From Lama guanicoe (lineage: Eukaryota): a stretch of 64,000 bases of DNA. The stretch's first letter is position 1, and each line of letters begins with the position of its first letter. Positions 1-64,000 of the stretch are shown here, one piece after another. The notes under the pieces are model-generated. The model searched no databases, was not told where the DNA came from, and saw only the letters and a list, made by a program, of their open reading frames with translations. A program made the translations under genes and the position numbers. The stretch is taken from positions 1 through 64,000 of the forward strand of contig MU053166.1 of the NCBI GenBank assembly GCA_013239625.1. The letters run 5' to 3'.

Positions 1-226
1 AAACAGCTTTCCTATGTCCTGCCCCAGACATATTAAATCACACACTGTATGGCCTCAGAATCATAAAAAAACCAAACCAAAACAAACAAAAGCCCTTCCC
101 AGTTTAGGGAGCCATTGTTTTAAAACAGGTGGTGATACCAAATTTGCCAGAGTAACAGAGAGATCTTTAGGTGTTCATTCTTGTGTATTTAGAGGTTAAA
201 ATTCTAGACTCTGGGAGAAGCAAACT
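1..226. repeat. Copy 1 of a near-identical local duplication (copy 2 at 2095-2323)
   Basis: aaacagctttcctatgtcctgccccagac...gggagaagcaaact occurs at both places, with 3 substitutions plus an A-tract length change. Confidence 0.9.
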
Positions 227-1165
227 GAGGATCAGGTCCTACTAATTAGGAGATAAAGCAGCAAGTTAAAAACAAAGCAAAATGACTACAAAATAGTCAA
301 GTTAATTGAACGATTTGAATCATAAATGTACAAGTCCTCAGAAATTATATATTCTATGTAATTTACAAATTATAGTGAATCCAGCTATTTTAATCAAGAA
401 CAAGTCAAAATTTGTCACCATAATAATAATTCTTTGCATTGGTATGGTGATTTGTTGTTTAAATATACTTTGATAAATAGAATCTCTTTTGTCTTCACAG
501 TGAGAGAGAGACAGGGAAGTGTCTGGTATTCTCATTTTGAGACTCAGAGTTCTTTTCAGGATTGCAGAGAACTGGAGCCACAGCACAGAAGTCCCTGCGT
601 GCTAATCCAGTCAATCAGAGCCCAAATTTGAGACGCAGAATGTAGGAGGTTGCATTATCAGTCATCTCATGTTATTTTAGGGTGAATGGAAGGATATAAT
701 GCATTTATTGTAAATGCTTCAAGTAAAGCTTTGCAACTTAAAGGGGAGCTTTATGTATCTAGAAACTCTCATTCCTCAGAGGATTACTTAAGAGAACAAT
801 ACTACATCAATGTTTAGGTTGGGAGGGATATTGAAGTTCATTTAGTGTAGTTCTCTAATTTTATAGATGAAGACCATAAGACTCAGAGACTTGTAGAGTT
901 TGCCTAGTGATTCAAAGCTAATCTGACCAATTTTGGCAAAAAAGGACATCTTTCCTAAGTTCCATAATTATGGATTGGTTAAAAACAGTAAACTACATTG
1001 GTGAGTGAGTTATGTTAGTTCAATTTGCTAATATGTTTAACTTTAAATTTCACTTTTCTTGCAACATAAAATATTTTGTAATGCTTTAAAACAAAGTAAC
1101 CTCTTTATTCCCTAAATAAGTTATTGTAAAACTGTGATAAAATTGATAACTTTATGTCTAAGGGA

Positions 1166-1231
1166 NNNNNNNNNNNNNNNNNNNNNNNNNNNNNNNNNNN
1201 NNNNNNNNNNNNNNNNNNNNNNNNNNNNNNN
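1166..1231. other. Assembly gap
   Basis: N run. Confidence 1.
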
Positions 1232-1400
1232 TTTTATTTTATTTTATTTTATTTTATTTTATTTTATTTGGGGTAATTATGTTTGTTTGTTTGTTTCTTT
1301 CTTTCTTTCTTTCTTTATGGTGGAGGTGCTGGGGATTGAACCCAGAACCTTGATACATGCCAAGCAAGTGCTCTACCACTGAGCTATACCCTCCCACCCC
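1232..1400 (-). mobile_element. tRNA-derived SINE, camelid vic-1-like
   Basis: Minus strand reads GGGAGGGTATAGCTCAGTGGTAGAGCACTTGCTTGGCATG...GGTTCAATCCCCAGCACCTCC; A box 1376-1386, B box 1333-1342; (AAAG)n/(AAAC)n/(AAAAT)n tail. Confidence 0.85.
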
Positions 1401-2094
1401 CCCAAAATTGTATGTCTTATTGTCATAATTAAGTCTTCTGTGTAGAATGAATAGAATGTAAAATCTATACATGCTTTAAACTTCCTAAAGGTTGAATTTG
1501 CATCTATTTTACACTTATATTTTTGCAGTTAATTTATTTGTCAACAATAGTAATTTTGTTTAACTTTTTTGTCCTATTTGTGGTAAACTCCAGAGGCATG
1601 GAGATCTTTAAATTTCTACAGGAAACTGTGCAGTTTATTTTACACTCTTCATTTAGGCCTGCGAGAAACATTTTCTCAGAAATGCTGATTAGCTACTTAG
1701 CCAAGTTTCTGTCGTTTAGAGATCTTCCCTGTTTTATTTTGTAATGACAGCTGTTATGATATTGTCTCTGTTATGAGATTGTCTCTGTTGACCAGTGGAT
1801 GACTATAAACAAAGCAGAAACAATTGGCTCCTAAGGGTAACACCACTCACTTTTCACCATCTACTTGCTGTGTCTTAGCTCTACCGGTAACATAATGTTT
1901 TAAGGCTTTCTTGTAGAAAATTCTTATAGGTAGTTCTCTACGGATATTTATACATTTTCTTTGAATGTGCTTATGATCAATGTCAGAGGAAGATTTTTAT
2001 TTGTTATAAAACAGAAGCAACAGCTATTAAAATTGAGAACTAAGTAGTTTTTCCCAAAATAGCAGTTTCTAGAATTGCCGGGGGGGATTTTGAG

Positions 2095-2323
2095 AAACAG
2101 CTTTCCTATGTCCTGCCCCAGACATATTAAATCACACACTGTAAGGCCTCAGAATCATATAAAAAAAAAAAAAACAAAACAAACAAAAGCCCTTCCCAGT
2201 TTAGGGAGCCATTGTTTTAAAACAGGTGGTGATACCAAATTTGCCAGAGTAACAGAGAGATCTTTAGGTGTTCATTCTTGTGTATTCAGAGGTCAAAATT
2301 CTAGACTCTGGGAGAAGCAAACT
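2095..2323. repeat. Copy 2 of the local duplication (copy 1 at 1-226), abutting a gap
   Basis: Direct sequence match to 1-226. Confidence 0.9.
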
Positions 2324-2327
2324 AACT

Positions 2328-2997
2328 NNNNNNNNNNNNNNNNNNNNNNNNNNNNNNNNNNNNNNNNNNNNNNNNNNNNNNNNNNNNNNNNNNNNNNNNN
2401 NNNNNNNNNNNNNNNNNNNNNNNNNNNNNNNNNNNNNNNNNNNNNNNNNNNNNNNNNNNNNNNNNNNNNNNNNNNNNNNNNNNNNNNNNNNNNNNNNNNN
2501 NNNNNNNNNNNNNNNNNNNNNNNNNNNNNNNNNNNNNNNNNNNNNNNNNNNNNNNNNNNNNNNNNNNNNNNNNNNNNNNNNNNNNNNNNNNNNNNNNNNN
2601 NNNNNNNNNNNNNNNNNNNNNNNNNNNNNNNNNNNNNNNNNNNNNNNNNNNNNNNNNNNNNNNNNNNNNNNNNNNNNNNNNNNNNNNNNNNNNNNNNNNN
2701 NNNNNNNNNNNNNNNNNNNNNNNNNNNNNNNNNNNNNNNNNNNNNNNNNNNNNNNNNNNNNNNNNNNNNNNNNNNNNNNNNNNNNNNNNNNNNNNNNNNN
2801 NNNNNNNNNNNNNNNNNNNNNNNNNNNNNNNNNNNNNNNNNNNNNNNNNNNNNNNNNNNNNNNNNNNNNNNNNNNNNNNNNNNNNNNNNNNNNNNNNNNN
2901 NNNNNNNNNNNNNNNNNNNNNNNNNNNNNNNNNNNNNNNNNNNNNNNNNNNNNNNNNNNNNNNNNNNNNNNNNNNNNNNNNNNNNNNNNNNNNNNNN
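2328..2997. other. Assembly gap
   Basis: N run. Confidence 1.
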
Positions 2998-3699
2998 GAG
3001 TTTTGGCATGTTTTACTGTATCTGGAGGACTGGTGATGGTTGTGGGGCTTTAAAATAGTCATCTACACGCGTTGTTGAGCAGAACTCTGGGACGTGTGGG
3101 CATAGTGGAACACTTCCTAATGGAAGAAAGAACTGAAACATAAGTTTGATTCAAAGTCAATGGATGAAATCCCGCCAATGGGGTAACTGGGCATAGAATA
3201 ATACCACGTTCTCAAATATCCTCTGATCATGAGTCATGAATTTATTTTTGAACTCTAGGATAAAGGACTATAAAAAGAGAACAAGAACATTGAATTTCCT
3301 ATGTTTGTATTCCCTTGGGAGAAAAAGTTGTGTAATATATGTATAGCATTGATGCCTATGGCTTCTAGTCTGAAGGGGAACTGTGCTAGACTTCTTCCCA
3401 ATGATTATAAGGTTTGAGTTTTATAAATGAAGGTCATTAGTACCAATATTGACATAAGCAAACGTTGGACACTGGCAGTCTTGGTGCATACGTTAGCCGG
3501 CAGTGATGGTATTTCTGGTAGACAACAACAGGGGCATTTGGGGCAATGAAAACCTAAACAACCTAAACTGAAATTTAATACAGGTATACAGAAGAAATGG
3601 AAGTAAAGGATAGAGCTCATTTTGTGCTTGTGAGGATTGTGTTTTTGAAAACACAAGAAACAATCCCTAGGGACTCTGCGGAGAGTATAGTGAAAAAAT

Positions 3700-3940
3700 G
3701 TTTATAGCTAATGCATGTGGAATACCTAGCATGTCCTCAACACTAGGCTAAGTTCTTAACACTTAACATTACAATAATCCTAGGAAGTAGGTGCTAAAAT
3801 GATTTTCCCATTTCTCCAGTAAGAATGACTGGATTATTTCATACCTTGTGCAAGATCACTTGATATCTGACAGAGCCGGGATTAGAAGCAAGGCAGTTTG
3901 GCTCTGTATTTTTTAGACTTGTGTTTTTTAAAACCACTAG
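3700..3940 (-). mobile_element. MIR SINE remnant
   Basis: acaataatcctaggaagtaggtgct...cccatttctccag...cagagccgggattagaagcaaggcagtttggctct resembles the MIR core. Confidence 0.55.
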
Positions 3941-5360
3941 AATTCCAGTACTTCGTGGGCGTACTGCCATGATACGAATTTTCCCCTCAAGGCAAAGGTG
4001 GATTTTGAAATTCAAGGTTGTTTAATGGGTGCACAATACAAGTTTAGGGGATTAAAAGGAGAAATGAAGATACTTTTAGCCTGTGGGTAAGATATTACCT
4101 CTAACTTACTTCATCTGATGTTATTACTGTAGTCCCACCAGGGTGATTTGAGTGTAACTCCCTTCCCTGTAGGCTGAAGGGTACATTTCTCCATTTATCA
4201 ATTCAAAATAGTTGTATTAAATGTCTGCCTACCATATGCCAGACACATTGTAGCAGGTACAAGGATTCAGTGAAAATGAAAGAAAGATAGAAGCTCTTCT
4301 AGAAAAATGACTTTCTAGCATGTAACTAGGAGCTAAAGAGTTGTGAACGGTGGTTAATTGATTGGTTAGCAGCTTCAAAGAGGAGTGTTTTGAGGTGCTA
4401 AATATTTTGTGACAGCTGAGGAACTAGCAGAGGGAGACTTAAAAACTAATTAACATGTACTCCATGATCTGATGAACCTCCGTCTCCTTCTATTTCTCTC
4501 TCTGTTTCTGTGTCTCTGGTCTTCTCTTCCTGTATGCATCCCCCATACTGCTCTCTGCTCTCCTCTTTCACTGTTTTCTCTTAAAATGTAATCACATATA
4601 ATGTAGCTAAATGAAGTATCCTTATTATTGTTTCTTTTCCCCATTGGTCTAGAAGGCTGAGGTACATAGAGAATTTTTTTTTTTTAATTTCAACTCCAGA
4701 GTAACATGTCAGTCCTTTTGGAGAGAGGAGACCTCATTTTCAGCCAAGGGGCTACTGCCAAATGGCTGTGCATCCAGAAGGCAGTGGGAATGGGAAAAGG
4801 AGCAGGAATACTGGCGATCCCCCAAAGCCAGTGGAGGTATCCTGTAAGAGGAAGAGACAGCTTTAATCATATGTCAGTTGCAAAGAGAACTGAAGCCAAA
4901 TTTCCACATTACAAATCAGTGAGAAAGTTCTTAACTCATTCGACTTCATTCCTCTTTTCCTTTGTATATTTTTCTGAAGCCAGAGAGGAAAGACCAATGA
5001 TAATCTCCTCTCCCAACCAGGGGAAAGAGGGAAGTTCTAATATTAAGTCAGTATTAAAGTTTTGGCTATTACATGGGTCAGGGCATTATAATGACAAGAT
5101 TAAGACTAGATTCTGCAAATAAAAATGATTTGAGAACATTTTATATTGTCAAAAATTGATCAGAAATTTATGGGGTTATCTTCATCGTAGGGCAGGGAAT
5201 GAGCCAGTCCAGAAGACCAAATGAAAGGGACAAGAAGACAAGCATAATTTTGCTTTCTGAAAAATTTACTTTAGAATTTTACTCCCTGCATTAAGAAAAC
5301 TACACTTGCACATATATGAGAATATCTCCAGGATGTATACTCAGAGCAGATTTGGTGAGT

Positions 5361-5478
5361 TATAAATTATTGACGTGTTTTATATATATATGTGTATATA
5401 TATAACATGTTTTTATATATATAACATGTTTTATATATATAAGTTATTGACATGTTATATATATATATATATAAATAA
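5361..5478. repeat. Composite (TA)n minisatellite with repeated acatgtt units
   Basis: tatataacatgttttatatata repeats, and two ttattgac(a/g)tgtt units. Confidence 0.85.
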
Positions 5479-5504
5479 ACTTTTAAAATAATGCTAACTA
5501 TTTT

Positions 5505-5990
5505 TAATCAGGATAGCTTTAACGTTTCCCTCAGCTTGATTAAACTTTAGACAGGCTTCTTCCTGTGTCTCGGGCCCTGACCTCTCTCTCACCCCCTAAC
5601 CCCAGCCAGGTGGCCCAAACACAGTGGTCTTTCCCCTCCCTTATCTTACAGCATTTATGTAAGAAAACATATGCTTATAAAAGATCTGAGAACCCGTCCC
5701 TTTGGAAAGGAATCCTCAAGGAAGAGAAGGCACTGTTTTCCAGTCCCTGTAGACCCTAACTTCAGGGGCACCTTGGTCCAAGTTGCAAAACTACTGTCCG
5801 TCATAGAAATAGAAGAACACTTACTTTTCCTTTGGAAAAACTCAGCAAACACAGATGGGCCAGGATTCCTCTAATCACAACTACAAAATCCTCTGCCACC
5901 CTTTGCTTCAGTGAGTTGAGTTCAGCCTGAACTCAAGCCTCTCTCTCCTACAGCAATAACTTTGAATGAAGTCTTACTTGTCTGTCTAAC
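5505..5990 (+). mobile_element. ERV1 solo LTR, MER31/MER67-like
   Basis: ccctcagcttgattaaactttagacaggcttcttcctg...ggccctgacctc; 3' gagttgagttcag...ctctccctacagcaataactttgaatgaagtc...ctaaca. Confidence 0.6.
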
Positions 5991-6079
5991 AGAGCAGTCA
6001 CTGGTTCTGTGGAGTTCTGAATTTCCCCTGGACAAATGTTGCCAGGTCCACATAGCCTAGAGCAGGAACAGGTCCACAT

Positions 6080-6295
6080 AGAGCAGGATCTGCACAGGAC
6101 AGCCCATCAAGCTAGATCCTGCCACTCATTGTCTTTTTTAAGATCTGGGAACTGAGGAAGGTTTTTATGTTTAAAAGAGTCCTTAAAAACAAAACAAAAG
6201 CAAAGAACAATATGCAGAGACCACAGGTGGCCAGCAAGCCTGAACTATTTACTATCCATTTCTTTTCAGGGAAAATGGGCCCACCTCTGCCCTAA
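6080..6295. mobile_element. hAT-Charlie MITE, MER58B-like
   Basis: gcagagaccacaggtggccagcaagcctgaactatttactatc...gaaaatgggcccacctctgcccta. Confidence 0.55.
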
Positions 6296-6751
6296 AGCTA
6301 GAGGGGGAGCTTTTGGTGCCTGGTCAGCTTTCCCAGTGTGCTGTCTGCCTGTAGGAATTTAGAAGCCCTGAGGGTTTTTCTCTCTTGAAATGGTTTCAGT
6401 TTTCTTTCATCCAGGCTCCTGGGGTATTAGCCAATTCAACATTTTCAAAAACTCTGTAGCTGTTATTTTATATCAATTCTAGAGGTGCAGGGTGCATCAG
6501 ACTTCTGTGTAACCACACCTTTAACCATTCTAGAACCTTCTTTGGCTGAGAGTAGCTGAGGTACTCATATTAATTCTTTCAGAGTTTTTTAGTAATGGGC
6601 TTTCCAGTTATAATCTTGTTTTTGTCTTTTCCCTGAGGCCATGTTTTCCTGGACCTATCCCTACCCCCTCTTCCATATTTGGTTTCTTTCCTGAAGCTGA
6701 ATTTGTGAGAAATAGTTTTATTTTCCATCCCTTTAATTTCTGGCCTGACTA

Positions 6752-7299
6752 TGTTGCAGCAAAGTGTGCTACAGCTCAGTGTTACAGCTTAGTTGTGACA
6801 GCAACCTAGATCCGGGTGAGAGACCAAGCAGTACTTGAAGGGTTGGAGAACTCCGTTTATTACGCCAGTGGGCCCAAAGGAGTTAACACTCCAAGCTCTG
6901 GACCCTGTCTGTAGGTTTACATAGGCTTTTATAGGCTGCTGGTCAAGACTTTGCAACATCATATGCAAATAAGATGTAACAAAAGTTGACTAATTAGGAA
7001 TGAGCTTTGTAGAACTGGACCAGTCAGAAGTGATAGAAATGGACCAATCAAAAGTGACAGAAATGGACCAGTCAGGAGTGAGCTCCATGCAAATGAAGTG
7101 CTACAAATGGACCAATCAAGAGTTAGCTCAGGGAACCAATGGAATCATAGGATTAAGTTCTGCTTTCCTAAAAGCAAGCCGTTTTACAGGCAAAAAGCGC
7201 GATAATGCCACTGTGCCAGGGAACTGGATGGTGCCGGCAGGAGAGTAGTGGCCCTGCCTGAGGGTCCTGCCGATCTTTTTCGTGGGGCTTCCCAGCTCA
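6752..7299 (-). mobile_element. Solo LTR family B, copy 1 (ERV1-like)
   Basis: TG..CA ends; ACTA TSD at 6748-6751 and 7300-7303; reverse complement of 37360-37928 and 50281-50879; TATA and AATAAA on minus. Confidence 0.9.
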
Positions 7300-7639
7300 A
7301 CTATATTCTCTTCAAATTCTGTTCCCAACTGGCCAGTTTCTTCCTGTGCTCAATTCTTTCTTTTTAGTACCTTATCAAATGCATCCAATAACAGCACACA
7401 TTTTCAGAATCTTCTTAAAATTACCTCTTTCCACCCTTTTAAGATCATTAGGTAGATTTTATTCCTTCCATGTCATCACAGGCAGTGGTTTTTACTAAGT
7501 GTTTTCCCACTCATATAGGTCACCATTTTTATAGTTGCTTTAACTGTTTCTTCAGTGCCTAGCACTTGGTGTCAAATCCTTTGTCACATGTTTGAGAATT
7601 TTATTACCACAAGACCTCATTTCTAGTTACCAATCTCTG

Positions 7640-8040
7640 AGTTTATCAACTATTGTCATAACAATGCTGACTAATTACATGAAATTCAGTAGTTTGAAAC
7701 AGCATTGACATATTCTTGGTGCAGAATCTATGAGTGAGATAAGATTGAGAGATTGACAGATTTTGGCTGAGTTTTTCCACTAGACTAGGCTGGGCTTGGT
7801 TCAGTAGGTTCTCCAAGACATCTTCTTGTGATGGATAGCAGAAACACAAAGATGAAAGTGCAGCTGCACAAGCACGTGAAAGTCCCTAGTTGTATCATTG
7901 TCAATCACCTCTGGTCTAAGAAATTCCCATGGATGTGCCCAAAGGTCAAGGGGCAGAGACATACACTCTAGAACAATAAAGCTATGATTAAGGGTTTGAA
8001 TATAAGGAAGAGAGAAAGACTAAGACCCATAATTCATTCT
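7640..8040 (-). mobile_element. MaLR LTR remnant (MLT1H/I/J-like)
   Basis: agtagtttgaaacagca...atggatgtgcccaaaggtcaaggggcagagacatacactct. Confidence 0.5.
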
Positions 8041-8129
8041 CCTACTGAAGGTAATTGATACAGAGTGCAAATAATGCAAACCCACTCCAACATTTATTGG
8101 TGGTTCTGAATAATGAATAAGAACATTTG

Positions 8130-8520
8130 GAAGAGAAGTGGAAATCAATGTCATTTAAAAAAATATCAGAACTGAAAAAAGAAATGACATAGCTGTGTAT
8201 TTCTGAAGTGCTTACCCTATTATACAATTAAAGGAACTCAACTCAATCAAAAAAGAAAAATAAAATATACTCAAGGAAAGGCAAAAATAGAAAATAATAA
8301 AGGTAAAAGTATAAATGAATACATTTGAACATAGAAAAGGGAATATATTGTAAACATGTCTTTGAACTTATTTTAGAAAAACATAATAGAAAAATCCTGG
8401 CAGATCAAATTAATGAAAACAGAGAGAAAGTGTAAATAAGTAAAAATTAGAAGTAAAAGTGCAGATATGTGCATTTAAAAGAATGATTTTATTAAAATTT
8501 GATCTCAATAACATAATTAC
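8130..8520 (+). mobile_element. Old L1 ORF2 fragment
   Basis: A-rich; aaaatcctggcagatcaaattaatgaaaacagagagaaag...aaaattagaagtaaaagtgcagata. Confidence 0.45.
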
Positions 8521-9886
8521 ATAGTGATTATAGAGATTAGATTTCAAAAATATATGTTTCTTAAACTGGTTAATTAATAATTTTCTAGTAAATATTATGT
8601 CTTCAAGTATGAGGAAAAAGTGTAAAATGTCATGAAAATTTGTGCCTCAAAGAATTCTTTTGATTTAACCATAATAAAACATCTAACTTTCATTGTTGAT
8701 GAAGTGTCAACCTATATGCTATATGCTTTGCATGATTAATATGTTATATATCTCAAAATATAATGGAAGTTGTATAATCCCTCTATGACAAGTGAGAAAA
8801 CTAAAGTTCAGAAGGTAAAAAATTTACCTGAGGCCGCCCAGTTTGGCAGGCGCATTCGGGATTTGGATGAAGGTAGCTGGATTGAGAGCTTCTGCTTTTA
8901 ATCACAGTGCCATTCCTGAGTTTGGGGCACTTAAGAAAAAATTTTTTTACCTCTGAATTTTTAAGAAAGCATAAAAGTGAGAAGTGTGAGGATGTAAAAG
9001 TTATTTTTCCTTTAGGGAAACATTTCTAAAAAACAAATTAAAAAACCCAATGTTGAAGTAGAAAAAAATTACAAATGGTTTATAAGGTCCCTAGATTACT
9101 CTGATTTATCTTTTTATGTGAAATAAATGCAAACAACAAATAGTGGTAGTCATTCCCAGTGGAATTCTGGAGCAAGTTTAATCCTTTTAACAAAGTAAGC
9201 ATAAAATTTGACATCATTGAGCACCCTGAATATGGTGAAAGTAGCTAATGATACTTTGTTTTATAACAAGAATTAAAACTTAAAACAAATTGATTATATA
9301 TCCTAAGTACAAAATTCCATCAAGAGTATAATACCCCATGTATTTACCAACATCATTTTTTTCCAGAGGAAAAGATAAGAAAAGAAACAGTAAGTACATT
9401 TAACATACATATCAATTTTATGAAGCTCCAGAATAAAAAATTTATTAAAATGTGTTTTAGAATTGTGGAACTACAAATAGTATTGATTAATAGCAGTTTA
9501 AATTTGGGTTACAGTGCCTTAGTGCAATTCTCGTTGTTTGTAAATGTATAATTTAGAAATAGATGTAATCATTTTATATAATTAATTCTATCTTCTAAGT
9601 AATTCTAATTTCTAATTAGAATTCTAAATTCTAAATTTTAAAACTCCACTGTTTCTTGATTTTTAAGTTGTAACAGAGTATAGTAAACATTTTTGAGTCT
9701 GCAAAAAAAGTCTCTATGTCTGAAAAAATTGTTTCGCCTTATACTTACTGTAGAAAGATTAATATTTAATACTTGATAAATATTTAGATTTTTATGCAAA
9801 CTTTTTATGTGTTTATATAAAGAGTACAGTCAGCAGGATCCTAAATGCCCTTGTATTCTGGGAAAGCCAAGATATTGCCTTCATAA

Positions 9887-10397
9887 CGTTACCGTGTCCA
9901 AACTTGTTCTGATTTCTGCACAACAGGCCAATAAATCGGAGATGAGGTGCTGGGGCAATGAATAGTGACTTTTTCAGAAAGGTGGCAGACTGAGAAGATG
10001 GCAGACTAATGTCTTGGAGAACCTTCTTACTCAAGTCAGAATTCAGGCTCCTTTTATACTAAAAAGGGGGAGGGGTTGTTGCAAACTTCTTGATGTAGGA
10101 ATTCTTTGTTCTTGTAACTGTCCTCTTGGGTCGGGTCATGATGCCCCTGTAAAACTTCTAACAAAACAAATGTTATTTTCCATTCTGGACCTTGTTATCT
10201 TTATATATGTGCAAAAGTGTTAATATCCTTAAAGGTCAGAGCCCCAAGAAAAGGCTCTCCTGTATATTTCAGGCTAAAGGCAACATTCTTTTATAAAAGG
10301 TGCAGAGCGAGCAAGACTAAGCCTAGAAAACGGGGCACAGGGTTAAAGCCGAAGAAACAGATCTAATATGGAGTCAGATTTGTTCTTTTCTATTACA
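9887..10397 (-). mobile_element. Solo LTR family A, copy 1 (ERV1-like)
   Basis: (C/T)GTTAC..TTACA ends; ATAA TSD at 9883-9886 and 10398-10401; aligns to 20640, 30382 and 32401. Confidence 0.9.
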
Positions 10398-11438
10398 ATA
10401 ATTCTATCAAGGCACTTCCATTCATCAAAACACTCATATAAATATCATATAATATTTATTGTCACTTATATAGGATACAAAAGCATGAACATAGACTGAT
10501 ATATACACATGTAATTCATTATAGTGATTGCCTCCAAGGAGTTTCTGGAATTGGGGCAAATGTTAGTTTACTACCATTTATTGCTTTATTTCTTTATTAC
10601 AAAATCAGTTTTAAGTTTATACAGCACAAACAACATTTGTTAACTCTCAGTTTTGTATTCACAGGTATTTTTATATTATTATACATACTATTGTATATTA
10701 AAAACCTCAGTATAATAAAAAGATGGACCACAAATGTCTCTTCTTTCCATTATATTTTTTACTAACCAAAAAAGTTTCAGTCAAGAAGAGATTAACTGAA
10801 AGTTGGCTTCTCTTAGAATAGAAAGACATGAGGTGGCATGTTTGATTAGAAAACTGGTGCAACAGTAGAAATGAATTGTAGGTCAGTGTAATAGTCTTCA
10901 ATGTCTAGGGATTAAAATTGAGACAGAACTGGGCTGATATACTGAATCTGCGGCTTAATCCCCTGTTATGTGGAGCATGATACTTAACGACTTATAGTCC
11001 TATAATGTATTGTTTATAAAATGAGAACCATGAAACCTACTATATATAGTTAGAATTAAATGAAATCATATATGTAATGGGTTTAGGACAATGAATGCCA
11101 AATATTGTTACTTTGTTCCTCCATATTATTGCTCCATGTTGCCCCCAAGATTCTTGAGGGGTTTTCTTTGGCTTCTCTTACTTATTTCATCTATGTAGAC
11201 ACATGCATTAGTAGCTCATGTTTTTGTTGGCTGGTTCCTAGTCTTCTTAATGGGAATAATTGTATTCCTTTGTAGAAATATGTTACAATTTGTTTATTCA
11301 CTCTTCTGGAATAGGATTTGGGGATTTTTTTTTCTTTAGCTTTGTCCCATTCTAAGTAAAACTTCTCTAAATATCTCATACTAGTCTTTTCGTTGACACA
11401 TATATTTATTCTCTTGGATAAATGCATAGGAATGTCTT

Positions 11439-11856
11439 TGTTGGTTTGAAACTTTGGGAGCTTCCTGGAGGAAATCTGAAACTGGCCCCATACAAAGAGG
11501 ACAGGGACAAACCAAACAAAGAGCCAGAGCACTCCAGATTGATTGGTAGCAAGTTTTACAAGCAATGGAACTTACATACGATGCTTGTCTTGGGTGGCCC
11601 CAAGAGAGTTAGAACTCTGCACTCTCCTGCCAGCATCTCAAAAGTTTGTATAGAGGCTTTAACTGGGTTCAGACACATATACCTTCCAGATGGTCTGAGC
11701 AACACATTACTCTCTTAAGGTGGTGTCCTTGAAAATGGGGAATGGTGGACAGAAAGTATTTTCTAAGTTCAAGGACAGTGTGAGTAATATCCAATTGTCT
11801 GGGTCCAGCTCAGGGATCAACCTGTGGTCACATCCTCTAGATGACCTCCTGCCACA
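11439..11856 (-). mobile_element. Solo LTR family C (MER34/MER39-like ERV1), nested in L1
   Basis: TG..CA ends; flanks gtctt/gtcat; reverse-complement similarity to 33349-33743. Confidence 0.7.
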
Positions 11857-12104
11857 GTCATAGCATTAAGTGTATGTTTAAATTTCTAAGATACTTCCAA
11901 TTTTTCAAAATTATTGTACACTTTACGCTCACACCAGCAATGTGTGAGAGTTCCTGTTGCTCCACATCTGCTCAGCATTTTATGTTCTCAGTCATTTTAA
12001 TTGTAGCCATTTCTGTGGATGTGAAGTTGTATCTCACATTGTGACATTAATGATCATTTTCCTGTTGACTAATGCTGAGCCTTTTCATGTGCTTATTGGA
12101 CATA

Positions 12105-12408
12105 CATGTAAATATTTATACATATATGAATATATAAAAATATATACATGAAATATATACATATATATGTATGTATACATATATACAGATAGATATATAC
12201 ATATAATTATAAAAATATACTTACATATTTATAACATTTATTTATATATAAATATATAAGTATAAAAATATAAATATAATACATAATAATTAATATAACA
12301 TAAATATATCAGACATACAAAAAATAAATTATAATAATAAATAATATAAAATATAACATATATAAATATATAAATATATATATAAATAGATAAATATCTA
12401 AATATAAA
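12105..12408. repeat. AT-rich (TA)n low-complexity tract
   Basis: About 300 bp almost entirely A/T with TA runs. Confidence 0.9.
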
Positions 12409-13563
12409 GTGTTCAAGTTTTCTGCTTATCTTTTCCATTGGGGTTTGCTTTTTATTATTGATTTTTATCAGATATTGATAAAATCTGATATATCAGATAT
12501 TGATATATTCTGAACAGAAGTCCTTTGGTATGTTTATCAACTGTGAGCATTCTCTTCTATTCTGTGGTTGCCTAATCATTTTCTCAATTATATTGTTACC
12601 AGAAATTCAGTATTTTGATGTAGTCCAGGTTATCAATTTATTTTTTATGGTTAGTGATTCTTATGAACTTTCTCTGTCTAAAAAATATTTTGCTATTTAA
12701 ATTTAGAGTCCATTCTCCAATGATTTCTTCCAGGGTCTTTTAGATTTCACATTTAGTTGTACATCCCAACTTGAATTATTTTTATTTGTTAATTTTTTGA
12801 AAAGTAGCTGTCATGAGTCATTTCATTCCATATGTGTATCTAGCAATGCCAGGAACATTTGTGAAAAACTTTTCTTTCCCCACTGAAGCACCTTGGCACC
12901 TTTGTAAAAAAAAAAAACAACAAACCTTAATTGTATATATTTGGGTCAACTACTAAGCTTCTATTTTGTCCCATGGTTACATGGAGAGAAGAGGGAGGAG
13001 AGAGGAGTATCACTCTACATGAACAAACTTGTTATGCATGAGTTGACACTTTTACTTCTCTACCTTCCAAACTTTAGGCATTTTGTTTTCTAGCTTTGTT
13101 CAAAGTCTAGGCCCTCTAATAGGATATTGAATAGAATTGGTGAGAGCAAACATCCTTGCTTTTTTTGCAATCTTTGGGGAAAAGCTTTATTTTTTACCAT
13201 AAGAAGTGAGTGATGTTACCTCTAGGTTTTATGTAGATGCTCTTTATCATATGTAGCTTCCTTCTTTTTTTAATTTTCTTACTACCAAGAATGAATGTTC
13301 TCATAAGTTTTTCCTATGATTGATCTCCTTCATTTTCTCTTTTAATTTGTTAATAGGGTGAATTGCAATGACTGATTTTCAAACATTAAATTATCCTTTG
13401 ACTCCTGGGACAGCTTTATTATGACACATTATTTGCTGTATAAATTGTTAGATTCCATTGCTAATATTTTATGGAGGATATCTTTGTTTATGGTCATGAG
13501 GGATGGCCACTTGTAAACTGATTATGTGATTTGATGTTTTGTTTTCAGTGCTCTGTTGGCCCT

Positions 13564-13807
13564 NNNNNNNNNNNNNNNNNNNNNNNNNNNNNNNNNNNNN
13601 NNNNNNNNNNNNNNNNNNNNNNNNNNNNNNNNNNNNNNNNNNNNNNNNNNNNNNNNNNNNNNNNNNNNNNNNNNNNNNNNNNNNNNNNNNNNNNNNNNNN
13701 NNNNNNNNNNNNNNNNNNNNNNNNNNNNNNNNNNNNNNNNNNNNNNNNNNNNNNNNNNNNNNNNNNNNNNNNNNNNNNNNNNNNNNNNNNNNNNNNNNNN
13801 NNNNNNN
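13564..13807. other. Assembly gap
   Basis: N run. Confidence 1.
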
Positions 13808-14966
13808 AATTTTGTACTTTTCTTTGTGAGAAATTTATTGATTCTGGATTTAATTTCTTAAAAAGATTTTGTAGTTCTCCTTGTATCCATTATGGTAAGT
13901 TATGATTTCTAAGGGATTTGTCCATTTCATTTAATTTGTTGAATTTATTGTTTGTTTACCTCACTATTCTTTTTAAATTCTGCAGGATCTGTAATAATGT
14001 TCTCTCTTTTATTCCTGATAATGTTAATTTGTGTCTTTCCCAGACATGTTAAGGACTTGTCAATTTCTACTCTCTAGGAAACATGTTTTGTCTTTGTTGA
14101 TCCTTTCTACTATTTTTCTATTTGCTACTTGACTTATTACCTTTATTGTGTTCGTCCTTATACTCACTTTGAGTTTATTTTGCTCTTCTTGCATTATCTT
14201 CTTGAGGTAGAAATGTAGATAATTAGTATTAACACTTTCATCTTCCCTAAGCATATAATGTTATAAATTTCCCTCTAACCAGTGTTTAAGCTGCATCCCA
14301 CAAATTTTATCCTGTTGTATTTTCATTATCATTTACTTTAAACTATTTTCTATTTTTCTTGTGATTTGTTTGTTGACCTATGTGATATTTGGAAAAGAAT
14401 TGTTTCACTTGTGAATGTGACTTTCTTCATAACAGAACACATTTCTGTTTTATGGATGTCTCATTTAATTCCACTGTGTTCAGACAAAATACCTTGTTAG
14501 AATGAGCAATTTTGAAGGTTGTTGAGAATTGTTTTATGGCCCCCCTCATTATGGTCCTTTGTTAAAATCCTTGAAAAAATGTGTTTAGTGCATTTGTTGG
14601 GTACAGTGTTCTATAAATACCAATTAGGTCAAGTTAATTGGTAGTGTTTAAATTGTCTAAATTTTAGAAAGTCCTATCTTACATAATAGGTTGACCAAAT
14701 TTTGTGTACAGTTTCAGGAGTTGGGGTCACGGACTCGTGGAAACACATACCTGAATTGTGATTAGTAGATGATGTGCCCCTCGTGGTGCCAGCCAGTCAA
14801 CTGTTGCATAGATTAGTTGCCAGCTGATAGCTGTTGTAGAGATCTACTTGCTGAGAGGGGTGTCCTGCCTCTGTCCAGGGTACTTTTTCTGAGAAAGCAG
14901 GTGGTTCATACATTGACAGCGCTTGATCGTGGTGTGACTATCTATTTATCTTTTAAAATTCTCCAG

Positions 14967-14996
14967 ATCGGATGATTTTCACAGTGACCTCATCAG
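14967..14996 (+). other. Candidate 30-nt micro-exon (unconfirmed)
   Basis: ttctccag|ATCGGATGATTTTCACAGTGACCTCATCAG|gtaatg; length divisible by 3; one frame gives SDDFHSDLI. Confidence 0.2.
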
Positions 14997-15819
14997 GTAA
15001 TGTCAGGAGGATCCCCTGCTGGGAAACAAGTCCCTGGATGCAGAGCAAGTTTACCAGTTTGCCCTCAGTGAGTGTCAGAGTAGAACAGTGAACCAAAGTT
15101 ACATGAAGGTGTGGAGCCAGTCAGCAAACCTGTGTAACTGCTCTTTTACCTACACCATAACTCGAGCTGGAAGCAGATCTGTTTCCACTTGAACCCCTGG
15201 TTAATGAGAGAAAGTGTACCAAATTTTGCCTAATGGTCTGTCATTTTATTAATTTGATTTAGAAGTTTTCTTTACTTCTGTGAGTACATATGGGGAGGAC
15301 AGTTGGGGGTAGAGAAAAGCAGGCAAATGTTCAGTCTTCCTTTGCAAACCAGATACTGCCTGACTGGAAGGGAGAAATACATAAATTGTTTGGCTAATCC
15401 CTGCCAACAACCTAATGTCCACCAGTGACAAGCAAATTGGTACGTCATATCAGAACTGATACTTTTGTTTCCAGCCTTATCTTTTGTTTACCCATCTCAG
15501 GGATTTTCAATATGGTTTTGAACAAGAAAATTGTCCCTGGTAAGCCTCAGCTGTTTCCCAAAACTCCCAATAAGAAATAAATGGTAATTTATGTTTAGTA
15601 AAGCCTGTGTGCTTGAAGGTCTCTGGGAGGTTTCTGGATAGTAGAAGATGACAATGGAATCTGATTCTTTTCTTAACACTTACCCACTTTAAATAGAAGT
15701 GATTCTAAATACACTCCACAATTCCCTGTGAACTTAATCAAGATGTTCTGAATATAATGGAACATAATATTGAAGGGAAGAGAAGAATTAATAGTTATTG
15801 AGAAATTTAATCCATTTTT

Positions 15820-16070
15820 AACCTCAAGGCAGAGAGCAGAGTCTATGCCAGACTCTGTGTTCCAAGTTGTTCCTACCTTTCCTCATTCAGTCCTTATAAA
15901 AATCTTGTAAGATGAGCAGTATTGGCCCAATTTAGAGAAAGTGAAGCTGAGTTTCAGATAAAGTCACTACCTGCTCTAGGACTCTGACCAGTAAATACAA
16001 AATCAAAGATGCAAATTCAATTCTTTGCTGTTCCAAAATATATATTAACTCTTCCACTACACCATATTAA
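15820..16070 (-). mobile_element. MIR remnant
   Basis: cctcattcagtccttataaaaatcttgtaagatgagcagtattggcccaatttagagaaagtgaagctgagtttcaga. Confidence 0.55.
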
Positions 16071-16564
16071 CTCCTTTCCTTTCTTTTCTAACTCCAGAAA
16101 CATTATTACTATATTAGGCACTATACTGACTTATTAGATGTATTACATTTAATTGTGTTTAAATGTAATGCAACAAAAATAATCTAAAGTGAAACTTCTG
16201 AAATTCAAATATTTTCTTTCCAAGAGAAATAGTCTTTCTAAGAGATGTCTGTAACATTAAAATATAATAAAAACTATTATGATATTAATGACGTACTTTT
16301 AAGCTATGTGATACTAACCAGTGACAACTCATAAGTTTTCTCCTTTCTGTTAAAGGTGGTGACCTAGATGTTTAAAATTCCTCTCATGGCCTTCCTATAA
16401 CTTCCAAATTTTTGTTTTTTTATAGGTTTACATTTATAATATTCTGAAAATCATAATTCCCTTATTTATTTGGTAATAAGATTAGCTCTACTTTTAATGG
16501 ATTCAATATTCATCCCTGGTCATTTATGGAGTTCCTAACATGAATTTTAATCAGCTGAATTCTA

Positions 16565-19500
16565 TTTTTTAATAAAACTTTAAATTTTGAGGTAACTGTA
16601 GGTTCACATGCACTTTCAATAAATAATGCAGAATGATCTTAAGTACCCTTTCCCCAATGTCCCCCAATAGTAGTGTTTTATAGAACGGTAGTATAATTTC
16701 ACCACTAGGATGATATGGTACAGTCAAGATACAGAGAATTTCCATCACTGCAAGAGTGCCTCACATTGCCCTTTTATAGGCACAACCACTTTCCTCGGAC
16801 CCCACCCCTCCTTAACTGTGGCAACCACAATCTACTCTCTATTTCTATAATAACGTCCTATCAAGAATATAAGAAATGTCAAATACTCCATCTCCCGGCT
16901 TCCTTGTAGGCTCTTTAAATTACGGGATGATGAGAGCAGAGAGGTGGGCTAAACTGGGACTGGGAGGTAAAAAAGATTTTTAATGGAAAGTTTTAAGGAC
17001 ATATTTGTAGATGCACACGCAATTGTCAACAAAATACAGGGAGATCCTGTATACTTTGTCCAGTTTCCCCCATTGTGACAAAAAATTGTTTTAGGGATTG
17101 TAATATAATACCACAACTAGGATATTGACATCGATACATGCCATCAATGGTATTTTGATTCCCCCAGTTTTACTTGTACTCATGTGTGTGTCTGCTTGTA
17201 GGTTCTACACAGTTTTACCTCAGACCTGGGGCTTGTTCAGCTTTTTAAAATAAGTTGGTATATGTCTTTTGAAAATCTGGGAAGTTTTCAGCAGTTATTT
17301 CTTTGCACACTTTTTAAGCCCCACTTTCTGTCTCCTCCCTCTGAGACTGATACCAAGAATTTTAAATATTCTGTTACTGTTCCATCGTTCCCTGAGGCTC
17401 TGTTATTTCTTGTTAATCAGTCTATCATATGTCATTCAATTGGGTAATTTTATTATTCTCTGTTCTGCTTAATTCGTTTGTTTCTTGTTCCCTCCACTCT
17501 GATGTTTAGTGCATCTACTGCATTTTTAGTTCAGTTATTGTATTTTAAGGTATAAACTTTTCATTTGGTTCTCCTTTATGCTTTGTATTGCCTTTCTGAG
17601 ACTTTCTATTTCTTTGCTTAGACTTTCTAGTTTTTCCCATGTTTTAAACATATTCCTCGCTGTGCTGAGGCATTTCATGATGGCTGCTTTAAAACATTTG
17701 TCAGATAATTTTAACATCCCTGTCATATTAGTGGTGACATCTTATTGATTCTCAATTCATCTTGTTTGAAATTTTTCTGATTCTTGGTATTATAACTTTA
17801 AAAAAAATTGAATCATGGGTATTTGGGGTATTATGTTAAACTCTGGGTCTTATTTCAACTTTGTATTTTAGCTAGTTTCCTCTGAAATTGCTTTAACAGG
17901 GAAAGAGTGGGCTTTTACTGCAAGAAGTGGGTAGAAATCCAGGCTTCCTACTTGGCCTCCCTTGACACTCAAGGATATTCCTTGTTGCTGCTCAGCGTGG
18001 GAAGAAGTTTTGGCTTCCCAAGGGGCTTCCATAATACTTCTATGGCTGGGAAGGGTAGGAGTGCCTGGTTACTGCTCCTCACAGGGTCTCAACTGACTGA
18101 TACAATGGGGCCAGGGTGTCTTGGTGAGTGCTGAGTGGTGGTGACATTCCTGAGTTTCTACCAGGCCACCTCTGTTACTATCACCATGTCGATGGGAGTG
18201 GGTGCCCTATTACTGCCTTCTGTTTTCTAATATAAAGTGTTAATGCCTCAAATATTTTTTTCCACCTTAAGAATTTTACTAGAACAAATATCTGGGGCAC
18301 TCTTTCTGAGAAATTTTCTCTGGTACTTAGTGTGAAATTTCAGTATGTAAGTTCTAGAGGTGATTTGTGGGTGGATGGAATGCTAAGGTTTTTAAGTATT
18401 TATTCTGTTTCATTGCTTTTTTTCCCTACTGATACTGAGTACCACGCTTATACAGGTATGTCTAACTTCTCTATCATTTTCTTTAGTATCATTTGGATCC
18501 GTTCATATCTTTTTGTTTTTAGAGATAATTTTCTTAGACAAAAATTGTTCTAGGTTCACAGTAAATTTGAAAGGAAAGTCCAGAGATTTGTCATATACCT
18601 CTTGTTCCTACAATACAAAGCCTACCCTGTTATAAACAGCCCCCACTAGAGTGTCATATTTGTTACAAATGATGAACCTACATTGACATGTCATATTCTC
18701 CCAAAGTCCATAATTTACATTAGGGTTCACTCCTGGTGTTTTATGCTCTATGTGCTTGAACATTATTTAATGACTTGTATTGATCCTAATGGTATTATAC
18801 AGAGCAGGTTCATCATCCCCCCAAAACTCCTGTGATCTGCCTATTCATCCCTTCTCTCCAACTGCTGGCAACCACTGATCTTTTTACTGACTCCATAGTT
18901 TTGCTTGTCCAGTATATCATATAGTTGTGATAATATAGTATGTAGCATTTTTAGATTAGCTTCTTTGATTTACTAATACACATTTAAATTTCCTCCATGT
19001 CTTTTCATGCCTTGATATCTCACTTCCTTTTTAGCACTGAATAATATTCCATTGTCTGAAATGTACTACATTTTATTTATCCACTCCCCTACTAAAGGAC
19101 ATCTTTGTTACCTCAGGTTTTGGCAATTATGAGTAAAGCTGTTACACAGTCCCACAGCTAGGTTTTTCTGGGGATGTACATTTTCAACTCCTTTGGTTAA
19201 ATACCAAGGAGGAATATTGCTGAAATATATGATAACTGTATGCTTCATTTTGTAAGAAACCCCCAAACTGTCTTCCAAGTGTGCATTCCCATTATTAATG
19301 AATAAAAGTTCCTTTAGCACTGCATCCTTGTCAGCATTTGGTGTTGTCAATATTCTGGATTTTATCCATTTTAATATATGTGTAGTGTTATCTCATTGTT
19401 GTCTTCATTGCTTTTTGCTTTAATTTTTTTTTCTCTGCGTCTTTTATTCCTTTAAGGTCTATTTATTATCTATATTTGTTCTTTTCATCTTAGTTTAGAT

Positions 19501-20330
19501 TTCACGATTAAATGATTTTTACTTTTGTGAAAAAGAAATTTTTTTTCTAGAAGACCTTTAGACTTACTAATTTAAGAATTTAATTTTAGAAAAATTAAAA
19601 AGATAGCACAGTTTCCATATGGCCCACACTTAGTTTTGCCTATTATTAGCATCTTACATTATGTGGTGCAATTGTTTAATGAACGGATCGATATTGTTAC
19701 ATTATTATTGTGAACTCAAGTCCATATTTTGTTTTAATGTCCTTTTCCTGTTGCACGATCCCCTCCAAAATTACATTTAATCATCATGTCTCCTTAGGTT
19801 CCTCTTGGGTATGACAGTTACTCAGACTTTCCTTTTTTGGATGACCTTGACAGTTTTAAAGGGTACTGGTCAGATCTTTTGCAGAATGTCCCTTTTTTGG
19901 GGGACATTCTCATTCTCAGACAGGGTTATAAATTATGGGGCAGGAGCAGACTACAAAGGTTGTGTGTCATTTTCTTCATAAAAAATCAAGAGTACATACA
20001 CTAAGCATGAAAGTGCTGTAGATGTTGAGCTTGACCATCTGGCTGAGATAATGTTTACCAGTTTTCTCAAGTAACGTTAGTTACTCTTTCCCCACCCTCC
20101 ACCCTTTCCTTACTAGACTATCTGGAAAGGAGTCACTGTGCACATCTCCCACTTACAGAATGGGAAGCTATGCTTCACCAACTTTAGGGCAGATCATTTA
20201 CATAAATTATTTGGACTTCTGCACAGATTTGTCTGTTTGCCTCATTTATTGAATCATTTGCTTAGTATGGACTCATGGATATTTAGTTTATATTTTGGAT
20301 TATAAAATTATTATACTTTCAAATATTTTC
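16565..20330 (-). mobile_element. Cluster of nested old L1 pieces (L1MB/L1MC-like 3' ends near 16570, 16985, 18520, 19560; 5'/ORF1-like piece 17220-18220)
   Basis: Recurrent ...taggttcacag/tagatgcacacgc starts; ggcaaccactgatctttttactg; gatgaacctacattgaca. Confidence 0.7.
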
Positions 20331-20639
20331 ACTAAGTACTTTATTTGTTAAATTTTCTCTTTTAGATTTGTTATTATTTTAAATTGCTATGATTTAACAT
20401 TTTATTGTTTGCTGATTTATTTTATTATTTGAAACTTCTATAATTTTCCTCATTTTCTCTTAGCTTATTTTGAAACATTAACTTAGTAATTTTTAACCTG
20501 CTATATAGGTAGGTGTTAATGACATGCTTTTCTTATGTAAAGGGATATAATTCCTCTCTTTCTTTTCTTTTTTAAATTATAACAGCTTTGCATGAGATTC
20601 TGTTTCATATCTTTTCTGTGACACATCTGTAGGAGAAAC

Positions 20640-21161
20640 TGTTACCGAGTCCAGAGTCATTCTGCTTGCTGCACGACAGGCCAGTAAATCGGGAGATGAG
20701 ATGTTGGGGCAAGGTACAGTGACTTTATTCGGAAAGCTGGCAGACTGAGAAGATGGCAGAATAATATCTTGGAGAACCATCTTACTCCAGTCAGAATTCA
20801 GGCTCCTTTTATATTGAAAAGGGGAGGGGGTGTGGTTGATTGTTGCAGACTTCTTGGTGTAGGAATTCCTTGTTCTTGTTGCTGTCCACGTGGGTCAGGT
20901 CATGGTGCCCCTGTAAAACCTCTAACAAAACAAATGCTATTTTCTATTCTGCACCTTATTATCTTTATATATGTGCAAAAGTGTTAATATCCTTAAAGGT
21001 CAGAGCCTTGAGAATAGGCTGTCCTGTATATTTCAAGTTAAAGGCAACATTCTTTTACAAACGGTGCACAGCTAGCAAGACTAAGCCTAGAAAACAGGGC
21101 ACAGGGTTAAAGCCAAAGAAACAGACCTAATATGGACACAGATTTGTTCTTTTCTGTTACA
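20640..21161 (-). mobile_element. Solo LTR family A, copy 2
   Basis: TGTTAC..TTACA; flanks aaac/aaat; minus-strand AATAAA (gactttattc). Confidence 0.9.
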
Positions 21162-22624
21162 AAATGATCACACTGCAGTTTTAGGGACGAGAGATGAACA
21201 AGGATATTTACTGAAGTTTCACCCCGCTAGAGCTCCCTCTTCTGTTGTTTTCACCAACTAATCAAAAATATGGCCTCTACTTGCTGAGAACCTCCTCCAC
21301 AGTTCCCCACCGGCTTCAGCCCTGCCTCCCCTTATCTGACTCTTCTCTGTCCTCTGCCCCTGTGCGCCCTGACCTGATCAATTTGGATTCTATACCAGCA
21401 CTGTCTCTTCAATATCAAAAGGGGGCTTCAGTGGGTTGGTTTCTAGATTTCACAGGGCACAGACCCCCAGATAACTTTACCATTTTCAGATGTTCACATG
21501 GTTCGGTGGACTCTCATCCAATGAGGTGGTTCCCACGTGACCCTCCAGCTTTTGCTTCCTTTTTTTGAGAGGGGCTAAGAAGCTTTGCAGCGAGTACCTG
21601 ATAATGACCTGGGCTTTTCTGGATCTAAGGTTTGTCACTAGGCCCTTTGTTTTCCCTTTACTTTCTCTTATGCAGTTTCTGATGTTACGCAGGTAGTTTA
21701 GTTGTTGCTAGTTTGTCTTCACCCACTTTTATTTGTTTTTTTTAATGGAGCAAAATACACATGTAACTGTGTAAGTCTAAGCTGTACAACTTGTTGATTT
21801 GCTACATTTTTATATTACAGTGTGATTGCTGCCATAGCATTAACTTACAGCTCTATCACATTATGTAATTATTGTTATTATTATTTTTGGTGGTGGGAAT
21901 CATTAAGATCTAGGCTCCTAGCAACTTTGCAATTCCTAATACAGGATTATTGACCATAATCACTCTGCCGTGACTCAGCTCTCCAGACTTACTTTTCTAC
22001 TAGTTCCAAGTTTGTATCCTTAAACAAGGTATTTTGACATTCTTGAAGTTAACTTATCACCTTAGTTATGTTTCTGAAGGAATTTCAAAAGATGCAGATT
22101 GCCCATTTATGCCCTAACTATCCTCCCACTATCCTACTTTATATTTAAATTAGATTTTTCACACTGTCTCTTTTGCTCACCTCTGACCTATTGTCCATAT
22201 GTTTCTACATCGTATTTTAATTACTTTTAATTCCGTCATCTCCCATCATTTTTCTCTCACATTGTCATCTTTAATAAAATAGAATTCTAGGATCTAGCCT
22301 GATGTGATTAAGAAAAAAATAACGTATATTAAAATCATTTCCTCCTTCTAGTGCATGTGTTTGTGTGAGGATAATGAATAAGATGTGTGATAAGCACCTT
22401 GAGCAATCTGAGGAAACATGCAAAGAAAATACAGAGGCAACAACATATTATGTATTTGTTTATTTTTACTTTGTAGCTTCTTCCAAACAAAGGCAAAGAG
22501 GCGGGATTATAGTCATTTTAATTAGGTTGCATCTTTCACTACTTTCAGATTTGCTAAATCATGAATTCTGAATCCTTGCAGAAAAAGAGAATGAAGTATA
22601 AAGCCCCTGTATACTTGACAATCT

Positions 22625-22730
22625 AGCTCCTTCCCTTTCTTTTCTTTTTTCTCCTTTCTTTTCCCCTTCCTTTCCTTTGCACTTTCCTACTATGTTTCTT
22701 TCTTTTTTTTCTCCCTCCTTGTCTCTCCTC
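22625..22730. repeat. CT-rich simple sequence
   Basis: Polypyrimidine tract. Confidence 0.7.
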
Positions 22731-24574
22731 TGGCTGTGAAGGACTTGCCTGACACATGATTACAGATGCTTCGAATCTAGTATAACATAAAGTTTGGGGA
22801 AATAATAAATGCACCAAATCACAAAATAGGGCTCCGATTCTATCCTGGTGGACTAAATCTTTTAAAAATGAAATTCAACAGTTTCAGATGTGAGAAGGCA
22901 AACTAAAACATGATGCTGACTGCAGAAAACTTAGGAAGAGAGTAAAAGGCTCTCAGCAGCAGTGTTCTAGTCCGTAGTGACTATAATTTCAGTCAACAAT
23001 ATGAAATGCCCACTGAAGTGCTAAACACCCGAGCCTGCAGTGATTACAGGGAAATTAAGGGGAAAAAAGCCCCACACACTTTTGTCTAGAGTGAGACTGT
23101 GACGTTGTTTTGCTGTGAAGACATAATTTAAGTATTGTGTTTGTATTTAGTGCTTCACTCTAACAAGGTTTTATTCCTGCCAGATGTGTTCTAGTCAGAG
23201 AGACTAGAATGGTGAGATGCCCACAGCTTTTCAATAAGAGTTAGTACCCCGGCTGGTAGCTTGAAAAAGAGAAGATTGTGAGTGTTTCCCCCGCATATTG
23301 ATAGTGTTATTGTGTAGAAGAATTACCTAAGTTCCCCAGTGGCGGATTCACAAAGCACGGGTCAATATGAGAAAGAGTTCAGATGAGTATATGAGGCTTT
23401 TATCAAAGCCAGGCAACAGACAGTAAGGGCTGCCTCAGGGGTGCTGGGGGATCTAAACCACATTTCGAGGACCACTTGGCAAAAATTTTATAGAATATTC
23501 TACAATTTCAAAGATGACTGGGTTTATATGCCTTTTAGAATCTCTTTAAGTTAGAATGCCTGTAATTTTATGAAAGATTCAGCTCGCCTGCAAAGAAATG
23601 ACAAGTATTATCCCTGACTTAAATTCAAATACCATCTTTAAAAAGGAAGTGATTTATACTCAATTATACTTTGAATCCAATTGGGAAAACTATTAAAAAT
23701 ATAATTTAGCCCCTATTTGCATTCTGCCCTAGTGAGATAATTAACATTAACATATAATCCCTGATAAAGGGGGAAAAAAGTTGCAAGAGGTTGAAATATA
23801 CATTACTGACCTCTCACTATCTCATGGCTTTTATTCATCAATAAATAATCCCAAGCTGGTCCTGCCCTCTTTGTGACAACACCATGCAAGGAGTATACAA
23901 ACTAATATAATAAGCTATACAAAGAACTGTTGCTTTTGCATGAAAGGAAAAATTAAGAAGCATCTGAAACAGAGAGGAAGGAGCTGCACAGATTAATTCT
24001 TGCTCCTTTCCCAGTAGTAGCTGTGATGAAACATTGACAAAACTCTGCACGTTGTCACTGAGAGAGAAAAACTGTGTAGATCACCTTTATTGTTTCCTTT
24101 CCTGAAGGGGGAGTAAAAAAGATGGCTGCGGTTCCTCCTGCTAAGGTACTGCGTTCTTGTAAGGACATTTCGCAGAGTAGTAGAACTTTTTAGGTTTTCA
24201 AACTGCAACCTCAGTTTCTTGCTGTGCCTCTACAATTTCCCCAGGGTATAGAATAGCTGAAGAGCAGAAATCATCTAGAGCTCTCAAACTTTATGTTTGA
24301 AGAAAAGACAAAATTCAGATAAAAAGAGAGCCAACAAAATTCATAGGGAGAGACTGCTATGCATTATAAAAAATATAGAAACAGCATAATTGAGAGAGAA
24401 AAACAAAAAGATAAAGCTATGCAATGACCAATGTTTTTATACAGAAGAAAACAACTCAATCCAGAAAAGAAACCTTTCCCAATCACTTACTGATACAGAG
24501 CAACTAAATAAAAACACAAAATTTGTGAAATGAGACCTCAAAAATAAGGAAAGGAGATAAAACAATTTTGTGAT

Positions 24575-25025
24575 GTATGAGAAAGAATAATGGCCCTTGA
24601 ATGATGTCTATGTCCTGATCTCTAGAATTCATGAATATGTTAATTTATATGCCAAAAGAAATTTTATAGATAGGATTAAAATTAAGGAGTTTGATAAAGG
24701 GAATCCTGGGTTATCTGGGTGGGCCAGATCTAATCACAAAGGTCTTTATAAGGGAAAGAGAGTGGCAGGAGAAGCATAGTTAGAGAGAGTGACTGGAAGA
24801 TGCTGTGCAACCATCTTTGAAGACGGAGGAAGCGACAAACGAAGGAATGCAGGTGGCCTCTAGAATTTGGAAAATGTAAGGAGACATCCTCCACTACTGC
24901 CTCCCAAAGGAATGCAGCCTCCTGACCCACTTAAACTTCTTACAGAATTGTAAGAAAGTAAATTTTTGTATTTTAAAGCCCATAAGTTTGTGGTGATTTG
25001 CTAGAGCAGAAAGAGAAAGCCAATG
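24575..25025 (+). mobile_element. MaLR LTR (MLT1C/D-like)
   Basis: gaataatggccct...gatgtctatgtcctgatctctagaa...gaatgcaggtggcctctagaa...taagtttgtggtgatttgctagagcag. Confidence 0.8.
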
Positions 25026-25419
25026 CTAATTATAGGAAACAAATATTGCTCACCTTAAAAAAAGAGGACATGTAAACATTAAATTTAAAAAGAATTCAAG
25101 AAAATGAATAGACACTGCTTCAAGTTGATTTATTAAAAAGAAAGCAAAGTAAGAGATAACCTTAATCAATAGATATGAGACAAGACCAAATAGTTAAACA
25201 GATTAAGAGATAAACATGACAAGGAGAAACGAACATAAAAAAATGGTTCTCCTGATGAAAACATTGAACAAATATATACAGAATTCTGAAAGTACGACAC
25301 AGTTTTCATTTGAAGGTGAAGGGCCTAGGTGGACATTCTCAAACATGGTCCACAAGCTCTTTTGGAAAATAATTAAGTTAAAATGAAATTGATAGTTCCA
25401 CTTTTAGGAAGAGAGAGCG

Positions 25420-27850
25420 ATATTTCTTCTGTTCAATAAGATTAAAACCCTTGGTTATTGTATAAAACAAACATAAGTAGACTTTGAAAGATGGAGAGAG
25501 CAAGGTAGACTGGCAGGGACCTCAGATCCAAAGGATGACTTAGTGGTGAGTTCTCAGGGTTTTCTTTTTGCCTCAAATACCCCAGATGTGGAGCTAAAGA
25601 AGGTGGCAACTCAGAAATGCCAACAAATACTTACAAAAAACCACCAACAAATGCCTGCTCTCCCCAGCAAATGAGTTAGGAGAGGGGCAGCCTAGCAAAA
25701 CAGAACACGTTTAAACAGCAACTACTCAACTCCAGCCAAGCACCACAGAAATATCTGAGCCTCCTCCCACGTGCCCTGCCCCCACCAGTCAAGACCAGGT
25801 GTGAAGCCCAGACTTCCACCAGCATCATGCTGGAAGTGGGCACCGGAAGCTCTCAAACCGACCAGGTGTTGTCAGAGGGAGCCAAGTAAGAGCCAGGATT
25901 TCATCCCCGTCAGCAAGAAGTAGCACCTCCTCTACCTCCAGTAACAGTGGAAACCTCTTGGAAAGCCTGGAATGCAAGGGGAAAAAAAGAATGTTACTTA
26001 AGATGTTCAAATAAATAAAATGTCATCCAAGAATTTCATATCCAGCAAGTCTAATTTTCAAATGTAAGAACCACAGACAAACTATCATGAACACACAAGA
26101 ACTAAGCTTGTATTTTTTCTATTAGCACTTCTCAATTTAACCTAAATTGAGAAAATGCCCTAAAGATCATTGAAACAACTTTAAAAAATCATGGATGTGA
26201 GGATTAGAAGTGGCCATTAAATGTATGTTTACCCACAGAACCAAAATTATATGATGGTGACGAAAGAGACAGAATAGGATGTGATGCCAGTAGTAAGTAA
26301 GGTGGCAGGTGTTGTTGCCTGGTTTTCTGGGAGGAAAAAGCCCTGTTTTGTGTTTGCTGATTTATGTCATGTAAACACTCTCATAATCAATTTCAAGCCA
26401 CCAACTTAAAGAGGATCCTACTGGTAAAAGATGGAACAATTGTGAATTTGTAGAAATAACTGTAGTAAATCAAAGCACATCAAATGCATTTAAACACATG
26501 AATTCATTATGATACAAAAAAAAAAACAAACCCTACTTAATTGATCATTATTAGAGGGTACTACAAAGGAATTAATTCACTTTGAAAACTTGTCAAAAAA
26601 CAACAAATGTTAATTTTGCCTTTCCTTTAAAATCAGGACCTCAGGGCAACAAAATAGTAGAAAAGAGTTCATCTTTGTAAAAATATCCCAGCTTGTACAT
26701 GAGAAAATAAGTAATTTAATCAAAATATAAACATTCACAATACCTAATGAAATAGAGATCTGAACACTGATCATTAATTGCCACTGACATTATCAAAAGA
26801 GGCAACGGTGGCATTAGTTACATCCTGAAGGAAATACAAAGTGCTTCCTGTGAAATAGTCGCACAAATGTGAGATCTAACAATGGATGTGTAATAAATGT
26901 AGAAGCGAGTTGAACGTGTTAAATGACGCCAAGAAAATGCAAGCAGCACACCCAGGTAATGGGAAAGCCACAGGGCAAAAACAAACAAACAGAAAAGCAC
27001 AAGACCCTGAATTCTTTGAAATAAAACATATGAAGATAAAACAGGTATCTAAATCAGGATACCTAAATGACAAGACTTCAGAGGCAAATTAGCAGTCAAA
27101 ATGTATAACTCTTGTTTGGATCTCAATTTGATCAAACATACTGTAAATAGAAAAAGAACAATCGTAGGATGATTAATCAAATGTGTATATTGACTACATA
27201 TTTGGTGATAGAAAAATTGTTCATTGGGGGAGGGTGTGAAGAAGATATTTCTTCACAAAACATTGTCCTGTTTTTACATTTAGCTGTTGTGTTTTACATG
27301 TTGTGTGGTCAGGCCACTCAAGATGGCTGTTCTCTTGCTCTCTGTACACCCTCTGCTCCACTAGTCCCTGCTTCACTCAGGACTGTCCAATCCTCTATTA
27401 TAAGGCTTAGCCAGTCAGTGCCTAAGGGCTTGCTCTCTGCCCCAGCCACTGGTTTCCCTGGTAACTGATGAGACTCCTTTTCCCAGGAGTAGGGAAGATG
27501 CTACCATGTCCTGGCTGCCCTTGTCCCTGCACAGTGGCTGTCACTGCAGGACCTTGTGCTTCAGTCTAGTGGGATTCCCTATCCAATAAACCATCGATGT
27601 CTCTGTTTCTGGGCTTCTTTTTTGGTCTCAAAGCTGGGCAACCACAGGGCTTGCAAGCCTGCAGGGTGCGGTCCAACACACGTATATACCAAAATGTAAT
27701 AATGTATGAGATTCATTTCAAAATCATTGGATGGTGGGTGAACATGTGAAGTTATGAAGAAAATTGGACTGGTCATACTTTGATAATTGTTGAAAGTGGG
27801 TGATGGGTACATGGAAAATCAAAATAGTGTTTTCTTTACTGCTGTGTAAG
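25420..27850 (+). mobile_element. Old L1 fragments (5' UTR-like ~25420-25980; 3' end-like ~26000-27850), interrupted by an LTR
   Basis: agactttgaaagatggagagag...gtggtgagttctcagggttttctttttgcctc; ttgataattgttgaaagtgggtgatgggtacatgg. Confidence 0.55.
27302..27678 (+). mobile_element. Solo LTR, ERVL class (MER54/MER73-like end)
   Basis: TG..CA; 5-bp TSD catgt/cacgt; AATAAA near 27585; ends gcctgcagggtgcggtccaaca. Confidence 0.75.
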
Positions 27851-29029
27851 TTTGAAATATTTTGTAATAAAGATTTAAAAAAGATGACCTTCTGGCTATA
27901 AAATATAAAATTCTAGAACATGAAGTTAGAGTATTGTTTATATCAAATAATTCTGAAGAAAATTGAAGCTAAGTATTTCGGTGGCGTTAGACTGTAGGCT
28001 TGTGTGACCACTCAAGTTTCTTTCTATTCTTGGCTGTACTTCATTTCTTTAGAAAGTAACGTTATATTAGTCTAAGGTTCTACAATGCTTTTAAAGATTT
28101 TAGTGCCAAGGAACAATATATTATGGTGGTTTTAAGTGTGCCTTTGTTTTCAATACATCAGTGCACTAGAGATAACTGGAGTTCTGAGGCTACCCTTTTT
28201 AGGTCACTGAATATACTACCTTTCTTTCATCGAATGGAGATAAATATTTTTTCAGTAGGGCAAAAATCACAGATGATTTTAACTTTCAGATACTAGTAAG
28301 GAAGTTACTGAACTCGTAATATTAATTGGCAGTCACTTTCGCTTTTTTATGTAGGAGGGTATACTTGTAATAATATTAAAGAAAAAAATCCTTGACCTCA
28401 AGGCTGTATGTTGATATCATTGATTTCACAGCACTTAATTATAAAATGTATGTTTTAAAAAGTAAACACAAATTATATTTATTCTTTATATATTTATTAA
28501 AGAAGAAATACTATAATAATTTTGGCTTTATTTTTAAATGATTTAATAAATATTAAAATAAAAATAGCATTTATTACATACATGTAAAGTAAAATAAATG
28601 AAGGGAACATCTCTGTACAAAATCAAGAAATACAGTGTTAATAGTTCCTTTGAAGCCCCTTGTGTAATGTTTGCTTAAACTCATCGTTCTCCCCATCTTA
28701 GCAGGGGAAACCACTACTCTGAATTCTGCATTTGTTCACTTTTGTGCTATTTAATTTGATGTGCCCTCATCAGTATATTGTTTAGTTTTCAGGTTTTCAA
28801 ACATATATTAATGGAATCACATTGTATATGTTCTGTGACTTTCTTTTCTTTTTTTCAAGATTCTGTTTCTGAGGTTCACCCATGTTGATGAATCTTGCTG
28901 AAGTCGTCTAATAGCCATGCCATAAAATATTTTCATTTGTAAATATAATCAACTTTATTTATCCACTGTATTGTCGGTAGAAATTTTATGTTTTAATTTA
29001 TCCTATTATAAATATTTTTGTCAGCATTC

Positions 29030-29905
29030 TTTTTTTAATTTTATTTTTTATTGAAGTGTAGTTGATTTACTATATTAGTTTCAGGTGTACAGCAAATGAT
29101 TCAGTTATACAAATACATATATATGTATATATGTTCATGTGTGTATGTATATATATATATAATATATATATATATAATATATATATATATTCAGATTCTT
29201 TTCCATGATAGCTTATTACAAAAGCTACAAAAACATGAATGTAGTTCCCTGTGCTATACAGTGGTCTTTGTTGTTTGTCTATTTAATATATGGTAACATG
29301 TATCTGCTAATCGCAAACTCCTAGTATATCTCTCCTTTTCCCCTTTGGTAACCATAGTTTGTTTTCTATGTCTGTGAGTTTACTTCTGGTTTGTAAATAA
29401 ATTTGTGTCTTTTTTTTATATTCCACATATAAGTGATATCATATGATATTTGTCTTTATTAGTCTGACTGACTTCACTTAATATGATAATCTCTAGGTCC
29501 ATCCATGTTGCTGCAAATGATATTTCATTCTTTCTTATGTGGTGTGTACACTGTATATATATAAACCACAGCTTCTTTATCCAGTCATCTGTGTATGGAC
29601 ATTTAGGTTGCTTCCATGTCTTGGCAGTTGTAAATAGTGCTGCTGTGAACACTGGGGTGCATGTGTCTTTTCTAATCATAGTTTTCTTTGGATATATGCC
29701 CTGGAGTGGGATTACTGGATCATGGAGTGAGCCTATTTTTACTTTTTTAAGGAACCTCCATACTGTCCTCCATAGTGGTTGAACCAAGTTACATTTCCAC
29801 CAACAGTGTGATTTTCTCCATACCTTCTTTGGCATTTGTTATTCGTAGACTTTTTAATGATGGCCGTTCTAACTGATATGAGATGATTCATTGCAGTTTT
29901 GATTA
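29030..29905 (-). mobile_element. 5'-truncated, relatively young L1 (ORF2 C-terminus plus 3' UTR) with internal (TA)n
   Basis: ORF 29416-29835 gives WKCNLVQPLWRTVWRFLK...TAKTWKQPKCP...WMDLEIIILSEVSQ, the L1 ORF2p C-terminus; T-rich tail at 29030. Confidence 0.92.
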
Positions 29906-30381
29906 TAAGAGAAATTCTCAAAGATGATTTATTTTATCAATCTTTTCTTTATATTTTGCACTATTTGTGTTTAGCTAAAAATTCCTTTGTTATGAAGAAA
30001 TGGAAAAATATTTCATGCAAATGGAAACTAAAAGAAATCTGTGATAGCTATACTTATATCAGATCAAGTAAACTTTAAGCCAAAAATTGTATTGAGGTAA
30101 AGATTACTATATAATTATAAAATTACACAGTATGTGATAAAGGGTTTGATTCATCATTTAACAACTGTAAATATTCACACACCCAACATCAGAGCATCTA
30201 AATATATAAAGCAAATATTAAGTGCTCTGAAGGTAGAAGTAGAGAGCATTATAGTAATAGTAGGGGATTTCAGTATCCCATTTTCAACTATGAATAGATG
30301 ATACAGACAGAAAATCAATATGGAAACGCTGGACTTAAATTATGCATTGGGCTAATTTGACCAACAGACAGATACAGAATA

Positions 30382-30877
30382 TTTTACTGAGTTCAAACTC
30401 GTTCTGTTCGTCACATGACAGACCAATAATCGGTAGACAAGGTGTTGGGGCAAGGAATAGTGACTTTTTTGGAAAGCTGGCAGACCGAGAAGAAGAACCA
30501 TCTTACTCAATTAAGAATTCAGGCTCCTTTTATACTAAAAAGGGGAGGGGTGTGATTGGTTGTTGCAAACTTCTTGGTGTAGGAATTCTTTGTTCTTGTA
30601 GCTGTCCACATGGGTCAGGTCATGGTACCCCTGTAAAACCTAATAAAACAAATGTTATTTTTTATTCTGCACCTTGTTATCTTCATATATGTGCAAAAGT
30701 TTTAATATCCTTAAAGGTTAGAACCTTGAGAATAGGCTGTCCTGTATTTCAGACTAAAGGCAACATTCTTTTACAAAAGTTGCACAGCTAGCAAGACTAA
30801 GCCTAGACAACAGGGCACAAGGTTAGAGCCTGAGAAACAGATCCAATATGGAGTCAGACTTTTTCTTTTCTGTTACA
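30382..30877 (-). mobile_element. Solo LTR family A, copy 3 (about 20-bp internal deletion)
   Basis: AATA TSD at 30378-30381 and 30878-30881; lacks the tggcagactaatgtcttgg segment present in other copies. Confidence 0.9.
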
Positions 30878-31278
30878 AATATTCTAGCAATAGAATACAT
30901 GTTCTTCTCAAGTGCACATGGAACCTTCTCCAGACTATCTCATATGTTAAGTCACAAACCAAGTCATTTGATATTTAAGAAGACTACAATTATATCAAGC
31001 ATCTTTTCCAACCACAATAATATGAAAGTAGAAACCACCCTTACAACAGGGCACAGGGTTAGAGCCAGAGAAACAGATCCAATATGGAGTCAGACTTGTT
31101 CTTTTCTGTTACAGATATTCTAGCAATAGAATACATGTTCTTCTCAAGTGCACATGGAACCTTCTCCAGACTATCTCATATGTTAAGTCACAAACCAAGT
31201 CATTTGATATTTAAGAAGACTACAATTATATCAAGCATCTTTTCCAACCACAATAATATGAAAGTAGAAACCACCCTT
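30807..31278. repeat. Tandem duplication, 2 x 236 bp
   Basis: 30807-31042 vs 31043-31278; 4 substitutions seen. Confidence 0.95.
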
Positions 31279-31422
31279 GCATCCTAGAAGTAAATCCTGC
31301 TTGATTGCGCTGGTATTCCCTTCCATTGCTAGTCTGCCAGGAATGATGCCCATAGGCTTTGTTTTAGATAGATATTATCTGGCATCCATTGGGATAATTT
31401 TATGATATATTTTGTCTAATAA

Positions 31423-31745
31423 TGGGGTGGAAAAGGCCCACAAGGACCAGCAAGGCCTCGCAGGCACAGACATGGCTTATTGCTTTTGCGCTTCTGTGAA
31501 ACAGCTTGCTTCTAGGAGACTGAAACTGACCCCTGCCCACCCCGCAGGCGCGGAACCTTCCCGGCATGTAAACCTAAGACCATGTGATTTTTTCGTTCCT
31601 AAAACCCTATAAAAGCCTGTGTGAACCTGCAATCCGAGTCCAGAGCTTGGAGCGTTAACTCCTCTGGGCCACGGGCACAATAAACCTGAGCTCTCCAACC
31701 GTCCGAGTGTCACTTGGTCTCCATGGGATTCAGGTTTCTATAACA
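31423..31745 (+). mobile_element. Short solo LTR (family D, 323 bp) sharing TATA-R-U5 with family B
   Basis: TG..CA; ATAA TSD at 31419-31422 and 31746-31749; ctataaaag and aataaacctgag. Confidence 0.88.
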
Positions 31746-32400
31746 ATAATACCTCAGACTTCTTTCATCTGTGCTCATAAATGTATAATTTGCAGATATA
31801 TTGGACTTTTCCCTCCCTTATCTTTCTTCATCTGTTTCTGCTTTTTTAAAGGCTACGATAAGCAGCATCATAAAATATAACAGAGTATTTTCCCTCCTTT
31901 TCTATGTTCTGGAAAATTTTGTGTAAGCTTAGATTTATCTGTTTTGAGAACATTATCTGGTTTTACATTTTGTTTACAGGATGATTGTAATTACTTTTCC
32001 AATTATTTTCGTGGTTAAAACATTCAACTTATCTATCACTGCTCCAATACATGGTGTCCTTGATTCAAATGTGAGCTAGAGTCCAGAGACAATATTTGGC
32101 TTGTGTACGCAGGTCCAATGTTCTTTTTTTATTGCTGTTGCTGGTAATGAAGTTCCTGCATTTCATATTTCTTCACATTGAACTTGCGAATGAAGTGCTC
32201 TAATTGTAATGTATGCCTCTCCGTATATATTTCATTCTGTCTGTCCCTTGAGATACCATGTAATCAAAATTCATACTAGGTTACATGAAACACTTCATAG
32301 AAGAGCATAACTAAAGATAAAAACACATTTCCTACAAAACGTGTGAAATTAGTGAGTAGGTCGCTCATTCTGATGCTGCTGAAATTATGGTTGATGATAC

Positions 32401-32923
32401 TGTTACTGAGTCCAAACTCGTTCTGCTCACCGCACAACAGGCCAATAAGTCGGGAGACGCGGTGTTGGGGCAAGGAACAAAGGCTTTATTTGGAAAGCCA
32501 GCAGACCGAGAGGATGGCAGACTAATGTCTTGGAGAACCATCCTACTCCAGTCAGAATACAGGCTCCTTTTATACAAAAAAAAGGGAGGGGGTGTGGTTG
32601 GTTGTTGGAAACTTCTTGCTGCAGGCATTCTTTGTTCTTGCAGCCGTCCATGTGGGTCAGGCCATGGTGTCCCTGTAAACCTCCAACAAAACAAAAGTTA
32701 TTTTCTATTTTGCAACTTGCCATCTCTACATAAGTGCAGAAGTGCTAACATCCTTAAAGATCAGAGCCCCGAGGATAGGCTCTCCTATATATTTCAGGCT
32801 CAAGGTGACATTGTTTTACAAAAGGTGCAGAGCTGGCAAGGCTAAGCCTAGAAAACAGGGCACAGTGGTTAAAACTAAAGGAACAGATCTAATACAGAGT
32901 CAGATTTGTTCTCCTCTATTACA
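32401..32923 (-). mobile_element. Solo LTR family A, copy 4 (more divergent subtype)
   Basis: TGTTACTGAG..TTACA; flanks atac/atat. Confidence 0.9.
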
Positions 32924-33039
32924 ATATTAAGCAACACTAATATTTAAGATGTCTATTAGAAGGGTTAGGTTATGTAACTTCGAGTAAGAAATTTCTGTAA
33001 ATTGAGGCTACTGAAGGGAAGAACTGCCTGGTTAACATC

Positions 33040-34400
33040 TGCCAGGGGATAACCCGGAAGATACAGCACACAAGAGCAGGTTTTACTGCTGCCCTTTCCA
33101 CATCAGTGCACAGAGGCTGAATTTCGAACTGCTAGCACCTGCTTTTTTATTCCCCAGATTTGTCTAGCCATTGGAGCCTTCTCAGCCCACCAGAAGGCTG
33201 GCAGGGTCGGGGAATTAATGCCTCCTCTTCTTCCTGGAGTCCTCAGCTAATGGTTGGTTGTTGGTATATAAATATCCCAGGTCTCTCTCCTCTCTGATGG
33301 GCTAACTCTGAAGTGAATGGAGCATAGTGGTCCCCAGAACTTCCCTTTTGTTGGAGGAGGTCCCCCATAGCATGTGACCTCTGGTTGACCTGTGAGTTGG
33401 ACCCAGGCAACTGTATGTTCCTCACCACACCCCTTTTCCTTACAATGTACATTCTGCCCTCTATTCCCACAGTGGGAACTGTTTTCAAAGATGTAGCCTT
33501 GAGGGAGCCCTGTGTGGTTGAGACCATCTGCACAATGTAAATGACTGAACCCTGTTAAGAACTCTATATTAACTTTTGAGATTCTAGTGGGCAAGTTCAG
33601 AGATCTGCTTCTCTTGTGGCCGCACAGGACAAGTCTCCTATGTAAGTTTCCTTGCTTATTAAACCTGTCACCTACCAATCTGGAGAGGTCTGCCTCTTTC
33701 TTTGGTCTCTCCTTGCCAGTTTGGGGGCCAGTTTGCAAACCACAACCAGCAGGATTAAGCTATTTTTTCCCTAAGTGGTAACTTGATTTATGCACATGCT
33801 TTCTTGACTGTCTCCCCTTCCCTGTCTCATTTCCTCAATCTCCTACCTGTGTCTCCTGGACTTACTTTCCAAACAACCTAATTGCACTTGAATATATGTC
33901 TCAAGTTCAGCTAACTTGGAAACTCCCACAAAGACAGATGTTTCCTAGTAAGCAGGTCCTAATGATATTTTTCTGTAATCGGACAACTGGCTGACCAAAT
34001 GACCATGGTTATTTGATTGCTGGTCCTCAGTGATGATAATATCTGAAATGTTTTTGCATCAGAAATGTTAAGAATTTTCCCTGGAGTGAATTGAAATGGG
34101 ATGCAGGTGTAAGAGCATTCACTAATTTATCCCATTTTTTTTTTTAGCATTTTAATGTTATTGAAATAATACTGATTATAAGACCTGGGAATTGGTTGGT
34201 TTGGATCTAGTGTCATCAGTAAGCCAAATGCAGAAAATGTGATGCATGTCATCCAACCGTCAACTCAGAATATGGTGAACAAGCCACAGATACTCTGGAC
34301 CATTGAGAGAGACCTTCATCTCATACAGCCAAGAAAAAGACAAAAGTAGTAGCTGATGGCAGACATCAACTCACAGAATCTTTGGGTCTATTGTCACTCT
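33040..34400 (+). mobile_element. LTR16-like ERVL LTR plus start of internal sequence (ERV3-16A3-like), interrupted by LTR C
   Basis: cctcagctaatgg...tataaatatccca; ccccttccctgtctcatttcc...gcacttgaat...aagaca near 33936, followed by cctagtaagcagg... Confidence 0.55.
33349..33743 (+). mobile_element. Solo LTR family C (MER34/MER39-like), copy 2
   Basis: tgttggaggagg...ctctatattaacttttgagattct...gtaagtttccttgcttattaaacc; similar to 11439-11856 in reverse. Confidence 0.7.
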
Positions 34401-35493
34401 TCTTATATTAACACTTTTTTCCTGATTTCTGTTAACAGAAATAAATTTGTGTTTCAACAGGTATTTGGAATACCATATAGAAAGCTACCTACCTTGACCA
34501 CATCACTACATCTCTTGTAGTGGTTAAATATATTTCTGTAGAAGCCTTCTTATCTGATGTGATCTGGACCAATAGATGACTGGTTAATCAAAATGTCTGT
34601 CAAAGCAGGAAATCAGTAAAATAAGAAACAAGCACTTTTTACATATTTTAACTTAAATATAAATAAATACACCCTCAAATGTTAACATATTCAGGAGTCA
34701 TCACCCATTTTTAGAAGATGGCTCCATTCATATTTTATCAGTTTGCATAGCCTCCAACTTAATAAATTAAGATGCCACTACCTGAAATTAGCTTGCTCCC
34801 TTTATGCACTTTTAGTATACTGTGGGTTGGTGCTGTCAATTTTCTGGCCAGTAGCTTAAATAGAGGTCAATGAAAAAGATCTTCTGTTGTTTCACAGATG
34901 CATTCCATAGGCTTCTGAAAAGAAGTATCTAGCTCAGTTATGATATAATAGTCTGTAAAATGTTTTAGAGTGAAAGAGTTTCTAAATATACCAAAATATG
35001 AAAATGCTATAAATAATTTTTATCAACAAATGCACATAAGGACATAGAAGAGGGATAAAAGATGAGGGTCCCTTAAGAAGTTTCTTCTTTCCCTTCTTTC
35101 CCCCTCCCTACTTCCATGGTTCTAAGTTCTTGCCATTTCTTACTGGGAAATTTTGGGGGGCAGGGCATTATTTTGCTTTCGATATAGGTCTTGCCATGTT
35201 GGCAAATTCCTAGTCTGTCTCTATAATAGACCTTATAATATTTCTTAAATATTAGAATTGTTATGAGACCAATTAAATGAGAATATGCATGTAAGTGGGT
35301 AAGGGTAGTGATAGGTTTATTGAAATAACTTAGTAAAATTTAATATTTATAATATTAATAAAAATCATAGTAATAAAGGTTACTCATCTATATAGTGCTT
35401 TGATCCTGCATCATTTTTCTGAAATGCTTGTTTTTCTTGTGGCTACTTGTGGGGACAGTGAGGAGGCTGTTTTGGGGGATATGTTTTCTTCTA

Positions 35494-35647
35494 CAGTTAA
35501 TCCCTTGAACAACAGTTTGGAACTGTGCTGGTCCGTTCATACATGAATTTTTCTCAGTAAATTTCTTCCTCTATAAAGTTACAGGCAGATTTTCAACTGG
35601 GAGGAGGGCCTGCACCCCTAACTCCTGTGTTATACAAGGGTCAATTT
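35494..35647. mobile_element. Tigger2-derived MITE
   Basis: TIRs cagttaatcccttgaacaaca / tgttatacaagggtcaattt, flanked by TA. Confidence 0.75.
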
Positions 35648-37329
35648 TATTTCAGTAGATTTTCAGAAAAGTCAATAAATTTGGGGTTTTATTTACCATT
35701 CAATATAGATGGATTTAAAATAAAGAGCAAATTTGGGAAGAAAGAAGTCTGTGACATAATGTTAATCCTTTTAGGTGTTAAGTGGGAAAAAATTGCAGAT
35801 GAATACAAATGGCCTGAACTGATACTTGTAAAAGCAAACAACGCAGCGTTGGTCCTCCCCAGCCGATGTCTGTCAAAAATAAGCATGCACAGATTTGCAT
35901 GTGCGTGGGTACACACCAAGTTTCTGTAACTTTTATCTGTAGAATTTAGGCATGGGAGGGGTTGAGGGAGGCATTATTAATGTATTTATATATTTTTGCA
36001 TTGGTTCACTATCACCATGAGGATATATTACTTTGGTAATTTAAGATACATATTTTTTAGCATGTGAAAAGAGTAAATCATTTGAATCATTCACATTCAT
36101 AAAGAGTAAACAAATAACATTTTGTTTTTGAATTTTGTATTAAGAAAGTTAAACATTTTTAAAAATCAAGAGTAAAGGCCTTATTCCCTAATATTGTTTT
36201 CCATGGCCTTTTTTTTTTTCTTTTCCTTCTTCAACAGTCAAGACTGCTGGCATTTAAAAATTCAAACACAGGTTTATATTATAAATGTTAATATAAATAC
36301 ATGGTAGTAATTGTTTCAGAAAATTATTGGCTGGTAGCAAATATTGTTCTGTGGCTTAAGATATTACTAGTCTGGCCTTTCTTTAAAAAATGAATGATTT
36401 CTTCTAGGTGTAAGGGTCTGAAGGGATGAAAAGTATTTGCTTTGTTTAGCATTTCCTTCAAAACTTCTTGGGCTAGTAGGATCCACTAAAAGTAAGTGAA
36501 ATCATCAAAGTGCCAGCTTCTTATCGATCAGATGCCACCTTATATGACTGCCAAAAAGTAATGGGCCACATCCTTTGGGGGAGCAGATTTCTTTGAAGAA
36601 ATAACTCATTGTAAATTCCATTAACATTTTCAGGCCCCTTTAAAAATGGGGGTCTATCAACAAATACAACGTAATGAAAGAAAGTTGGTAAAATTGATTT
36701 AAAATGACATTTTACAATGAAAAGACTATGGAAGTATTTATTTTTATATTGTTTTAATATCCTGATTTAAAAAATAATTTAAAAATTCAATGAATAATGT
36801 ATTGAGTGACATTCATAGTCTCTATCGACACACAAAATAAAATCTAACTATTTCAATAATTAAGTTTAACTTCTAAATGAAGTTTCAGAAAAAGAAACTC
36901 ACATTGCTTCTTCGATTGGATGACTTTGTCATTGCTCATCCATCTGAGGTAGTCAAATTGGTACATATGCATAGGTATGACCATATTGTTCAAGAATTGT
37001 CTGTGAGGGAGAAGGCCTCTGGAAAATAATTTGTTCTGTTTCCTGTCCCAGTTTTCTTCCAACTCCTAACATTCAGGTTACTTAATCCTCAAATATAAAT
37101 CTCAGCTCTATCCCCAGCCTGGGAGCAAAGCTGGTACTTACTGCCAAGGGTTGGAGATCTGGTTAGGAGATAAGATTAAATTAGACTAGTAAACTCCCCA
37201 TGACAGACACCTTGTCAGCTGTCCTGCACAGATTTTATACTCATGTGTTGGACTGGCCTTCTGCTTCTGAGGTCATTATCTAGTATTTCTGTCCAGAACA
37301 TAAGTCTTACTATTTTCTACTCAATTTTA

Positions 37330-38037
37330 CTTTATTTTATTTTATTTTTTTGGTGGAATTGAGGCAGGAAGCCCCATAAAAAGACCGGCAGGACCCGTTG
37401 GCAGGGCCATTGCTCTCCTCCCAGCACCGTCTGGTTCCCTGGCCCAGAGGCTCTATCTCACCTTTTGCCTCTAAAGCGGCTTACACCTAGAATTCTATTG
37501 GTTCCCTGAGCTCACTTCTGATTGGTTATTTTCTTCACCCCTGATTGGTTATTACTCTCATTTCTGATTGGTCCACTTCCCTAACTTCTGATTGGTCCAT
37601 TTGTAGAACTTAATTTGCATGGAGCTCACTCCTGATTGGTCTATTTCTACAAAGCTTGTTCCTGGTTGGTGAACTTCTGTTGTACTTTATTGCATATGAT
37701 GTTGCAAAGTGTAAAACTGGCAGCCTATAAAAGGCCTGTGTAAACCTACAGACGGGATCCAGAGCTTGAGGTGTTAACTCCTCTGGTCCCGCTGGCATAA
37801 TAAACCTGAGTTCTCCAACTCTCCGAGTGCTGCTTGGTCTCTTGAGTGCTGCTTGGTCTCTTGCCCGGATCCAGGTTGCTGTCATAACTGAGCTGTAACA
37901 CTGAGCTGTAACACATTTTTCCACAACAGAATGAGGTTATTAAGTTTATATATTTTTAGAGGAGGTACTGGTGATTGAACCTTGGACTTTGTGCATGCTA
38001 AGCATTTTGGTCTACTACTTGAGCTATACCCTCCCCC
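37330..38037 (-). mobile_element. vic-1-like tRNA SINE split by LTR B copy 2
   Basis: Tail at 37330-37355, head at 37933-38037 (gagctataccctccccc); 11-bp TSD actcaatttta at 37319-37329 and 38038-38048. Confidence 0.85.
37360..37928 (+). mobile_element. Solo LTR family B, copy 2
   Basis: TG..CA; GAAT TSD at 37356-37359 and 37929-37932; ctgattgg array, ctataaaagg, aataaa. Confidence 0.93.
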
Positions 38038-41000
38038 ACTCAATTTTATCTTGATAGTCTACCTGCTTCCACTCTTGTGTTTCTCAAGGAACTCGAACAT
38101 TTTCATTTATTTTCCATCATTCCAAAAATGCCAAAGGCATCCCTCTTCTACTGTCTGTCTATGTACAAGAATACGTTCCTGATGGGTTCTTTCTGCTTCC
38201 ATGTCTCATCTGTTGCCTGGTTCTCAGTATTATATGATGCTTACTTACTGCTAAGTACTCTCTTGCTGAATGCTCCTCTCACTAACATCGTCTCTCAATG
38301 AATTCCAGAGACTCTCTCAGTATTCCCATCCTTTTGGCCTTTTGAAAGTTTTATTTTCTTTTAATTTTAATTGAATATTTTATATCTGATAGGTTTTGTA
38401 AACTATACAGAATCAATTGAGGGTTAGCAGCAGTAATACCAAGAACTATTAGGAATAACAAGAAGAGTTGGTCCTCTTTTTTGACTGAAAGGTAAATAGT
38501 GTTTAGACAGTGGGAGTTTATATTTTTAAAAGTCTTTAATGTTTTATTCTTGGATGTGCTCTGATACCTGTTCTCTTACCTCCATGGCACTGTTAAGACT
38601 GATCTTTATCTGTTTTGTGCTTCTATTTTAAAGCTTATCTTACTTCGATGAACAGCTACTGAATTCTGAGTTCTCCTGATCAGGATACTTGAATTTCTTA
38701 GTGACTTCCAAAGTGGGGAAGACAGATAATGAAATTAAATGAATAAATTCTTCCTTCTTTTACTTATTTACATATTCATTTATTCTTGCTATGTGATAAG
38801 CACGCAACTAAGCTTTGAAGATATTTGTAGAATAGCTCTACTCTTGATATTCTCACAGTACAAAGGGGAAAGGCTAATTTGTAAGCACATAATGAGGATA
38901 CAGTGTGCTTGGTACTAGAAAGTTATGGCATTGCTGATGGTGAGGTACTGCCCCCGTCAGAAGCGCTCTGTCAGTTCAAGAGATTGGAGATGGGAAACAA
39001 TTTGTTTGCTCAGATACAGGTTCTGCCTACTCTCCAGGGTTTCTAGGCTGCTTCATTCACTGTGTATCTCTTTCTTCCTACAGCAAGTTATCATCCAAAA
39101 GTCTGGCTCAGCCACTTGCCAATAAGCACATTTTCCATGCAAAACTGAGAGTAGAGAGGCTTTGTTTGTTCAAGGTGTATTTAGTGTCATGTCTTCCGAA
39201 GTTACTTCCAGGGCAGATATCTCTTCTTTGCTTTCCTTTGTGGTTACTCTTCTCCTTCCTCGTCTCTGATATTGCACCCGGATGTGTGCTGCATGGGTGC
39301 CTCACAGGTCCTTCCGCACTGATGCTGGGTGTTTTTATTTATTTATTTATTTTATAAATATAGTGGAGCAACATTGGTTTTAGAATCCTGATTCGACCAT
39401 TTGCTTGTTGTATAGCTTTGGGTGAATTATTCAGTCATTCTCAGCATCTTTTTATTCAGATGTAAAATGAATTCATGTCAAATTTTCAGCTTTAATATGC
39501 AATTAAGTAAGAATGCAGAGAACATTACCTTGAAAATATAGAAACAAAATAAGTTATCTTGATCTTCCTTCTCCCCTATTCAACTGACTTACCAAAACAA
39601 CTTTGAAACATACACGGGGACAAGTAGATGCAATATTCAAAGCACACATTGTTTTTCAACTTGGTTCAAATACTTCAGGAATAATAATAATTGCAATAAT
39701 ATAGTAAAAATAAAACTGGCTAGGAGAAGATCAGAAAACAATTCTAATAGCTTTTCAATACATAGTTAAAACAACTAAAAAACATACAATAACAGTCAAA
39801 GCATGATTGGGCTTCATAAATCTGCAGTATATGTGTTTCTCCTTTCTGGAAAGTGCAAGTAAATAATGTCATATTGAGCATTCACTGTGGGCTAGTGACA
39901 TGCTATGTGCTATCATTAAATGAGTTAGACTTACTCTTCCCATTATCACACAAAATAAATTTGGTATTGTGCACAAGCATGTAGAGCAGAAACTCTGGGG
40001 AAGTCTAAACAGACAGCAGCATAAACATTTGCCTTTAACATTTGCAGCAATGATTCAAAGAGAGCTTGATGTAGGAACTGAACCTTGGGGAGTCATTTGA
40101 AGATGGCGAAGGAGGTAATTCTTCAGAGAAACAGGGGAAAATTATTCCATGTGAAAAATAATTAGAAATCAAAAACTAAAAAAAAAATGTGGAGAGGAGG
40201 GAAGGAAGAGATAAGAGATTAGAAACAAGATGTATTAAGGGAGCCAGTTGGTGAGTCAATTCTGCCCTTTGCTCAGAGCTGACAAGTGGAATGACTTTGC
40301 CTTGAAGTTTTGAACCAACTTCAGCACACATACAGACTTCTAATCCTTATGAAGTTTTTACCAAAGCAAAAAAAAATCCAAGTATGAGGACCAGAACCTA
40401 ATTTTTATTAAAAAAATATGAAAACAGTTGGAATTTGGACAGATCAAAGATCTGAGAGTCAACTCAAGAGTTTGACAAATATTTATTATGTTCCTATCCT
40501 TTACCTTATCATTATTATTATTTCAGGTGATAGGAATGTAACATGACTAAGAACTAATTGTTGTCTTGATGGAGATCACCACCCTGTGAGACAGATACTC
40601 AGGTCAACACACACTGAATATCCCAATTTATGTTCTCTACTAGAAGTGAGAACAACGGGACACAGGATGAGAGGAGAGGACTTGTTCTGGTTTGAGGACC
40701 TTGGGTGAATTTCTGTGGATATGAAAATAAATTTTGTTTTGATAGGATATATGAAGTTAACCAGGAGTTGGTTAAGATTTCTAGGCAATGGAGGCACCAT
40801 GAGTCGAGTTGCAAAGTCATAAACCAGCATAGTATGTATAAAGAAATGACAGAAATTGGTTATTGCTAGTGTCTGAATTAGGAGATAGGGGCTGGAATTG
40901 ATAGAAGTTAGGATATAAAAGACCTTGTATGCAGGAAGAAGACCTTGTATCGAGAAATAAGGAGATAGAACAGAATAGGAAACAGATGCTGCAGATGAAG

Positions 41001-41429
41001 TGTCAACCAAATTCTACAGATAGTCTTTTTTGGGCCACATTGAATCAGTATTAAACATGAAAGTTTTATATTAAAGTCAGATACTTGACTTCTCTTGCCA
41101 ATGCTTTTATGGCAGAACCAATTCTTCACTTTCTCTTGGCACTAATCCCTGGAGATGAGGGCGTCTACTCAGGATGCGTTCCCTGTTGTGCCATTGTGGC
41201 CACTGCTCACACAAAGCTTACATATGCATCTCACCTGTCTAGCTTTATTTTTTTCTGACCCAAGTAGACATTTAACTTTGTTAGCTTTACTTTTGACATT
41301 GGTTATCTACATGTCAGAGAACTATTACAGTATTTTAATCTGTGGCGTGACATTTAATGAGATGGAAGGAGTGGGAAATTCAGCTGGATTCACAGCAAGT
41401 TCAGAATGAGAGTGAGAGACAGGCTCCCT

Positions 41430-42300
41430 CTAATCACAATGTGAGGCTTAACTAGAACTTGCTTATATTGAGCAAATTTCAGTATTTGTTAGATGTGAGG
41501 GCAAGCGAGGAGCTTGCAATGGCAATCAGTTGTATGGTTTGGGTGGCAAGAGTGATGATGAGACCCATGACTAAGAAGAAAACACAGCAGTAGATTTGGA
41601 GTAGAGAGGCAAATGTGTTCAATTTTGGACATGGTGAGTGTGAAACTTCTGGGGATGTCCCACGGGACAAGCGGCAATGAGTCGTACACATAAGACAGAA
41701 GCTCAGTGCAAAGGCCAATACTAGGAATAGAGTTTGGGGGTTTGTTATTATGCAGGTGATATTTGACATCATAAAAATAGCCGAAGTCTTGAAAATAAAC
41801 CCTGGAAAATCGAAAGAGAGGTGGATGAAAGCATGAAAAAATGAAGAATGATTCAGAGGAGTATAGACAAAATCAGAAAAAGAAAAATCTATTCTTCATC
41901 ATCTGAATCTCCTTGGTTCTTAAGTTCAGCCAGCGGGAGTTTGGATGGCAAAGGTTATCTCTCGTCTCAGAGAATCCAAGAGAAAACGGGATTTTAGGAA
42001 TGAGCACTTAGCAGTTCCCAAGTCAATAGATTGGTTCAGTGAGACAAAAAATGAAATGCATTCATGTGGAATCGAGGGTGATTTTTGTTTGAGTAGCTTC
42101 AATATAGTGATGGAAACAGAAGCAGAGTTCAGGGAGTGAGGAGTGAATGGAATATGTCTAGAGTCAGTGAGAGTGAACTATTTTCAAGAAGCTTGACCCA
42201 GAAGAGGAGGAAAATGACAGAGTGAAAACAAGAGGCAGATACAAGATCTAGCAGAGAGGGTTTCCATGACATGGGCGAGACTCGAGCATGCTAGTCACTT
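41430..42300 (-). mobile_element. L2 remnant
   Basis: gttcaattttggacatggtgagtgtgaaacttctggggatgtccc; cttcaatatagtgatggaaacagaagcag. Confidence 0.65.
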
Positions 42301-44287
42301 ACCTCTGATTACACGTTTATGGAAGTCGTGTGCATGGATTTCAAACAACGGAAGACCAGAGCAATCCTAAGTACAGTAAGGGGTAACTCATTACCAATGC
42401 CATTATTTCTATTTACCATTTTAAAAAGTTCAATAGATTATGTTTAGTAATTCCAGCTCCCGTTTACCTACCACACACGTTCTTTCTGCTGCGATATGAC
42501 AGAGGTCCCTGTCTCTACAGGCAACACATTCTGCTCTTTCCCAGCTCTAACTTGCCTCTTACCCTTCTAAGCTTAATTCAAAATCTGCTTCTCATATTTC
42601 CACTTCTTTTTATAGTTCCGCTTTTTGGAGCCACAATAGAGGAAGACTAATCTATCTTTCATGAGAAAATCTTTTGGATATTTGAAAAATAACTTGCACG
42701 CCTCCTCTCTTATCTAACTCTTTTCTAATCTGTTCAGAAGTTTCTACACTTAACGCCTATTTGAGATGTTTACAGCTCTCTTACCTACTTCATGTCTCAT
42801 TTTTTTTCTTTCTTTTAATTTACTCTGGCTTATCAATATCTTTAAATGATGTTGAGTTGGACATAATATTACGGTTGGTTTGTGTAGCACAGAGTAAAGT
42901 TGGTTGCTTTGTTCCACAGTAGGGAGATTATTCCTATATTTAAGCTGAGACTGGCTAGCTATTATAAGCAACCATCTCACACCTCTAGCTCATTAGGAAA
43001 CTTGCAGTCACAGATCGTTTTCACATTAACTCATGTCAAGTATTTTTCCTTCCTCTGTAAACTTATGTTGGTTATTTTTGAGCAGAAAGGCATAAGTTTA
43101 CATTTTGTTGTCTTCATGCTAATCTAGAAATTTAGTTCCTCACTGTCATCAAATCTTGGTTTTGTCCCTATGTTGTTTGCTTTCTACCTACATTGTTGTC
43201 TCCTGAAAATATGATAAGTATCCTTTTAAAAATGATAGGTGAGGACAAAGCCACAAGTTTATAATGGTCCACTGGAGATTTATCCCAAGGTTGAAGTCAA
43301 TGTCTTATTCAACACTGTGTATGGTTACAAAGGCATTTATGAATTCATCTAATAATATTACCCAATTCATATTTCACAAAACATCTTAACATATATAAAT
43401 ACTTTATTCACGAGTCCAGGTGTTTTGTCAAGCTAGTGAAAATTATCAAAGTAGGAAATTATGATAGTACAGCAGACTCATTATGGGTAAATCTTGGATT
43501 TCTTAGGATTTCATGATTCTTGTCAAGTTATGGTAAATTATATTTATTTAGCACTTGAGTTTTCTAAGTGACTTGTCATGATGTTTTCCAGGAGCAAAAA
43601 TGAACATCACGCAAAGTTGACAGGTATTGGAATCTAGCAAACGGATTAAAATATTTGGCTTTGGGATACGTTAGCTCTGTGTCAAGGGTGAATATTTAAA
43701 CTTTCAGTATAAAAGAGGTAAATGATAGGTGTTTCATAAGATCATTATGAAGATTTAATGAGAGTTTATACCCAGTCCAGGGCCAACTGACAGTGTGCAT
43801 ATGACTCATTAAATTTCTTACTTTCAATACCAGAATACTCAAGAGTAACTCTACTAAGTATTCAGGTTGACATTATATCCATTTTGAAGATGGATTAAAA
43901 AAAGTTTAGAGAGTTGTATTCATCCATTTAGTAATTATTGAATGCTTTCTAGGTTCTGGCACTGTTACACATTAGTTATGGTGAATTATGAGACGCGTAT
44001 CTAGAGATCCCGGGAACATGGATATCGTCCACCAAACCCGCCCTCAGTGGCTAGATAGTCCGTTTTGAACACCAGTCTGCTTAGAATTGACATAGTGTTT
44101 TGATGACTCAGTGATTGTCTTTTATTATATACATTTTGTAAATATTAACGATAAATCTAGTAATTCTTTTTTTGTGTAAGTATAGTCTATAATAAAATAG
44201 CTTATTGTATTCAGTTCCAAAAAAGTAGTATGTTGGGGTAACAAAATGGGGCCCATTAAGATGCCTAAAAACCAACTGCCTTAATGT

Positions 44288-44830
44288 NNNNNNNNNNNNN
44301 NNNNNNNNNNNNNNNNNNNNNNNNNNNNNNNNNNNNNNNNNNNNNNNNNNNNNNNNNNNNNNNNNNNNNNNNNNNNNNNNNNNNNNNNNNNNNNNNNNNN
44401 NNNNNNNNNNNNNNNNNNNNNNNNNNNNNNNNNNNNNNNNNNNNNNNNNNNNNNNNNNNNNNNNNNNNNNNNNNNNNNNNNNNNNNNNNNNNNNNNNNNN
44501 NNNNNNNNNNNNNNNNNNNNNNNNNNNNNNNNNNNNNNNNNNNNNNNNNNNNNNNNNNNNNNNNNNNNNNNNNNNNNNNNNNNNNNNNNNNNNNNNNNNN
44601 NNNNNNNNNNNNNNNNNNNNNNNNNNNNNNNNNNNNNNNNNNNNNNNNNNNNNNNNNNNNNNNNNNNNNNNNNNNNNNNNNNNNNNNNNNNNNNNNNNNN
44701 NNNNNNNNNNNNNNNNNNNNNNNNNNNNNNNNNNNNNNNNNNNNNNNNNNNNNNNNNNNNNNNNNNNNNNNNNNNNNNNNNNNNNNNNNNNNNNNNNNNN
44801 NNNNNNNNNNNNNNNNNNNNNNNNNNNNNN
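44288..44830. other. Assembly gap
   Basis: N run. Confidence 1.
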
Positions 44831-45657
44831 GCAAAAGAGAAACTGAGAATCATTAGTTCTTGAAAAACCGCTATAGTTTCAGTTAAGAAAAATGGAAATA
44901 TTTAGTCTTTGTGCCTTTTGTTGCTCCATTCCTCACTTACTCCCACTGTTGGCTGGTGAGAAGTGTTCATTTATCAGCTGGAAGCTGTCTGCATAAATGC
45001 ACAGCTGTGCTGCCAGAGGATGTGGACTCCGTTTTGTGTATAACATGAAAACACAAGACTTTGCAGATGAACGTGGTGAATGCAGTAGGAAACACGGAGG
45101 ACAACATTTCTGATAGCCTGAGGTTGTGATTCTGGTTGAGTTGAACAATGGAGCAGCTGGAACTTTATCGGGAGATTCTGGGAATAAGAGACATGGACTA
45201 GCCAGATGAACAATCTCTGCCTCCCTGACTGTCTTGGGAACTATGCGTTTGAGTCAGCTAAGTGGCTAGTGAATATGAAGGGAGACTTGGGAATTCGCTG
45301 GTCTTTGAATGCCCTCACCAGTCCACACACAGATTGATCATCAGAAAGAGGAAGTTCAAGATTTTTGAACACAGAGTCTGCCAAACTCACTGGCTGACCA
45401 TTAAGCTATGGAGATTCGGGGGTGACCCCTAAGAAACGAAGCTTAAAAGTTAAGAACGAAAACCCTGTAGAGACCTAAGAAAAGAAGAAATAGGAGATAT
45501 TGTCATCCTAGCTCTACAGATTTGTTACCTATGTGACTTGTGCTGGGTAAGATGCGGGTAATCATGACAACTACCTCCAAGGACTGTAGAAGAAATTATA
45601 CAGTACAATTAAAGTCATCAGAGCAATGTCTGACACATGGTAATTTTTGTTATTTCT

Positions 45658-46297
45658 TTTTCCCTTTTTTTGAAGTATCATTGACATACAGTATTATATA
45701 CATTATATTCATTTCAGGTGTACAACACAGTGATACAACATTTACATACATTACAACTTTATCACCACTATAACTATAGTAACCATCTTTCACCATATAA
45801 AGTTATGACAATATTGTTGACTGTATTCCTTATGCTATCTATATATTACATCCCCATGACCCATGACATTTATTTTATGACTAAAAAGTTTACATTTTAA
45901 CCCCCTCCAGCTATTTTATCCATTCCCCTACCTCCCTCCTCTCTGGCAACTACCAATTCTCTATATCTATGAGTCTGTTTCTGTTTTGTTTTATTTGTTC
46001 ATTTATTTTTTTTAGGTCCCACATGTAAGTGAAATTTTTTGATATTTGTCTTTGTCTGGCTTGTTTCATTTAGCATACATAGAGAACATTCCACTCCAAA
46101 ACAGCAGAATAAACATTCTTTTCAAGTGCACGGAGAACATTCTCCAGGATAAATCACATGTTAGGTGGCAAAACAAACCTGAAAACATTTCAGAAGATTG
46201 AAATTATTATCAAGCATCTTTTCCAACCACAATAGTATGAAATTAGACATCAGTTACAAGAAGAAAACTGGGAAAGAAAACACAAACACATGGAGGC
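45658..46297 (-). mobile_element. 5'-inverted L1: minus-strand 3' end (45658-~46075) plus plus-strand ORF2 endonuclease piece (~46076-46297)
   Basis: Flanking taatttttgttatttct (45641-45657) and taatttttatatttct (46298-46313); acattcttttcaagtgcacggagaacattctccaggataaatcac. Confidence 0.8.
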
Positions 46298-47179
46298 TAA
46301 TTTTTATATTTCTGTAGAAACCAGTAAGTGTGCTTTTGCAAAAACAAAAGCAAAGCTCTGTGAGGGTAGTAATTTTTATTCAAATCAAGAGAGAACAAGA
46401 AGAAAATAAAGAAGAAAACATAGAAGGAAATGTCCAGCAATACAAAGTTTCTGGTTAACTTGTTGATTTCAGGTTCTCCTGACTTTTTCTATTCATGATT
46501 TTAGGGCGCCGATGCAGTCATTCAGCAATGATGTGCTACTATGTGTCAGTCACTGTACAAGTTTCTGAAGGTAGAATATAGCTAATGTGAGAATAATCAA
46601 ACCAGTGAGACTACTAACTCAGAGGTTTCAAACGTATTATAACTATTTTATGTGAAATAGGGTCTCACTCTTAGTCATTTGGCAAGACAGGCTAAACGTA
46701 AGGGACGTCTTTCCTGTAGATATGTAATATCACTCTCTTAGCTGGTGACTAAATACAGTAGTTAAATATTGACCTAAGAATTAGGCTTACATTAAATTTA
46801 GCGTTGCATGTGACTTTAAGTTACTCTAGAGTCAATGTAGCTAATAAATAGAGATGTTGACCAGAGTTGTTCCCGTCTTTGAATTTGCTGTTACTTATTT
46901 CATTCTGTGAATGCAACTGTTAGTTTAGAAGGCATTAAGATGTTAGAACAGACTTCTAACTTGAGAACATATTGAGGGCATAACACCTGAGGGAAATCTA
47001 TTGTGATTATCTTGGGCAGGGGTGCTCACAATGCCTTCTGACTTTTCTTCAATCAACACGTGGAAAATTCATACATTTCAGATTTGACTTTTGAAGGCTT
47101 CTGTACCAGGAGTGGGCAGAACTGAGGTTGCATCAACTTCTGTTGGCGGTATAACTCATAATATCTTTAGCTGTACAGT

Positions 47180-47960
47180 TCTCTCTTGACCTTTAGACTT
47201 GTATAGTTACTGGACTACTTGACATTTCCAAATGGATGCTTCACAGGTACATCAAACAGTATTTCTGAAAGGAACTCTTGATTTTATCCAACAAACCTTA
47301 TCCTCTTCTGAGATTTCCTGCCTTCAGTAACTGTTAAAACCACCCACCATGATGCTCATGTTGGAAACTTACTGTTTTCCTCCGTCTCCCTAGTCAATGC
47401 ATCTGCAACTCCTATTGTTTCTGTTTTTCAAATGTATTCATGCTTATTCTCTTTTCCTCTATCTATGCTATGATTATTTGAATCCAAACTACTTACATCG
47501 TATCTTTGGTCCCAGCCAGTCTCATCTTTAAATCTTGCCCTCACTTGAACCCTTTGCTTTAAACATAGCATCAGAGGAATCTTTTTAGATTATGAATTGG
47601 ATAGTATTATTTGCCTTAAAAAAAAAAAGAAAACAAAACTTTGTTCTACTTGCTTGACATGCTGTCACCCAATTACAAATACCAATTCCTTACCGTGGTC
47701 TATCAGAGTGTAGATAATCTGGCCGGTTCACACCTTTCACATTTGTTTCTACTCTCTCTTCCATATGTGTTCTGGCCACCTGGGCTTTCTTTTAGTTTCT
47801 TCATCTTTGTTAGTTCCTTTGTCACCTCAGTACCCTAGCTGATAGCTTCCTGTCTGAAAAAATCTTTATGCTATATATCTCAGTATGTATCTCAGGTTAA
47901 ACTTTACAAGACTTCTCCCAAGTTGGCCAACCACTCCTTTTTTAAAAAATATTATTCTAT
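47180..47960 (+). mobile_element. L2 remnant
   Basis: ctacttgacatttccaaatggatgcttcacaggtacatcaaac...aactcttgattt. Confidence 0.6.
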
Positions 47961-48221
47961 CTTTGCTCATCATTTAAATACCTCAGGTTTTTAAAATTTA
48001 TTTTTATTGGTGTAACATTTGTTTTTAACATTATATAAGTTTAATGCGTATGACATTATATTTCTCCCTCTGTGTGTAGTACAGTGAAGATAAGTTTCAA
48101 ATATGCATTTAGTATATTCATCTATATTGATACAACTTAAACTTGCCATATAATTGTTCTTAAGAGAAGCACCAATAAAGTATATTTAGCACCTATTCCT
48201 TCATAATTTCTAGAGCCTAGA

Positions 48222-49147
48222 CCTCTCACACAAGTAAAGCAAATGCGCAAAACAAAAAGTGTACATTACTAAGCAGTATGTGTTCATAATGCATAAATGA
48301 ACACAAATAATTTGATTAAATGATGCTGAAGTCATGCCCTGTAGATACTAGCTGCAGGTGTAGGCACGCAGCAAGGAGGCGAAGCCCCCTCCCAATCCTG
48401 GGGGTGTGATGTCCCCTGAAATCCAGCGCCGACATCCACCAACACAGCAAGTTGCTGAAGAGTCTCTCCAAACACAGGGCTCACTTCAGGGTTTAATCTC
48501 CAGCACAGGTGGAAATTCTGAATTTGTGGAGAAATTACATTTTCACAGAACTGAGTGGAAATGAAAAAGGTAACATATCTTAATTCCTTTGTAGATCTAG
48601 TCATTTTGTTAGACTCAAACTATAAAAATTATATCACGTATACTTTATTTACTTGTGAAATTTAAATAGTTGGCATGTTAAATTTAAAAGGATGGTTTCT
48701 GGAGACTCTAGTTTCACTGCAAGCTGCTGAGCTTAAGAAATGAAATATCTTTTAGTTTTTCCTTCTTTATCTGAGGCAGCAAACAACAGAGAAGATAAGA
48801 AACTACCAATATTCTAATTAACCAAACAAAACCATCATGCTTTGTAGACCGGGTGTCCACTGTGTTCTCAAATAGATGTAGAAATACACTATTTCAGAGA
48901 AAGAGGTGAGATAATAAAAAAATGTTTATTACATACATAAATATATTCTCATACAAACAAAGCAAAACCACAAAATAAAAATGTATATTGCTAAGCAGTC
49001 TATATTCATAATGCATAAATGAACCCAAATAATTTGATTAAAGAACATTTAAGTCATGTCCTGTAGATATTAGCTGCAGGCACAGGAGCTCTGCTAAGTG
49101 GCAAAGTACCCTCCCAGTCCTGTGTGTGTGGTATCCCCTGAAACCCA
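48222..49147. repeat. Diverged ~200-bp direct duplication (48222-48425 and 48946-49147)
   Basis: Shared ttcataatgcataaatgaac.caaataatttgattaaa...aagtcatg.cctgtagata.tagctgcagg...tcccctgaaa. Confidence 0.85.
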
Positions 49148-49699
49148 CTACATGCATATACATATCCCATTGGGTCTGGCCAGAAGATTCAAGAATGAAA
49201 CATGGAGTTTATAACATGTGTGTGAGGTAGGAGGCAGGTGTCCTCAGATGGTGAAAGAGTATCTCGGGAGGCAGGAAGGGTGGGGAACCAGCTAAGAGAT
49301 CAGAGCAGACACAGTTCAGTATAAAGGTGATGGAGAAGGTGGTGAGCAGGGCAGTGCAGTTTTACTGAATAAATACCATAAGCCAAGAACTGGGCTGGGC
49401 AGTTTAAAGGGAAGTTACTGTAATGTTTGCAACGAGTCTTTGAGGTAAGTATTATTTTCCTTAATTTACTTGTAAGAGATCCAGAGCTCAGTAAATTTAA
49501 CACTTTTGCCCAAGTTCACATAGTTTGAAAGTGGCCTGTTCAGAACTGACAGAGAGATATATATGGGTCTAAAACAGACATGGAAAGCAAAGATATGACT
49601 GGATGTCCAACGTAAATAGTATGTAGCTATAGATGCTTTGAAGGAAACTGTAGCTGTCAAAGTGGATGGATGTGGCAGGGGTAGAAAGTGGCCATTTTA

Positions 49700-50130
49700 C
49701 ACGAAGTGGCTAGCAGATGTCTGAGCAGAGACAAATGGAGGGAGAAAAGCCCCAGACCGGTAGTGCTGTGGGCAGCCAAGCCGCTAGGGCCACGAGGCGG
49801 GACTGCTGTGTCTGGGGGATGTCAGGAAGACAGTGTGGTTGGCACCGGCTGAGGGAAGCAGACAGGTCTGAAGATGAGGTTACAGACGCAGGAAGCGGCT
49901 GGTTTATGTGAGTCTCCATAGGCTGTGGGAACGAGTCTGTGTTTTATTTTACGTGATGGGAAGCTTTCCGATTTTGAGCAGGGGGATGTCAGGAGCTGAC
50001 TTTCATGAAGCACCACTTTTGCTGCTTTGTGAAGGACTGGACAAACATCAGAGCTGGCAAACCAGTTAGAAGGCAATCATTCAGGTCCAGGAGAGGTCAT
50101 GGTGCTTGGAATAGGGTAGTCACATCGGAG
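49700..50130 (-). mobile_element. L2 remnant
   Basis: gatgggaagctttccgattttgagcagggggatgtcagg...ttagaaggcaatc. Confidence 0.55.
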
Positions 50131-50280
50131 ATGTATTTTGATGTCACGGACGTAGAAGCATCTGTGGTTGTAATAGGAGCAAAGAGAGAGTATGAAACAG
50201 GCTTTCCCACAACTGCACTGGGCTGTTGTTGCTGCTCTAATTGGCTGTGATTTCAGCTCTGTGCCTCTGGGAAGTTAAAA

Positions 50281-50879
50281 TGAGGCAGGAAGCCCCCAAA
50301 AAAGATCAGCAGGACCCCTAAGCAGGGCTGCTTCTCTCCTCTTAGCACCATCCTTTCCCTGGCCCAGAGGCTCTATCTCACTTTTGCCTCTATAGAGGCT
50401 AACTTACACCTAGAATTCTATTGGTTCCCTGAACTCACTTCTGATTGGTTATTTCCTTCACTCCTGATTGATTATTACTCTCACTTCTGATTGGCTATTA
50501 CTCTCACTTCTGTTTGGTTATTACTCTCACTTCTGATTGGTCCTCTTCCCTAACTTCTGATTGGTCCATTTGTAGTACTTCATTTGGATGGAGCTCACTC
50601 CTGATTGGTCTATTTCTACAAAGCTTGTTCCTGGTTGGTCAACTTCTGTCGTACTTTATTTGCATATGATGTTGGAAAGTGTAAAACTGGCAGCCTATAA
50701 AAGGCCTGTGTAAACATACAGACGGGGTCCAGAGCTTAAAGTGTTAACCTCTCTGGGCCAGCTGGTGTAATAAACCTGAGCTCTCCGACTCTGCAAGTGC
50801 TGCTTGGTCTCTTGTCTGGATCCAGGTTGCTGTCACAACTGAGCTGTAATACTGAGCTGTAACACACTTTTCTGCAACA
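50281..50879 (+). mobile_element. Solo LTR family B, copy 3
   Basis: TG..CA; AAAA TSD at 50277-50280 and 50880-50883; longest ctcacttctgattgg array. Confidence 0.93.
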
Positions 50880-53049
50880 AAAAGGATGCTGTAAAGGAAT
50901 CATACAACTTCCCATGTCTCCATTTTCCAAGCTCCAGTATTCTCATTGAAAATATCCTTTACCATGCTGGTGATCACCCTCATTATACAAATGATCACTA
51001 TCAGGGGTTTCTGCCTTGCCATTGTCTCATTATGATCTCAGCTGAAGTTTCACAAAACTGAAGGCTTTTACAGCCTTCTCCTGTAAATTATTTGGTTTAT
51101 TTCTTAGAGAGATGGGTTTCCACCTAGACTTGGGATTTGCCATTGTTCTTATACTTCGTGTTGCTTCCATATTCTGATGAGGAATTCAATGCTCCCCTCT
51201 GTGTGGTCTTTGGGAAAGTTTTGTGAAGAGGATACTAACTAATGTTCTTGGGATTTTCTTATGTGCCAATTTTGGGACAAAGCATCTTGCTCACATTGTT
51301 TCACTTTAGCTTCTGAATAACCCTGGTAAATTCGTGTTATTGTTATTCATAGAGGAGGATATCGAGGCTGAGAATTTAAATATCATGATCGACTCCACAC
51401 TAGTAAGCAGTGGAGTCAGGATTTGAGACTTTCCCTATAATTTCCCTAGAACTGCCAAGCACAAGTTCTTTCTATTGCCATTGCTCGGCAGGTCCCAGAC
51501 TAAGTTCCCGGAGCAACTCCTGAAGGAATGCCTTTTTCTCGCTCCAGCACTTGAAAGTTTCTTTCTGACATCCAGGCTAACTGCACTGCTTATTTTGTAA
51601 TCCAGTCAAATGCAGCAGCAGTTTTATATTTCTGCCGTTGAATCTCAGATCCAAGCAACTGGCAGCAGCATAAATCCCTCAGTGTAAAAGAATTGTAATG
51701 ATCTGACTTTGTCGATAGGTTGACACCAAATTCTTTTAGTCACATAAGACTTTTTGGAGTTAGAAATAAAAATAGTTGCAGAGGAGTGGATTTGCGGAGT
51801 CACAGAAGAACAATTTAACTGAAAAAATGATGCTTTATAAAATATTTATAATAAAATATGTTTAATTTTCCATCCCTAGAGACAACTACCAAAAATACAC
51901 CTCCTTTGATTTTTATTCCCATCACTTCCTTCATTTCCTCTCAAGTCTGCACTGAAATAATGTTCATAATCTGCTGCAGGCTATACCGTCCTGCATTTCC
52001 TCTTCTGAAAAAGGGACAAGCAAGAATCTTCTTACCAGGTGATAACTGGTTCACCTTCAGGAATAAAGTCGTTAATGAGAAATGGTTATATTACGACTGC
52101 CTATTTTTACCCCTCATCTTAGTTTTTCTAATTTACATAAACCTATGACTATTTTACTACAAACCATAAAAAGAAATAGCAATCTTTATATAATGTTTAC
52201 AACCTAAGAAAACCACTCAGTTCAGTTCAGTATGAGGACTTAGTATGAGCTATGCTAGAGAAGTTGCTCTTGAGGAATTTATAGTCTATGGAAGAACAAA
52301 CACAAAGAGGAAAAAAAAATCCTAAGCTACAAATGCTATGAGACAATAATTTTATCAACTTGAAAATTCCACAAAGACTTACTGGTGGGAATAAGTAAAG
52401 TGGACCAGGTGAATATAAAGGGAGAGAGACTTCTGACAGAGGAAACTGCCTGAAATAAGGCAATCTAGGGTGTGAGGTATTGCTAGTGTTCTGTCTCCCA
52501 CATCTCCTCCCAGTTCCCAGCGTGAGAGTGAGGTCCAGTGAGGAGCTTACTCTGCGTCTTTTGCTGCCGTCAGTAAGGAGAAACGATGCAGTGAAAGATG
52601 GGGCTAGCTGGCATTCTGCTTTCCCTTAACTGTGATGTATGTGTGTGGGGGTTGGGATGCTATCTACAAGGGGCTGACTGTCCACTCCATCCCTACACGC
52701 AGGACCTGGCACCAACGTTGATGTCCCTAACCACAACAAAATCCAAGCCAGTCTGCTTTTCTTGCTACCGCAGGTGATACTTGGATTTGCTTGGGAACCT
52801 GCTATGGCGTTTCCAGAAAATGTCATTATGAGAGGAATAAACCTTTTCTTATCTTCTTGGTGCAGTTTGGCACTATCAGCCTCCAAATCTCGATTTTGGG
52901 TGGTGTTTCCATCTCATCTCCTTAATGCCTAAATAGATGTATAGGTAGGATGGCGATTCAAGTTGACTGACTCCGTTTTCTCATGTGACTGCGGAGACCG
53001 TTTTTCCTGAGAGAGAAGAAAGGTCAGCGATGAATCCTACATGTGGTAA

Positions 53050-53760
53050 ACTTAGATGCAAAAAATCCCCACAAAATATTAGCATATCTAATTGGTCAAT
53101 GAATAAAAATAATCACTGACTCTGATCAACTGGAATTTGTTCTAGGTATGCAAGTCTGGTTCTACACTCAAATATCAGTGAGTGCAATTCACTATGCCAA
53201 CAGGATAAAGAAGAAAAATCACATGATCGTATCAACTAATTCAGAATTAACATTTGAAAACATACAACAACTATTCATGATAAACACTCTCAGGCAATTA
53301 GGAATAGGGTGGAGGAAGGGACTTCCTCTACTTGAAGAACATCTACCAAAAACCAGCAACTAACAAAACCCTCAGTCGTGAATGACTGAATGCTTTTCAC
53401 CTAAGATCTGGAATAAAGTGAAAATGTCCACTCTCACTACCCTTATCCAACAATTGCTGCAAGTTGTTGTCAGTACAGTAAGGTTAGGAAGGGGAACAAC
53501 AGATACACTGATGAGAAATGAATAAATAAAGCTGACCTATTTGCAGATGAAATGACTACCTACATAGAAAACCCCAAAGAATCTATAAAAATTCTACAAC
53601 TAATTAATGAGTTGAGTATGACTGTAATATCATCTTGCAAAAATCAAAGTAAACAGGTAGAAACAGAAAAGAAAAAAATTGTACTTGCTCAAAATAAAGT
53701 GAAGTACTTAGGTGTAAATGGAATCACACATGTACATAATCTGTGTGCCTAAAATTACAA
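53050..53760 (+). mobile_element. Old L1 ORF2 (reverse transcriptase region) fragment
   Basis: gatgcaaaaaatccccacaaaatattagca; ctatttgcagatgaaatgactacctacatagaaaaccccaaagaatc (decayed LFADD motif). Confidence 0.85.
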
Positions 53761-53764
53761 AATT

Positions 53765-56130
53765 GGCTATTATTATTTTGAACAAACTGTTACCTGTTAG
53801 AGCAATTAAGAATAAGAAAAATACAAATTTAATTTTTCCTTCACTTAACCTATTCCTTCTATAACTTCTTTTAATACTGCTTGTCCAGCAGGTAAACTGG
53901 CAACAAATTCCCTTAATTTTGGTTAGTCTGAGAAAGTCTTTATTTGCCCTTCAGTTTTGAAAGATAATTTTTTAGGGTACAGAATTCTAGGCTGGTGATT
54001 TTCTCTCTCAACACTAAATATTTCACTCCACTTTTTCCTGCTTGCGTGTTTTCTGAGAAATTGATGTCCTTTTTATCTTTGTTCCTCTTCAAGGTAAGGT
54101 GCTTTTTTAATTCAGCCTTCTTTCACGGTTTCTTTTTTCCCCCTTCATCTCTGATTTTCTGTGGTATGAAATTAATATGAGTAGGTGCATTTGTCCTGCT
54201 TGGAGTTCTCTGAGTTTCCTGGATTTGTGGTTTGCTGCCTGACATTAATTTGGGGGAAATTCTCAGTTATAATTGTTTCAAATATTGCTTCTATCCTTTT
54301 CTTTTTCTCCTTCTGGTCTTCCCATTATGCATATATTAAAATATTTTGCAGTTGTCCCCCGGTTCTTGGGGTTTTTTATTTCAGACTTATTTTTTTTTCT
54401 GTTTACTTTTAATTTTGCAGGGTTCTACTGAAGTCCTGTCAAACTCAGCAATTCTTTCATCAGCTGTGTCCCACGTAATAAGCCCAATTAAGGCATTCTT
54501 CCTTTCTTTAACAGTATGTCTGACCTCAAGCGTTTCTTTTTCTTTCTTAGAATTTCCATTTGTCTGCTACATTGCCCATCTGCTTTGGCATGCTGTCTAT
54601 TTTACCGACCTTAGAGCTCTAGGTGATTATTCTCAGTGATTATCCCCAGTCAGATAATTTCAACAGCCCTGTCCTAACTTAATTTTGTTATGAGGTTTGT
54701 TTTGTCTCTTCAAACTGCGTTTTTAGTGTGTCTTGATATCTTGTCATTTTTCTGGTAGTTGAACATGATATACCAAGTAAAGGAAATTGTTGTAAAAAGG
54801 CCTGTAATAATGTGGTGGTGTTACCTGGAGGGGGGGGAATCAAAGTTACCTTGGTTCATAGTCACCTGAAAAAAAAAAGAATTTCTCCCAGGAGACAGAA
54901 TGTGTGATATAAAACCTAAGATTTTATTAGTGAAGTAAAAAGGTAGTAAGACGTAGTCCACCCCTGAGACCTGGGGGCAGGCCACTCCAAGAGGAAAAGT
55001 GGTGCCGCTGCTTTGTTTTTCCTGTTTTATATCCTGGCTTAGGGGGCGTTTTCGTGATTGGTTGATTCACTGCTCAGGTTCTGCGAGCGCCCAGGCTGAT
55101 TGACAGCTCACGTTCCTTGTGCTCAGGCACGCCCATCTCTTCTGCGCATGTCCTTACCCATGATGCACACGGGGAAACCTGCGGGCCGGGCCGGGGCTCA
55201 GACTGCGGTACTAATTACATCGTAGTGAGCATTGGGTCAAGTTAAGCCGGGTCCTTCTCTCTACTGGGCAGCCGCAGCGTTCCAGTCTAGCCGGCTTCTT
55301 TGCGGGCCTTCATTTAGACAAAGTAAGTGTGGGGCCTCTTGTCCTGAGCGCAGGAGTGCTGTTAATTTTGGGGTTGCTCCCTCCCCCTTCTCTCCCCTTC
55401 CCTGGTGCTCATTTCTATCTAACTGCCTAACAGTGGTAAGGTGTTTGGGGATGTGAGGCCTCCTACAGTCCTATGAGTAGGTCTCAGTCTTTCAGGACAA
55501 TTTCCCTTGGACTATAAACTTCACTAGTGCTTTTCTCAGTTCCCCCACCAGCACCTTAGGTGGGACAGGACGGCCAGAGTGGATTGATATTGAGTATTTT
55601 CTTTCTCCCATGTGGAAGGCTAGCTGGGTCTGGAGTCGGCTATTTCCCTTTCTCCACGTGGAAGATGAGAGTCAGGTGTGGTTGGGGATTTCCAGTCCCC
55701 TAAGTCAATGAGGCTCCGATAAAACACCTGCAGGTTGGGCGCTGTTTAAATGGTTTTTCCCGAGGGCAGACCTTGTTAAGAATAGAATGATCTGGTGTAT
55801 TTCAAACTGGTTGCTTTTCCCCTCTTTGCGGTAAGCAGCAGGGGACTTTTCTCCAGTGTTCTTTGTGAGAAACTGATACAAATTTAGAAAGTAAAACCCA
55901 CAAAAGTGTGGTCCTCCCCATGAATGAGTCTCTGGAGTTTTTCACTCTCAGAACTGTCTACACTGAGCCTCCTGTAGTTAATCAGTTCTAGTTCTGGTTT
56001 TCCTGCCTGGCACGGATTCCTGCACAGGTTTCAACTTGTGGATCTCTGCCCTGGTAAGTTACCATTTTTGTATTCACCTGTTGGTCTCTCCAATTTTGGT
56101 GGCAATGATTTGCTTTGTGACCTCATTTCT
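53765..56130 (-). mobile_element. Old L1 5'/ORF1 region, interrupted by LTR 54819-55432
   Basis: ctggcaacaaattcccttaattttggttagtctgagaaagtctttatt; tgacattaatttggggaaattctcag. Confidence 0.7.
54819..55432 (-). mobile_element. CpG-rich solo LTR (ERV1-like, 614 bp)
   Basis: TG..CA; GTGG TSD at 54815-54818 and 55433-55436; minus-strand TATAAAA near 55030 and AATAAA near 54925. Confidence 0.88.
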
Positions 56131-56444
56131 CTTAGATAAGTTGGGGCCACTAACAAGCATTTCTAAACTTTATTGTTTTTATAAAATATGTTTGTATTTA
56201 TTTGCACTAGAAAGGTAGGTTAAAGCAATGGTATAACTTGAAGCAGTTAGGACGCAATTCAAAATATAAAGTTTAATTAACAAAATAAAACCTAGGAAGT
56301 ACAAGTAGTTTAATATTATTAGAGAGTAAGAGCTTCTAGGAGGATATTGGAAAATATGAATAAAGAAATTGGTTTGTTGGGGGTCTGGAGAGACTTGAAG
56401 TTTATGGTAGAAAGTTTGGATTTTTATTTTGCCAGTCATGTTAT

Positions 56445-56895
56445 ACCTTATGTTTTATTTTGCCAGGGTAACAAATTATCATAAACTTAATGGCTTAAAA
56501 TAACACAGAGTCATTATCTTAACAATTCTGTAGGTCAGAAGTCTGAAATGGGTTTCACTGAGTTGCAATTAAAATGTCTGCAGGGCTGTATGTGTATGTT
56601 TTTTTCTTTTTTTCTGGTGGCTATAGAAAAATCCTCTCCTTTTGCTTTTTCCAACTTCAAGAGACTGCCTGAATTCCTCAGCAGCTAATCCCTTCCTCCA
56701 TTTTCAAAGCTAAGATTGTAGCATCTTCAGGTGTATCTTACCCTCCTCCCTTTCTCTTACTTATAGGAACCAGGATAATCCCCTCAAGTTTCTTAACTTA
56801 ATTACTCTGGTGAAAACCCTTTTGCTGTGAAAGGTAGCATATTTACAGGTTCTAGGAATTAGGATATGGACATGTGCTGCATGGGCACTATTCAT
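56445..56895 (-). mobile_element. MaLR LTR (MLT1B/C-like)
   Basis: gtaacaaattatcataaacttaatggcttaaaataacacag...ttctgtaggtcagaagtctgaaatggg...ttctaggaattaggatatggacat. Confidence 0.8.
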
Positions 56896-57744
56896 AAACA
56901 TTTATTGTGGATACCTATGGAGACATCTAAAAGAATCAAAGGTTGAAATTGAGTTTGCTTAATGTTAGGTGCGTAAGCAAAACTTCTGCAGTTGTGTGTA
57001 GTGGCACAATTTGCCTGTCCCCCTGAGTCTTCCAACCCTGTGCCCAAAGCTGGACTCAAAATTAGAAAAATACAATGATCTATTTATGCCCTAGATTGAT
57101 GTGGAAGATCCTGGGTATTAGTGACTCCTGTGTCACTTGTCTTATATTTTTTGTGTCCCAACTTTTGTTGCTGCTTCAAAATGGTAATTATTTCAAAGAT
57201 TTCAAACATACAAAATGTGCACAGCATATGTTTAATACTGTCTAATTCTCCTGCTTTTCTTCCAACAAGCCAGATCCATGCTTCTGTTCTTTTCATGTGT
57301 GTCTGTCCTTTGAGACGGTTGTATTGAAAAGGCCGGTGTTAAATTCTCATTGGCTTTTGTTTTTTTTCTGAAGATTCAGAAAAGTATGTGTCAGTTCCAG
57401 TGGACTCATCTGTTCTATCTTGCTTGGGTGGCTGTTAATATCAAAGTTGCAAACATTCTTGTGCAGAACAGATTTTACTGTAATTAAATCATTCAGAGTG
57501 AAAGAAGTTCAGTGCGACTTTTACTTATCTTTTGTCTTTTGCCGGGGAAAACAGTAATTTTGCTGAAATTTTCAGCACGCAGGCTGTCATCCAGTCTCTT
57601 CTTTCATCTCTGAAGGTGACATATCCAGATATGACTTTAAACATTGTTCCTTAGAGGTTTGCACAAAGGACTTCTATAACTAAGTGTGTAATTCAGAAAT
57701 GTCACTATCACTGCATTGTGAAGGATGTGTGATTGTTGGAGTAG

Positions 57745-57877
57745 GAATGGCTTGTATTAATCTTATTTGGCTTTTCCTAGTATTCTCCTATTTCAGTGAG
57801 ATTAGAGGAAAAATGAATGGCTTGTATTAATTTTAGTTGGCTTTTCCTAATTTTATCTTAATTCAATGAGATTAGAG
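57745..57877. repeat. Diverged tandem duplication, 70-bp period
   Basis: gaatggcttgtattaat...tgagattagag at 57745 and 57815. Confidence 0.85.
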
Positions 57878-59969
57878 CTCGTATGAGATTGTCCTCAGGT
57901 ATTGCTCAACAACACATATATTAGTTAAAGCAACAGAAGTCTGCATTATATTTACTCACTGTGTTAAGGGTGTAGTGCAACGAATTTCCACGGAGGGAGT
58001 TCACCTGATAAGAACACATGGAACTCCAGCAAACTAAGTTGTCTCCGTGGCTTAACTGTACTGTCATTTCATGAAATTTTAATGAAGTTAACAATAAATT
58101 GTAGATGAGTTCAGTGTTATTACTTGCCACAGATTGGTGAAAAGAGGTAGAAATGTGAAATGCAAAGCCAGTGAAATTAACATTTAAAACGGCAATCAAT
58201 GAAAGCACCATTCAGAATCTCAATATATGCTAGGCTCCTAAACAAGAAATTCATAAAGCAGAGCTCCTAAAATTTTGGCAATTTCTCAGTACTTGAGAGG
58301 AGCAGTGATATCAACTTGCTGACACTGTTTTAAATTCTTCTTTCAAAAGCTGAATAGAAATCATTACCTTACCACCATTACTTTGTAACTGTTTGACATG
58401 ATTTATTCCTGAATGTCAAAGAGCTTTAATATAATACCTTATCATAAATTTAATAATTCCTTAGCATCCTTGGGATAATACGGAGTTTTCCTAAAGTCAA
58501 ATGCATTGTGAATAGTAGAGACAAAATGAAAATTCACTTCCTTGTTTCCATGTACCTAAACTCACATATACATATAAAAGAATATATATATTCTTTTTTG
58601 GATATTGTAAAAATTATCTGCCCACTACGAGGTTGTGAGATGTTTCTAAACTTGCAGGAGTTTTTGATTTGTAGCCAAGTTACTAATGAGAGCTATCTAG
58701 AGGAGGAAATATAGTAAAGGGACACCAGAAACTACCACATGTACAATTGCTGAAAGAATCAGAAAAGCAGAGAGTGATGACATGGAAGGGAAACCAATAG
58801 CCGCCTTTAGACATCTGAATGATTATCATGTCTAGTTCCTGAAGTTCTAATATATGGAATTAATATGGAAACATGCTTCCATCTAACATCAAGAAAATTA
58901 GGAATCCCCAGTGATGGACTATGTTGCCTCAGATGTGAGCTCCCCGTCACGAAAGTGATTAAGGAAAAGCTGGATCACCATTTTCCAATTTATTTAAAAT
59001 AATTTGTTTGCACTATGCACAAGAATAGGTTAGAGGAATACGTTTCTGTTCCTCTTTATATTTCTATGATTACTCAGTGTAAGAAAGGGGGAGATGCTAA
59101 GGTACCCAGCTGCCCAGTGAAGCGGGTAACAGCCTGATGCCCCAGGAGGGGAGCTGATCAGGGTTCACAAGACAAATGCAGCTGAAGTCAACGAGAACCC
59201 CAGAGAGTCTCTAATTATTCATGGTGTGTTGTTCTCTGTTTGCCTACAAATACCTCATGGATATACCCTAGGCTATAAATAAACTCTTTGTGGCGATCCG
59301 GCCTTTGTAATGGATACACCTAAGCATCTTAATCTTCTATATATCTTTCTCCTCTTTGCACAGTATAAAGATTCTTTAAGAATCTTTGCCAGTCTTGTGA
59401 GTTTTAGATGTATTTTGGTAGCTTGCAGCTAATTCAAAATAATGATGGAAACGCTGAGTCCTATTTTTTTTGTTGTTGTTGTTCTGGGAGAATGCCCTGA
59501 ATTTGCCCCTTATTCTTCGAAGTTGCTCTCTGATAGTTTTACCTAGTCCTTGAATTCTAGTGAAATGTAGATATCAGTGAGACTCTATCCAACATGGGAG
59601 GGCTACCACAGGGGCCATAAGTTTCCTAAACCCTTTAAAAAGCCAAGGAAGGACATAGCTGTAGTAAGACGTATTGTTTTGAAGGGATGCTCCTTGAGTG
59701 ACGTGAATTCAGAGTACCAGAATTTTGACAGAAGTGTCAGTCGAGGACTGTCCAGATCAGAGAGCTCCAAAATTGGACATTTATCTCAGAAATCTAAAAA
59801 TACAACAAACTGTTTAATAACATTTCAGTGGATAAGACGTGTGACATTTCTAGAGTTTCTTTAAGTTTAAACATACAAACATTTCATGCATGTACATACA
59901 CAATATGTGAACACAAATACTAATATTAGTTACTAAATACTAAACTTAGGCTGATATTAAATTCCAGTT

Positions 59970-60355
59970 ACGTCTGTGAGTCTTTGTTTTGTAAATAAGT
60001 TCATTTTTCTTTTTTTTTATTCCATATATAAGTGATACCATATGGTACTTTTCTTTCTCTTTCTGGCTTACTTCAGTTAGAATGACATTCTCCAGGTCCA
60101 TCTATGTTGCTGCAAATGGCATTATTTTATTATTTTTTCTGGCTGAGTAGTATTTCATTGTATAAATATACCACAACTTCTTTACCCAGTTATCTGTCGA
60201 TGGACATTTAGTTTGTTTCTATGTCATGACTGAAACATTATGCTGTATACCAGAAATTGACACAACACTGTAAGCTGACTATACTTCGATAAAAATACAT
60301 ATGATACAAATATTACATATAATATATGTATTATATATATAAAATACAAAAAAAA
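59970..60355 (+). mobile_element. Short 5'-inverted young L1 (inverted part ~59970-60225, sense 3' end ~60226-60355)
   Basis: Antisense ORF2-end/3' UTR joined to sense atgactgaaacattatgctgtataccagaaattgacacaacactgtaagctgactatacttc plus A-rich tail; flanks aattccagtt/aaatccaatt. Confidence 0.75.
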
Positions 60356-60437
60356 TCCAATTTTGATGTTCAAGTTAATCATCTCAGACTTTGGGGTACA
60401 TCCTTTGTCTGGGTCCTCTTTTTTTAATTTTTGAAAT

Positions 60438-60636
60438 TGTCGGGAGCCCGGCCACCAGACCCTGAGGCTGTACGCACGGCGAGGCCTACAGGAGGCCCAC
60501 TACACGGCGGTGGGCCGAAAAGGTGTGGCAAGCTTAAGAGTTAAAAATACAAGGAATTCCTATTTAGGGAGGAGGCTGGTCCGAAGATAGTGAGTTATCT
60601 CAATTGATTGTTCACAAAAGAATAAAGAGGAATTGG
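60438..60636 (+). mobile_element. Truncated young LTR start (ERV2/beta-like)
   Basis: Begins TGTCGGGAGCC, like IAP/BTLTR-type termini; CpG-rich relative to flanks; no 3' CA end visible. Confidence 0.6.
60574..60616 (+). pseudogene. RNY1: 5' fragment (nt 1-43) of Y1 RNA
   Basis: GGCTGGTCCGAAGATAGTGAGTTATCTCAATTGATTGTTCACA vs human Y1 (recalled) GGCTGGTCCGAAGGTAGTGAGTTATCTCAATTGATTGTTCACA, 42/43. Confidence 0.9.
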
Positions 60637-62939
60637 AATCATCTCAGACTTTGGGGTACATCCTTTGTCTGGGTCCTCTTTTTTTAATTTTTGAAATTAT
60701 CCAGTTCTGTGCAGTCTAATAGTCCTCTTCTTCCAGTGTTTAATACTACTTTTTTTCTCCATTTTCTGTAATGAATACTTTTTGTATTAAGGCACTTAGA
60801 ATACATCAAATTCTCATTTCATTCCTGAGACTTGCTCTTAGTTTGGGCCTTATGTATACATATGCTCACCTAATATAGGAACATTTATATCCTTCAGTAT
60901 TCCCTTCGAAAATATATTCCCTGTCTTTCCAGAGAGAGAGAAGGAAGTATAGCCTTTTTTTTAAAAAAAAATCTTTCTCTTTTTTTCCTGTCTCTTTCTC
61001 TATCATTTGAAAGCCTCGACTTCAGTCTTTTGGATATTCCGCAGTGGCGGTGATGGAAGAAGAGTGGGTGGTTAGGCATCTACCTAGCTCTAATCACCGA
61101 GGTGTTTGTGTTCAACCATTAAGATGGAACTGTGCTCATTGTCAGGTTGATTACACAAGCAGAGCCTGTATACTTACTCACTTACTGGGTAGTGACGGCA
61201 GTGTTGAATCACGGCAGTAAACTGGACCATAAGGCTGTGAAGGTTTCTGCAATATCTAGGATTATCCAGTTGGGTCTAATTTGGCCAGTGCAAAAATTTG
61301 AGACACAGAAATAGTCCATCCTAATTCTAATCAGAAGCAGAGTATCAAAACTAAATAGAAATGTAAGGATATATGCTCCAAAGAACAATGCAAACACGGT
61401 CTTTTTGGGGGGAATGTCAGCTATTCAAGCCCACCATTGCTCTGGAGGATAATATTCAAGGAGTTCCTCAGCTTAATGGTGGTAATTGATTTCAAGCCCA
61501 GAGAAAGGCAATCTAAGAAATGACTGTAGCTATTCTCTGAGGAAGTGAGCAATGGAAAAGCAATCCAATAGGCATTTTGCTGTTCCCATGAGATTGTACA
61601 TATTTTCCTGTTGCTTTCAGAGTCCAGATTCTGAGGATGAACCCCCCTCCCCATTTCTTTTTAGGGGCACAAACTGGAAAATCAAAACAAACAAAAATAA
61701 TAAAACTTTAGGGATAGAATAGGTATGTGTTGATGAAAACCAAGTTTACTGTGGACTAAATCAGAGAGGAAGCACCCCTAGAGCAAGTGGGGAATATTTA
61801 GCACTGAATAAGAATTCACATTTTCCCTCTCCATAAGATCGGACATACAAATTTAACCTGACGTGGTGGCAGGACTAATGTTTTTCTGTCATCTTTTATT
61901 TTAAATAATTATCATTTCTCTTTTCCTCATAATAGTGTACATTTTATACACACACACTGTAACTTAAAGGCCAAAGCTATTCAATTACCCTGCTTGCATG
62001 ATACATGGTGATGATGGTGAAAAGCTACCTCATGTTGCAAGCATGGCATGGAATTGTACTTTTCACAGTATTGGAATTTCAAAATTGTGTACAAAAATAT
62101 TTGTCATGGATGACGTAATGGGAAGCAAAGCCTGCCATCTTAATAAGAGCTATATTGTAATGATATTGGAAACACTACACCCAAGGGATGGGAAAACAAA
62201 GCAAAATGGAAGTTTTTGAATTGAGGTGTTAACTGGTGTTTCATCTGAGAGAGATGGAATTTTTACTTACTTTATTCCAAAATTCCCTACTTCAATTTTA
62301 TTCTTCACTTGCTGACCTGTTTTCCATTAGTCTATTGCCAAAATGGGACATAATCACATATAACCCAATCAGACTGAGTCTTAAAATAGACAGACAAGAT
62401 AAGGTCAAAGAAACAGCTGAGTTTAGAGTGTCTGCCCTCTGGATTTATATTATGGACTTTGAGAGATGAAAAAGCATTCTCTGGTTTAATGAATTGAGTA
62501 TGATTTGATTCTCTATTGAATCACTGTGTGTCATTCAACCAGAAGTTCAACTTACTACTGCACCTGATTCCAGTTAAATTTTTTGAGACCCACAACTGGG
62601 GAAATTTGAAGCTGCTACCATAAGAGTAAAAGCCAAAACACCTCCGGAGATTATTTTATGCAACATCACATCACCCTGTACAACTGAAAATGCTATCAAG
62701 GACTATAAAGGTATTGTAATCTAGAAAATAATAATGGAAAATAGAAAAATAAAAGCAAACAGTTACTGCCCTATAATTTTTTAGTTGTGTGACCATCCTC
62801 AGACACAGGGAAATCTAATGACAGAAGAAAAACAGCTTAGGCAAATTTTTCTATACTTCACATGCATACCTGTTAGTATCTGAACATATTCAAGGAGTGA
62901 TTTTTGATATTATTTTTAGAAATAAGTGAAACTGAAAAA

Positions 62940-64000
62940 TTCACATAAATGAACACAATAAGACCATCCATTATTTTTTTATATTTCCTTCATATTTTTT
63001 CCTTTTTCAGTTTTATTAGGTAGAATTATTACAGTTTGCACATACACATTATATTGCATATAAATCCATATATACAGTATACTGTACTTTTTAAAAGTTT
63101 ACATATATGTACTGATTATTCTTTCTAAGAACAGATTAGACTTTTAGTTTTTTAAACGTACATAGTTATCAAAGGAATAAAGCCAACTACAAAATAAGAA
63201 TCAACAGAATGCAATAATCTAATCATAAAGGACAGTCAAATATGAGCCTCAGTTATTAATATCAAGCATCAATAATTACAGACAACAAGGACATCACATC
63301 ACTCTTCTGTATCTTCCATGTTTCTCCTTTAGTCTATTAAGATCTAATTTCTATTACAGTTAATCTTGACATGACCAAAGAATTGCTCAAAGTACGTGGC
63401 TGATGGATGCTCTAGGGACACAAAACCAGTTTAACTCTCTTTCCAAACCCTCACGTGAAGAGTATTTTTCATTCCTGCCTCCATGAGTACCATGGAATAA
63501 AATAAAATGTCACCGTTAGAGGCAGGATAACGTTTAAAATATATATTAGCATGTTTATTTCAGAGGACTGTGGATTTTGTTACTGCTTAAATCTAACTTT
63601 GGTGGTTTCAACTGTTTTCTCATGGTCAAAATAAGGTGGGACTTTACTGAGAAAAAGAGGAAAACCATTATGCCAAGAGCTAACGCACGTGAGTGTGACT
63701 TTCTATGGAAGAACATCTAACTACAGACCTAACCCCTCTGTTTTTCTTCAGTCATTTCTGAGCTCTGAATATAGTAAAGTGAGTAAGAATCCATTTTGGG
63801 ATGAAAAATGGCCTTTAAAATGAGTCACCTGTTCCTACTGATGACAAATTGAAGACATTTAAGCAAGTGCTGGCATTTCTGACTTTGGTGATTTGTGAAA
63901 TGCAAGGGATTTCTGTAACTTCTGAGGAAAGGTGCCTGATATCTCAGGGCCAATTTACCTGTTATACACAGTAGACGTAGTGCCTCACACTCAAAATCAT
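62940..64000 (-). terminator. Putative poly(A) site and distal 3' UTR of an unidentified minus-strand gene
   Basis: Minus-strand AATAAA at 63012-63017, GU/U-rich downstream element ~62930-62970, several upstream UGUA motifs, repeat-free AU-rich sequence. Confidence 0.45.

Follow-up and report, generated by a model that had tools for sequence, protein, structure and literature searches.

A compound insert lies at 60439-60636 of the window (the whole stretch of DNA analysed, 64,000 nucleotides). It is bracketed by a perfect direct repeat, the two copies of which are identical at 62 of 62 positions. The pair was recovered twice in a repeat search of the window, and the copies stand exactly 198 bp apart. 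These 198 bp consist of a 135-nt segment, nucleotides 1-43 of Y1 RNA and a 20-nt tail (Table 1). Neither border of the insert can be placed to the base: T60438 could belong to either side on the left, and so could the AA of 60637-60638 on the right. The 62-bp duplication that brackets the insert is the key structural fact of the locus, and it was absent from the first-pass annotation of this DNA.

Table 1. Features of the insert and of its flanks, in window coordinates.
Feature	Position	Strand	Remarks
TT/AA, left border of the duplicated target	60375..60378	+	Nick site of the L1-endonuclease type for a + strand reading of the insert
Target-site duplication, left copy, 62 bp	60377..60438	.	Final T (60438) may be the first base of the insert
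CpG-rich 135-nt segment, putative U3 from an LTR of class II (IAP-/betaretrovirus-like)	60439..60573	+	Begins TGTCGGGAGCC when T60438 is included
CTTAAGAG then TTAAAAATA, TATA-like run	60533..60549	+	TTAAAAATA at -33..-25 from Y1 base 1
Y1 RNA nucleotides 1-43	60574..60616	+	Sense strand, one G>A at 60587; from printed-sequence comparison and Rfam
20-nt tail AAAGAATAAAGAGGAATTGG	60617..60636	+	AATAAA at 60621-60626; read as 3' R up to the poly(A) site; no poly(A) tail
Target-site duplication, right copy, 62 bp	60637..60698	.	First AA may be a 2-nt poly(A) remnant

The 43-nt piece is Y1 sequence. The key resources table of PMC6060611 gives the sequence of mouse Y1, and a comparison by eye shows 42 of 43 positions to be the same, the sole mismatch being at nucleotide 14, where mouse has G and the window has A. 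Mouse Y3 and human Y4, which are printed in the same table, are by eye clearly unlike the piece, as expected for an origin of the Y1 type. Past nucleotide 43 the divergence of the window from mouse Y1 is complete, with nothing shared by eye. The first-pass annotation had described 43 nt beginning at Y1 nucleotide 1 with one G>A change, and the comparison with the printed mouse sequence bears this out.

The Rfam Y_RNA family, which the same annotation had named as a means of confirmation, points the same way. When the stretch was cut to 60574-60617, which lets Rfam accept truncated matches, the best match was Y_RNA (RF00019), a 3'-truncated alignment to model positions 1-44 of 96 (22.4 bits, E 0.0032) that stays under the family's gathering score of 38. 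A scan of the whole window at the gathering score reported one match, to a tRNA-like element, and no Y_RNA; an E-value scan of 60300-60750 returned eight weak matches, from which Y_RNA was absent. That the family goes unreported in the untruncated scans is expected, because half a stem is present. RF00019 gave no match in 14 control genomes. The part of Y1 that is present comprises the 5' strand of the Ro60-binding stem and part of the loop, and the 3' strand is missing. A functional Y RNA would be of full length, with paired 5' and 3' ends and a score at or above the gathering cut-off, and 60574-60616 has none of these properties. With a single strand of the Ro60-binding stem, the fragment therefore cannot form a Y RNA.

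The sequence on either side of the Y1 piece has several features of an LTR. The 135-nt segment has a GC content of 0.58 and contains 8 CpG, with a CpG observed/expected ratio of 0.73 as compared with 0.22 for the whole window, which fits a young retroelement copy. The 11-mer TGTCGGGAGCC at its start has a single occurrence in the window, whereas the octamer CTTAAGAG (60533-60540) has four occurrences over both window strands. The run TTAAAAATA that follows the octamer stands at a TATA-box distance from Y1 base 1. An A/T run of at least 8 over -31 to -26 is found at 5.8% of random points, and at 0.8% of those where the upstream 135 nt have a GC content of at least 0.5. On the other side, AAAGAATAAA directly follows the Y1 piece, and the pentamer GAGGA is found at both 60569-60573 and 60627-60631. 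The decamer AAGAATAAAG (60618-60627) occurs once in the window. From the AATAAA that it contains, the insert continues for 10 nt; against the background of this AT-rich window, an AATAAA lies 8-30 nt before 3.4% of random points. The first-pass description of a CpG-rich segment of about 135 bp before Y1, starting with TGTCGGGAGCC, agrees with these values, and its report of AAAGAATAAA after the Y1 piece, with GAGGA on both sides, can be read directly from the DNA. Its further claim that 60438-60573 is a multi-copy, "young" LTR found no support, as the segment is single-copy within the window.

Taken by sequence, the insert may plausibly be divided into a U3, with an LTR terminus and a TATA box, and an R that would start about 25 nt past the TATA box, include a poly(A) signal and stop where the RNA is polyadenylated, so that it would look like the leading two-thirds of an LTR. 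If so, the Y1 43-mer would plausibly fill the first two-thirds of R. The motifs behind this division were chosen after the fact, and for one of them the likeness is presumed: we take TGTCGGGAGCC to differ by a single base from the beginning of the mouse IAP LTR. In partial support, this beginning and a longer form of it appear in a 1990 paper that deals with a fusion transcript of an IAP LTR, and two further motifs that we take to be those of IAP LTRs turn up in papers on IAP LTR insertions. An 11-mer taken to be the LTR start of another betaretrovirus was also tried and rejected, as its literature matches were to unrelated primers only.

The other two motifs are found in the segment of the mouse element IAPLTR1_Mm (ERVK) printed in PMC2727916, where CTTAAGAG precedes the start region and AAGAATAAAG lies at the poly(A) signal. 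By eye, they are collinear with the insert, 73 nt apart in IAPLTR1_Mm and 77 nt apart here. The likeness to the mouse IAP LTR thus consists of three short collinear motifs, the first of them presumed, in a comparison by eye. Outside the shared motifs, the rest of U3 gives no convincing alignment by eye to the printed IAP segment, and the CCAAT region of that segment has no counterpart by eye in the insert. The two also differ in the stretch that leads from the TATA-like box to the poly(A) signal, which is a CT-rich repeat in IAPLTR1_Mm and Y1 sequence in the insert, and the host of the insert is a different mammal.

Retroviral integrase duplicates 4-6 bp of its target. The duplication at this locus is 62 bp, and ordinary retroviral integration is therefore ruled out for the copy at 60439-60636. 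An integrated LTR would also have the structure U3-R-U5 and run from TG to CA; the insert has the TG start, with no U5 and no terminal CA. The search for retroviral frames in the window gave 0 Pfam families across 40 scanned ORFs, and no provirus lies nearby. These 40 were taken from 61 ORFs of at least 90 aa, the 21 excluded being 18 that lie over N runs, two overlapping alternatives and one that spans the insert. The first-pass proposal of an ERV LTR that had acquired Y1 by template switching is thus retained in part: the terminus, the TATA box and the AATAAA fit it, while the lack of U5 and CA, the 62-bp duplication and the blank for retroviral frames do not. On the best available reading, the copy at 60439-60636 is plausibly a retrocopied U3-R fragment and not an integrated LTR.

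Two of the marks of an L1 retrocopy are seen at the locus, namely a nick site resembling TT/AAAA and a target duplication, although the length of 62 bp is unusual. TT/AA occupies 0.8% of window positions, and the opposite orientation of the insert would give a poorer L1 nick site than the + strand reading. The third mark, a poly(A) tail, is absent: there are two A at most, which may equally well be the opening bases of the duplication. In 17 sequencing runs under five organism labels, between 0.62 and 0.77 of 53 words sampled from 60250-60850 were found. By a count of word positions an empty site would give about 0.60, and these shares therefore do not show the insert in other individuals.

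Elsewhere in the window, the 135-nt segment and the junctions gave chance matches of at most 29 nt only. Among viral contigs there were 0 loci with a 41-mer, a Y1 26-mer or a junction 22-mer, and three loci with an 18-mer, which extend over 18-24 nt and were judged chance matches. Metagenome contigs gave 0 loci for a Y1 29-mer and a promoter 23-mer, and contigs of prokaryote genomes gave 0 loci for two patterns. All three collections are essentially without mammalian DNA, and their blanks therefore say nothing on copy number. The translated frame across the join of the segment and Y1 found no candidate in a word-index search of proteins; in a full search of representative proteins it found one repetitive protein of 1,583 aa (45% over 31 residues, in 8 repeats), which was judged spurious. 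Three further identities were also discarded. If the insert opened with a primer-binding site or the 3' end of a tRNA, the invariant T-loop/CCA register would be off by one base, judged by eye. A structured small RNA has no Rfam family match, with a z of -2.3 for the fold of the whole insert (6 of 200 shuffles as good). A Y-like Pol III transcript running from 60574 to the T7 run at 60679-60685 has a folding z of -0.9, on a par with shuffled sequence, and its Y stem is without the partner strand.

The reading favoured here, because it accounts for most features of the insert, is that of an L1-type, severely 5'-truncated retrocopy of the 3' end of a class II ERV RNA, the R of which began with Y1 nucleotides 1-43. 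We put the chance that it is correct at about even. The source LTR would have had the order U3 - Y1(1-43) - R - U5, with Y1 exactly at the U3/R border. A provirus transcript ending at the poly(A) site of R would have been reverse transcribed at the TT/AA nick from the base of its tail, and inserted by a LINE-1-type target-primed event in place of retroviral integrase; the inserted length would correspond to the last ~200 nt of the ERV RNA. The copy would stop at U3 base 1. Such an end is not what random truncation would predict, whereas plus-strand priming from the polypurine tract naturally yields a DNA end at precisely this base. Speculatively, the RNase H-resistant polypurine tract just upstream may have primed or blocked second-strand synthesis. 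As an alternative that is inseparable from the L1 route, a U3-R cDNA fragment could have been captured at a staggered break without L1. Several points stand against a U3-R retrocopy. No second copy of the 135-nt segment was seen, and the label "LTR" is drawn from short motifs that are partly presumed. In place of the poly(A) tail of known L1-made ERV pseudogenes there is at most AA. The GAGGA repeats around Y1 and AAAGAATAAA are left unexplained, and a start at U3 base 1 needs an extra assumption.

For the Y1 piece, a route is offered by reverse transcription itself. On reaching the 5' end of R, minus-strand strong-stop DNA has to move to another template. Y1 RNA packaged in particles would have become a patch template once the strong-stop DNA had reached the 5' end of the viral RNA; the detour onto Y1 would have copied nucleotide 43 back to nucleotide 1, before the DNA landed on the 3' U3. 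Such a patch would leave the TATA box ~25-33 nt upstream of Y1 base 1. Y1 at the U3/R border and a TATA spacing as predicted therefore favour the strong-stop route, conditional on the LTR reading. A larger claim is that an ERV lineage transduced Y1 nucleotides 1-43 at the U3/R border by strong-stop switching and then propagated them, the insert being an L1-type retrocopy of its RNA. This is possible, though we consider it unlikely. It would follow, at the same low likelihood, that every viral RNA of the lineage has the 5' strand of the Ro60-binding stem at its beginning and again at its end.

Other histories keep L1 and change the source of the Y1 piece. L1 may have inserted a 3'-truncated Y1 cDNA with the A-rich tail AAAGAATAAA into one source LTR, duplicating GAGGA, so that Y1 would be private to that LTR; the new AATAAA would then have caused premature polyadenylation, and the resulting short RNA would have been retrocopied. 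One GAGGA indeed adjoins Y1 base 1 on its upstream side and the other immediately follows AAAGAATAAA, and Y RNAs are substrates of L1, with 690 Y RNA candidates in human and 8 in pig at equal cut-offs in PMC4124155. However, a 5-nt repeat in a 20-nt purine-rich tail is a weak signal, and from nucleotide 44 on the printed mouse Y1 has no A-rich stretch for priming. The nick site implied is G/C-rich and not like TT/AA. Because the target is not L1-like, and both the TATA spacing and the identity of AAGAATAAAG to the poly(A) region of the IAP LTR would be due to chance, this history, which corresponds to the second option of the first-pass annotation, is less likely than a patch made by template switching, and we regard it as distinctly improbable. 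Alternatively, the whole insert could be a tripartite chimera, made in a single event as L1 reverse transcriptase switched from the 20-nt tail of a polyadenylated RNA to Y1, copied from nucleotide 43 to its 5' end, and then to a third RNA that gave the 135 nt, either a non-LTR RNA or the same ERV RNA re-entered upstream. PMC4476161 discusses, in the case of U6 chimeras, how L1 reverse transcriptase switches onto small RNAs. The complete 5' end of Y1 resembles that of the small RNAs in L1 chimeras, and the TT/AA site and the target duplication fit. Two jumps are required, however, there is no poly(A) tail, and the TATA-like run, the 11-mer of LTR type at the start and the collinearity of the IAP-like motifs become coincidences, and a chimera of this kind appears improbable.

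Two further explanations dispense with retrocopying. In one, the most attractive rival to the LTR reading, the insert is a DNA-level copy of the host's own RNY1 from -135 to +43, that is, of a type 3 RNA polymerase III promoter and the start of the gene, which a staggered double-strand break would have taken up together with a 20-nt filler. On this view no join exists at Y1 base 1, and a CpG-rich unmethylated promoter would suit 60439-60573. According to PMC4702372, a TATA box at -32 to -25 is required in Y RNA genes, and TTAAAAATA is suitably placed. On the other hand, no convincing match to the proximal sequence element was seen by eye at -65 to -48, the position given in PMC9652321, although this point is weak. 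PMC3499247 reports a motif in nearly all type 3 genes, and none of its 29 matches in the window (at most 3 mismatches) falls inside 60439-60573. Such a copy leaves the AATAAA near the end, the TT/AA site and the LTR-type terminus unexplained; Y1 ends at nucleotide 43, and the G>A at nucleotide 14 is unexpected in a recent copy of a functional gene. The upstream sequences of "Y RNA" in the PMC4124155 supplement, which carry Ensembl/Rfam Y_RNA labels and in no case that of RNY1, did not align to the 135-nt segment. A copy of the RNY1 flank is rated very improbable. The other explanation is an assembly artefact, in which a hemizygous LTR or provirus insertion was mis-joined and part of the LTR spliced back onto 62 bp of flank that had already been used. 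The assembly is scaffolded, with four N runs, and a near-duplicate block is found just before one of the gaps (1-226 versus 2095-2323, 91-97%). Yet the closest N run is ~15.5 kb off and the join has no shared word longer than ~3 nt. An arbitrary mis-join is also unlikely to give a TT/AA border or to cut 10 nt past AATAAA, at the background frequencies given above (0.8% and 3.4%, respectively), and an artefact is the explanation to which we give the least credence.

The U3-R retrocopy has a parallel in the processed pseudogenes of HERV-W. These are copies of proviral RNA made by L1, with a 3' LTR reduced to U3-R, a poly(A) tail, a TT/AAAA motif and a duplication of 5-15 bp (Pavlicek et al., as summarized in PMC5016936). 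The insert resembles them in that U3-R ends at the poly(A) site with no U5, and in having a TT/AA-type site and a duplication not of the integrase type; 5' truncation is common among them. It differs in its tail of at most two A and in the 62-bp duplication. It is also part of an LTR only, from U3 base 1, and is class II-like, with a piece of host Y1 RNA in R. For this last feature, the parallel is with the patching of host RNAs, including 7SL, into retroviral DNA by template switching, often via a third template (PMC4997597). As in the origin proposed here, reverse transcriptase there switches to an abundant small host RNA that is co-packaged and copies it in part; the cases are experimental recombinants or oncogene transductions, unlike the natural insert. 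Retropseudogenes of Y RNA share with the insert a Y1 sequence from base 1, a location outside the Y gene cluster and an L1-type site, but ordinary Y pseudogenes are not set between a promoter-like segment and a poly(A) signal. In L1 chimeras with small RNAs, the small RNA is at the 5' end and there is an A tail, whereas the Y1 of the insert is internal and cut at nucleotide 43. A limited full-text search of the literature found no report of Y RNA sequence inside a natural LTR. The insert may thus plausibly combine two known kinds of sequence, an ERV processed pseudogene and a host-RNA patch in retroviral DNA.

The copy in the window is most likely inert. At most, to judge from its motifs, its own TATA box could give rise to a polyadenylated transcript of ~63 nt. 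What the locus means depends on which origin is correct. Retroviral particles package Y RNAs, Y1 among them, in molar excess over the genome, and we know of no role for this packaging and of no genomic trace of it. A Y1 fragment at the U3/R border would be such a trace, with packaged Y RNA as a natural patch template; only at this border is strong-stop DNA obliged to switch template. If an ERV lineage did propagate the patch, this would be the first natural case of a Y RNA captured by a retrovirus. A retrocopy of U3-R only, from U3 base 1, with a 62-bp duplication and no A tail would also widen the forms known for ERV pseudogenes made by L1 or captured at breaks; those made by L1 have so far been described mainly for HERV-W. 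A one-off chimera would be a curiosity without wider consequence.

Two minor observations concern the Y1 piece. It carries one G>A change in 43 nt, as against no difference in the 62-bp duplication, which is a weak hint that the patch predates the insertion, on numbers that are too small. In addition, Y1 nucleotides 1-11 can form 11 base pairs with the opening 15 nt of the insert, at -17.3 kcal/mol and with the non-Y strand bulged by 3 nt. When the 135-nt segment was shuffled 2,000 times with its dinucleotides preserved, pairing at this energy was found anywhere in the segment in 9.4% of the shuffles and within its first 20 nt in 0.75%. The pairing was noticed after the fact and may be due to chance; if an ERV lineage did carry Y1 at its U3/R border, it could have been part of the origin of the patch, or of a Y-like stem in the viral RNA.

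The start of the 198-bp insert is predicted to pair with the first nucleotides of the Y1 RNA piece. In the predicted fold, 60440-60453 and 60574-60584 (Y1 nt 1-11) form 11 pairs at -17.3 kcal/mol, and 3 nt of the non-Y strand bulge out. This energy was reached within the first 20 nt in 0.75% of 2,000 shuffles, and anywhere along the 135-nt CpG-rich segment upstream of Y1 in 9.4% of the same number. Y RNAs have a bulged lower stem, to which the predicted pairing bears a loose likeness. The 135-nt segment also contains a perfect 7-bp inverted repeat, GGCCCAC and GTGGGCC with a loop of 9 nt (60494-60516), which is the most stable local hairpin in the predicted fold. A T7 run is present at 60679-60685, in the right copy of the direct duplication that flanks the insert, about 105 nt 3' of Y1 base 1. 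If the 135-nt segment were a Pol III promoter, this run would terminate a transcript of approximately Y RNA length; the fold predicted for a transcript extending up to the run is unremarkable.

Four further duplications or repeat pairs were found in the window (see table). The second copy of the near-duplicate block stops just before the N run at 2328-2997, and the block is either a genuine repeat or a duplication made by the assembly at the edge of the gap. The repeats of about 600 bp both carry an array of 23-bp units with GATTGG (repeat family D2), and could be either the two ageing LTRs of a single element or a pair of solo LTRs. No Pfam families turned up among the intervening ORFs, though this interval includes the N run 44288-44830. 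Comparison within the window indicates that these repeats are unrelated to the 198-bp insert. The shorter repeat pair, of about 200 bp, has the appearance of LTRs at the two ends of a short, old LTR element.

Duplications and direct repeat pairs in the window
Feature	Positions	Identity	Spacing	Families
Tandem duplication, 236-bp unit x 2	30807-31278	98%		D3
Near-duplicate block	1-226 and 2095-2323	91-97%		
Direct repeat pair, ~600 bp each	37357-37931 and 50278-50882	80%	12.9 kb	
Direct repeat pair, ~200 bp	30430-30637 and 32450-32679	roughly 80%	~2.03 kb	D6, D10, D11

The sole Rfam match at gathering score in a scan of the whole window is a tRNA-like sequence at 1321-1393 on the reverse strand (40.7 bits), which looks more like a tRNA-derived SINE head than a tRNA gene. 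An L1 3' end is seen on the forward strand at about 60000-60300, and the two elements jointly identify the window as mammalian. The kilobase with the highest GC content in the window (0.50) is 55001-56000, a possible CpG island or promoter within which several GC-rich motif matches fall.

Follow-up and report, generated by a model that had tools for sequence, protein, structure and literature searches.

The 5′ end of Y1 RNA in the LTRs of a betaretrovirus-like lineage of Lama guanicoe, probably captured by reverse transcriptase template switching

The window, a 64,000-nucleotide stretch of the Lama guanicoe assembly, contains a fragment of an endogenous retrovirus (ERV) long terminal repeat (LTR) that carries the 5′ end of a host small RNA, Y1. 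We think it likely that the 5′ 43 nt of Y1 RNA were captured when reverse transcriptase switched templates, the process called "patch repair," and that the virus then spread. The features of the window copy are as follows.

60377..60437, no strand assigned: left copy of the target duplication; the exact repeat is 62 nt (60377-60438)
60438..60636, + strand: LTR 5′ fragment of 199 bp, LTR nt 1-199, all U3, of a ~575-bp ERV2-type LTR
60438..60532, + strand: CpG-rich 5′ segment of U3, LTR nt 1 to ~95, shared with ~920-bp relatives
60533..60573, + strand: 41-nt stretch CTTAAG...GGGAGGA, directly 5′ of the Y1 piece; left boundary uncertain by ~3 nt
60574..60616, + strand: copy of Y1 RNA nt 1-43, in the same orientation as LTR transcription; 42/43 identical, G14>A
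60617..60636, + strand: resumed ancestral-type U3, AAAGAATAAAGAGGAATTGG; the window copy stops here
60637..60698, no strand assigned: right copy of the target duplication

The host Y genes were located with an Rfam Y_RNA search of the window's own 2.05-Gb assembly, which gave nine matches. Among these, the Y1 gene (G000:C3747:1445639-1445751, minus strand) is 113 nt long and scores 81.9 bits. Window positions 60574-60616 are identical to its nt 1-43 at 42 of 43 sites, the sole change being G14>A. The earlier note on this DNA had recognized 43 nt from Y1 nt 1 with one G>A change relative to the human RNA, and comparison with the host gene confirms it. When up to three mismatches were allowed, the host 43-mer matched the 64-kb window once, with a single mismatch, and dinucleotide shuffles gave no match in 100 trials. 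The remaining genes of the host cluster (102, 96 and 81 nt) part from the fragment after about nt 11. Additionally, the host Y1 gene is preceded by 120 nt unlike the LTR sequence upstream of the fragment, indicating that the copy begins at the first nucleotide of the RNA and not in genomic DNA. The host Y RNA cluster itself (G000:C3747:1416494-1445751) packs four genes (81, 96, 102 and 113 nt) into 30 kb, and the 102- and 113-nt genes are divergent neighbors. The five Y-like matches outside it look like pseudogenes.

Identity with the host gene establishes derivation from Y1, not the status of a Y RNA gene. We rejected the fragment as a member of RF00019, as it holds nt 1-43 only, has no paired 5′/3′ stem and gives no Y_RNA match. 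The earlier note had looked to Rfam for confirmation, and none came: Y_RNA was reported neither in a gathering-threshold scan of the whole window nor in a scan of 60300-60800 at E≤10; the assignment comes from the host Y1 gene. This silence is what one would expect of a 43-nt 5′ half without its 3′ strand. Seven weak Rfam matches (U12, SNORD26 and others) lay far under the gathering score and were treated as chance. The further features described in the earlier note are all present. The Y1 piece starts 136 bp inside a segment beginning TGTCGGGAGCC (60438), GAGGA stands on both sides of it (60569-60573 and 60627-60631), and AAAGAATAAA follows it.

A search of the assembly with the 198-bp insert returned 40 scored matches. 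Eight of them, on eight different contigs, are full length or almost so at 97-100% identity; the other 32 extend from nt 1 to about nt 97 only, with identities of 79-93%. The segment 60438-60636 is thus multi-copy sequence, as had been supposed, with seven other loci 97-100% identical to it. The Y1 43-mer sits at the identical LTR position in 8/8 loci that have the surrounding LTR segment, and the piece was found nowhere else in the assembly beyond these loci and the Y1 gene. With a query of 101 nt spanning the patch, nine candidates came up, all of them accounted for by the eight LTR loci and the Y1 gene. The eight copies include four solo LTRs and, at L004, a 5′ LTR with the piece at the same site and a tRNA-Lys primer-binding site after it. 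Between the alternatives first raised, a Y1 sequence carried by an LTR family and a retrocopy in this one LTR, these results favor the family. The stronger form of that idea, Y1 in every LTR, stands for all eight loci of this sub-lineage but fails for the related ~920-bp LTRs, which are without Y1.

Six of the eight Y1-bearing loci extend to ~575 bp, ending ..CTCCGGCA. These full copies have TG...CA ends, and four of the six are flanked by perfect 6-bp target duplications: AATGAC (L002), CACCTG (L003), CATCTT (L005) and GTTCTT (L007). All four are solo LTRs, and their distinct duplications mark independent integrations. L006 is a full LTR with no target duplication, and the LTR of L004 is followed by AG and then TGGCGCCCGAACAGGGAC, the primer-binding site (PBS). 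In all five genomic matches outside the TGG context, the 15-nt core of this 18-nt site falls where a host tRNA-Lys(UUU) gene has its 3′ end, identifying the 18-mer as a Lys primer-binding site. ARAGORN reported no tRNA at the seven loci with the exact 18-nt PBS, as tRNA genes lack CCA.

The internal sequence joined to the Y1-LTR piece at L008/L053 was compared with Pfam. It encodes Gag_p24 (6.7e-28) and Gag_p24_C (4e-25), along with two zinc knuckles (zf-CCHC_5, 4.8e-17; zf-CCHC, 1.3e-7). The next frame encodes dUTPase (6.8e-31) and then RVP (1.7e-4), and dUTPase followed by protease is an order typical of betaretroviruses. On these sequence features, we assign the Y1-bearing LTR lineage to the class II, betaretrovirus-like (ERV2) ERVs. 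What began as a guess of an ERV2-like element is therefore well founded, given the 6-bp duplications, the Lys(UUU) PBS and the succession of gag and dUTPase-protease. Reverse transcriptase sequence of the lineage was not recovered, and an integrase-like stretch at C8284 was spotted by eye. The assembly contains no intact provirus with two Y1-bearing LTRs; internal sequence of the lineage occurs at three loci only, each truncated or scrambled.

Near LTR nt 435-455, the full copies contain TATAAATA and AGTAAA, a putative TATA box and poly(A) signal, respectively. Their position would place the Y1 piece in U3, far upstream of the promoter. The window fragment ends 10 nt past an AATAAA and is without the TATAAATA, R and U5 of the full copies. 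Its first 94 bp have a GC content of 0.68 and a CpG observed/expected ratio of 0.74, compared to 0.22 in the whole window.

The shorter matches reveal what the Y1 piece replaced. We fetched 14 of the 32 and tabulated the junctions of all but L020, which has two LTR starts. Each of the 14 matches the Y1 LTR from nt 1 to nt 91-98, at 85-92% identity. Thirteen regain homology at LTR nt 179/180, and L025 does so at nt 187. Between the two matching segments the relatives have ~430 bp, compared to 84 nt in the Y1 LTR, and their LTRs are mostly 910-935 bp long. From this two-sided homology, we conclude that an 84-nt patch, made up of the 41-mer and Y1 nt 1-43, replaced ~430 bp of U3. The 3′ 396 bp of the relatives are up to 97% identical to a Y1 LTR, as close as Y1 LTRs are among themselves. 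We call the ~920-bp LTRs relatives, with direct ancestry unproven, their first ~95 nt being 85-92% identical to the Y1 LTR.

At the 3′ junction, the Y1 sequence ..TTCACA meets AAAGAATAAAG where the relatives read ..GCCAAAAAGAATAAAG. The junction of the Y1 LTR reads ..TTCACAAAAGAATAAAG, compared to ..GAGCCA(A/G)AAAGAATAAA.. in 12 of the 13 relatives, and the same 12 of 13 continue as ..CCA(A/G)AAAGAATAAA(G/A)(A/G)GAAATTGG. Because AAAGAATAAA is found in 12/13 relatives, the sequence after Y1 is ancestral U3. Shared sequence at the Y1/U3 junction, the one junction scored, amounts to 1-2 nt and is no better than chance. Neither metagenome contigs nor viral contigs contained the exact 27-nt junction pattern.

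The other half of the patch, the 41-mer, occurs exactly eight times genome-wide when up to three mismatches are allowed, always at Y1-bearing loci, and a reversed-pattern control gave no occurrence. In a search for its source, no local alignment to the 13 related LTRs rose over the score threshold. Its halves, searched genome-wide with up to two mismatches, gave one extra hit, at C6341:921952, which has two mismatches and is at chance level. Upstream DNA of the host Y1 gene was rejected as a source, the sequences being unlike. MAFFT placed a 10/11 core of the 41-mer (CAAgGAATTC) opposite CAAAGAATTC in the U3 of the relatives, a match too weak for homology. Either a third template or a stretch of U3 peculiar to the direct progenitor could account for the 41-mer. 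Around it, AAGCTT, CTTAAG and GAATTC, which we take to be restriction sites, fall within 35 nt (window 60527-60561). As eight diverged genomic copies contain this stretch, it is natural sequence, and its richness in restriction sites is most likely coincidence.

The capture that we favor could have proceeded as follows. During minus-strand DNA synthesis through U3, reverse transcriptase would leave the viral RNA at about U3 nt 180, land on nt 43 of a co-packaged Y1 RNA and copy it to its 5′ end (nt 1). A further switch, either back to viral RNA or via a third template giving the 41-nt stretch, would let synthesis rejoin U3 at about nt 95, with ~430 bp lost and the 84-nt patch in place. The 3′ U3 is the template for both LTRs of the next provirus, and the patch would accordingly appear in every LTR of the descendants. 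These would keep replicating, recombine with unpatched relatives and leave at least eight germline loci. We infer the order of the template switches, and we suppose by analogy that this virus packaged Y1 RNA. According to PMC4997597, MLV virions contain about four Y RNA copies each, template switching can patch packaged host RNAs into the genomes of retroviruses, and a 7SL-containing retroviral recombinant is known. As a reverse transcriptase capture would have it, the insert is in the sense orientation, viral sequence has been replaced and the insert ends at the 5′ end of the donor RNA. Taken together, the sense orientation, the exact 5′-end start, the deletion at the same point and the minimal junction homology fit a template switch followed by run-off.

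L1 generates Y RNA retropseudogenes, including 3′-truncated "tailless" ones, and we considered whether such a Y1 retrocopy had entered the LTR of one provirus and later spread with it. The fragment does resemble these retropseudogenes in starting at Y RNA nt 1 and in being truncated in the internal loop region, and it has GAGGA on both sides with A-rich sequence after it. However, the A-rich AAAGAATAAA and the right GAG(G/A)A belong to the ancestral LTR in 12/13 relatives, so they are not an A-tail and a target duplication, and the left GAGGA lies inside the 41-nt stretch that is missing from relatives. An L1 target should stay contiguous around its direct repeat; here it is not, ~430 bp of U3 having gone at the same point. 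Unlike L1 Y retropseudogenes, then, the piece has no flanking target repeat, no tail and a "target" of which 430 bp are missing, and it is always inside one LTR lineage. We consider an L1 origin very improbable. Its narrower version in the earlier note, an L1 insertion into this one LTR, is contradicted by the ancestral AAAGAATAAA and GAGGA, by the left GAGGA within the 41-mer and by the occurrence of the piece at 8/8 loci.

Repair of DNA offers another route to the same outcome. If the 3′ LTR of a provirus had been broken or deleted and end-joined with filler (Y1 cDNA plus the 41 nt) before spreading, a deletion with composite filler and minimal microhomology would be expected, and other loci of the Y1-LTR lineage do show DNA-level oddities. 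But this route needs Y1 cDNA in the nucleus and a sense start exactly at Y1 nt 1, and template run-off accounts directly for the start and for what the nuclear cDNA would have to supply. The break must also strike a 3′ LTR, and one in a germline or infectious copy that is replication-competent. Y RNA packaging and reverse transcriptase patching, by contrast, are documented routes (PMC4997597). We regard end-joining as unlikely, and template switching by reverse transcriptase as the better account of the patch.

The Y1 pieces have since diverged. Their differences from host Y1 nt 1-43 are as follows.

L001, L004, L008: 1 difference, G14A
L002: 1 difference, G14T
L005: 2 differences
L003, L006: 3 differences
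L007: 4 differences

At Y1 nt 14, none of the eight copies has the G of the host gene; seven have A and one has T. Five of the six full copies have 1, 4, 3, 4 and 6 private substitutions per ~565 bp. The mammalian neutral rate is ~2.2e-9 per site per year. We put the insertion age, as a rough figure, at ~1-5 million years, with the caution that CpG-rich sequence decays faster.

When U3 sites inside the Y1 piece (alignment columns 149/167) were set against a 7-site haplotype in R/U5, all four combinations appeared among the six full copies. The linked R/U5 sites span alignment columns 482-521, and both of their haplotypes are also found in unpatched LTRs. Such a four-way distribution would point to recombination in heterozygous virions, between co-circulating viruses. 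L005 (G000:C6476:14315474-14316045) has 30 private substitutions, compared to 1-6 in the other five full copies. Fifteen of the 30 are G>A, eight of them in GA context, an excess that suggests cytidine-deaminase editing before integration.

As far as its sequence goes, a neutral scar is the likeliest reading of the Y1 piece. With no partner strand, the fragment alone forms no Y RNA or Ro60-binding stem, and the earlier suggestion that the ERV amplifies one strand of that stem fails on the same point. Folding of the whole LTR gave a z of -1.83, with 5 of 100 shuffles as good, and no Y-like stem. The Y1 part pairs instead with distant U5 sequence, which lends no support to an RNA function.

Might the piece nevertheless have been kept as a U3 regulatory element, or as a 3′ UTR RNA element that engages Y RNA partners? 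The patched lineage had the fitness to reach at least eight germline loci and to recombine with relatives, and 8/8 copies differ from the host at nt 14 (7 A, 1 T). The change G14>A creates AGATAG, presumably a GATA-type motif. On the other side, the copies vary at Y1 nt 10, 13, 14, 25 and 31, as neutral sequence would, the partner strand for a Y-type stem is absent, and copy number is low, at 8 versus at least 32 for unpatched relatives. Retention for such a role therefore seems decidedly unlikely. We would give just as little credence to the patch as a domesticated module that aided the lineage, whether a U3 control element arising from the shared G14>A change or an RNA decoy, present in the 3′ UTR of all viral transcripts, for Ro60 or innate sensors of Y RNAs, with altered integration or reverse transcription biology. 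If that were true, the three of eight insertions that are non-canonical and anchored at the U3 end would reflect the altered biology.

The window copy is a non-canonical insertion and not a normal solo LTR. Its flanks share a longest common substring of 62 nt, and BLAST of left against right gave 61/61 identical positions. Base 60438, a T, may belong to the duplication or open the LTR, which gives the duplication a length of 61-62 bp. The earlier note had seen a young ERV2-like LTR here. The ERV2-type LTR sequence is indeed present; completeness is not, as this is a truncated 199-bp fragment within a 61-62-bp duplication. We propose that a piece of viral DNA, authentic at its U3 end (TG...) and broken off at nt 199, became joined to the chromosome via a 61-62-bp stagger. 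The likely route would be one in which integrase joins one end only and host repair closes the other. The empty target site would read ...TTGAAATTATCCAG... once.

Irregular structures are found at further loci of the lineage. Three copies, those of the window, L004 and L008, begin exactly at the TG of the LTR. At L004/L041 (G000:C5404, ~3693630-3694460), the Y1-bearing LTR and PBS are fused to 219 bp of gag NC with loss of the leader, MA and CA, and the whole unit lies inside a perfect 37-bp target duplication. At L008/L053 (G000:C8676:20365634-20367700), LTR nt 1-182, including Y1, is joined head-on to an inverted fragment that runs from protease back through dUTPase, NC and CA. We looked for a target duplication at L008/L053 and found none. 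The third locus with internal sequence of the lineage, L085/L056 (G000:C8284:3110589-3111963), is 97-100% identical to that of L008. It starts exactly at the PBS, with no LTR, and runs into integrase-like sequence and then scrambled and inverted gag/pro; it looks like a captured aberrant reverse-transcription product. Our tentative explanation for the irregular loci, which we hold as possible and not as probable, is that integrase joined one end only, or that unfinished products of reverse transcription were captured, and that host repair then closed the insertion.

Errors of assembly or gap filling, or rearrangement of an ordinary solo LTR on the spot after its insertion, could in principle produce an odd copy in the window, which has four runs of N inside it. 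The nearest of these (44288-44830) is 15.7 kb away. Furthermore, the window fragment has a private base (alignment column 65) that is absent from the other seven copies and shows that it was not pasted from another locus. L004 is an independent locus with the same architecture and a 37-bp repeat, and had a normal solo LTR suffered a deletion, its duplication would be of 6 bp and not of 61 bp. Seventeen public DNA runs from five organisms contained 0.62-0.77 of the sampled words, and none contained all, a result that decides nothing. We find an artefact or rearrangement extremely hard to credit.

How do the patch and its carrier compare with known systems? The patch-repair or tertiary-template recombinants described in PMC4997597, such as the avian 7SL case, are alike in having a short sense insert from a host non-coding RNA packaged in virions, viral sequence lost at the same site and little or no junction homology. 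Those recombinants are experimental or somatic, whereas here the patch is germline-fixed, lies in U3, derives from Y1 and is found at eight loci. In LTR-mediated retroposition, as presented in PMC5131818, host RNA also replaces part of an LTR element by template switches, and the chimeras can undergo further rounds of retroposition, a feature shared with our lineage. In those cases mRNAs replace internal coding sequence with a median of 6 bp of microsimilarity, whereas in our lineage the fragment comes from a Pol III small RNA, lies in U3 and shares 1-2 nt at its junction. The main text of PMC5131818 mentions Y RNA, snRNA and 7SL zero times. In literature listings and the opening lines of abstracts, no Y RNA patch was described for any ERV. 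The Y1 patch is a natural, germline-fixed case of a known mechanism, and its donor RNA is new.

The window copy has its own parallel in the non-classical HERV-K insertions (PMC3625200), which are likewise short ERV2 fragments without a 6-bp duplication and for which break repair has been invoked. The HERV-K fragments are truncated at both ends and accompanied by target deletions, whereas the window copy and L004 keep the exact 5′ end of the LTR and have duplications of 61-62 and 37 bp. These two loci are candidate germline examples of one-ended integration.

Natural, germline-fixed captures of small non-coding RNAs are scarce, and patching and Y RNA packaging are known from cell culture. On our reading, this family of loci would record a betaretrovirus-like virus with Y1 RNA beside its genome during reverse transcription. 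It would also record a U3 that stayed replication-competent with ~430 bp removed and a patch added, and a virus that recombined with unpatched relatives. The 84-nt patch is a unique tag with which the lineage could be traced across individuals and species.

Three further observations concern other loci. On the minus strand of the window, positions 1321-1393 give a tRNA-like match (Rfam tRNA, 40.7 bits) with several non-canonical pairs, which could be a tRNA-derived repeat or a pseudogene. L020 (G000:C5323:389669-391438) has two LTR 5′ starts 860 bp apart on the same strand and one LTR 3′ part, which may reflect a tandem arrangement or partial duplication of an unpatched-type LTR. Finally, at G000:C8676:25587454-25587957, an unpatched-type LTR start (81% identical) lies ~486 bp upstream of an exact Lys PBS and may represent another short LTR deletion variant.
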